Positions 1 to 64,000 of a DNA stretch of 64,000 nt are shown here, piece after piece. The stretch spans positions 44,268,001-44,332,000 of the forward strand of contig NC_083281.1 in assembly GCF_963506605.1 (NCBI RefSeq), read 5' to 3'. Within the stretch, counting starts at the first letter, position 1. Each line of letters opens with the position of its first letter. The notes under the pieces were generated by a model. That model was not told the DNA's origin. It did no database searches and saw nothing but the letters and a program-made list of their open reading frames with translations. Made by a program: the position numbers and the translations under genes. The stretch comes from Zootoca vivipara. Taxonomy: Eukaryota.

Positions 1-172
1 GCCGTTTACCTTCCCGCCAGAGCGGTACCTATTTATCTACTTGCACTTTGTGCTTTCGAACTGCTAGGTTGGCAGGAGCTGGGACTGAGCAAATGGAACT
101 CACCCCATTGCGGGGATTCGAACCACTGACCTTCTGATTGGCAAGCCCTAGGCTCTGTGGTTTAACCCACAG
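1..172 (-). mobile_element. Sauria SINE, 5' (tRNA-related) part, cut by the window edge
   Basis: Reverse complement reads CTGTGGGTTAAACCACAGAGCCTAGGGCTTGCC...GGTTCGAATCCCCGC...CCTAGCAGTTCGAAAGCAC. It matches the full copy at 26835-27153. Confidence 0.9.
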
Positions 173-804
173 GTAGTCACTTTATTTATTGAAGTGTAGC
201 TTCTGCAAGAGGCTAAACGGAAGCTGTAAAAACCAAGCAATCCAAAGAAGCCATCATCTGAGCAGAAGCCCCAGCGAAAGCGGGTCACTTCAAATGGGCT
301 CAGCTGGAGTTCCCTCTCCTCCCTACATTGTAATTCTTATGCTCTTCAGGCCTGCAGTCTTGAAACTATAAAAATCTTATTTCTATAAGGGCTTTATTGT
401 TGTCCAGATAGTCAATAGTGTCATTTCTATTCAGATCGTTTGGTGGGGAAGTTGGAGGAAATGAGCCAGACAGGGGAGGGCTATAAATAAGGCACATTTG
501 TGTGGCTGCTGGCCCAACGGCTGGTTTTTGAAAGTGGCAGCAGGAGCAGAGATGTCACTTTGAGAAGAGCTTGGATCGCTGTAATTTGGGCCATGGCTGG
601 TGCATCCCCCATGAATGAGGGGTGCATTTGCTAAGAGTTCAGGCCACGGCAAAAGCGGAACTCGTGTTTTGGAAAGGGGGGGGGGTAGAGAAAGAATCAG
701 ACATCTCAATCGTACGCAGAAAGCAGCACTCCAGATAGGGAGACAAATCACCCAAGATGCTTGACCCAGAGCTGGAAGGTGTGAAGAGGAGTCAGGAAGA
801 GGGT

Positions 805-1205
805 CAGGAAACCAAGCCTTATGAAGCGGAGTAGTTGAGAAAGTTGGGTCTCTTTAGCCCGGAGAAGAGAAGACTGAGAAGGGTATGACAGCCACCTTTA
901 AAGATCTGAAGGGCTGTCCCATGGAGGATGGAGCAAGCTTGTTCTCTGCTCCTCCAGAGGAGAGGATCCCAACCAATGGATTCTAATGACAAGAAAGGAA
1001 ATTCTGACGAACGTTCGGGTGGGAAGAGCTGTTAAACAGTGGAACAGATTCCCTTGGAAGGTGGTGGACTCTGCTTCCTTGGTGTTTTTAAAGCAGAGGT
1101 TGGATGGCCATCTGTCAGGGTTTGTTTTTTTTTAGTTGTGATTCCTTCATTGCAGGGGGTTGTACTAAATGACAGTCCCTTCCAACTCTACAGTTCTATG
1201 ATTCT
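805..1205 (+). mobile_element. CR1 LINE 3' fragment
   Basis: Degenerate ORF2 C-terminus (EKRRLR motif), GGGGGTTGTACTAAATGAC 3'UTR motif and TTCTATGATTCT tail. Confidence 0.85.
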
Positions 1206-3303
1206 TTGATTGTATGGCATGACCCACTGCAGCAAACTCCTTGCAAAACATTGGCATTGAACCCACCAGATCTTCAGCCAACAGAACATACCTTCATAGG
1301 TGGGCCATTGGCTTGATCTAGCCAATGTTCTTATCTGGATTGAGCTCTGCTTGTTCACCCTTATCTCCCCCCCCCCCCCAAATCACTTCCAGTCACTTGT
1401 TCAAGAGTTCCACAGCTCTGGGATAAGCAGGTGGAGAAAGAACTGTGTGTGATCCACATATGGATGACCGCTCAACATAGTCCTGAGTCCTCTGTTTCCT
1501 AGCCGCCTCATGCAGTTTTTGAATAGCGGAGTGGATAAGAAGGAACCTTGAAACACCTTGTTGGCCAAAAGTCACAGGCTGGGACAGAAGGCCACACTTA
1601 GACTCTTCTGCCACCAGCAGCCCCCTCTGGGAGATCAACATCTAAAGAAGGCTGGGGGCAATGCAATACTATGTCTGCCCAGACCCAAAGCCCAATTCAG
1701 CCAGTTGGCCCTGAAGGATACCATGACTGATGATATCCAAAGCCTCTAAGAGAACCAGTAAGGAAGCCCCATCTCCCCTCCCCATCCATTCTTTGACCTA
1801 AGGGACCGCCAGACTGTCCAGGCTGTTCCTATCCCAAATCCAGGCCTGAGGTCAGGTTGAAATGGACCCAAATCACCACCATCTAGTGCTCCCTGGAGTT
1901 GAGAAGGTATATTTATACTAGTCCAGTAATACTGGATTTCTCAGCCAGCTTAGCTACAGGCTGCATTTCCACAGAAGTCTAAGCTCAGCCATACAATAAT
2001 TACAATGCATAATTGAAATCGTAATATGGCTGTAGCACTAACGTTGAACAATTAACAATACGTTTAAAACATATGAAATGAAATTAAGGGTGAATAAAGC
2101 TTCCCCAAAGGCCAGTTAAGACCCCAATGTAATCCTCAAGCTGATGACATTAGTAACTAGCAACCCCCTTCTCACTTGACCTGGACCCCAAAGGCGGGAA
2201 ACCCATCACAGTTCTTCCTACCTACCTGTTCCCTTGCAGAGGCCCCGAGGAAAGGGTATGTGTGAAAGCAGCCACATCCCACCCCACCCCATGGGAAACA
2301 CACAAGTCTCCCCTCCTCTTATTGGAACCTGCTTTGCAGGAACCATTTGCATAGGGGGGGACGGGAATGTGTGCACAAATAAATAAATTAATGAGTGAGG
2401 TGCCTCTCTGGGGCAACGACCCCCCTCCCCCAACAAACCCCACATTGGTGTGAGGAGAGCTCACCTGCCAGAAAGCATGTGTTGGGCCTGGTTATTTGGG
2501 CAATGCAAAGTCTCAGATGGCCCCCAGAAATGCCCACCTGTGATTTCCTCCCAAACTTGTGCTTTCATTTTCCTTCTGAACCAGAAGACAGCTGTGCAAT
2601 ACAGCGAATAATTACGAAGGCCTCTAATTGCTTAATTGGGGTGTTAATTGTCTGCACAGCAACCTTCCACCTCACAAGCTCTTCCCTGCTCAGCACTTGA
2701 GGACTTGCAGTGAGTGGGCCATCCTTCCCCACTCCTGCAGGTGAAACTGAAAGGTAGGGAGGGGATTTAGGACACCCAACATGTGCATACCCTTCAGCCT
2801 TCCTCAGATGAAAGTTGGGGCATTTCTCACTCCCTCACAACTGACCCTCCTCGACATCTCATTTTTGTCCCGTCCCCCACAGGAGAGCATTTCCTATCTG
2901 AAGAAGGGAGAGTACCACCAATACTTCACCAATGGGACCCAGCGCATACCCCCTCCCCTGTCCTGAGAAAACCCCTCAATCCTGATCTTATTTTAGTTTA
3001 TTATTTGGTAGATTGACAAAAGGAAAAACACACACCAATAAATAAATGTTAGAAAGGGGCAAGATTAAACCCGGATGCACAAAGCACTTAAAAATAAATA
3101 AATTGAGATTCCTTGCGCTCTGCTCCACTTCCTCTTTCTTCCCACCCAGGGCAGCCCTGCACTCTGCCTGCACCTCAGAGCTGACGTGTCATAGGATACC
3201 GGGCCTCGGTGGTGGCGGCAGCCTCTCCTCCTCGCCTGCTCTCCAGCACCACTTAAATGTCCTTGTCAGGCTCCCAAAAGTATGAACTAGGTTGCAAGAC
3301 ATA

Positions 3304-3521
3304 CAGTGGTACCTCTGGTTACGAACTAAATTCGTTCTGGAGGTCCGTTCTTTACCTGAAACCGTTCTTAACCTGAGGTACCACTTTAGCTAATGGGGCC
3401 TCCTGCTGCCGTTGGCGCATGATTTCTGTTCTCATCCTGAGGTAAAGTTCTTAACCTGAGGCATTACTTCCAGGTTAGTGGAATCTGTAACCCGAAGTGT
3501 TTGTAACCTGAGGTAACACTG
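3304..3521. mobile_element. Tc1/mariner (Tigger/pogo-like) MITE
   Basis: TA|CAGTGGTACCTC ... GAGGTAACACTG terminal inverted repeats and internal TTAACCTGAGG repeats. Confidence 0.75.
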
Positions 3522-3530
3522 AACTACTAT

Positions 3531-3885
3531 TGTAAGTGATGGTGTCCACCAGGCTATTGGACAGGCCTTTCCTCAACCCCATCACCTAACTGCTAGGTAG
3601 GAGAACAATAGCCAGTGTGGCGTGTGAGCTGGAAGCAGGCTGGAAGCTGGAGGCACAGAGCCATGCCTGATCTGTGCTGGATCCAAAGCTGTGACTGATG
3701 GGGAAGCAAGATCTGCTGGAGTGTCAATGCTGTAAGCCCCTCCATCTTATGCTCAGGTTGTGTATATCTTTGCATATATCCTAAAGACACCGCATTCTTC
3801 ACTGACTTTCATTCCAAGGAAACTGAACCAGGGTAGGTGTGTGGAACCCCTGAAGTCTCACACAGCTGGGGGGTAGAATGTAACA
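3531..3885 (+). mobile_element. Probable solo LTR (family shared with 52750-53087)
   Basis: Starts TG and ends TGTAACA. About 200 bp is clearly homologous to 52860-53087 (GATCCAAAGCTGTGACT...GCCCCTCCATCTTAT.CTCAGGTTGT...CAAGGAAACTGAAC). The start boundary is uncertain. Confidence 0.5.
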
Positions 3886-5372
3886 ATATCTACCCCAGAA
3901 TGGGTCCATGGAACCCTTCACCTTTTTTTAAAAAAAATAGCAGTGGGGGGCAATTTCTTCCTTATTGATTGCTTTTTGTAATCAAGTCTAACAAATGGAA
4001 CTTCTCTTCAGTGATTTTCCCAGCTACCCTGATAGAAAGCTAACCTTGTTATATTTATTGACAGAACATTGAAATAAATATTATAGGTCTAGAGGGAATG
4101 TTTCATCTCATTGATTTTTTTTTAAAAGAAACAAATGGAGCGCCTTCCTCTTGGCATTTTATGCTAAGAATCATCTGAAAAACTGCTCAGCTTGATCAAA
4201 TGCAAGACCCCAAACATCTCCTGCCAACTCCCCAAGATGTGGGGCGCCTTTTCATTCATCTGACAGTGACCAACCAATCCACCCCCAATTTCAATAGTTT
4301 CTAGGGTTCTTTCCTTTTATCTTTCCAGGACACTGAAAGGAGAGGGGTCTTGGCTTCTTTGACTGTGGGGGGGGGCAGGGAAGGAAGGGGGCTAAATAAA
4401 GCCTTTGCTGGCTACATGTGAGAGGTTTCCACCTTCTGGGTGGAGGAGCAGGAGAGCATTTTGCCAATCCTTCTGGTGTTCTGGGCTCTACAATATCCTC
4501 TGAGCCTTTCCTGCTAGGAAGGAAAAATGGACCTTTTGCATGGGGCAGAGTTTTGAGGAATGGCATGGAAAGATCTCAGGAAGAATGCAGGCCGAGAGCC
4601 TCATCTAGGTAAATGGCCAGTAGGTGGGCGATGCACAAGCTCAGTTCCCTGACTCAGCAACACCAACAAAAGGCATCTCTGCTTCCCTCTGCTCAGAAAC
4701 TCATTGTTTCGGGGCACAGAGAAGCCCCACGTGATTTTCCCAGCCTGGGTGTCCATTGTGCTTTTGCACAGCAAGGAGAAGCTGGAGATGCATCTCCTCC
4801 TCTTCCTCCTCCTCGGTTGAGGGTGACTTTCCCCTGCTTGCTGTCTCTGGCTGCAGTCTGGCCTAATTGGCAGGGCATCACCTGGCTAATCAGCCCTTGA
4901 CGAGAGGGTGCTTGGTGCTTGAATGCTGTGCTTCTGCAGTGCCCTGAAGATGGGAACTTGCTGGAAAGAGGGGCTGACAAGCTACAACAAAAACAGAGGG
5001 GTGGGGGAGAGGAGGAGGAGGAGGAGAGAAATCCATTTTTAAAGATAACCTGGAGGCAAATATAATATTTATACTTGCAGCTCCCTCATAAACCCCCAAA
5101 CATGTCTAATGAGGTGCAATTGCAAAATGGCTGAGTCCTGTGCGGTGGCCTCCTAGGCAGTCAACACGGATCTTGAATTTTCAACTATCCAAGTGCTGCA
5201 GGCTAAACTCCTCGGATGCGCCTGGGAAGCGTGGCAGGCGGCCCTCCCTCCCAGTGGGATTCAGCCACAGAAATGCCAGTCCAGGGGAAATGAGGAGGAG
5301 GTTGACACAAAGAATTGCTTGGGCAATTAGTGGGCTCATGGCCTCCTTGCTCCTCGGTGTATCATGTGGGTC

Positions 5373-5640
5373 ATAAGAACATGAGAAGAATAGTACAGCT
5401 GCTGGGTCAGGCCAACGGCCCATCTAGTCCAGCACTTTGTCCTCACAGGGACCAGTCAGATGCTTGTGGGAAATCCTCAAGTAGGGCCATAGCAGAAGAG
5501 CAACAGACTCTTCCTGTGGTTTCCAGCAACTGGTCTTCAGAATCATGACGGAGGCAGAGCATAGCCACCCTTGCTAGTAGCCGTTGATAGCTTTACCCTC
5601 CTCCACGAATCTTTCCAATCCTCCTTTAAAGCCACCCAGG
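5373..5640 (-). mobile_element. CR1-type LINE 3' fragment (TTCTTATG-tail subfamily)
   Basis: CATAAGAACATGAGAAG...GGCCCATCTAGTCCAGC...TCCAATCCTCCTTTAAAGCC. Homologous to 12245, 21350, 41250 and 48465. Confidence 0.7.
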
Positions 5641-6158
5641 TTTCAAAGGACAGCGGAAAGTTGCCTGCAACCTGCTGACAGGGCTGTGTGTGAGATGCAC
5701 AATTCCCCACTGGAATCTGATCCTCACCAGGGGAGCGTCCTGTGTAGGACCGCAGGGGTGGAGATGTGGAATGAAAGTGCCAATCAAGTTTCAGGGACAG
5801 TTCTCAGGGCCTTGATGAGAGAGCCTTTATTGTTGTCAGTCACTGGAAATCTTCACCTCTATTTGGAATGCAAAGACCAAAACACAAAGTGGCTGTAGAC
5901 CCCCCCCTCCCCCACCTGCAATCTGGGGATATAGGCAGTACAGTATATGACATTCCAAAGTTGTCATGCCATTTACACCCACTATTCATTTCGAGTAGTA
6001 TTCATATGACACCTTTCGTAAAACAAGATGGCAGTTTGCAATGGAAATCCAACAATATTAAATAATTAAAAGTTGAATCCCCCTCCCCATGTGCATGGAA
6101 ATGCTAATATGGAAGGGAGGGGGCATTCAGATGAGCTAGGGCTTACCTAGAGAGAGTG

Positions 6159-6440
6159 TGCCAGTGTGGTGTAGTGGTTAAGAGCGGTAGATTCGTAATC
6201 TGGGGAACCGGGTTCGCGTCTCTGCTCCTCCACATGCAGCTGCTGAGTGACCTTGGGCTAGTCACACTTCTCTGAAGTCTCTCAGCCCCACTCACCTCAC
6301 AGGGTGTCTGTTGTGGGGGTGGAGGGGAAAGGAGAATGTTAGCCGTTTTGAGACTCCTTCGGGTAGTGATAAAGCGGGATATCAAATCCAAACTCTCCTT
6401 CTCCTTCTCCTTCTCCTTCTCCTTCTCCTTCTCCTTCTTC
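6159..6440 (+). mobile_element. tRNA-derived SINE (Squam3-like) with (TCTCCT)n tail
   Basis: A box TGGTGTAGTGGTTAAG, B box GGTTCGCGTCT, central GTGACCTTGGGCTAGTCAC and a microsatellite tail. Near-identical copies at 32827 and 49081. Confidence 0.85.
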
Positions 6441-7609
6441 AGATATCGGATCCAGCAGACAGAGTCCTTTTGCTAGTCTGAAATGGATTCTCCTCCCCAC
6501 TCCCCAGCCCACCAGGGGTGGAAACACCCAGATCCCAGGACCACCTTTGCCTCCAGTCCCTGCAGGTGGTACGGGTGGGAGAGGCGTCAGTGCTGCCCCA
6601 CCGGCTCACTGCAGCAAATATTAATAAAGCTGTGCTATGAATAATTAACTGTCATTTAAATATTCATATGTTGTTGGGGCAAGGCCTTTTATCAGGCATT
6701 TGAGGATATATTAGTGAAACATGATGTATTTCACCAAGGCCGATGTTATCCTTAAAGAGCTCCCCTCCTGTACGGAGCAGTGAGAAGGGAGAGGGAATGG
6801 CCAGTTGACAGGTTGCAAATATATAACTGTAATATCCCCTTGCAATTTCATAAACGGCTGCTGCGTATGAGCAAACCTAGAACAATATTGGAAGCATTAA
6901 TTTCATTTGGCTAATGCTTATTTATATTTCATACATTGAAGCCTTCCTTAAAAGGAGCCCCTTTGGAAGGCACAGTGGGGGGAGGGTGGCTGGGCAGCCC
7001 AAGGGCCTGTGTCCCTCCTCCCTGCCTTGAAGACAACAGATGCTTTAGGTCTTTGCACCCACAGAATCACAGAACTGTAGAGTTGGAAGGGACCCCAAAG
7101 GTCATGTAACACTCCATGTCAGAGAGTTAGCAGCATTCTGCAAGGGACCCTCTACAACCACAAGCAAATTGCAGGCCACTTCTCCAGTCCACATACAGGC
7201 TCTGGGATTTCCACAGGTGACTTTGCTTTACTTTAATTTATTTAGATTCTGTTTTTCCACGGGAAACCATGTCCCAAGGGGGCTCCCCATAAACGTCCGC
7301 TAATTATGAGAACACCAGCAGCTTTGCATTTGGCACAGCTCAGGAATTCTAAGGACACCCCCCCCCAAAAAAAAATACTTTATTTTATTTTTAAAACAGG
7401 GGTTAAAATCAGTGGTTTTGTAAAGTTCATCCCTATGTCGTGATTCAAAATGGAATTCCAGCTTTTGGAAAGACAGGCAAAAACTTGCTCCTTGATCTCA
7501 GGAACCACCATGCAAAATCTGGTTTTGATAGCATGTGAGGTGTCCAAATGGTCAGGAAAGCTTTCCAAAATATATCGTAGGTGCAATGTATTTTCTTCTT
7601 CTTCTTCTT

Positions 7610-9411
7610 TTTAATCAATCAACTTTATTTAATCAATAAAAAACCAGCAATTCCAGGAGTCGAATATCAAAGTATTTTTTTGCATTGTATGTTCAGGAAA
7701 ATGGTCCATCAAAATAACCAAATTCCCTTCATTGGTGCAGGTTAAGAATTTGTACCTAAAGTGTAAGAAATGAAGTCCCACCATATAACAAAGAACATTT
7801 CCGGGTCTCCTAGTTCATTGAAGACCTTTAAATGGTGGGTCGTCTTCTTCAAAATTGTCAGTGTCCACACAAACACCACATTTCTCAACGTTCCCCTTCA
7901 CATCAGAGTTGTCTTTGGAGTTTTGGCCTGAGCACTCTCAGCATATGGTGAGTTTAGTAGTATTTTGTATGTTGCAAATGCCATGTTTTCATCTTGTTTT
8001 AAAACTGCATTGTGGCTTATTTGTTGGTGCATATTTTTGCAACCGCTTTGTGAAGCCTTCTGTTCAAAAAGCAGCCTATTAAAAAAAACCAAAGCAAAAA
8101 ATATATACCATAAATTATATTCAAATAGGTGATAACCATTGTTAGACATACTCATTGTAGACTCATTGAAATGAATGCGCCCACATCTTAAAGGCGACAG
8201 TCTTCCTGATAGCAAACAGGTGTAGCTGTGGCAGCAGATTACTCTGGAATAAATGTTCCTGGAGAGAAGGGAGCACATTTCTGAGTTCACGTGTTGTGCG
8301 CATTTGCAATGCTTCGCTGCTCTCCCTCCTAAAATACTAATGATTTAAGGAATTTCAAAATTCAGCACACAGAGTGAAATCTGCCCTAAGCAAATTGCAG
8401 GATCCGGGTCCCAAGCAAGTCGGACCGTTCTGTTGTCCCAGCCAATTAAGAATAATTGGCAGACAAGTGCCGAGTGCGGATTTCGTGCATGGATGCAGCT
8501 GGGATAAGCACTTTCCCTGTTAAACAGCCAGGTAGCCAAGAGTACAAGATCTGGGATGCTTAAAGGGCACCAGTGGGTCCTCCCTCTCACCTGACTGCAT
8601 CAGAAATAATGGAAATCAAAATCTGAAGGAGAAGCACATCAGGTAAATGCCAACTCTAAAGATGTGCTAATGGGGGGGGACCAAACACCCTTGGTAGCTC
8701 TCATGGGGGGTGGGCTCAGTCAGGACAGGGGGGCTCGCTCAGCTGCCTGTATCCCCTGGCCAGAAAGCCTGTCCACCTATCCACTTACCCACCCTTCCTG
8801 CTTGTGGAAAGGAACTGGGCTGAGCCTCACCAGGAGCAGAACGCTGGGCTGTGACTGAGTCCCACATTTCCCTGCTTCTGCAGGCAGCCTCAGATCCAAA
8901 CTTGGTTCTTTAAAACATGCAAAACTCACCAATGAGCCAGCTGCCGTCTATGTACAAGCACCAGTGGGATGTGAAATTGCTGCATCACTGTGGACTCTAA
9001 ATGACAATAAACCTTCCACCTCTTATAAATTAAGCAGGCTTTCAAAAAAAATGATATTTGCCGCTGCAACTTTTTATGGCTGTTTGGTAACTTTAATCAT
9101 TTCGCAAAATGCAATTCCTAGCCATAAATCCTCAGCCAAGTACAGATTTAAGGAGATCTAGAGGACTGCAGTGGGCTGAGAGGTAGGTTTTAATCTGACA
9201 AGGCCAAAAAGTCGATTAGATTTATACCAATGCAGCAGCTATGCTGTAATTGCAGTAGGGCAGGCTGAACCAAAATTTGGGACATCAGGAAGGGAAATTG
9301 CAAGCTGGAGAAGGGGGCAGGGAAGCATTACTTAACCTGATCTAGGCAATTTATGGGGAGCAGCCTCCATCAAAAAGACCCAGGACTTACTTGAAACACA
9401 GGGTCTTTCAT
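7610..9411 (-). other. Candidate spliced transcript (exons ..-9391, 8996-8930, 8622-8591, 8258-8152, 8075-~7610); possible 72-aa ORF
   Basis: Four successive GT-AG introns with pyrimidine tracts (donors GTAAGT, GTGAGT, GTGAGA, GTATGT), a 76-bp last intron and minus-strand AATAAA at 7624-7629. No homology recognised. Confidence 0.35.
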
Positions 9412-9435
9412 GCTTAGGAGACTGGTAGCCAGCAA

Positions 9436-9699
9436 CAAGGGTGGCCCAACCTGTTTTGCCGCCTGAGGCGAAATGGGAAGGTTGCCCCCTGCTGCTTTCC
9501 CCTGCCCTCCACCCCCCACATTGAAGCCTTGCTTATCAGGGTCACACAGTGATCATGAGATCTCAAGAAGCTTTTTCTTCTCCTCGCTTCTCTGGTGCTG
9601 GCAGCAGGGGCAGGCAGGTTGCCTACAAGAGCACTGTTCCATGGGATACTGCCGCCCGAGGCAGCTGCCTCAGTCTGCCTCATGGGCAGGCCGGCCCTG
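9436..9699. mobile_element. hAT (Tip100-like) MITE
   Basis: Ends CAAGGGTGGCCC / GGCCGGCCCTG, 8-bp TSD GCCAGCAA/GTCAGCAA (7/8) and subterminal GCCGCC(T/C)GAGGC repeats. Confidence 0.7.
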
Positions 9700-10129
9700 G
9701 TCAGCAAAACTGCAGTCTGAACTTTTGTGCATGGGGATCAATCTCAAGCCATTTCCACCCACTGCCCAGGGCTGGATGAACCATTGGACACCTTCTGTTT
9801 AAGCCCCCTTTTGCAGGGCTTGCAGTTTCCCAGCTCTGCCACAAAGGGGGGACATTGGGCCAGTCAGTCTCTCTTAGGGCCCCTCCAGACAACCTGTTAA
9901 TTGATCCGTCATCCTGATTTGCTGGCAGCAGGCTGACAAAGAGGTGAGATTATAACTATTTGTCTTTATAGGTTTGTGGGAGCAGGAAGAGCCTTTGTTC
10001 TGCATCCATCCCCAGCATGCTTGCAGGGAGTTTAAACATCATGCCATTAATCACCAGTTCATCCCACACAACTGAATGCCTTTCCCCATTGCTTTCCAAA
10101 CAGCAGAAAGCCTGATTCTTTTTCATAGA

Positions 10130-10266
10130 TCTAGTTACAGGTAGGTAGCCGTGTTGGTCTGGCGTAGTCGAAACAAAATAAAAAATTCCTTCCAGTAGCA
10201 CCTTAGAGACCAACTAAGTTTGTCATTGGTATGAGCTTTCATGCGCATGCACACTTCTTCAGATAC
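10130..10266 (-). mobile_element. Penelope-like element terminal (pLTR) fragment
   Basis: Shared sequence CTAGTTACAGGTAGGTAGCCGTGTTGGTCTG...GCACCTTAGAGACCAACTAAGTTTG...CTTCTTCAGATAC, flanked by the duplication TTTTTCATAGA. Five copies in the window. Confidence 0.75.
10229..10266 (-). ncRNA. Minimal type-I hammerhead ribozyme motif
   Basis: Minus strand GUAU CUGAAGA A GUGUG CAUG CGCAU GAAA GC UC AUAC. Core intact, stem II held by G-U pairs. Confidence 0.7.
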
Positions 10267-10552
10267 TTTTTTCATAGAGTCATAGTGGGAAGAATGGGAT
10301 CGCTCCCACAAAATAATTACACCCACAGGGGGCAGGAGACGCTTAGCCCTGTTTTAGCATCACTGGGTTGTCATTGTGAAACTAGGGGTGAGGAAGGAAA
10401 AGCAGTGTGTGTGTGTGTTTATGTTTGTTTGCGTGTGCACATGTCATCTTGAAACCCTTGGAGGAATGTAACGTCAGGCCATTTATGGGGAAAAGAGAGA
10501 GAGGCTCAGTAAGGCATTTTAAAGGCAGCTGGCTGGCTTGTGAGGCCAAGTT

Positions 10553-10777
10553 GAGAGCCAGTGTGGTGTAATGTCAGACCAGGACCTGGGAGAGACCAGG
10601 GTTCAAATCCACACTTGGCCAGTATGCTCACTGAGTGACCTTGGGCCTGTCATTGCCTCTCAGCCTAACCTACCTCATAGGATCGTTGTGGGGATTAAAT
10701 TAGTAAGGGAGAACCATGTACACCATCTTGAGGTCCTTGGAGGATAAAAAAGGTGGGGTAGAAATGCAATAAATAAA
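10553..10777 (+). mobile_element. Older tRNA-derived SINE (Squam3/CORE-like)
   Basis: GAGAGCCAGTGTGGTGTA head, GGGTTCAAATCC B box, GTGACCTTGGGC core and AATAAATAAA tail. Confidence 0.7.
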
Positions 10778-10786
10778 ACAACCAAC

Positions 10787-11045
10787 TGGATAGCTTAGGT
10801 GGTTAGAGCATGGTGCTGCTAACACCAAGGCTACAAGTTTGATTCTCTTATGGGACAGCTTCATATTCCTGCATTGCAGGGGGTTGGACTAGATCAGGCA
10901 TCCCCAAATTTTGGCCCCCCAGATGTTTTGGACTACAATTCCCATCTTCCCCGACCACTGATCCTGTTAGCTAGGGATAATGGGAGTTGTAGGCCAAAAC
11001 ACCTGGAGGGCCGCAGTTTGGGGATGCCTGGACTAGATGATTCTC
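10787..11045 (+). mobile_element. tRNA-headed SINE with CR1-derived tail, interrupted by a hAT MITE
   Basis: TAGCTTAGGTGGTTAGAGCATGGTGCTGCTAACACCAAGG head followed by ATTCCTGCATTGCAGGGGGTTGGACTAGAT|GA CR1-type tail. Confidence 0.65.
10895..11030. mobile_element. hAT-Charlie MITE (136 bp)
   Basis: TIR CAGGCATCCCCAAA / TTTGGGGATGCCTG and perfect 8-bp TSD GACTAGAT (10887-10894, 11031-11038). Confidence 0.92.
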
Positions 11046-12244
11046 AGTACTTTCTATTTCCACATGGGTTCATGTGTGTGTTTTATTTTTAAAAGTCTTC
11101 ATGAACATTCATCAGCATTTTAGTGTGAACCTCTCCTAAGATTCACAGTTTTGTGTGCTGTTGTGCCTAGCATACACACATCTCTTACAAAGTGATTCCC
11201 CCTCATACAATGTACTTTTGGAAGTTATTTTCATGCATCTGTGCCTTTTAACACACGTTTTGTCCTACTACATACCTTTCCATACACATTCCCTGGCTGG
11301 AGAAACTACATTTGCAAAATTCAGAGAAGAGGTAATTTCAAAGAACAGCTGTGTTGCTGTCCACATATTTACTGAGAAGGTGGGAATTAGGGCAGTTCAT
11401 ACAAAGTAGATCAAATCTCTCTCCCCTCCCCATCAGGCTCCCCATCTTTTGTCCTGCAACCTCCAGATATTGTTCTCCAAAACCTTTCTCTGCCTCTGTT
11501 AGTCCTGAAGGACCTTTCCCTAAGTATGTCCAGGGATGGCAATACTGGGGTTCCCTGGAATTCTGTGCCTAGGTTTGGGGCACTTCACAAATACATGGGG
11601 GGGGAATCAATGCTCCCCCATGGCAAAAGCCCCACGGGATGCAAAATGGCATTAAGCCCCGGGGGAGCCATTTCCTTGCAACCGCAGCCACCCTGCCTTT
11701 CTGCCTTTCCCATTCTTCACCTTGGCAGCATTTGCATTCCAAAAGAGTTTGGCCCTGTGAGGGCCTGTCTGCAGGGTGAGTGATGCAAGCATCGGTTTTC
11801 TTCCTCCTCCCCACAGAATATAAATATAAGATAATTAACACAGAGAATGCTTAAGTGTCTAATCAATAGGAATACAAGGCATTTCCATATGTCAGGGCCT
11901 GCTGGATAGAGGCAGCCACAGGCAGTCCCTGGGAAAGGAGATTGCACTGCCAGGCCGTTTGGAAGGGATCGAAGGCTGCCATCTCAGTCACCGCCCCTTC
12001 CCCCCTTCCCCCCAAAATAGAGGCAGAGCTTTTGCAAAGCCGAGAATTCAGGCTCTGTTTAAGCTCCCCTCCCCCAGTCAGGGGCTGCCCTCTGGAAATT
12101 GCCACCCCCGGAGTCTCAGTCCCCAACTGACTGGCTTTGGGGAGGGGAGTGCTGGAGGCAGGCAGAGGCACCCACTCTGTGTCCCGCCCCCAGCAGCATC
12201 ACCAAAGGCAGAAGGAGCGCGGCATCCCAAGAACTGACCATGGC

Positions 12245-12650
12245 ATAAGAACAGAAGAGGAGCAGAAGAAGACCCCACCTGGTCTAGCATCTTGTTCTCA
12301 CAGTGGCCAACCAGATGTCTGCAGAAAGCCCACAATCAGGACCTGAGCACAAGAGCACTCTCCCTTCCCTTGGTTTCCAGCATCTGGTATTGAAAAGCAT
12401 TGCTGCCACCGACAGTACAGGCAACACATAGCCAACATGGCTAGTAGCCATCGATAGCCACTACCTGCTCCATGAATTTGTCTAATCATCACATAAAACT
12501 GTCTGGATTGGTGGCCATCGCTGCCTCTTGTGGGAGTGAGTTCCATAGTTTAACTCTGTGTTCTGTGACGAATCCTTCTTTTTATCTGTCCTGAATCTTC
12601 CAGCACACAGCTTCATTGGATGCCCATGAGTGCTAGTCTTATGAGAGGAG
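12245..12650 (-). mobile_element. CR1-type LINE 3' fragment
   Basis: CATAAGAACAGAAGAG tail, ...GTGAGTTCCATAGTTTAACT...TCTGTCCTGAATCTTCC. Homologous to 48465-48860. Confidence 0.75.
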
Positions 12651-13789
12651 GGGAGAGAGACGGCTTCCCTGGGCTGCTGTTCCCCATTCAAGCAGGAGTC
12701 AAAGAAGTCGGGGGATTCTCCATCTGCATCTTTTCTTTCCTTTGAAATCCAGCAAGTCCTCTTGGAGTGACACCAGCTGTTATGGCAATTCCACAAGGCA
12801 TCTGCTCATGATCTGACAGGTTCTCTGCTCAAGTGGTTTATTATGTAAATGTTGCTCACCATAAAAATCAATGCTGTGGGGTTTTTTTTTTTTGTTTCGT
12901 TTTGCTAAGTGGCCAATATTTATTTGGCTCAAGTGTTGTTTAATTTGATGCATTTATTAGGGGACAGTCAAATGCCCGAGCTGGTCCTTAAGCTGCTTCG
13001 TACTGTTCCCTCCATGCCTTGAAGCCTCCTGCGCTTTTGTCCCCGTGCATAACTCAAGGACGGGAGTAATTGATATGAAACTTTTAGAAATTAATTTTGC
13101 TGCATCTACCCCTAAGAGGGAGTGAGAGACTGTGGGATCATTTATAACATCACAGTTATTGGCCCTGACAAAACAATACCTTAGAAACGCAGCAAAGTAA
13201 ATTATGGCGCACGCAAATGGCTCGGGCCAGCCCAGGCCCTGAATTGGACGATGGCCAGGCAAGCAAAAACAAAGTAAATATGCTTTTGATATTAATAACA
13301 CAGACAATATTGATCCACCAGCCAGTGTCACTTGTCTGCTCCGCGAGGAGATTGCTTCAGGCATTTCCCCCCCCCCCCACCCTTGGGGAGCCTCCCTCCT
13401 TGCAAGCCATTTAATTCCGCCAGTCTCTAATTGCATCAGACAAACCCAAGTCAAAGGAAGGGACCCCTGCTTGCCAAGGTGGGCTGTTAGTCAGAAAGTT
13501 GTCAGAAACAAAGATAACTCAATTCCTGGGTCTCGGACGCCATTGTCTTTCTAAATGTTTATCAGATCAACATCTCCTTTGGCTCGGAGCCTGCTGTGAC
13601 TGGGGGGATGTGAACTCCAATTACAGTGCCGTAATTTTTAAAAGGGCCGGAGCAAATGCTTTTTGTATAATAAAGTAATAACTCCAAGAGTCCTGATCTT
13701 CCTCACTGAAGGTGGGCAATGGAGGGGAACAGAAGGGGGGGGGATCTTGGGTTTGGTCAGTCAACCAGCAACAAATCCACCCAACACTG

Positions 13790-14050
13790 TAACTTTTCCA
13801 GTCCACATTTTACTAGCTTCTCTGCAGGAATATTATGATGGGGGAGTTTGTAAAAAAAAAACACCTTACTGAAATCACGATACGCTAGGTCCACAGCTAT
13901 CTCCTGATCCACCAAGCTTGTAACTCTATCCCAAAAACAGAAAAGAAAAATGAGATTCACCTGGCATGACATGTTTTTGAGAAACCCATACTGGGTCTTA
14001 GTAATCACAACATCCTTTTCTAAGTGCTCACAGACTGGCTGTTCTAGAAC
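13790..14050 (-). mobile_element. CR1 reverse-transcriptase fragment
   Basis: ORF 13757-14086(-) contains VCEHLEKDVVITKTQYGFLKNMSCQVNLI..FWDRVTSLVDQEIAVDLAYRDFSK, the CR1 RT region. Confidence 0.85.
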
Positions 14051-17000
14051 CTTCCCTTCCCTGGTATTGATATAGCAGACACCCACAGTAAGGCCACTGT
14101 TGTTTCCCTATCCTACAATTTGTACATATATATTCAATCTGACTTCCATTCTTCAGGTCATGGATCTCTTCACAATTGTACACAAATTTACAAATAATGC
14201 TCCCCCTACTCATTTTCTATTTAGTCTATTCCTTTTGAACAGGTTATAACCCTTAATTTCTTTATTCCAGTCATGTGTCTCATCCCACCAGGTTTCAGTA
14301 ATGCTTATTACATCATGTTTGCCATCCTATATTAAGAGCTCAGATTTGTCTTGCTTGTCTTCCATACTCTGTGTATTAGTACAGAGACAACTGAAACCGT
14401 GAGTCATTCCCTCTAGCTTCGTCCCCCTTGTAGTTTCCTGTCCTTTAGCAAGTTTCTGGAGCACCATATCACTTTCCTGTACATCAATGAAGCTATTGTC
14501 CCGACGACCAGGTATTCCTCTGTTACAGTATCTGTAATATTGTCTCCCTCACCCTCAGGATTTAGCTTAAAGCTCTTCTGATCAGGTTCACAAGACTCTT
14601 AGCCAACACATTTTTGCCAACTACACTGAGATGCAACCCATTGCTTGCCAGAAATCCTTCCTCGAGGAATACGGTATCACCATAGATTTGTAGGATGGCA
14701 TTAGGATATTACCTTCTAGTGGTTTCATTGCTCAATTCAGGAGCAAACCATTTCCTTGTTGAATTTTACATGATCCTTGACACAATTCTGTCGTTGTTGT
14801 ATTTCCTAGAAATGGCCCTGAAGCAAACCTCCGCAGTCTGAGATGAAACTTCAGGTCTCCTTGTCTTTATGCCAATATCTTTTATGTATAAATAGGTGCC
14901 TTTGCTTCATTTCTAGACTCAGCCCTCAGCTGCATGCTCCATGCACAACTGCCTGGCTTTGCCTACTGAAGCACACTTTAAACAATGATCAAATACATTT
15001 TTCAGGCTTATTTTCAACTTTCACTATTGTGAAGAAGATGGTGCAGGCATTTCAGTAAAAGCTCTTGTGATCTTCTCCATTGCAGGCCCCCCCCCAAACA
15101 ATACTTTCCTTCCAGAATTCAGTAGCGTAACAACTTTTCTGCTATGAAAAGACATTTGAAAGACTGGATACACTTTGATTTTGATGTAGAAATGGTAGTT
15201 CCATTTCTTAAAAACAAAGTTTGCAGAAGGCTGGCTTTCAATTATCCAAGTGATTAAAAGACAAAGGACAATCCAATCCAACCCTTTCCTGCATTTTAAT
15301 TTGGTGGTCTGCTCTGGGTCTGAATGTACACTTTAGCAACCCCTGGGGTAGGTGATAAAAGACCACAGACTCAAGACTGTAGTTGAAATGAATCAATCAG
15401 TTTATTAATACACAGTGCTTCATTCAGAGATTAATTTACCCTCTGCCCGCAATCAACAACGGCCCTCTTTACTTGCACTTGTTCTAACTTTTGGATTAAA
15501 AAGAACAAAGAGTTAACTTGCTTTGGGCATTAAATATTTACATATAAATGTTACGAAGGTGTGTGTAAATTATAAATAATGTAAGGCGGGACTTTGTGGT
15601 TAGAGCTAAGAGACCCAAATTGTATCATCATAATACATTATTCACAAATGATGCATCTATTCTCCTCCATTAGCGCGACTAGAAAAAGCCCTTGAGTGCT
15701 TAACTTGGATTTGGAGGTGGGTAATAAATGCGAGATAAACAAATAGCAGTGGGGGAGGAAGCTGTAGTTAAACAAGCGCAAATTGGTGCGACTCCGACTA
15801 ATTTTGCCAAACCACACCTTGCCCAGGAAACACACAGCGAGGGCTCTGCAGGCAAGAGACATGGCAATAAATCCAAATTACCTGAATTAATTTAACCCAG
15901 AAGAAGCGCCCATCAAAAGTGTCAGTCTCACAATGAGAGGTGGTTAGATTAAAATTACATCAGGACATCTCTGGATGTCCGTGCTGTGCTAGCGACAGAG
16001 CGGATGCCATTGGGATTCCAGGTGATGCCTCTTCACAGCCACTCAGTAGTGATGATTATTGCTCAGGTACTTAAGATGGTGTGTGTGTGTGTGTGCACGC
16101 GCGCATCTGGGCCTTGCACAGATTCTTCTTTGAAGCTAGCAGTTCTGAGACCAGCTGGTGATTTCCACAACTCTTTCTTGGACTGGAAGCACAGGCATAG
16201 AATAAATATATTTTTCTACAGGATTTAAATTGCGTGCTCAAAGGAGGGGGGGGTGCCTGTGGCAGGAGAAAGAAGGGGTTGATGTGCATGTAGGGAGTGG
16301 AACAGCACCAGCAACATAAATGTATCTTATGCACCTAGTTGTTTGGCATGTGAGTGGGGCAGAAATCTTGCATTCGTTGCTTGTGCGGTGCGGTTCAGGG
16401 GGGGGGGGTACGGCTTGCAAATCTTACCGCTGTGGTTCATTTGCCTGAGGTGTGGGTCCAGCTGCTGTTCTGGCTGGAGTGCCCCAAAGGAGACCTCCAA
16501 GAGTCAAGGAGAGCTGCAAAAATGCCACCGGAGGCAGCAGCTAAGAGTTTGCCCAGTTCCGACACTAAAAGTCACAAGGCGAAATATGTAGCTGTTTTGA
16601 CTGGAATGGCTGTGTGGGCATGAAGCACAGCAGGAGAAGGACTTGAATATCCAGCAGGACTAGCAAAGAACACGGGACAGACAAGAACAAGGTGATAACA
16701 TTCTTGCAATATCCCTCCCACAAAGCACTTTGAAAAGCCCTGGTAGCTACACTGGGTTTATGTATTTTTATTGTAAACCACTTTGAGATCTTTTATGAAA
16801 GGTAAATAAATATTTTATATATATAAATAGATACATGATTTCCTTAAGAAGCCCACTTTGTACCTGGGAAATTGTTAACAGCTCTCTCCCAGTTGCAAAT
16901 ATATCCCCTTTGGCGGCAAGGTGCTGGCTTTGCAAGTTCAGGCATGGCTAGGTGAATCATTTCCAGCAAGGTTATCTGTTGGGGTTTGGCACTTAAGCCA

Positions 17001-17275
17001 TCTTGGTTGCCCTGAGGGATGATCAGAGAAGAGATGGGGAGTGTGATCCTGTTGGTTCTCATGGACCATGGCATGCTGCTGGACTGACTCCATGGGCTGG
17101 AAGTTCAGGAGGTCATGCAGTGCCCTCTTTGCTACTGGCAGGATGGATTTCAGAAGGGAGCACTGATAGCTCCTGCTTGGCTCCACAGCAAGTGTGTTGT
17201 GGAGCATCATAAAGTTTTGTCTTGCCCCCTCAATGTTCTTTAATGGTGTTAGAGATTTGGGGTGAACCCTAGAAC

Positions 17276-17778
17276 CAGGGGCGGAGCAACAGGGGGCAGG
17301 GGGGCGGTACACCCCGGGCACCGCCCTGGAGGGGGTGTCTCTCGGAGCCACGCCCCCACCCCACGATCAACGCCTCCGAAGCTGCGCGCCTCACTCCAGC
17401 TACAAACTCCAGGTAAAACGCCCGCTCAGCACAGTGGGTGCGCTACACTGAGTGGGCTTTTTACTTGGAGTTTTGTAGCTGGAAGCATGTGGCTTTGGAG
17501 GCGGGGGGGCAGCAGCAATACCCTGCCACATAATGATGTACACGCTCAGCGCGGCGGGTGTGGGCTTTTTGCCTGGAGTTTGTAGCTGGAGCAAGGCGCG
17601 CGGCTTTGGAGGCGTGGGGCGGCGGCGATACACCACCATGTAACGGCGCATGCGTAGTTACGTAACACGCACACGTCATTACATAGCAACGCATGTGTCG
17701 TTACGTAGTGATGCTGCGCCCACCCGCGTGCATGGCAATTTGCCGCCCCGGATATCGCGGCGCCTCGCTACGCCCCTG
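17276..17778. mobile_element. CpG-rich hAT (Tip100-like) non-autonomous element
   Basis: TIR CAGGGGCGGAGC / GCTACGCCCCTG, TSD CCTAGAAC/CCTAGGAC (7/8) and internal inverted and direct repeats. Confidence 0.85.
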
Positions 17779-17786
17779 CCTAGGAC

Positions 17787-18320
17787 TTAATAAATGCCAG
17801 TGCTTTGATTAATTGGGGAATGGATTAAGACATAAACTGCAGGGCTGTGCCAGACTGGGAATTCCTGGGTTGGGTTATGCAAACCAGCCTGGTCAAGCAA
17901 AGGGAACAATAGAGAGCAATGGAGGGCCCATTGAAGGTCATTGCCAATGCAAGAGAACTGCCCTGAGGTGTGAACAGGGACAAGGGTTTGAAAGGTTGCC
18001 AGGGTAACTGCTCTGGGGGAGGGCAAGGTGCTTCTGGGAAGAAGAAAGAGAAAGAGGAAGAAGGGGGAGATCCATCTTGGTAAGGTAGAAGGAAGGACTG
18101 CCTAAAGTGCTTTGGGCCATGCTGTAAGATCTGGACTCCCTCCAGATCAGCAAATAAACCTTATTCCTTAAAACACAACAGCCTCCGTTGTGTCTTCTAT
18201 GTCTTCTAAAGGTACACAGACCTTCAGGTGTGGGCACCTGAAATCCCATGCACTCTTGCCATGGCTTGGCAGAGAGAGGGACAGGCGCCAGAGAGGGACA
18301 GGCGCCGGGATTTTGTAACA
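17787..18320 (+). mobile_element. Possible LTR remnant (host of the 17276 hAT)
   Basis: AATAAA near 18153 followed by a U5-like stretch ending TGTAACA. No convincing TSD. Confidence 0.3.
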
Positions 18321-18399
18321 ATACCTTTATGACACTGCCAGGAGAAGCCATTAGAGGGTTTAAAGTGAGGTTTGTTTGTTTATTGAGTTGCTACCGGCA

Positions 18400-18540
18400 T
18401 ACATGTTTCTCTCACTCCTCATTAAATCCCCACAATGAGCCTGTGAGGTAGGTTAGGCTGAGAGGCAGTAACTGGCCCCCAAGGTCACTCAGTGAGCTTC
18501 ATGGTTGGGTGGGGGTTTGAATCCTGGTCTCCCAGGTCTT
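18400..18540 (-). mobile_element. Old tRNA-derived SINE fragment
   Basis: Reverse homology to 10553-10777 (CCCCACAA..AGCCTGTGAGGTAGGTTAGGCTGAGAGGCAGT...AAGGTCACTCAGTGAGCTTCATGG). Confidence 0.65.
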
Positions 18541-19561
18541 AGTTGCCTGTTCAATAATCACCAGTTCAATTGGCAAATCCCAAGAGGTGTGGCCATACAT
18601 ACAATCAGGAGCTTAGCTCTTTTCCCACTGGGGAGCACCAGGGTGGTGTGGGGCAGGGCAGGGCAGGGCAGCCACATACCTTTCAGTGTATATAAAAGAG
18701 GGCAAAGTTTTGTGTTGGCTTCTTTCCCCTCAGAATATGGAAGAGGGGGTGAAGGAGGAGGAAGCTACTGGAGAAAGGGGGTTAAAACCACCCAGCAGGT
18801 ACCTCTGCCATACCACACAGATCTGTTTCAGAACAGATCAGGATATCATTTAACTCAATGATTACAAGTCCATGAACATCAGCAGAAGGAGGAGGAGGAA
18901 GAGGGTGTCAGGAATTCCCTCTCTCAACCATCCAGTGAGAGATAAGCATCAGCGTTTGATTAACTGGGGCTTGAGGGGTGATTTATCAGCTTTCAAGCAA
19001 TTTACAGGTGTGGAACATGGCTGTGTTTGATGAGGCTCACCTGGTCCCTGGAGTGGTTCTGCCAGGTGTCTCTCCCTCTGCCTTGAGTCAGGCTGATTCC
19101 TGCTCAGACTGGATTGAGTTCTCCATTCATTCCCCTTCTCTCCTGCCCCACAAGCAAAATAAATTAGCAAATGAAACACCTTTTCCCCTTCTAGTTTGTA
19201 CTTCTACCCCCCCCCCCGGTTGTGGCCATCATTGAACAGCAGCTGTGCTGACATGAACACAATCTTAGACCCATCTCACTTTTTGTGTTTATTTAAATGA
19301 CTTATATGCTGACACCCCCACTTTCAAGGCAGCTTACCAAAAAGAAAAAAGAAAAAAAACCTTCATACAAATAGCAGAAGCTTCCAAATAATTTACAGAG
19401 CACAGGGCTGGCCCATCCTTCCAGAGGGCTTTGGCGTGGCCTAGCTGACAGCCCCATTGTTGCTGATGCTGCCACCATTATGCTTCCCACTGCTACTGGA
19501 CCCCCCTCTCCTTCACCCCTCCCCCTTGCTCTTCTGTGCTACCACCCCTGTGGTGGTGGAC

Positions 19562-19774
19562 TAGGGTTGCCAGACTCAATAGAGGACAGGACTTCTGTGC
19601 TTTTAATTGCCTTGCTCTCTTGAGTCTGGAAACCTTAAAGAGAAACCAGCAGACCCTTTGCTTGGAAATTAAACAAAGGGTCTGCTGGTTTCTCTTTAAG
19701 GTTCCCAGACTCAAAAGAGAGCAGGGCAATTAAAGGCACAGAAGTCCTGTCCTCTATTGAGTCTGGCAACCCTA
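19562..19774. mobile_element. Palindromic hAT MITE (213 bp)
   Basis: TIR TAGGGTTGCCAGACTCAATAGAGGACAGGACTTCTGTGC. The whole element is a near-perfect hairpin. Perfect 8-bp TSD TGGTGGAC. Confidence 0.92.
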
Positions 19775-19805
19775 TGGTGGACTCTTCTTCACTGAAGGTC
19801 TAGAT

Positions 19806-19941
19806 CAGGCATCCCCAAACTTCGGCCCTCCAGATATTTTGGACTACCATTCCCATCTTCCCTGACCACTGGTCCTGTTAGCTAGAGATCATGGGAGTTG
19901 CAGGCCAAAACATCTGGAGGGTCGCAGTTTGGGGGTGCCTG
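19806..19941. mobile_element. hAT-Charlie MITE (same family as 10895)
   Basis: TIR CAGGCATCCCCAAAC and perfect TSD GTCTAGAT (19798-19805, 19942-19949). Sits in a CR1 3' remnant. Confidence 0.92.
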
Positions 19942-20399
19942 GTCTAGATGGCCACCTGTCAGGGATTGTTTCGCTGTGATTCCTCCATTGCAGGGGGTGG
20001 ATTAGATGACCTTTTTAGCCCTACCCAAGTTCTTAGGGCTCTCTGCTTCTTAGTCATTCTCAGCCTGGTTAACATAAGTGTTGATCTGGTAGATCAAATC
20101 CACATGACTCTCTGGGAAGTGGCTGCCATTCTTTTCTTTCTCCCATTTCTTTCTTTCCTGTTCTTTTAATGCACATGGTGGATTTGTAAGTTTCAGCAAC
20201 ATGTCATGCTGTTGCCCCTAACACTAAGTGGAAAAATGCAGAGAGTTCTGCCCTGTAGCCCAGAAACTTAGACTGGCCTCTACCCCAGCAGAAATTCCAA
20301 GTGCCTACAAAAGTAAGTGAAATAAGTTTGGGGAGAAATCGGTTTTAAGAAATGAGCCATTCATCCAATGAGATATGGCAATGAGAAAGCAGGGTGGGG

Positions 20400-21010
20400 G
20401 GAAGAGTTCAGATCAAGAACTGCACAGCTGCAGATCATCAGCATAAAGATGGCATTGAAAATGAAATGAATGAATAATGGGGCAAAAGTGAGGGGATAGG
20501 AAGAGCAATCCTTTTTCAGAAACTCCTACAGAAAATGGGAAAGTTGAAGAAATGGGACCATTGAAAGAGACTTCAGGGTAATGAGAAAGTTATAATGGAA
20601 AGCATGATGAAACCTTATGCAGAAAACCACAATAATGAAGAGAAGAAAGGCAAAGGGAGTGGACAGCTGTGTCAAAGGCCAAAGAAACATCCAGAAGGAT
20701 GGAAAACAAACCCTTCGGTTTTGCTGCAAGAAGCCAATTGGAAGGGCGAGTTGGAGCATGTCTCAGTCGAATGGAAAGAGAGCAAAACCTCTACAACTCA
20801 GGTTCAAGAAGGGAATTGGTAGAAACGAAAGGAAAAATAAAGAGACAGAAAATATTCTAGAGTCCTCTGGAAATGATATGTAAAAATGGAGGATCAGAGT
20901 GGTTTTTTTTAAAAAATATAAGAGGGCAGACTTCACAGTGCAAAAGAACCAGGAGACAAAGTAAATAAAAAATAAAGAAGGAAATATTTATTGGGTAATG
21001 AATTCCAAAG
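20400..21010 (+). mobile_element. Possible decayed L1 ORF1-type remnant
   Basis: Long purine/A-rich stretch with broken K/E-rich frames. No diagnostic motif secured. Confidence 0.25.
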
Positions 21011-21832
21011 GAGGAGGAACTGGATTGAGAAGACAGACAGTAACATAAGAAGAGAAGGAGAGAGGGCAGACCTTGTAGAGTCATCCTAGAACAACAAGGG
21101 AAGAAGCTTCTGTCCCGGGCCCAGCTTCAAACAGGGAACCTGGCACAGATAGAGAAGGAGGCAGCCTGAGCTGTGGCACAGGAGACTAAGGAACTTTGGG
21201 GTCTTCTCTCCCATAGCCCCTAAAGTGTGACCTTCAACTGTCAGAGTCCCCCGAAGAGCTGGAAATCTGCTGAGGAGCCCCTTCCCTGTCCCCTAGGACC
21301 TCCTGATCTCTACCTGGTTGGGAGCTGTCCAAGGTACTGCCACTCCAGGCGTAAGAACACAAGAAGAGCCCCGCTGCCTCAGGCTACAGGGGGCCCATCT
21401 AGTCTAGCATCCTGTTCTCACAGTGACTGACCAGATGCCTATGAGAAGGCTGCAAGCAGGACTCAAGCACAAGAGCACTTTCCCCACTTGTGATTCCCAG
21501 CAACTGGGACAGTGGAGATAGAACATAGCCATTGTGGCCAGTAGCCATTGATAGCTTTAAAAGAGGATTAGACTAGTTGATGGAGGCTATCTAAGTTGGT
21601 GGCCGTCACAACTTTATTGTAAGAACAAATTCCAAAGTTTAACTAAGCACTGTGTGGAAAAGTGCTTTATTTTATCTGTCCTGAATCTTCCAAAATGCAG
21701 CTCCGCTGGATGGCCCCGAGTTCTAGTGTTATGAAAGACGGAGAAAAAATACTTCTCTATCCACTTTATCTCTGCCATGCATCATTTTATTCACCTCCAT
21801 CATATCTCCTTTTCCTTACCTTTTATCTAAAC

Positions 21833-22161
21833 CAGGCATGTCCAACAGGTAGATCGTGATCTACCGGTAGATCACTGGACGTCTGTGGTAGATCACTGAT
21901 AGATCCCTGGCTCCCCACAAAGAAGCTCAACAACTTTTGTCTCCCCATAATAAAAGCTCCACATTTTTGCCCTGCACCCCTAAAAACGGTCCTTCCTCCT
22001 CCCTAGAAAAGTTCAACAACATTGACTTGAACCCCCCCCAAACAGGGCTTTCCTTCCTAAAAAAGTTCAACTTTAACCTGAACCCCCCAAAAGTGGGTAG
22101 ATCACTGCTAGTTTTTAACTCTGTTAGTAGATCGCAGTCTATTGGGAGTTGGCCACCCCTG
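21833..22161. mobile_element. hAT-Charlie MITE with GTAGATC subterminal repeats
   Basis: TIR CAGGCATGTCCAAC / GTTGGCCACCCCTG and perfect TSD ATCTAAAC (21825-21832, 22162-22169). Related copy at 38501 in the opposite orientation. Confidence 0.9.
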
Positions 22162-22200
22162 ATCTAAACCAAAAAGCCCCAAATATTGCTTTCTCTGGCC

Positions 22201-22338
22201 CAGGTGTGGGGAACCTTTGGTTTTGCAGATGCTTCTGAGCTACAACTCACGACAACCCCAGCCAATGCGGTCAATGGCCAGGGATGGTGGGAGCCATCAT
22301 TCAGCAACATCTGGAGGACCAGGGGTTCCGTACACATG
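22201..22338. mobile_element. Old hAT-Charlie MITE
   Basis: CAGGTGTGGGGAACC ... GGTTCCGTACACATG, degenerate TSD CTCTGGCC/GTCTAGCC and the same internal plan as 10895. Confidence 0.65.
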
Positions 22339-22616
22339 GTCTAGCCCCTTGATCATTTGGATCCCCATTTTATGAACTCTTTTTGAGGCGAGGCAACTAG
22401 AACTGGCCACAGTATTTCAAATGTGATTGCACCATCAATTTATATAATGGTATTATGATACTGGACATTTTATTCCAGTTCCTTTCCTAAGTATCCCTAC
22501 TGCCATGATTCCCTCTAAGTACTCTGATTTAGACTAGGAGTGGGAGGTACTCTGAAGGGGAGGGAGCAGGAATGAGACAACAGAGGAGAGACCTCTTGTT
22601 GACTACCCTCCCACCT

Positions 22617-22780
22617 TATGGAATCATGGAATTGTGGAGTTGGAAGGGGCCCCAAGGGCCATCTAGTACAACCCCCTGCAATGCAGGAACCACAGCTAAA
22701 GAATCACTGGCAGGTGGCCATCCAACCTCTGCTTAAAAACCTCCAGTGAAGGAGACTCCACCACCTTCCAATGTAGTTCA
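22617..22780 (-). mobile_element. CR1 3' end
   Basis: ATGGAATCATGGAATTG..GAGTTGGAAGGGG...CATCTAGTACAACCCCCTGCAATGCAGGAA...CCAACCTCTGCTTAAAAACCTCC. Confidence 0.8.
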
Positions 22781-23870
22781 TTCCCCTTAATACTTATTCC
22801 TTGTAGGTACCGCTGCAAATACTAAAGGTAAGTAAATCCCATCTTTCCCAATCAAGAGATATATCTGTCATCAATCTATGTCAATTCACTTTAATCATTT
22901 GAGAAATGTTTCTAGGAACCAAAATGCCTAAACATTTTATAACCTCTGGGCACCAACAAAATTGGCCACTTTCCAGTCCTGAGGCACAGAGGCTGATCTT
23001 AAGGGAAAGTTGCATATTTTTGTAAGAAGATCAGCAATTTCGCATCTGAGTTCTTTCCAAATTATCAAGTGGACCCAGTGATTTGTCAGTTTTTCTTTTG
23101 TCAATAAGACCTGGAACTTCCTCTCTCATCACCATGATTTGCCTCTGTTCCTCAGACTCTTCCTGCGAAAATGAGTTCAGCCACAAGGATCTGTGCTACG
23201 TCTCCCACTAGGAAGGCTTATGCATAGAATTCATCCAGCTTCTCTGCAGTCTCCTTAGCTTTTCTTAGCAATCTTTGATTTCCTTGTTCAAAGTGCCAAC
23301 CATCTCCCTGGCCAGCCAGTCTCCTGCTACAAATTAAGATAAAGAAAAACTTGTTGATAGTCTTTGTTTTAGCAATGTGCTCCTTAAATTCTTTTTTAAA
23401 GCATCCCTTATTGTCTGCTTGCACTTCTTTTGCCAAAGTTTGTCACTTATGCATCAATTTTATTCTTCTTTCTGTATATTCACAGCAGCCGTGTGAGGTA
23501 GGAACAATGATGACTTTAAAACATTGAACTGCTTGGGATGGTTTTGCTGACATTGCTCCATATGGGCAAACTGGATTGTATTTGTCTTTTGCCTTAAAGA
23601 TCAGGAGTGACAGGAGCAATCTAAACATGGAGAGAGAGCAAGGAGGCATGCAGAGGCCTAGCTCTGAGGGTGTCTTTTAGATTGGTGCTCATTCTCACTT
23701 TTTAAAATTTAAAAAGATATGATCATGTTGCCCCAATGTTACTTTTGTTTTCTTTTTCCCTGTAACTTTTTTGTTTCTGTTTTTGCATACCGGTAGTTTA
23801 ATATTGGCATTGGGGTAGAGCAGGGTTCTAGTGCCTTTAATGACTGCGAAAGGCAAAAAAAGAGACCAAC

Positions 23871-23933
23871 TCTTAGAGACCAACTAAGTTTGTCATTGGT
23901 ATGAGCTTTCGTGTGCATGCACACTTCTTCAGA
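23871..23933 (-). mobile_element. Short Penelope-like fragment with hammerhead core (stem I truncated)
   Basis: CTTAGAGACCAACTAAGTTTGTCATTGGTATGAGCTTTCGTGTGCATGCACACTTCTTCAGA. Confidence 0.75.
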
Positions 23934-24389
23934 AATCCCATCTTTCTGCCTTGTGTGAAAGGCAGAAATCCAACAGGGCAAGCATTTTCTAGTATGTAAA
24001 CACCATTAAGGGGAAAACGTCATCTGCTGACATTCTGTCCATCAGACAGCTTATTCCTTGTGTGTGGCCCCTGATTTATGAAGAAAGGGCATAAATTTGC
24101 CTATGACAACGTAGATGCAAATTTGTACCTTCTTTTGCCAGTGCAGCAACCTATATCCTGTGAACTGGGCCTAGAAATTATCCTGTGGCGTCCCTGCCTT
24201 ATTGGTGCTTCCCCCCTGGTCCTCCCTTCACCAGGAACCTCCTCATTCACAGCTTCTCCCTTATAGTCACAGCAGAACAGGTGAGAAGAAATAGCAATAA
24301 AATGTAAGGTAGAAGAGAAAAGAAGGGGAAAATTGGAGAAAACATATCTCAGAAGAATTCACCAAAAGCCTTTAGAGAAGAGGAATCGT

Positions 24390-24480
24390 CATAGCTGCCA
24401 AGTTTTCCCTTTTCTCGCGAGGAAGCCTATTCAGCATAAGGGAATTTCCCTTAAAAAAAGGGGAGAACTTGGCAGCTATG
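24390..24480. mobile_element. 91-bp hAT MITE
   Basis: TIR CATAGCTGCCAAGTT / AACTTGGCAGCTATG and perfect TSD GGAATCGT. Second copy at 34177. Confidence 0.92.
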
Positions 24481-26559
24481 GGAATCGTTAAAGTTAGAAC
24501 AGGGAAGAGGCACTGAAGAGATGAGGAATTATTGTGAAGAAAGAAAATAAAATTGTAATAAAAATAAGAAGGCACAAACCCTGTAATGCAAGTCATTGGG
24601 TGCTGGTAATTGTAGCTCTGTGTGGCTTTAAAGGTGAACTAAATCTGAATTCTCCTCATCCCAAGCGCAAGCCTAGGGGATGTGGGTGACCCCCTTCCTT
24701 TGTTCAACCTGCATAACTTTAGGGTAAAAGAGTAGCCATGTTAGGGAATCTCCCCGCCCCCCGCCCCTCCGCAGACTGGAATTGACATGCAGCAAGGTTC
24801 GTGCTTAGTCTAAACCCCCATCTCGGCCTCTGAAAGGACACATTATACAAATCTTCCCGCGGTCTTGAAATCCCCTAAAACGTGATTGTGTCAGACATTC
24901 TTCTGCGCCAAGGCATCCTTTCCTCCCTCCCTTATTCAGAATTCCAGTATCAGAGAGTATAACCTTGGAAAAGTATTCACTGGGGAACACACACAGAGTC
25001 AATAATTCATGCTGCTTCTGCTGGGGGGGGCAGGGGGCGTTTGGCTGGCCTCTGATATGATATACGGAATAATGCATTAATGACTGCCCATCCACCACGT
25101 TGTAGAGAGATTTTTACACCTTCCTTCTGCCCCCCCCATTAAAACCCCCAGTGTTATTTAAAAGGCAACTCTGGCCACATGTGCAGAAATAAGCATGGAA
25201 TTGTTTTGAATAGTTCCCTTGTTGGTGTGGGAGAGAGCAGCCTCCTCCCTCCCTAAGCTGGTCCGGAACTGGAGGAGAGTTAGACCCACAAGCCACTAAT
25301 TCTCTTAATATTAATCCAACAATCGATATGCTTTGGGCCCATTGGAGTTTTGATGGACAGAAATAAATAAAGCATTGCCGCCTAACTGAGCTCAGTAGGT
25401 ATGATGTTTTCCTGATGTCATATATCTGCCTTAAAGACGACCACTTCTTCATTAAAGACCCCAAATAAGAACAACCTCTAATACGGTTTGGGGCCCACGG
25501 CTTCCCCACCTGCAGTTTAAATGCAAAAGATTTAATGATTTAGAAACCAGAAGAATAACTAAAGAGCCCAACAGTCATTATCTCAAATAATGAGACTTTT
25601 TAATGCAAAATCAATGTTTGTTATAATGAAAATAGATTCAGCAGTTCCTGCAGGCCCAGATGTACAAATCTTCCTGGCTGGGGAATAAAATGTGGCTCCA
25701 TATTTCCACCACCCTGCTGGAGATTTTTTTTACCCAGGAGTAAAAATAAAATGTCAGACGTTATTTACTGCTATCAACTGTTTGTTCTCAGTCAGAAGTT
25801 TTAGCTGAGACAGGATTCATACGGAAAATAATCCTGAGTGAATAGTTAAGGGTGGAAATGGGGACAGAACCGCCCCCACCCCACAATGACCCCTCTTCCC
25901 ATACATCCCCGTTTTAGCAGCACAAAGCGGAAAAGGACCTCTGTTCTGTTGGCAGTGGATGCGCAGAAGCCGTAGGAAGGCAGCATGCTGTGGAGGGGAA
26001 ACCTGCAGCAGTGAAAATGGCGATACATACCTTTACCTTTATATCTGTTGAAATCCATTCTGTTTTTTTCTTTCTATCTATTGGGACAGTTGACTCAATT
26101 ACCTATTGAAACCCTTTAGTATGCAAAGCATACAGCATTTGACCAGTGAATCTTAGGTGCAGAGTAGACTTTACCTGTTGCAACCACACACTGAAAGAGA
26201 TGCTTGTGGGTAAGAAAATAATAAAATTGTTTATTGTAGGGAATCCATAACTTGGGTAGAAAATGTTCCTAGTTCTAGCCTAATTTGCTAATCTAGAAAA
26301 GAACAAGGTGGCTATGCTGGCTCCTTTGTTCTGTAAGTGAATAGTTAAAACTTAAGGGCAACTTGCTTTCCCTTTTCTTTTTAAGGCGGATAAGCGCATG
26401 CACGCACACAAACACATGAAGAGATATGCCAAGTTTGTTAACTGAATGCTCCTAAAATTGACTGAGCGAGGGATCCAGCAGGTCCTGTCCCTCAGCTCCC
26501 TGCTCTGATCCTGGAAAACCTGGGCTGAATCTACACATAGATAAACAACACTGTGACAA

Positions 26560-26735
26560 AATAAAAAAAATCCTTCCAGCAGCACCTTAGAGACCAACTA
26601 AGTTTGTCATTGGTATGCATGCACACGAAAGCTCATACCAATGACAAACTTAGTTGGTCTCTAAGGTGCTCCTGGAAGGAATTCTTTTATTTTGTTTCGA
26701 CTACGTCAGAGCAACATGGCTATCTACCTGTAACT
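26560..26735. mobile_element. Penelope-like insertion, inverted pair of terminal fragments
   Basis: Two oppositely oriented pLTR pieces joined at GGTATGCATGCACAC. TSD AACACTGTGACAA/AACATTGTGACAA. Confidence 0.8.
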
Positions 26736-26834
26736 AACATTGTGACAATGCTTTTTAAAGAAACGTTTTAATATATATATGGAATTTCACATTAGCTTAA
26801 CAGTTAGTGTAACATTTGTATAATGCACTTAAAA

Positions 26835-27153
26835 GTAAAGGAACCCCTGACCATTAGGTCCAGTTGTGACCGACTCTGGGCTTGCGGCGCTCATCTTGCG
26901 TTATTGGCCGAGGGAGCCAGCGTACAGCTTCCAGGTCATGTGGCCAGCATGACAAAGAACTGTTTACCTTCCCGCTGTAGCGGTACCTCTTTATCTACAG
27001 TACTTGCACTTTGACGTGCTTTTGAACTGCTAGGTTGGCAGGAGCTGGGACCGAGCAACGAGAGCTCATCCCGTTGTGGGTATTCGAACCGCCGACTTTC
27101 TGATCGGCAAGCCCTAGGCTCTGTGGTTTAACCCACAGCGCCACCCGCGTCCC
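26835..27153 (-). mobile_element. Sauria SINE, both ends present
   Basis: Minus-strand head GGGACGCGGGTGGCGCTGTGGGTTAAACC, tail ...GGGGTTCCTTTAC and TSD AATGCACTTAAAA (26822-26834, 27158-27170). Confidence 0.92.
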
Positions 27154-27333
27154 TTACAATGCACTTAAAACATTCTATTTGCAGCTATATAGCTGAGTCC
27201 CTGGGTGCAACATGGATGTTCAGCAAATCCATGTCTTGCCTTGCCTTGCAAACATCATCTGTCCAAAAATATACAGCTCTTTGCACTAACATATCTCATG
27301 GTTCATTTTCTAGACTACAGTACTGTGTGAAGG

Positions 27334-27467
27334 NNNNNNNNNNNNNNNNNNNNNNNNNNNNNNNNNNNNNNNNNNNNNNNNNNNNNNNNNNNNNNNNNNN
27401 NNNNNNNNNNNNNNNNNNNNNNNNNNNNNNNNNNNNNNNNNNNNNNNNNNNNNNNNNNNNNNNNNNN
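27334..27467. other. Assembly gap
   Basis: Run of N. Confidence 1.
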
Positions 27468-28194
27468 TGCACTGGGCCAATCAGCCATGCCCTCAAGTCC
27501 CCAGTCCTGTCTGGGACAGAGCACAGAGGAGGATTGCTTTGAATTGCTCATGCAATCAAGGTGTTCCAGGTGGAAAATGTGGTCATTTTTGACAACTCTA
27601 TGGCAAGCTTAATTCCAGGCCCAAGCGCCTGCTGCAATATTCAAAGACACAATGAGATAATTTCACATGTAAAAGTGCAGGGAGGACGTCGTGTAAATTA
27701 GTCACAAAAATCTAAAGATACTTTGTTCCCCTTTCCTTCTGGGAGAAAAATCAGGTTCTATTAAGACTGAAATAACCATTGCAGAAAAAGCCCCATTCAC
27801 ACGGAATATCTATTTTAAACTCAGTCCGAAACTTTTCTGGAGGGAAAAATACTCTGAGACTGAGATACAGCAAGAAGCACAATTTGCATTTCAACGCAAA
27901 TCATTCCAAAGGTGCAGACAGGAATGCAACTGAGGGCTTTGCCATGCATGGCACTCTGCGGAGGGGGCTGTAGGCCCAGAAATTGCATATTCATATCCCT
28001 GAAGAGACTGGGGGCTAGTCAGTCCTGCCTCTTCTCAAGAGTCCTTTGTGTGAATATTATTTGGCGGCAGATGGGACTGGTGTTCCCGTCTCCCCTCCCC
28101 ACAAGACTGCTGTACTCTCCATGAGGTGTGATCACCATATCACAGATTCAGAAGGATGAATTGCTTCTTCACATAGAGCTCAGATGTACTGTGG

Positions 28195-28302
28195 TATTTG
28201 CTTAGGGATGCTTTTAATGTTTAATCAATTATTTTATTTCATTTTTCTGTTGGAAGCTGCCCAGAGTGGCTGGGCAAACCCAGCCAGATGGGCGGGGTAT
28301 AA

Positions 28303-28354
<52 letters not shown>
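28195..28354 (+). mobile_element. L2 LINE 3' tail with (TAT)n
   Basis: GGAAGCTGCCCAGAGTGGCTGGG...CAGATGGGCGGGGTATAAAT(TAT)n. Matches the end of the L2 at 35640-35980. Confidence 0.8.
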
Positions 28355-28356
<2 letters not shown>

Positions 28357-29075
28357 GGCCAGGGCTATGAATGGCTCCTACATGCAGCTATGATGGCTGT
28401 TTACCACCTTCTTCACCAGAAGTTGTGTGAAAGGGTCCTTGCCTTCAAGAACCCCCCTTGGGGACTTTCCATGGGCAGATGGAGGGGGCTGGGCAAGAGA
28501 GGCCTTTGGTCACTTCTTAGGTTCTTAAGCCCCCCTAGACTGCTGTGTACCCTCCTGCATCTGCTCCAGATGTGCAGGGATCTCTTAGGTTGTTCCATGG
28601 CCAAGCAGCAGAGCTCTGCTGAAGGCACACCCAGCCTGTTATGAAAGGTGTGCACAGGAAGCAAGAGAGGACGGCATAAGGGGAACCTGCTGGACCAGGC
28701 CCAAAGAAGCCCATCTAATTCAGCATCCAGTTCTCACAATGTCCAACCAGATGTCCCAATGAGACACTAGCAAAACCCTTCATGGGAGGTTTTTCAGTTA
28801 AGGTTGAGTGGCGACCTGTCATGCATGCTTTAGCTGAGATTTCTGCATTGCAGGGGGTTGGACTAGATGAACCTCGGGGTCCCTTCCAACTATACAATTC
28901 TATGATTCTATAATTTTATGAGTGGGGAGCCTTGGGCAAAGGTGGTAGCCTCTGCTTAAGATGATAAGTCCTTCCCTGCCCCACTTGGCCCAGCTCTGCT
29001 TTCCCAGTTGTGGTTGGTTTATGTCCCAGGCAGAAACACACACAGCTCCTCACCAGGATCTCAGGTAACAGCCAG

Positions 29076-29262
29076 CTTCACCTGACATCTTCGAAGTTAT
29101 CCCCGTGATGCCCAATTTTCTTATGTTTTTCTTCTGTTGCCCCTATTTCTATCCACCTTAAAAGGCAGTAATACTTCCAAAGTAGATGGAAATAGTGGCA
29201 ACAGAAGAAAAACATAAGAAAATTGGGCATCACGAGGATAACTTCGAAGATGTCAGGTGAAG
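29076..29262. repeat. Long inverted repeat (~80-bp arms), unassigned
   Basis: CTTCACCTGACATCTTCGAAGTTATCC...GGATAACTTCGAAGATGTCAGGTGAAG, with about 4-5 mismatches and a ~20-nt loop. No TSD. Confidence 0.9.
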
Positions 29263-30099
29263 AATAATTGAACTCAATAGTATTTAGTGCTCCAGAAAAC
29301 AATTGTGGCCGGGCAGCCCCTCCCCCATCTGATTCATGTCTAGTTCATGTTTAACAAAACAAGGCTAAGGGTCATGCAGTCTGGAGTCCCATAAATAACC
29401 CGCTAATGGGATTTCCAAACAAGCTGTCCCCCAAAATGGTTTTCCGTCTCACAGAGAGAATATTAAAATGCAAATGAATGCGGGCCATGTCCTCATAAAC
29501 AACCATGTTCATTTAACCCCTGACCTCGCCATTTAGCTGCCCATCCTGGCAATTTGTATGGTGTTGGCTATTGCATGTCACTCCAAAGTGTGAGCTGGGA
29601 AGAGCAATGTGCCCAGGGAAGCCGTTACCAGCCGCGCAACTCCGTTTATCACGCTGGGGGGAAGGGGAACTAGCCCTTCCGGAGGCAGGCAGCTGTCCTT
29701 TGAAAACTGCTCTCCCCAGCATCCCTCTTCCATTATCCCTACTTAACTGATGACATTTTTCAGCTGAGAGGAAAGCAAACTCAAGCAAGAGCCAAGGCAA
29801 GTGTGTCTGGAGAAACTTATTTACTCCTCGCCTCAATTTTGCCTCTGCCTGCTGGCAACACGGAGATGTGGAACTGTCTTCCAGCTGAGCTCCCTTGAGT
29901 GATGTTACCCTGCTCCCTTGAGTGCCTGTACTTCTTGCAAGCTCCAGCTGGTGGGGATTGGCTGGGTCATTCCATGGGGTGGCTAACACCTCGCTACAGG
30001 AGGGGCGGGGCAAGCCACAATAAAGGGGCACCCCCTTCTTAAGCTTACCTCCCTGAAACCAGGAGATTGCAACAACTCCTGCCTGGTTGCAAACATCAG

Positions 30100-30990
30100 T
30101 ATCTGTATCAAGCTTTATTTCAGTTACAGACTAGCATAAGATAAAACATACAGATAAACTGAACACATAAAACAGGTAAGGAATAAAAACTAGTAATTAA
30201 AAGGTGATTATATCATACATTTACTTTAAAAGATAGAAACAGAGACAAACAGTTAAAAGCAGCTATAAGGGAGGAAGTGTGAAGGAGCACAGGTTGTGCA
30301 TTTTGGGCCTAGTTTGTGGCACAAACCATCCTTCGACGAATATCCATCATGGGGGCGCAGAATCTAGCAACTGCGTATGTACTGTAACATCTGGGTTTTT
30401 ACCTTGAAGTAGCAGGGAGGTATAAAGTTGTTCTGTGCTACCCGGGGATTTTTGCAGTATAGGCAAGAAGAACCTAGCTCAAATATATGTATAGTATCGG
30501 CAGTGAAAAAAGACATGTCCTGTTGTTTCCAGTTGCCCAGAGCAACACGGGCATTTCCTCTCCTTTTATGATGTCTTCCTAAAGTGGCCTTCCTGGATGG
30601 CTGAAGGGAGGGCCTGGCAGCGGGCCAGAGTAAAAGCTCTTCGCTGTTTTGGAATTTCAATGTTGGTTATATATGGCATCTTTTGGTCTTTCGGTTTCAT
30701 TGATTATTATGTTTATCACTGCACGTTTCCACATTGTTTGGAAACCATCCTTAATAGTTAAGGGAGCAAGGCCATGCAGGAGGAAGGGTAGTCTCAGCCA
30801 GTAATTTAGTGTGGCGAGCCATACTCTAACTTTGATTCTTACAAATCCAGTTTCGAGACGTATGGTAGCATTGGAGACATGTTTAGGCACTTGTAAGGCT
30901 GATCTTAAGAATTTAGATTGTACCAGTTCTAAAAATTGGCAAGGGGACTTAATTGGGCACCATATACATGATTTCGGTTTTCTGATAATT
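30100..30990 (-). mobile_element. RTE-X-like non-LTR retrotransposon 3' fragment (internally deleted)
   Basis: Minus-strand translation gives IQSKFLRSALQVPKHVSNATIRLETG..YWLRL, and KQRRAFTLARCQALPSAIQEG..ERKCPCCSGQLETTGHVFFHC (C-terminal Cys/His motif). AATAAA near 30115. Confidence 0.7.
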
Positions 30991-30999
30991 TAGCTTTAG

Positions 31000-31115
31000 T
31001 TTGCTCTCCTTGCAAGATCCTCAAGAGGGTGGCGGCCTTGGAACTTCAAAGGTGCTTGGAGGACTCTCGTGATCTTGGTCCATTTCAGTCCAGCTACATG
31101 CCAGGTTTTAGCACA
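31000..31115 (+). mobile_element. L2 RT fragment
   Basis: KILKRVAALELQRCLEDSRDLGPFQSSYMPGFST resembles L2 KVLERVVA.QLQ..L...DPFQSGFRPG. Confidence 0.6.
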
Positions 31116-31569
31116 GTCCGGCAGCCACAAGCACACCATGACATATCCTAGGGCTCCTTGCAGATGGTGAGCAGTTAAATCCCTCCAGGGCATCAATGGA
31201 GGCAGCCTACACATAACACTTCTTTTGCCCGGCATGCACACAGGGCTACCCAGAGAAGCCAGGAGATGCACTGTGATCAGAATAACCTGCAATTCTCTGT
31301 AGCTCAGACAGGAAGTCCCAGACATGGGGAGAATCTTCAGTTTGACATCCAACTTTTGGAACAAGGCCAGGATGGAGCTCTGAGGACACCTCCAATTCAT
31401 ACCAAGTCATGGCTGCCAAGCATTCATGGCACTTTTTTTCCTGGCATCGTGGGTCTTCCTTTCTTTCTTTTGCAGCTCCTCACATCCATCTTTTGCTATA
31501 CACCTCTTTAGCTTCTCTTGTTTCCAACCCTTGTTTGCTTCCTTCATCCTTTCTTCATTCCTTCATCCA

Positions 31570-31940
31570 CAAAAGCCCTCGTGTTAGTTTTAGATCATTC
31601 ATCAGTCGCACGGGTGGCTGTCCCCTCACACTTTCGAAATTGTACAGTCGACATACTAACACTGCTTTATTTCATCAGCCTGAATCATCTCTTGCCACAA
31701 TGCCACATGTCCTGCTTATGTCCATGTTAACAACCCTTTCCACATCCCTAACTTTTGATCTTTGTTGTATCCAATTTTTAGTTTTTCTATCTTTTAATGA
31801 TATTCCTAGCACTGCACATTCCATGGTGTGTTGTATTGTTCTTAAGCTGTTCATATTTCTCTGTATCATGGTCCAGTTCTCTGCTCCATAAAACATCACA
31901 GGCAATATGCACATATTGAATACTTTAGCTTTCAAATCTA
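31570..31940 (-). mobile_element. RTE-clade LINE C-terminal fragment (not BovB type)
   Basis: KAKVFNMCILPVMFYGAENWT...RTIQHTMECAVLGISLKDRK..WIQQRSKVRD...GIVAR, continuing in frame past two TGA stops to RGQPPVRLMNDLK. Confidence 0.75.
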
Positions 31941-32006
31941 AGCATCATGGCTAGGCCAGTATAAACACTAGACTGGCACAACTGTGATATCATTCTGGTC
32001 CAACAT

Positions 32007-32287
32007 ATAGAATCATAGAGTTGGAAGAGACCACAAAGGCCATCCAGTCCACACCCCTGCCAAGCAGGAAACACCATCAAAGCATTCTTGACATATGCCT
32101 GTCAAGCCTCTGCTTAAAGACCTCCAAAGAAGGAGACTCCACCACACTCCTTGGTAGCAAATTCCACTGCCGAACAGCTCTTACTGTCAGGAAGTTCTTC
32201 CTAATGTTTAAGTGGAATCTTCTTTCTTGTAGTTTGAATCCATTGCTCCGTGTCCGCTTCTCTGGAGCAGCAGAAAACAACCTTTCT
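32007..32287 (-). mobile_element. Young CR1 3' fragment
   Basis: Open frame [39 protein letters not shown].., plus a CTATGATTCTAT tail. Nearly identical to 39520-39795. Confidence 0.92.
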
Positions 32288-32826
32288 TAAGGTTGTTTCT
32301 TAAGGACTGGTCTGTACAGCAATACTCCTGGTGCAAGAATTATATTCAAGTGTCCTAGATATGCCCGTTTAGTCGGCTCCACCATACTAAGCTTCAAAAT
32401 ACTGTGGCTTCTGCAAATGTCACCTACAGAGCGAACAACTTAAAACTTGGCAGACATTATGTACCTGTTGAAGTCTGTGAATGTGCCAAATTTCAAACTG
32501 ATTTCCACAGCTACAGCCAGCTAACAAGTGCAAAAATAAACTGAGCACATTTACCCAGTTTGGTTCAATATTTATATCATATCATACCCTTCTTTCCAAT
32601 TTCAGTGAAAACTATTGATGTGCTTTATTCAGTCTTGTCAAGGAAGGGACTCTTTCATTGATTTGGTGATATTCTGTGCAGCAGCTCAAAAGTTACTAAG
32701 CTTCTTCCTGCCCAATTAAAGTCTATGGTAATAACTACTGGCATAATAATACAGTGCACACACACTTCAGTTTTGAAGTGAGAATTCTGCCAGTATGTTT
32801 GGAGATGGAGTCACCTTGTGGATGCT

Positions 32827-33045
32827 AGTATGGTGTAGTGGTTAAGAGCAGTAGACTCGTAATCTGGGGAACCGGGTTCGCGTCTCCGCTCCTCCACATG
32901 CAGCTGCTGGGTAACCTTGGGCTAGTCACACTTTTTTGAAGTCTCTCAGCCCCACCCACCTCAAAGGGTGTCTGTTGTGGGGGAGGCTTTGAGACTCCTT
33001 CGGGTATCAAATCCAAACTCCTCCTCCTCCTCCTCCTCCTCCTAT
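32827..33045 (+). mobile_element. Squam3-like tRNA SINE with (CTC)n tail
   Basis: Near-identical to 6159-6440, with internal deletions. Confidence 0.85.
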
Positions 33046-33511
33046 CTGCAGTGATAATTCCTTTAGTTACAGGATATGACAGTGCTGTGCAGTGGTCACC
33101 CATATTTTTGATCCAGTGGGCACATTTGGAAGCCCGAGAGTCTGAATTAGTATGAGGCAGGATGTCTCTCAATTGCAATTGCTGGCGCTCACAAGTGGGC
33201 AGAGTGCTCATGTTGGCTTTCCCATAATGGGAAAACAGGATGGTGAGCTAGATGGGTTTTCAGTCTGATCCAGACTCTTTTAATGTTTCTATGCCATAGT
33301 TAACACCCACACCCCTTGGGGTATGTGACATGTTGCACATAACTGTGTTTCCAAACACCATTCTGGCAGATGATGGTATCAGCAGTGAAAAACATCGAGG
33401 CAAGTTTTGAAAATAATCCACTCATTTCATAGATTTTAAAGAGACGACAAGCAAAGGTACATCTTGGCTGTGTGAAGGTGTGGAACAGAACTGATTCTGA
33501 GCATGAATAGG

Positions 33512-33838
33512 CAGGGGCGGAGGAGGGGGTGCTGTGGGGTGGGCCACCCCAGATGTCACCACTGAGGGGGGGTGTGTCAAAATGCCGGGCGGCACTCACC
33601 GTGGGGCCTGCAGTGCACCTGAGCTACATGTCTCTCCTAGGAGTGATGCAGTGGCTTGGGTGCCCACAGGCTGCACACTGCCCCAAACGGTCCTCAGCTA
33701 TAGGGTGGCAGGCAGACTCCTCAGAGGCTCCACGGAGTGTCCTGCCCGGCTCACCCCACCTCGCAGGCAGTTGCCCCTGCCCCTGAGGTCAGGGCACGCG
33801 CGCCGCCCCAGGCACCTAATCGGCTTGCTCTACCGCTG
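33512..33838. mobile_element. GC-rich hAT (Tip100-like) MITE
   Basis: CAGGGGCGGAGG ... GCTCTACCGCTG and TSD TGAATAGG/GGAATAGG (7/8). End structure resembles the 17276 element. Confidence 0.75.
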
Positions 33839-33954
33839 GGAATAGGTTGCTTCATTATTCATATTCCAGTGCCTTTCATTTCATGTATTTCTTTATTTGA
33901 AGGCCATTGCTTCTCCCCCCTCCAAAAGGTGTTCATCAGGACTTACACAGAATA

Positions 33955-34054
33955 TAAAAACAAAATGAAAAAATTCCTTCCAGTAGCACCTTAGAGACCA
34001 GCCAAGTTTGTTGTTGGTATGAGCTTTCGTGTGCATGCACACTTCTTCAGATAC
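33955..34054 (-). mobile_element. Penelope-like terminal fragment
   Basis: Same family as 10130 and ends at CTTCTTCAGATAC. Confidence 0.78.
34017..34054 (-). ncRNA. Minimal type-I hammerhead ribozyme motif (best copy)
   Basis: Minus strand GUAU CUGAAGA A GUGUG CAUG CACAC GAAA GC UC AUAC. Stem I GUAU/AUAC, perfect stem II, palindromic AGCU stem III. Predicted cut between 34021 and 34020. Confidence 0.78.
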
Positions 34055-34176
34055 GCACAATATCAAGTTAAACATCTGAGCTCAAAAACATTAGCTTGCA
34101 TATCTTTTTTGTTGCTTGTCTCTCCCTCTCTCTCTCTCTCTGTGGTTACACACACACACAATTTGAAGCCAAGAAG

Positions 34177-34266
34177 CATAGCTGCCAAGTTTTCCCTTTT
34201 CTCACGAGGAAGCATATTCAGCATAAGGGAAAATCCCTTAAAAAAAGGGATAACTTGGCAGCTATG
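34177..34266. mobile_element. 90-bp hAT MITE
   Basis: TIR CATAGCTGCCAAGTT and perfect TSD CCAAGAAG. Confidence 0.92.
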
Positions 34267-34379
34267 CCAAGAAGTGATGTAATGGAAGAGGGTGACAAAC
34301 CCTTCCACTTTTTTGTTTTATTAAAACCTTGAACTTGGCCTGGTAACAAATCAACAGCTGGTGCAATAATATGCTGCTT

Positions 34380-34815
34380 GGATGCATGGTGCACTAACTG
34401 CAGTTTCTGGAATATGACCACAAGGGAAGCATCGCAGCGCACAATCTTGAATACACCTTGACTGCTGTTGTCAAGCTCCTCCAACCCAGGAACAGTTGCA
34501 GCTGCCATATTAGACATAGCTGGTAAAATATGTTCCCAGCCATCAAGGCCACCTGGGCCTCCAGTGACAAACCTGCATTCAGGATCATCCCCAGACTGCT
34601 CACCTGCTCCTGCAGAGGGAGTGTAACCCTACCCAGGGTAGGGTATTTGAAGATGGCTATTTTGCCACCTCTCAGTCTTCTCTTCTCCAAGCGAAACATG
34701 CCCAACTCTGTCAAGCATTCCTCACAAGGCTTGGTTTCCAGACCCTTCATAATCTGGTCGCCTTCCTCTGCACACGTTCCAGCTTGTCAATATCCTTCTG
34801 AAATTGTGGTGCCCA
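34380..34815 (-). mobile_element. Adjacent CR1 (34640-34815) and L2 (34380-34640) fragments
   Basis: ORF 34394-34750(-) runs from CR1 [27 protein letters not shown] into L2 VTLPLQEQVSSLGMILNAGLSLEAQV..AFYQL-like sequence. Confidence 0.75.
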
Positions 34816-35639
34816 CAAGCCCAACAAGATACAGCTTAGCACCATCCCATGACAAAACCACATGCAGTGCAGGAGTTTAGAGGCAAAGATGGTCAACTAG
34901 GGCCAAAATGTGGTAAGCACATCTTCCGCCCTTCCCCCGAAAGGAGCTCAGTGACAAAACAATTTAAACATCTACAGATAATTCCAGTTACAGGTACAAG
35001 CTGGGAATGATTTCTACTCAAAAAGCTTGTTGGGAGAGGAAGGTCTTCAGTAGTGCTGAAAAGACAACAGAGATAATACCTGTCTCATATTTAAAGAAGG
35101 GAGTTTCTAAAGGGCAGCTCCCAAAACACTAAAGCCAGATTATTACATGGTGATGAATGGAAATCCTCATAAGATGGTATCTGCAGGGGACCCTCACCTT
35201 CAGAGCACAGTGATCAACTGGGAATATAAGTGGTGAGATGATCTTTAAGGTACCCTGGTCTCCAGCTATATAGGGCTTTATATCTCCAAACCAGCCCCTT
35301 AAGCTTCATCTCTGTTCATTTGATTGTTAACACTCTCAAAGAATTCCATAGGAAGTTAGTGAGATAGGACTTAACCTTGCAGAAGCCATGCTGATTCTGC
35401 TCCACCAAAACTTGTTCTTCTAGTTTATTAAATGTTTTCCACTTATTTCACTGCTTACAAATGCTAATGGGTCAGTGGTATATAGAGACTGTTCTAAAGG
35501 GAAAGTAACACAATTTTTTTATTAGTAGATTAACAAATTCACATTTGAGTTATTTAAAATTATTGGGTGGATGTTACCCAGACCCAGCAATTTGTCTCTA
35601 TTTATTTTGTTTAATAGGCCTGCAACTTTCTCTCTTGCT

Positions 35640-35935
35640 CAGCCCGGACACTGAGATCCAGCGCTGAGGGCCTTCTGGCGGTTCCCTCACTGCGAGAAGC
35701 AAAGCTACAGGGAACCAGGCACAGGGCCTTCTCGGTAGTGGCACCCGCCCTGTGGAATGCCTTCCCATCAGAGGTCAGAGAGATAAAAAACTACCTGACA
35801 TTTAGAAAATACCTAAAGGCAGCCCTGTTTAGGGAAGTTTTTAGTTTGTGATATTTTAATGTATTTTGATGTGTGTTGGAAGCCGCCCAGAGTGGTGGGG
35901 GTGACCCGGCCAGATGGGCGGGGTATAAATAATAA

Positions 35936-35980
<45 letters not shown>
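35640..35980 (+). mobile_element. L2 LINE 3' end
   Basis: ARTLRSSAEGLLAVPSLREAKLQGTRHRAFSVVAPALWNAFPSEVR...FRKYLKAALF, then 3'UTR and (TAT)n. Confidence 0.9.
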
Positions 35981-36595
35981 TGTCTCCCAAGCATTTGGAG
36001 TGATTTGACCGTTTTGACTTTGCCATTCAACTTTACCTCATTTATCGCCTCATTTTTTGGGAGGGGGGTGGTGGAATTCCCTGTTTCGAAATCAAATTTG
36101 ACTCTTCCTACTCTATAATTCTGCCTCATGACAATTTTTCAGTACATTTGGGAGAATGGAAACGAGTTAATCCATGGTCACACACACACACCACAACCTG
36201 CTGCTTTTGCAAAGTCTTGTCATTTCTGCTTTTGACCCCAAAGGGAGTCACTACCTTTCCTGGCTACCTGGAAAGCCAAGGAGCCATGGACATATTGTTG
36301 ACTTTGGGTGACATTCCTGCCATTTGTGTGGGGTGCCAGCATCAAACAAACATTTTTTTTTGGTCACTGCAGAACAGAGATGGAAACTTGGTCCGAACTC
36401 CTGAAAGCAGAGGCATTAAGGTTGCCATTGGGTGAATCCAGTGCATTTGTTGCTGCTAATTATTATGGACAAGCTGCTTTATTGAACCACATCCTCTTAT
36501 CGACATTAGGATGCATGAGCTGAAGCTGTTGTTTTAAACGCACTCATTAACCACACAAATCTGCCCTGTTGACAGAGCGCTTTTGAATTAAGCCC

Positions 36596-36751
36596 NNNNN
36601 NNNNNNNNNNNNNNNNNNNNNNNNNNNNNNNNNNNNNNNNNNNNNNNNNNNNNNNNNNNNNNNNNNNNNNNNNNNNNNNNNNNNNNNNNNNNNNNNNNNN
36701 NNNNNNNNNNNNNNNNNNNNNNNNNNNNNNNNNNNNNNNNNNNNNNNNNNN
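36596..36751. other. Assembly gap
   Basis: Run of N. Confidence 1.
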
Positions 36752-37969
36752 TGATGGCTCCGAGAAATGTACAGTAAGTGCGTTTTGGGGAGAAATAATG
36801 ATGTTGCAACACCTTTCACTGGAAAATGCTCTCAGTACAGAACTTAACTTTTAATAACCTTAATTTAATATAATTAAAATTAAAAAACCCTCTAGTTTTG
36901 CTTTGGAGATCTTTCAGCAAATTGTTTGGCCTGCAGATTAACTCTTGGAATGCCACTAAGGATAACTGGCACCCTTGGCCAGATGTCTCCTCAGCCCAAC
37001 ATCTCTTGCCTTTGCAAAGCTGGGTGCTCTGAGGAGCCACCTTCTTAATAGCCTCAGGTCCTATCCAAGTACTGGGCTTCGTCCCATCTGCTCCCAGGTC
37101 TCATGCAATAGGAAACTCCTTCCCTGACAAACTGGATGGTGTGCAGAGGAGAATGACCAAGATGCTCACAGGTCTGGAAACCAAGCTTTTGGAGGAATGG
37201 TTGAGGGAATATTAGCCCCCCCCCGCCCCCACCTTGCTCTGGTGGATAGCGGCTGTGATAAATTTGTGGCAAAATAAACAAGTTCTCCACACCTCCACCG
37301 CCACAAGGAGGTGCTACTGTCAGAAACACTCTGGCCTGAGTCAAAGACCCCCCCCCCCCAATCTGCATGTTACTGTCCCCCTCTCATGGCGGACCCCTCA
37401 GACTCCCAGCTGGGTTGTCACTTAGGCAGCAAACTGGGCTCTGGATTGACTCCACTAACCCACCTAAGCTGTTTGTTGAGTCTCCCCGGCAAGCTGTTTC
37501 CCCTGTTCAAAAGCATTGCTGTACCTCATTGCCACTGATATATTTATCTTTGTGGGCACTTTTCAATAGCCTACACATTTGCATTCCCATTATTCGGCTT
37601 GAGAGCTGCATTGCAAATTTCAGGCATGTGCAAATTTCAAGGGGTGCTTTCTGTTCAGGAATTGTTTGGTAAGGTGTGAATTAAATGTGAACCTTTGGGA
37701 GAGCATTTGCAACCCAGAAAAACTGCAGTGGGTCCCACACCCAGCCAAGCACACTCTACAACCTGTTCTATTGACATCACAGCAAGCACACATACACACC
37801 CCTTGGGCACCACGTTGGCACCAAATCCTCAGATTTGTCTTTAAAAGCAAAGGATAATGGAGTCTACTAAAAAAGATTTGTAAAAATCCTGTTGGGGGTC
37901 TTAACAAGTTTTGTTTGCTGTGGAAACATGGATTTACACAGACTTTCTTTCCCCCTTTCACGTCAATAG

Positions 37970-38193
37970 AAAGGTAAAGGGACCCCTGACCATTAGGTCC
38001 AGCCATGACAGACTCTGGGGTTGCAGCGCTCATCTCACATTGTTGGCCGAGGGGGCCAGCGCACAGCTTCCAGGTCATGTTGCCAGCATGACAAAGCCAC
38101 TTCTGGCGAACCAGAGCAGCACACGGAAACACCGTTTACCTTCCCGCTGTAGTGGTACCTATTTATCTACTTGCACTTTGACGTGCTTTCGAA
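37970..38193 (-). mobile_element. 5'-truncated Sauria SINE
   Basis: AAAGGTAAAGGGACCCCTGACCATTAGGTCCAG tail (ACCTTT repeats on minus). Homologous to the 26835 copy. Confidence 0.9.
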
Positions 38194-38500
38194 GGATTGT
38201 TTTGAACCTCCTGACAAGTCATTAATGGAATTGTATTGGAAGATGTTGTGGAAATGAGGTCCTTAGAGTGAGAGGGTGGGGAAAGGGGGGGGGGAATGGA
38301 AGGTTCAGCTCTCATGTCTGTACATTTTAAATTCAGGAGTCGAAACTCCTACGCTTCTTGTTCATTTCTGGCTTAGGATGGGCTGTGTGGCTGAAGTTGC
38401 ACTAGTTTGCTCCATGTTTGCACCAACAAAGGTCCAATAACCTGCATGCCATGCTTGGACAACATGTAGACATTATTATACATTGTTGGTTTGTGTAAGT

Positions 38501-38685
38501 CAGCGGTGGCCAACTCCCAAGAGACTGTGATCCACTCACAGAGTTAAAAACTGGCAGTGATCTATCCCCCTTTTTTGGGGTTCAGGTTGAGCTTTTTTTA
38601 GGGAGGAGAAAGTCCCAGTGATCTACCGTCCGTAGGCGTCCAGTGATCTACCGGTAGATCCCGATCTACCTGTTGGACGTGCTTG
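38501..38685. mobile_element. hAT-Charlie MITE (family of 21833, reversed and deleted)
   Basis: CAGCGGTGGCCAACTCCCAA ... GATCTACCGGTAGATC..CCTGTTGGACGTGCTTG, with TGTAAGT on both flanks. Confidence 0.8.
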
Positions 38686-39247
38686 TAAGTGATAAGAGAG
38701 TTAATAGCAAATGTTGTGATATTGTATATTGTATTGTATATTAATCTTATTGCTAGATGCAGGAACAGTGGAGCATGGCATGGCTGCAGTCCTGTGTACC
38801 CTCACACGAAGGCCAGCTCCACCGAACACAGCGGGACTTACTTCTGAGTAAAAATGCATACGGTTTTTTGTTAGCAATTGCAGCTAAGTCACACCATCGG
38901 TATACTTCATCATTACATATCATGGCAAAATACATCACTCCAACAGAGAGGGCAGCAAATATTAACTTCAGGAATGAAGTTGTCGCATTGAGTCCATCCC
39001 AATGCTTATTTACTTGAAGGCAAGAAAGCCCTGCTGAATGCAGTTGGATTTACTCCCAAGAAAGCATCTATTGGATGGCAGTCTTGGGATTCCCCACTTT
39101 TCCCGCTGGTTCTATTCCTGCGTCTTTGTCGCCAGCTTGATGTGAAGAAATGAAGCTTGGCATTAATATTAAGGAAAGGAGCTTTGAGCCTGAGCTCCTG
39201 TGCACCTGCTTAGAAAGAGATTTATTCCTTGAAGTGGACTAGATAAA

Positions 39248-39795
39248 GGGAAGTAATAGTACCACTGTATTCTGCTCTGGTCAGACCTCACCTGGAGTAC
39301 TGTGTCCAGTTCTGGGCACCGCAGTTCAAGAAGGATACTGACAAGCTGGAACGTGTCCAGAAGAGGGCAACCAAAATGGTCAAAGGCCTGGAAACGATGC
39401 CTTATGAGGAACGGCTTAGGGAGCTGGGTATGTTTAGCTTGGAGAAGAGAAGGTTAAGGGGTGATATGATAGCCATGTTCAAATATATAAAAGGATGTCA
39501 TATAGAAGAGGGAGAAAGGTTGTTTTCTGCTGCTCCAGAGAAGCGGACATGGAGCAATGGATTCAAACTACAAGAAAGAAGATTCCACCTAAACATTAGG
39601 AAGAACTTCCTGACAGTAAGAGCTGTTCGGCAGTGGAATTTGCTACCAAGGAGTGTGGTGGAGTCTCCTTCTTTGGAGGTCTTTAAGCAGAGGCTTGACA
39701 GGCATATGTCAAGAATGCTTTGATGGTGTTTCCTGCTCGGCAGGGGGTTGGACTGGATGGCCCTTGTGGTCTCTTCCAACTCTATGATTCTATGA
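39248..39795 (+). mobile_element. Young CR1 3' fragment with uninterrupted ORF2 C-terminus
   Basis: [48 protein letters not shown]...DRHMSRML*, then CTATGATTCTATGA tail. Confidence 0.95.
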
Positions 39796-40320
39796 CTTTT
39801 CAATGGGGATGGCTTGGATTTCCCTTTTTCTGGAGAGTTACGAGGTGGGGGTGGGCCACAGCAGACCAGCCAACAGCATGAGTCTAGAATTATAATCTAG
39901 TATGGGAGGAAAATAGAGAAGAACTGGTGCCATAAGATGCTGCCAACTTCACAGTTTGGGTACAAGGCAGTGATAGCTGCCTCCACTCTCTGCAGCATCT
40001 AAAAGATTGCCAAGATTTTTGCAAAGGGTTTTGCAGTCCTAAAACAAGGTCTCCTTTCCCTCTGCTACTTCCTAGGTGGTCGCAGAAACATATAGTTATT
40101 ATCCCATAATTAACTGTATTTGGGGTTCAGTGACTGTAGAGCTGCATTTTGTTTATTGAACTGATTTATTGTTTATGGAACTGATATTGTTTCTCTTTAT
40201 TTATTAAAAAAAATGAAATACAACAGAACAGTAGAAGAACCTGGGCTCCAATGCATTTGGGTCATAAAAAATGTAGTCGGTGTGTGTCCTGGAGAGAGTT
40301 TTGAACCTGGGAGACTAGAG

Positions 40321-40322
<2 letters not shown>

Positions 40323-40358
<36 letters not shown>
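40323..40358. repeat. (CA)n microsatellite
   Basis: Direct reading. Confidence 0.95.
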
Positions 40359-40360
<2 letters not shown>

Positions 40361-41249
40361 ATTCACAAAGAATGACATAAAAGGAGCTTGGAGGCCAAGA
40401 GGGAAAAGATACATGCAAGGTCTGGAAATGATGGTCCAAGCGACTGACCACTTCAGCTGATAGCCAAGACTGCAAATTTCCTTGACATCCAGGCAACTCA
40501 ATCCCTAAAGGAAAATATTTAGTGTAATTACGCCACTGGTCTTCTTAATGCTTAGCACTGAGGGTAGAAATTTATTTATACTCTGTTCGAAAAATGAATA
40601 GGGAAAATCTCTCTATCTTTCTCTTTTCTTCCCTCTCTCTGCCACCTTGACAAATGCTTAGAAGGAGTCCTGCAGCATTAAGCCCAGTCAGGAGCATCAA
40701 GATTTCACCATGAAAAAGCAGCAGATTTAAGCAAAATGTTGCCCGGCAACTCAAGAATTACCTCTGCAACTCATTGTTTCTTCCAGCCCATTAACACGTC
40801 AGATCCTGGTGGCGCTTTGACATCTAAACATGCCTTGGAGGGCTGCAACTCAATTTAAGACTCTCTTCCTTTGAATAGGCCAACCGGCAGATATTCACCA
40901 AACCGGAGTGGAAGTCTCAGGACACCCTTTGATCATGCGGTTTCTTAAATTAAAAACAAAATTGTAAGTGTTAAACATCTTTAACAAGTCATTAAACCAC
41001 AGCCGTAATCTGGGAAGACTCCCTTAATGATTCACAGCATATGTCGGGAAGGCCCTTATCCGCTCACTGCTCCTGGCTGCCAAGAGAAGTTATGGGATGG
41101 AATAGCACCACAGTGTTCAAAAGGGATGCATCATTCTTAATGAGAGGATAATTTGACACTACTCTTCAAAGGACCCTGGAGGAGTTGTCTTCATTAAGCT
41201 TGACTCCGAGAAGTTGTGGCAGCCCAAGCACCTCCCCCCTTGTTGGAAC

Positions 41250-41582
41250 ATTCAGGACACATAAAAAGGAGCCCTTCTTCACTCAGCGCCATCATTAAAC
41301 TATGGAACTCCCTCCCTCAGGAGGCAGTGACGGCCACCAACTTGGAGGGCTTTAAAAGAGGATAGGACAAATTCATGCCATGACAGCTATGGTCTGCTTC
41401 CACAGTTGGAAGCAGCAATGCTTCTGAATAGCAGTTGCTGGAAACTGCAGGAGGGGAGAGGGCTCTTGTGCTTGAGGCCTGCTTGAGTGTTTCCCACAGG
41501 CATCTCAGTTGGCCACCGTGAGAACAGGATGCTGGACAAGATGGGCCATGGGTCTGATCCAGCAGGGTCTTATGTTCTTATG
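41250..41582 (+). mobile_element. CR1-type LINE 3' fragment
   Basis: TTCAGGACACATAAAAGGA..TTCTTCACTCAGCGC...TTTAAAAGAGGATAGGACAAATTCATG...TCTTATGTTCTTATG. Confidence 0.78.
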
Positions 41583-42889
41583 CAGCCGATAGCAGGAGAA
41601 AGAGTAGGGAGGAGCCAGGAGAAGGGTGGTCAATGGGCAGGACTCTTCTCAGCCATGTTGAACTCCACACAGGAAAGAATCTGAGCAAGAAGAACACCAA
41701 GGTTTTCAGAGAAGCTTCAGAGGCCCACTTATGCACTCACCTTTAAGAGCAGCCAGAAGGTGTACCTCTGCACCTAGGCTCCCTTGCGCCTTTGGCAAGG
41801 AGCTAATAGCACTGCTGCCCAACTGGGATGGGGTCCCGCTAAGCTGCTGCGATGGAGCCAGAGGGGAGAGGCATGATTTTTGTGCCCCTTGCTGGGCCTG
41901 CTCCCTTGGCTAACCAAATCCTAAGTACCCCCTGCCCTGAGAGCAGTTAGGCTAGCAGCGACCAGGGACTAGTTCATCTCAGTGGTGATATCCAACCAAT
42001 GGAGTTCCCTTTCAAGAAACATGTGGCAGGTTCCTTTAGTTCATATTTTTAAGGAAATTTCAAAAACTCATTTGCTTCCCTTGAGACATTTTATTATTTA
42101 GGTTGTTGCTTTTGGGGTTATTGTATCTTGTATTACTGGACATATTTAATCTGGCTGTTTTTTTAATTATTATTGCAGGGATGGCTGTTGACTGAGCTTC
42201 TTTATGAGTTGTTTATGGGGAGATTAGATGAAGTTGCATCAAGCAACCACCACTCCACAATTTCCAGTGTATCTGTTTTAGATTCTTTTGGAGGATGCCC
42301 AACATAAGCATAAATGCCTGAGTGTGGACAGAGCCCTGAGCATCACTGCCTCCCAGAGCTTAGCAGTTTGGGGGCTTAAGCACTCACAAGGGCAGGGAAA
42401 GGGAGGAGGAGTAAACAGCCTTTGTTCGGGCAGACACCACAAGCCCATGTTACTATGACAGCAGCAGCAACCATTTCCTCTCCTCTGAGCCAGTGGTTCA
42501 CTTGTGTCTGGATTTGAGCCCCTGGGAATCCTCCTCCTGCCTTTGGGTTTGCATGTGGAAGTTCAGATATCAATTGTGATGCAATAACAATAGGCCCATC
42601 AAAAGAAAACCATGTCATGGAAGAGTCAAAATCCATTCCCAAACAGCTGCTTGCATAGAAAGATCCACAGAAGGAAGAAGTTCTTGGTTTAGTTTAGTTT
42701 AGTTTCCTCCCTCCTTTTCCCACCACACCTCTGCAGTGTAAGAAATTTCTGAATGAAAGGAGGTTTGGGACACTGAGAAGGGGGCCTGGAGCCCTCCTGT
42801 AAAGGTATTTGTGGCTACCTGGTGAGAGGAGGAGAGCTCTGGAGAAAGGCTGTCTGCCAGTTGGTTCTTGCTCGGAGCCTGTTTAGCTT

Positions 42890-43115
42890 TATTTATTTAT
42901 TTCCCACGTTTTTCTCCAGGGAGCTCAAAATGGCATAACATGGTTCTCCCCATCTTCATTTAATCCCCACAACAACCCTGTGAGGTGGGTTAGCCCAAGA
43001 AGCAGTGACTGGTCCCCAGGGTCATCCAGTGAGTTTCATGGCTCAGTAGGGATTTGAACCCTGGTCTCCCAGTTTCTAGACTGACAGTCTAACCATTACA
43101 GCATACTGACTCTCC
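42890..43115 (-). mobile_element. Old tRNA-derived SINE
   Basis: Reverse homology to 10553-10777. Confidence 0.7.
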
Positions 43116-45730
43116 TTAGAGTTAGGGCTGAACTTCTAGGGCAGTTCAATTTTTTTTAAAAAAAGTGTTTTAATTCCGAACTGCAGCAGTCAAGAACAAA
43201 TCCCAGTTAAGGGTGGCAGGAAAAACTGAAGCCAGAGGACATCAGAATCATTGCAGACTCTTAATCTTCACTTGTGGGGTCTGCTACTTTGAAAACCACT
43301 GTTTTTTTTAAAAAAATTAATTGGTTGTATTTCTGTCTTACTTTTGTATTCTGTTGGTTTTGTGTGAACTGCCTTGTGTGCTTCTGTAGAAAGGCAGTGT
43401 AGGCACATTAATTATTATTCCAGATATGTGGTGATGAGAACAGTTTTATATTTATTGAATCGTTGTGATAACTGCATTGAACCAAGGAAAGGCCATATGC
43501 AAAATGAAAAGCAAGGAAGATTCGAGGTGGGGAAACTGAGTCCTTGGATGCAAAACTGTCCTTGGCGATAGCCTGTGGGGGCCTTTCCAGCTCTCCTTTG
43601 CAAGAGGTTTTGTTCTCTGTGTTCTGATCTTATGAGGCAGGAACTGTGGAAGAGAATTCCCAGCAACAGCTCCTGGACAGGATTGGTGCAGAAGCTGCCA
43701 GCTGATTAATCAGGTCCCTCCTTGAATGGTTGATCACCCAGATACAGCTGAAAGGGAGCCGTCATCATCCAACAGCATCTTTGACGTGCCAGAGTGCTCC
43801 ACTTTGACACATGAGAGGCAGCAATACTAGTGAGCATGTGCAGAGTGCTCTGCTTGCTTAGTGGCTTCTTGACAGCCTTGACTTGAGACTTGCATCTGGC
43901 ACTCTGTTCTCCACTAGTTCCTTCTCTCCTCCTTTCTTTCTTTTTCTTCAACATCTCCAGTGTGCATAATTACCCTCTCATACCCTGTGGGCCAACCCAT
44001 GTAATGCAAAGTGTAATGTTTGCAAAACAATTTTAGATACAGTTAAGGCAACTTTGTGAAGGGTGTTCTCAATGAGTGAGTTGTGCATTTATTACATATA
44101 TAGATAAAAGATTGGGCTGCAGCCTCAAGAAGACCTATGGTGAGGACTATATTGTTTCATTGATTTAAACAATTTATATAATGCTTATGTTAAAAGAAAC
44201 CTCCAAGCAGTGTACAGCACATATTAAGACATTTTACATTGGGGGGGGGGAAATGCAAAAAGTACCCCAGAGAATTTCCACGCCCTGCAAGGGACAATTA
44301 ACAATGAAGAAGGAAAAAAAGCTGTCTCCTCTTTAGAGTCAAAATGAACATGACACAAGGAAAACCTCACAGAAAATGGTGAAACAGAATATCCTCTAAA
44401 CATCGGGAAATAGAATGTTACAAGTGAAAACTAACCAAAAAGTATCAGTTCATGTATTTAAATAATATGATAACTAATTAGGCAAAAGAAGGGTCCGCTC
44501 TCTCTTCCCATCCACCCAATGAAACCAACCAACTCAGTTAGATCCCCAGCCGCCTATTCAAAAATAAACACAACTTTAACTACAACTAGAAACACTTCCC
44601 AGTCAGTTCATCTCCAGCACACCCTTAAATGATCAACAAGGAAGCACAATAGAAGAGTTGGAAGGGATCCTGCAGTGCAGGAATCTCAACTAAAGCACCC
44701 GGGACAGATGACCACCCAAATGCTGCTTAAAAACCTCCAATGAAGCAGGTGTTTCATCAATGAAACACACATAAACACCCTCAACCGGTCCACTCGTTTC
44801 TCACACACCTGCCAACCACATTCTCCATGCTCTGCAACCACTCCCATAATTCAACAGTTCATCCCATCTTGTGGAATAGCCACACGTTCAATCTAATACA
44901 TCTATGGCTTAGAGATGTGAGTTATTTACACTAGAAATTGATTTATCCATTTGATAATTAGTAACCTTCAATACTTACAAAAAAACCTTTTAGCAATCAG
45001 TTGGCATTTAATTAACACACAATAACTGTCTTATTAAATCTGCAATAAATGCCTGTTGGAGTTAATTAAAGCTCAGACCTTGGTGTGGGTGAACCCACCA
45101 CCCCACCAGGTGATTCTTGGGGGAGAGTTCTTGGTAGAAACTCTCAGCACAGGAGCTATCAATATCTCCTGCTCTAGCCTGCATTGTGAATACAGAGGTT
45201 GCTCTGCTGCATGGCCTCTCTGCTGCATGGAATATCCTAAGCTCTGGAACTGAAGATTCAGAACAGGCACAATTAAATTTGCTACCACTAGATGACCACT
45301 AAATTTGCTACCACTAAATTGGACCACTTTTGGAATTTGCTACCACTAGATGACGAAAGACATGGGCGTACCCAGGATCAAAGCTAGGGGGGGCACACCA
45401 GCCACGCCCCCAGCCATGCCCCCCAGCCACCCGATTGGCTAGCTGGCAATGACATGGCCAGGATCCCCCCAGGAGGCATGGTCAACGTCCACACCCCCCC
45501 AGAGGAAAGGGGGCCGTTTGCAAGGCAGCACACGGAGCCACCTGTGCTTGCACTCCTGCCTCGCCCGCTCCTTTAATGGCAGCAGTGACTAAAACGAGGC
45601 AGCAGCAGCGAAGCTGCCTCTGTTGAAGGAAACCTGGACCTGGACCTGGGCTAACTTCAGCCCACACTCTTTCAAGTCACAGCGAGCACAGCACAGAAAG
45701 TGCTGCCCCACAATGCTCCACGGCACTTCA

Positions 45731-46516
45731 TGTCAGGAGTATGGGCAGGAGTCAGGCTCTGGGGCCTGTAGTGCTTTGCAGGTCTGGGGCCTGCCTCAGC
45801 TTGTGCTGGGGAAGCAAGGCGTGGCCACACAGGTGAAGACATCAGCTTGTGCTGGAGAGGCAGGGAGTAGTCACCCAGGTGAGGCCACTTGAGATCTCAC
45901 TGCACCTGGTGGCAGGAGCTGGGAGGGATAAAAGCCCAGCATTTCCCTTCAGCTCTTTGCCACAGCAACGCTATCCCTGCCTGGTTGCATCTGGCCTCTT
46001 GCTCCTTGCTCCGTGGACCCTTGCCTTGCCGACGTCTTGATCCTTGCTCCGTGGACCCTTGCCTTGGCCACAGCAACGCTATCCGTGCCTGGTTGCCTCT
46101 GGCCTCTTGCTCCTTGAACCCTTGCCTTGCTGACATCTTGATCCTTGCTCCGTGGACCCTTGCCTTGCTGACGTCTTGATCCTTGCTCCGTGGACCCTTG
46201 CCTTGCCGACGTCTTGATCCTTGCTCCGTGGACCCTTGCCTTGCCGACGCCTTGATCCTCTACCCTTGTACCTTCGCCTTGCTTCTTGACCCTTGGACCT
46301 TCGCCTTGCTTCTTTATCCTTGAGCCTTCGCCTTGCTCCTTGCTCCTTGGACCTTCGCCTTGCCGACGCCTTGCTCCTTGACTCCCAGACCTTCGCCTCT
46401 GCCTTGCTCCTTGACCCTGCGACTGCCTGCTGCTGGACCCTCAGCCCTGCACCTGTTCCTGCTTCTACACCACCATCTTGCCTCTGGTCCTGACGCCCGC
46501 CGACCGGACCGTGACA
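45731..46516 (+). mobile_element. Solo LTR (Gypsy/ERV-type), 786 bp
   Basis: TGTCA...TGACA termini, 5-bp TSD CTTCA (45726-45730, 46517-46521), TATA-like GGATAAAAG near 45926 and a pyrimidine-rich tandem array. Confidence 0.85.
46000..46420 (+). repeat. 38-bp minisatellite within the LTR
   Basis: Unit CTTGATCCTTGCTCCGTGGACCCTTGCCTTGCCGACGT repeated, then degenerating into CCTTCGCCTTGC units. Confidence 0.9.
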
Positions 46517-48464
46517 CTTCATATGAGGTGCCGCGGAGCATTGTAGGGCAGCACTTTCTGTGCTGTGCTCGCTGTGACTTGAAGGAGTGTGGGCTGAAGT
46601 TAGCCCAGGTCCAGGTCCAGGTTTCCTTCAACGGAGGCAGCTTCGCTGCCGCTGCTACCATTTTGCTTCAGCCAAGCAGGCTGAGGCGGAGCACAGCAGG
46701 CAGCGTCCCTACCTGTCCTCTCCAGCTGCCCTGCTTCTAGGGGGGCAACTGCCCCCCTGCCCCATGCTGGGTACGCCCATGACGAAAGAGAATTGAGTCC
46801 ATTCATGGAAAATGAATCTGCCAAAGTCATCATGATGTCTACATGCCTTTGGCATGTACACCAAGGTTCATAGACTGCAGGCCTTTAACTTCCAGCCATT
46901 AGGGAGCAACAACAAGACTTGGTCATGGTTCCCAAAGTGGGTGGTGCCCAGGGGCTGCTATCAAAGTGATTGGCTGACTCCCCTGTCACTTTATTTCACC
47001 AACACCACCCCATTCTAATCCCACTAGGATTGCACACATCCATGTTTCCACAGCCAAAATAGCAGCGCCAAAGATGGCCATTTGCACCAGGGGAATTAGA
47101 GTGTGTATATGTGGTAGGTGGGGGCAGGGAGAAGGGTTTCTGCTTTAGGAAAAAGAAAAGATGCCTGGAGATTCAACCACAGATCGATGTTCAGTCCTCC
47201 TTGGCCCTTGCCCACTGTTCTGCTGCCAGCCCATAGATAGCTGGAACATGAACCTTACTGTGTGTATTAGCAACTTTGAATGCAGCCAAGCTCTGAGCCA
47301 TTGATAAAATTGCACTTTGGTTCGCAGCATCCTCAAGGGGACAGGTGGGGCTGTAGAGGCCATCAAGCCCAGCCTCCTGCTCAAAGCAGGGACCCCAGAG
47401 ACTCAGCCACAGGGGTAATAGCCCAGCTTCTGCTCAACGGCCCCCACCAGCCCTTGAAGTCTTTTGCTCCCGCTCAAAAAGCATCTCATGATGCTCAGCC
47501 AAAGCCTATCATCCTGTCACTTAAGACCACGACATCCAGCCCTGCCCTCTTCTGTGTGGAGACAGCACTTCAGAGCGTCATCAAGGCTCCCTGTGCCCGC
47601 CCCCACCCCCGGTTACCCAGTGATGGATATACAATAGCCAGGACATGAGGATTGCTATCTAAGTACAATGTTGCCCATTGAAGGAAATAAACGCAGGGTA
47701 TTAAATGTTAAAAACTGTGTTAAATTAGATAAGAAAATCCCATGTAGACTTTGCTAATGATTCATAATCAGCTAATAAGCTCATCTCTAGGAGAATAATG
47801 ATCCACAGACCTGTGAGCTCATTTATCACGATGTTTTACAACACTGGCAAAGAAACTAATTAAATCCCAGCATCGTTACATAGAATTCCTTTTAATAGAG
47901 ATACAATGATGCACTGGAGGCTACAGATTACGCGGCTGCAAATTGTACCCAGAGACTTCGGACAGCAGGTTTTAATTAACATGTTGGTGTGATGCCACTC
48001 GGTGGAAGGAGTAACTAACCAGGAAGCAGCTGCACTTGGAAAATTAGGCAGCTGGGGGGGGGGGAAGAGTTGTTGTGGGAAGAAGGAGGATGGCGAGGAA
48101 GAAGGGACTGTGCTGGAATCTGCCATCCTGCCAGGGCTGGGGGAAGGGACCATAGGGCTGGGGGAGGACTGTAGGTCTAGAGACTCTAGAGAGCAACTGC
48201 TGCCAGTCAGTGTAGACAATACTGAGCTACATGGACCCAATGGTCTGACTCAGTGTAAGGCAGTTTCCTATGTACCAAGAGGGGATCTGAGGCTGTTGCA
48301 CAGGTAAATGAGGCAGCAGGAAGCCTCCCAGACCCTCTTAGTGCTTTTCCTTTTCACAGAGCTTGTTTTGCTCCAGCTGACAGAGAGGGAGAGGAAGGCC
48401 ATCCAGCAATGGACTTCCTTCCTCCCAGAGTTGTTTTCCTATCTGAAAATGGGCTTTTTCTCAT

Positions 48465-48860
48465 AAGAAGATAAGAAGAGCCAGCTGGATCAGGTCAGTG
48501 GCCCATCTAGTCTAGCATCCTGTTCTCACAGTGGCTACCCAGATGCCCTAAAGGGAAGCCAGCAAGCAGGATTCAAGCACAACAGCCCTCTCCCCTCTTG
48601 TGGCTTCCAGCAATTGGCATTCAGAAGCATTGCTGCCTCCAGTTGTGGAGGCACACCATCGCCACTGCGACTAGTAGCTATCAATAGACCTCTCCTGCCT
48701 GAATTTGTCTAATCCTCTTTTACAGCCAACTTAGTGGGAGACCATTACTGCCTCCTGCGGGAGTGAGTTCCACAGTTAAACTCTGTGCTGCATTGAAGAA
48801 GTTCTTTCTTTCATCCGTCCTGAATCTTCCAGCATTCAGCTTCAATGGAAGTCCATGAGG
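48465..48860 (-). mobile_element. CR1-type LINE 3' fragment
   Basis: CATAAGAAGATAAGAAGAGCCAGCTGGATCAGG...GAATTTGTCTAATCCTCTTT...GTCCTGAATCTTCC. Confidence 0.8.
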
Positions 48861-61020: not shown

Positions 61021-62357
61021 TCTCACAGCACCAAAAGAACAGCTGCCCCGGCAACGGGAACCAACCTAGGCCTTGGACAAGCTCAAGAAGCAGAGATCTG
61101 CCGATGACCAATGAGGATGTGGAAATTGGGAGTATCTGAGGTGTGTGGCCCACATTTTGTGATTTTAGTAGGACTGAGGAGGCCTTGCTGAGCCAAAGAG
61201 TCACCCTGCGAGCAGAACACCCAGAGACAGACCTTTTTTGTGTTCCTAGTAAGAGCCATTCAACAGTGGAACAGACAACCTTGGAAGGCTGTTGACTCTT
61301 CTATATTGGAGGCTTTTTAATCAGAGCGTGGATGGCCATCTGTTAGGCTTTAATTAATTAATTTGTATATCACCCTTTATCCAAAGATCCCAGGATGGTC
61401 CACAACAGAAAAATACAAAATGAGAATACAAAATATGTAATTAAATGAAAACAACCAATAACTCCTCTCCCACAAAAACATTTAAAAAACCATAGAAAGT
61501 TAATCAGTCAAAGGCTTCATGGAAAAGAAATCTTTTCGCCTGGCACCTAAAGATATGTAATGAAGATGCCAGGAGAGCCTCCCTGAAGCTATGATTCGAT
61601 GACCCTTGGGATCCCTTCCAACGCTACAGTTCTATGATTCTAGTAGATGTCAAAAACACAAGTGGGAGTTAATGAAACAGCTCCCTGCACTTGTTGCTGC
61701 TGAGCCTCTTTGGGGCATTCAAAACACAGAGCAGCATTTACCCACACCACTACCAACTAACTGGCAGCGTGCAAAAAAGAAAGATTAAAAGCCCACAATT
61801 TTCCACCATAGCCTGGGCAGGGCTTTATCTCCTTCTCAAACTCTTGTCTCAGACTGTCGAGTTGAACTTGTCTTTCCTTAGCTTGAGCCTATTCCAAATG
61901 TTCTGTGCTGGGGAAGTCAGTGCCGGGCCTGATGGGGTTTCATTTCTCTGCACATGGGGCAGGGTTTAATTGGGGACAAGCACCTTTGCCCAGGCTTTTC
62001 TGGAAAGAAGGCCATTGCATTAGCTGTCTTTCCAAACTCTGAAAGACAGGTAATGCAATGCCCTTCTTTCTGGAGCAAGTGACATGATCAGAAAACGCTC
62101 CTTCTAGGAGAAACTGGGAGCTTGAAGGAGAAACGTGTAGGGCAAGGAGTAGTCACAACAACAGCTGCATCTCAAAGGAAAGGGGAATGGAAGCGATGGC
62201 AGAGGCTGCTCTAGGAAAGGCTTTAATAGCTGTTGAAAAACCAGGGAAACTGACTGGCTGGTATCTATAGGGTGGGTGGCAGTTCTGTCCTTCTGCTGCA
62301 CAGGTGGGACACTGAGGCCACCAGCGTCAATAGGAAGAACTTTCTGACATTAATAAC

Positions 62358-62777
62358 TGTCACAGGCGCGTGGGTGGCTACTCTAGAGTAACGACTCCTC
62401 CAGACATTGTCTTTTCATGCTTTTATTCAGTGCTGATTATTTACAGTGCAGAGCAGTACTATGTACATATTGTCAGTTAGGGATCAGAACCTCCGAATGG
62501 AGATTCGCGCGTTTTCCTCCAGCAAAGTAATCTAGGCATACTGAATCTCCGCCCCCATCGTTTCCTTCTCAGTTCCGGGGTCGGGGGGATCCGCCTTCTT
62601 CCCTTGCCTCCCACTTCCCTTCCCACACTGGGCATGGGCTCCGCTACCTTGCCAGAGCCTCGGTCACCACTTCCTGAGTCTCCGCTGGAAAGCTCTCCCT
62701 CTCCACTAGCACTAGCGCTGGGAGACGAGCTGCTGCTTAAGATGGGAGGGACCTTCCTGTAACTTCTGTCCCTCACA
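62358..62777 (-). mobile_element. Solo LTR, 420 bp
   Basis: TGT...ACA termini, perfect 5-bp TSD ATAAC (62353-62357, 62778-62782) and minus-strand AATAAA near 62422. Confidence 0.88.
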
Positions 62778-62878
62778 ATAACCATTCAACAATGGAAGAG
62801 ACAACCTCAGAAGGTGGTGGGCTCTCCTTTGCCGGAGGTTTTAAAGCAGAGGTTGGATGGCCACCTGGCAGGGATTCT

Positions 62879-63076
62879 AGTTACAGGTAGGTAGCCGTGT
62901 TGGTCTGACGTAGTCGAAACAAAATAAAAAAATTCCTTCCAGCAGCACCTTAGAGACCAATTAAGTTTGTCATTGGTATGAGCTTTAAGAATTGTGTATG
63001 CACACGAAAGCTCATACCAATGACACACTTAGTTGGTCTCTAAGGTGCTGCTGGAAGGAATTTTTTTATTTTGTTT
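62879..63076. mobile_element. Penelope-like insertion, inverted pair
   Basis: Two opposite pLTR pieces joined at GAGCTTT|AAGAATTGTG. Perfect 13-bp TSD TGGCAGGGATTCT (62866-62878, 63077-63089). Confidence 0.85.
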
Positions 63077-63129
63077 TGGCAGGGATTCTTTAGCTACGAT
63101 TCCTGGATAGTGCAGGGGTTGGACTAGAG

Positions 63130-64000
63130 CGGTGATGGCGAACCTATGACACGCGTGTCATCACTGACACGCACAGCCATTTTCACTGACATGCAGCGGG
63201 ATCAGGCCCGTCTTTAGGGCAAGCAGGGAGAGAAGCGGCCAGCCGGACCCAGCATGTCTGCGCTCCCTGCACGCCTCCGGAGAGCGGCCTGAAGCCGCTG
63301 AACAGCTGAGAGGTCAGGAGGACTTCTGGTTGAGGCGACATGGCAGACACCACGGCAGCAGGCAGCTCCTGAGGCCATCCAGAACCTACAGGGCTACCTG
63401 GCTGGTTCTGAGGCTGCTAGAACCGCCGCTACCGCCACTGCCACCGCCGCCAGCAACACCGACACCGGGTAGAGTCCGGGGGGGTGCCCGGAGCAAGCCG
63501 CAGCCCCCCCCAACTCGACTGGGCCGGATCCGGGAGCACCCGGCCACCTAGAATTCCGGGGCCGGGAAGGCCTCGGAGCCAGCGTAGAGGCAAGAGGGGA
63601 GGGGAGAGAGAGAAATCCCGGAAAACCCAGACCCCGTCGCTTCGCTCCCCCGCCTTCGCTGCCGCCAGCACTGCTGCTGGAGGGAGTGCGTCCGGCACGC
63701 TCACAGAGGGATCCGAAGCCCCCCTCCCCCAGCAAAGCAACAGAGCTCTCGAGGCCCCAGCCAGCACAAAAAAGGAACGGACTGAGACCCAGAGAGAGGC
63801 AGCGGGATGGAAGACTCCCCACAGGAGAAGAACACTGCCTGATATCATCCAAGGTCAGGAACTCTCTTTTTATTTTTATTTTATTTTTATTTTTCTATTT
63901 TTTCATTTTCATTTTTAATCTTTATTTTTATTTTTTATTATTTTTAGGCTCCCCCCACCCCCAGTATTTTTCATTTTTTCAGCTTGGAAAACAGAACAAA
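63130..64000 (+). mobile_element. OC1/Charlie-type hAT element, left end plus CpG-rich cargo (runs off the window)
   Basis: CGGTGATGGCGAACCTATGACACGCGTGTCA.CACTGACACGCA.AGCCATTTT matches the left end at 49287. Preceded by GACTAGAG. The right TIR is not in the window. Confidence 0.8.

What the first reader, a model, noticed from the sequence alone, without database searches (positions are those of the whole stretch)
63130..64000. Promoter-carrying hAT, copy 2: same ends, different but related cargo
Seen: the left end is nearly identical to 49287, but the cargo differs except for one alignable block. 63318 GAGGACTTCTGGTTGAGGCGACATGGCAGACACCACGGCAGCAGGCAGCTCCTGA aligns with 49421 GTGGACTTCCGGCGAGGCAAGATGGCGGTCGGCACAGAGCTGCGGAGCTCCTGA. 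It is again followed by ~500 bp of CpG-rich DNA, a donor-like AAG|GTCAGG (63854) and a T-rich tract. Inference: young shared ends with old, diverged cargo imply independent captures of paralogous promoters. L1 5'UTRs of two families are the most economical source. Recurrent capture would suggest selection or a targeting mechanism linking this hAT to open ETS/YY1 promoters.
Basis: partly seen in the sequence, partly recalled or inferred. Interest (0 to 1): 0.7.

Follow-up and report, generated by a model that had tools for sequence, protein, structure and literature searches.

The report
DNA transposons carrying stolen LINE-1 promoters
This lizard jumping DNA has the ends of a cut-and-paste transposon but is filled with the promoter region of an unrelated LINE-1 retrotransposon, and the same pick-up has likely happened several separate times in this genome, probably because open, CpG-rich DNA is copied into such elements more often than other DNA.

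Summary
Copy 2 is a complete 1.9-kb non-autonomous hAT-HT1-type transposon. It ends 1,043 bp past the window and has no ORF1/ORF2. Most of its interior is L1 5'UTR: full-length L1s of this genome start with the same GGACTTCCGG…ATGGCG block and share the downstream UTR. A sibling has a 17-bp A-rich repeat around this cargo, which copy 2 keeps in part, so it likely entered by L1 retro-insertion. Copies 1 and 2 took their 5' blocks from different L1 lineages (30% apart; AU p=0.014) but share a second L1-UTR block (8% apart), so copy 2 is a mosaic. L1 5'UTR DNA also sits in three other DNA-transposon shells, and a sibling carries a host CpG-island first exon. Against a promoter advantage: 62 of 70 cargo-blind hAT-HT1 copies lack L1 DNA; copy 2's ETS/YY1 motifs are damaged; three RNA runs show almost no reads inside it; the 'donor' is private to this copy. 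Verdict: a real Pack-type composite, a known kind in Anolis and plants, with a recurrent L1-5'UTR/CpG-island bias that I did not find in print or in earlier scan notes.

The parts
63122..63129 (+). Left 8-bp target-site duplication GACTAGAG, inside a LINE 3' tail (CR1-like, name recalled); the right copy, beyond the window, is partly deleted
63130..63203 (+). Left TIR (CGGTGATGGCGAACCT) and subterminal region of a hAT-HT1-type element (copy 2)
   Evidence: TIR CAGTGATGGSSAACCT in PMC3014272 Table 1; 92-93% to siblings L014/L015/L019
63204..63312 (+). About 110-bp insert private to copy 2; 63261-63322 is 94% identical to a piece of another repeat at L025
63313..63317 (+). GTCAG, likely the remnant of the 5' copy of the 17-bp L1-type TSD that is whole in siblings L017 and L019
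63320..63774 (+). L1 5'UTR, GC-rich first part (block A). It begins at the L1 first bases; in this copy the ETS-like CTTCCGG reads CTTCTGG and the YY1-like core reads GACATGGCAG
   Evidence: local score 71 vs shuffled max 37; 83 vs 68; PMC5381506 passages
63775..64000 (+). L1 5'UTR, middle T-rich part (block B). It runs on about 455 bp past the window to the 3' TSD remnant GCACGGTCAG (L001:2826-2835). Then come block C (no donor found), block D (L1-UTR-derived, shared with copy 1) and the hAT right end (to L001:3414)
   Evidence: B1 102 vs 45; B3 114 vs 68; D 78 vs 43; C 41 vs 50
63851..63859 (+). AAG|GTCAGG donor-like motif; not conserved in homologues, no spliced reads
49287..50277 (+). Copy 1: complete 991-bp hAT-HT1-type element with TSD CCTTAAGG, member of an amplified subfamily (40 of 40 scored hits at 83-100%, self included; 280 candidates)
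49423..50046 (+). Copy-1 cargo: L1 5'UTR of another lineage, from the L1 start to the first T-tract; 49908-50046 is block D, shared with copy 2

Best explanation
Copy 2 is a non-autonomous hAT-HT1-type DNA transposon whose interior is mostly L1 5'UTR, likely acquired when an L1 RNA was retro-inserted into an ancestral element and likely reshuffled afterwards by recombination with sister elements. Steps: (1) shown: hAT ends, distinct 8-bp TSDs in siblings, no coding capacity; mobilisation in trans by a hAT-HT1 transposase is inferred. (2) Shown: the cargo starts at the L1 first bases and is flanked in sibling L017 by a 17-bp A-rich direct repeat; inferred: this is an L1 TSD, and the insert was 3'-truncated (internal priming) or lost its ORFs later. 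(3) Shown: block D plus the right end is shared with the copy-1 family while the 5' blocks come from different L1 lineages; inferred: inter-element recombination or gap repair. (4) Shown: L1 5'UTR DNA sits in four transposon shells, and one sibling holds a host CpG-island first exon; inferred: repair of excision breaks, and L1 insertion, favour open unmethylated CpG-island DNA, as proposed for Pack-MULEs. The promoter is then a passenger, and nothing here shows that it works.
For: Ends and TSD. No ORF1/ORF2. Full-length L1s start with the block: 3 of 11 exact-motif hits are full L1s, RVT_1 plus endonuclease in ORF2; published lizard L1 5' consensus GACTTCCGGTGN8ATGGCG (PMC5381506 passages). 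Blocks A, B, D beat shuffles against L1 5'UTRs. 17-bp repeat: only 3 exact places genome-wide, all in two copy-2 siblings; 0 of 3000 shuffles give a second copy; L1 TSDs here are 11-18 bp and A-rich (20 of 23 loci scored). Tailless 5'-complete L1 inserts with TSDs are known (PMC5322556 passages). Two lineages: 100/100 branches, AU p=0.014. Other shells: 26 of 31 block hits lie in a TAGGGTTACCAG-type shell; 16 of 19 hits to a cargo-blind CAGTGGTTCCCAAC left-end pattern carry L1 5'UTR of two further lineages; 2 of 11 motif hits lie in a third shell. Background: 0 L1 5' ends and 1 L1 3' end in 509 kb of flanks. Host CpG island: L019 cargo has one parental locus on another contig, 83-87% identical, with no hAT ends.
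Against: No empty (pre-insertion) element and no full-length L1 of the copy-2 lineage were found. There is no poly(A) before the 3' repeat. The whole TSD pair is seen in 1 of the 5 copy-2-group elements. No TSD-like repeat over 11 bp flanks the copy-1 cargo (6 copies). Block C has no donor. No autonomous hAT-HT1 was found. Three of the four shells were first reached by motif-directed searches, and the 25-mer used for the cargo-blind test holds a CpG, which favours young copies. One element (duplicated as L204/L205) holds an L1 3' end too. The open-chromatin bias is inferred; methylation and accessibility were not measured. Only one host capture was traced to its parent.
Confidence: 0.7

Rival explanations
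1. Selection on the transposon: an L1 promoter/CpG island keeps the element open in the germ line, so carriers are cut and amplified more and go on to capture further promoters.
For: Several L1-UTR carriers amplified: copy-1 family; 16 of 19 young CAGTGGTTCCCAAC elements; 26 copies in the third shell. In L019, L075/L210, L076 and the L212 group, other CpG-rich DNA follows the L1 start directly.
Against: 62 of 70 cargo-blind hAT-HT1 copies belong to a ~700-bp subfamily without L1 DNA, 5 of 70 carry L1 UTR, 0 of 70 are copy-2 type. Two of those 5 have lost the ETS/YY1 block (L179 seen; L200 has the same length and no L1 hit). One capture lacks the first ~81 nt. CpG-rich cargo also occurs without an L1 start (L230). 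Almost no RNA reads inside copy 2, and no read-start peak in copy 1 (three runs, 6% of each, tissue unknown).
Confidence: 0.15
2. Pure chance nesting: L1s inserted at random into abundant MITEs, long nested copies lost their middle, and my motif searches picked out the few with 5' ends.
For: 972 exact right ends make a large target. SINEs and other repeats are nested in some copies. Fortuitous TE cargo is described for Anolis hobo elements (PMC3014272 passages).
Against: In the two cargo-blind samples L1 5'UTR appears as four lineages (copy-1 type, L199, two in the CAGTGGTTCCCAAC shell) against one L1 3' end, while flanks gave 0 5' ends and 1 3' end in 509 kb. Random L1 insertion should give mostly 5'-truncated pieces (established knowledge).
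Confidence: 0.1
3. L1 itself builds the junction: template jumps or 5' transduction join a DNA-transposon left end to an L1 5' end, and a nearby right end is recruited later.
For: 3 of 20 L1 insertions with a scored TSD carry 137-192 bp of extra 5' DNA inside the TSD; in L138 it is a CAGTGGTTCCCAAC left end (97% to L073), in L147 it ends in another MITE left end.
Against: The repeat around the copy-2-type cargo lies inside the hAT ends, not outside them. The L138 junction and L1 lineage differ from those of the amplified families. Single cases.
Confidence: 0.05

Closest known systems
hAT-HT1_AC / hAT-HT1N1_AC and composite non-autonomous hobo_AC families of Anolis (Novick et al. 2011, PMC3014272; passages and Table 1 seen)
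   Same: TIR CAGTGATGGSSAACCT, 8-bp TSD; shared ends with interiors changed by incorporated DNA and inter-element recombination
   Different: There the cargo is described as fortuitous genomic DNA with old TE pieces and mainly in hobo; the word 'UTR' does not occur in the main text. Here the cargo starts at the L1 first bases and recurs in four shells.
Pack-TIRs of animals (Tan et al. 2021, PMC8277862; passages seen)
   Same: TIR element with captured DNA from another chromosome, re-transposed with new TSDs; multicopy cases tend to be GC-rich; a frog hAT captured a gene 5'UTR
   Different: They found 4 multicopy cases in reference genomes and scored host sequence; 'lizard' and 'Anolis' do not occur in the main text. 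Here the main cargo is another transposon's promoter, and one acquisition looks RNA-mediated. Supplements not read.
Pack-MULEs of rice (PMC5861414; passages seen)
   Same: Preferential capture of GC-rich, low-methylation, open-chromatin sequence
   Different: Plant Mutator elements and host gene fragments; L1 promoters are not mentioned in the passages seen
Lizard clade-1 L1 5'UTR (PMC5381506; passages seen) and tailless L1 retro-inserts (PMC5322556; passages seen)
   Same: 5' consensus GACTTCCGGTGN8ATGGCG, first ~120 bp conserved across families; 5'-complete, 3'-truncated inserts with TSD
   Different: UTRs here are 1.9-2.6 kb with T-rich tracts, longer than the ~1.3 kb without low-complexity repeats reported for Anolis; the insert now moves as DNA

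Membership tests
non-autonomous hAT-HT1-type element | 16-bp TIR CAGTGATGGSSAACCT at both ends | tested here: met
   left 63130 with 1 mismatch; right end AGGTTGCCCATCACT lacks its last base
non-autonomous hAT-HT1-type element | 8-bp TSD, different at each insertion | tested here: met
   copy 2 GACTAGAG (right copy partly deleted); siblings L017 and L019 perfect, L015 imperfect; 12 of 13 copy-1-family loci match within 1 base
non-autonomous hAT-HT1-type element | autonomous partner with transposase in the genome | tested here: inconclusive
   a short stop-codon-ending remnant that looks like a transposase end sits in some siblings; 12 of 27 hits fetched, none autonomous
L1 5'UTR (cargo) | homology to the 5' terminus and UTR of ORF1/ORF2-bearing L1s | tested here: met
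L1 5'UTR (cargo) | near-identical full-length donor family | tested here: not met
   no full L1 among 31 block hits; copy-2 group is a separate branch from 11 full-length L1s
simple nested full-length L1 | ORF1, ORF2, 3'UTR and poly(A) downstream | tested here: not met
L1 retro-insertion (tailless or internally deleted) | A-rich 11-18-bp TSD abutting the L1 first bases | tested here: met
   whole pair in L017, 5' copy in L019, remnants in copy 2
Pack-TIR | captured DNA with a parental copy lacking TIRs, re-transposed | tested here: met
   L1 UTR cargo with distinct TSDs; L019 host cargo with one parent
functional promoter | transcription starting at the captured L1 start | tested here: inconclusive
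   almost no reads in copy 2's interior, no start peak in copy 1; 3 runs, 6% of each, tissue unknown
functional promoter | unmethylated, accessible chromatin in the germ line | not testable with these tools
   no methylation or accessibility data

The most novel reading that the evidence does not exclude
Lizard cut-and-paste transposons repeatedly hijack the L1 promoter as a cis-acting booster. The L1 CpG island keeps the element open in the germ line and among promoter hubs, where it then serially captures other L1 and host promoters and first exons, making a promoter-shuffling vehicle built from two transposon classes.
Probability: 0.2. Interest if true: 0.8.

Novelty: new variant of a known kind. 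Interest (0 to 1): 0.5.

Why it matters
Multicopy Pack-TIRs were thought rare in vertebrates (4 cases in PMC8277862). One lizard genome holds several amplified families that carry L1 promoter regions and at least one traced host CpG-island first exon. The L1 5' end is a marker with a known first base and lineage, so it lets one count independent captures and tell RNA-mediated insertion from DNA gap repair. That makes testable the open question of why captured DNA is GC-rich (template access or selection). The elements also preserve 5'UTRs of L1 lineages for which I found no full-length copy, and they scatter promoter-like DNA across the genome.

Tried and rejected
Pfam PF02994 search of the genome found nothing, nor did its controls, so it was uninformative; the genome's own ORF1 was used instead. 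The search for a full-length L1 donor of copy-2's block failed: of 31 hits, 5 were hAT-HT1 and 26 another shell. The search for an empty pre-insertion element failed. The search for an autonomous hAT-HT1 failed. No donor was found for block C or for the interior of the ~700-bp subfamily among the L1s held. No TSD was found around the copy-1 cargo. Splice-donor reading rejected. 'Native hAT promoter' reading rejected, because the same block begins full-length L1s and is absent from 62 of 70 family members. Sequencing-run search: no RNA holder listed. A DNA-contig joint 630>2567 may be another LINE tail and was not taken as an empty allele. L199 against the copy-1 clade: neither shown nor rejected (support 60/75). 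Literature searches without a report of L1 5'UTRs inside DNA transposons: (listings; passages read only for the five papers cited). Repbase/Dfam were not available, so a consensus entry may exist there. Earlier scan notes: nothing by sequence or by words.

Full report
OBSERVATION. The left end at 63130 and the block at 63318 are as described. The window is G000:C6:44268001-44332000. Reading on, the element ends 1,043 bp past the window in the same right end as copy 1. It sits in a LINE 3' tail (CR1-like, name recalled). The TSD is GACTAGAG; on the right, 5 bp were lost between two ACT repeats. Length is 1,914 bp. No ORF1 or ORF2 follows within the 10 kb read. The TIR matches hAT-HT1_AC in PMC3014272 Table 1. 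Two claims fail. The copies share a second block and the right end. The donor-like motif is private: 0 of 6 siblings and 0 of 4 L1s have it.

SOURCE OF THE CARGO. An exact ETS/YY1 pattern has 11 places in the genome and 0 for the reversed control. Three are the first bases of full-length L1s (400-aa ORF1; 1,307-aa ORF2 with RVT_1 and endonuclease). Further L1 families, fetched through an ORF1 search (112 scored of 1,318 candidates; 40 fetched), start with variants of the block. This agrees with the published lizard consensus (PMC5381506 passages). Against shuffles, copy-2 blocks A1, A2, B1, B3 and D all match L1 5'UTRs (71/37, 83/68, 102/45, 114/68, 78/43; score/shuffled maximum). Block C (41/50) and the interior of the main subfamily (41/46) do not. 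No part matches L1 ORFs or 3'UTR above chance.

HOW IT GOT IN. In sibling L017 a 17-mer beginning AAAAC lies just before the L1 first base and again 1,415 bp on, right after the UTR sequence, with one mismatch. The pattern has 3 exact places in the genome, all in L017 and L019, and 0 of 3,000 shuffles reproduce it. L1 TSDs here are 11-18 bp and A-rich (20 of 23 loci; 2 had no 3' end found and 1 was ambiguous). Copy 2 keeps GTCAG on the 5' side and GCACGGTCAG on the 3' side. I infer an L1 retro-insertion into a hAT element, either tailless through internal priming (known, PMC5322556 passages) or trimmed later. No poly(A), no empty allele and no full-length donor were found.

INDEPENDENT CAPTURES. 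On a tree of about 200 nt (34 rows; the two 66-nt pieces from the fourth shell were left out), the copy-1 group and the copy-2 group are each 100/100, and the copy-2 group joins the cargo of a different shell. One clade for copies 1 and 2 is rejected (AU p=0.014). Between the copies, the ends differ by 7-13%, block D by 8% and the L1 5' block by 30%. Within the copy-1 family, ends and cargo are alike in age (5.5% vs 7.1% non-CpG). So copy 2 holds two L1-UTR acquisitions joined by recombination (inferred). L199 has yet another L1 5' sequence, about 71% to its five comparators, at the copy-1 junction, which suggests replacement through the conserved block (placement unresolved).

RECURRENCE. Of 31 hits to copy 2's block, 5 are hAT-HT1 and 26 lie in a TAGGGTTACCAG-type shell ('Blackjack-like' is a recalled name). 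Of the 11 motif hits, 6 are in a CAGTG(G/T)TTCCCAAC-type shell and 2 in a Tc1/pogo-like shell (name recalled). A cargo-blind left-end pattern for the CAGTGGTTCCCAAC shell gave 19 places. 16 carry L1 5'UTR: 9 from one living L1 lineage starting at nt 1, and 7 from another starting near nt 82. Two of the 9, a duplicated element, also hold an L1 3' end. In 509 kb of flanks there were 0 L1 5' ends and 1 L1 3' end; the library held only young families of this clade. Sibling L019 continues from the L1 start into DNA with one parent on another contig: a CpG island (o/e 0.77) with a signal-peptide-like first exon and donor, 83-87% identical, with no hAT ends.

AGAINST A PROMOTER ADVANTAGE. The family has 972 exact right ends. 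Of the first 70 on contig C1, 62 belong to a ~700-bp subfamily without L1 DNA, 5 carry L1 UTR, 3 are short and empty, 0 are copy-2 type, and 0 hold L1 body. Copy 2's ETS- and YY1-like motifs are mutated. Three RNA runs (6% of each, one study, tissue unknown) gave almost no depth across copy 2's interior and no joints there. Copy-1-type interiors had low depth, mainly in one run, and no start peak; many reads on the L1 block came from the other shell and began upstream of it.

MECHANISM. Most likely (0.7): L1 5'UTR enters by retro-insertion or templated repair, is moved by a hAT transposase in trans, and is reshuffled between sisters. The bias would come from open CpG-island DNA being the preferred template, as proposed for Pack-MULEs (PMC5861414 passages) and noted for multicopy Pack-TIRs (PMC8277862 passages). 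Rivals: selection for an open promoter (0.15), chance nesting (0.1), L1-made junctions (0.05; 3 of 20 L1 insertions carry extra 5' DNA, two with MITE left ends).

NOVELTY. Composite non-autonomous hATs in lizards and Pack-TIRs are known. I found no report of recurrent L1 5'UTR cargo in nine literature searches. Repbase/Dfam and paper supplements were not seen. Earlier scan notes had nothing on this sequence; one note on a short L1 passenger element in this genome offers a possible intermediate that I did not test. Verdict: new variant of a known kind, interest 0.5.

Noticed in passing
L138 (G000:C13, ~51151500, - strand), L147, L141: Young L1s with intact ORFs whose TSD encloses 137-192 bp of extra 5' DNA; in L138 a hAT MITE left end, in L147 ending in a Tc1/mariner-like MITE left end (name recalled). 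3 of 20 scored L1 insertions.
   Followed up: partly
L201-L219: Young CAGTGGTTCCCAAC-type family; six ~1.5-kb copies are 98-99% identical and carry the L1 start followed by CpG-rich, exon-like DNA with a signal-peptide-like frame; parents not traced.
   Followed up: partly
L019 / L221 (G000:C4:9776290-9778054; parent C11:42013210-42014619): hAT-HT1 element carrying a host gene's CpG-island first exon and intron start; the parent has a SINE that the copy lacks.
   Followed up: yes
L029, L036, L037, L039, L041, L042, L047 and others: In the TAGGGTTACCAG-type shell the L1 start block occurs as a back-to-back inverted pair, like a bidirectional promoter.
   Followed up: no
L136:1600-2030 (- strand view), nested in L037: CATAGCTGCCAAG-type MITE whose interior repeats ACTTCCGG and AAAATGGCGG motifs; the CpG-rich inverted repeat at window 17370-17615 was not compared.
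   Followed up: no
G000:C2:4.80-5.07 Mb (L110-L115, L117): Cluster of 8 or more hAT-HT1 composites, some with a nested LINE piece, spaced 20-45 kb apart; looks like a tandem segmental duplication.
   Followed up: no
L225: Element end of hAT-HT1 type joined to sequence whose translation suggests the other hAT shell; possible cross-family chimera.
   Followed up: no
full-length L1s L072, L138-L157: Many near-identical intact L1 copies of several lineages with 1.9-2.6-kb T-rich 5'UTRs, longer than reported for Anolis.
   Followed up: partly
window 62878-63077: Palindromic multicopy MITE just upstream of copy 2, with further copies at 10130, 23872, 26556 and 33958.
   Followed up: no
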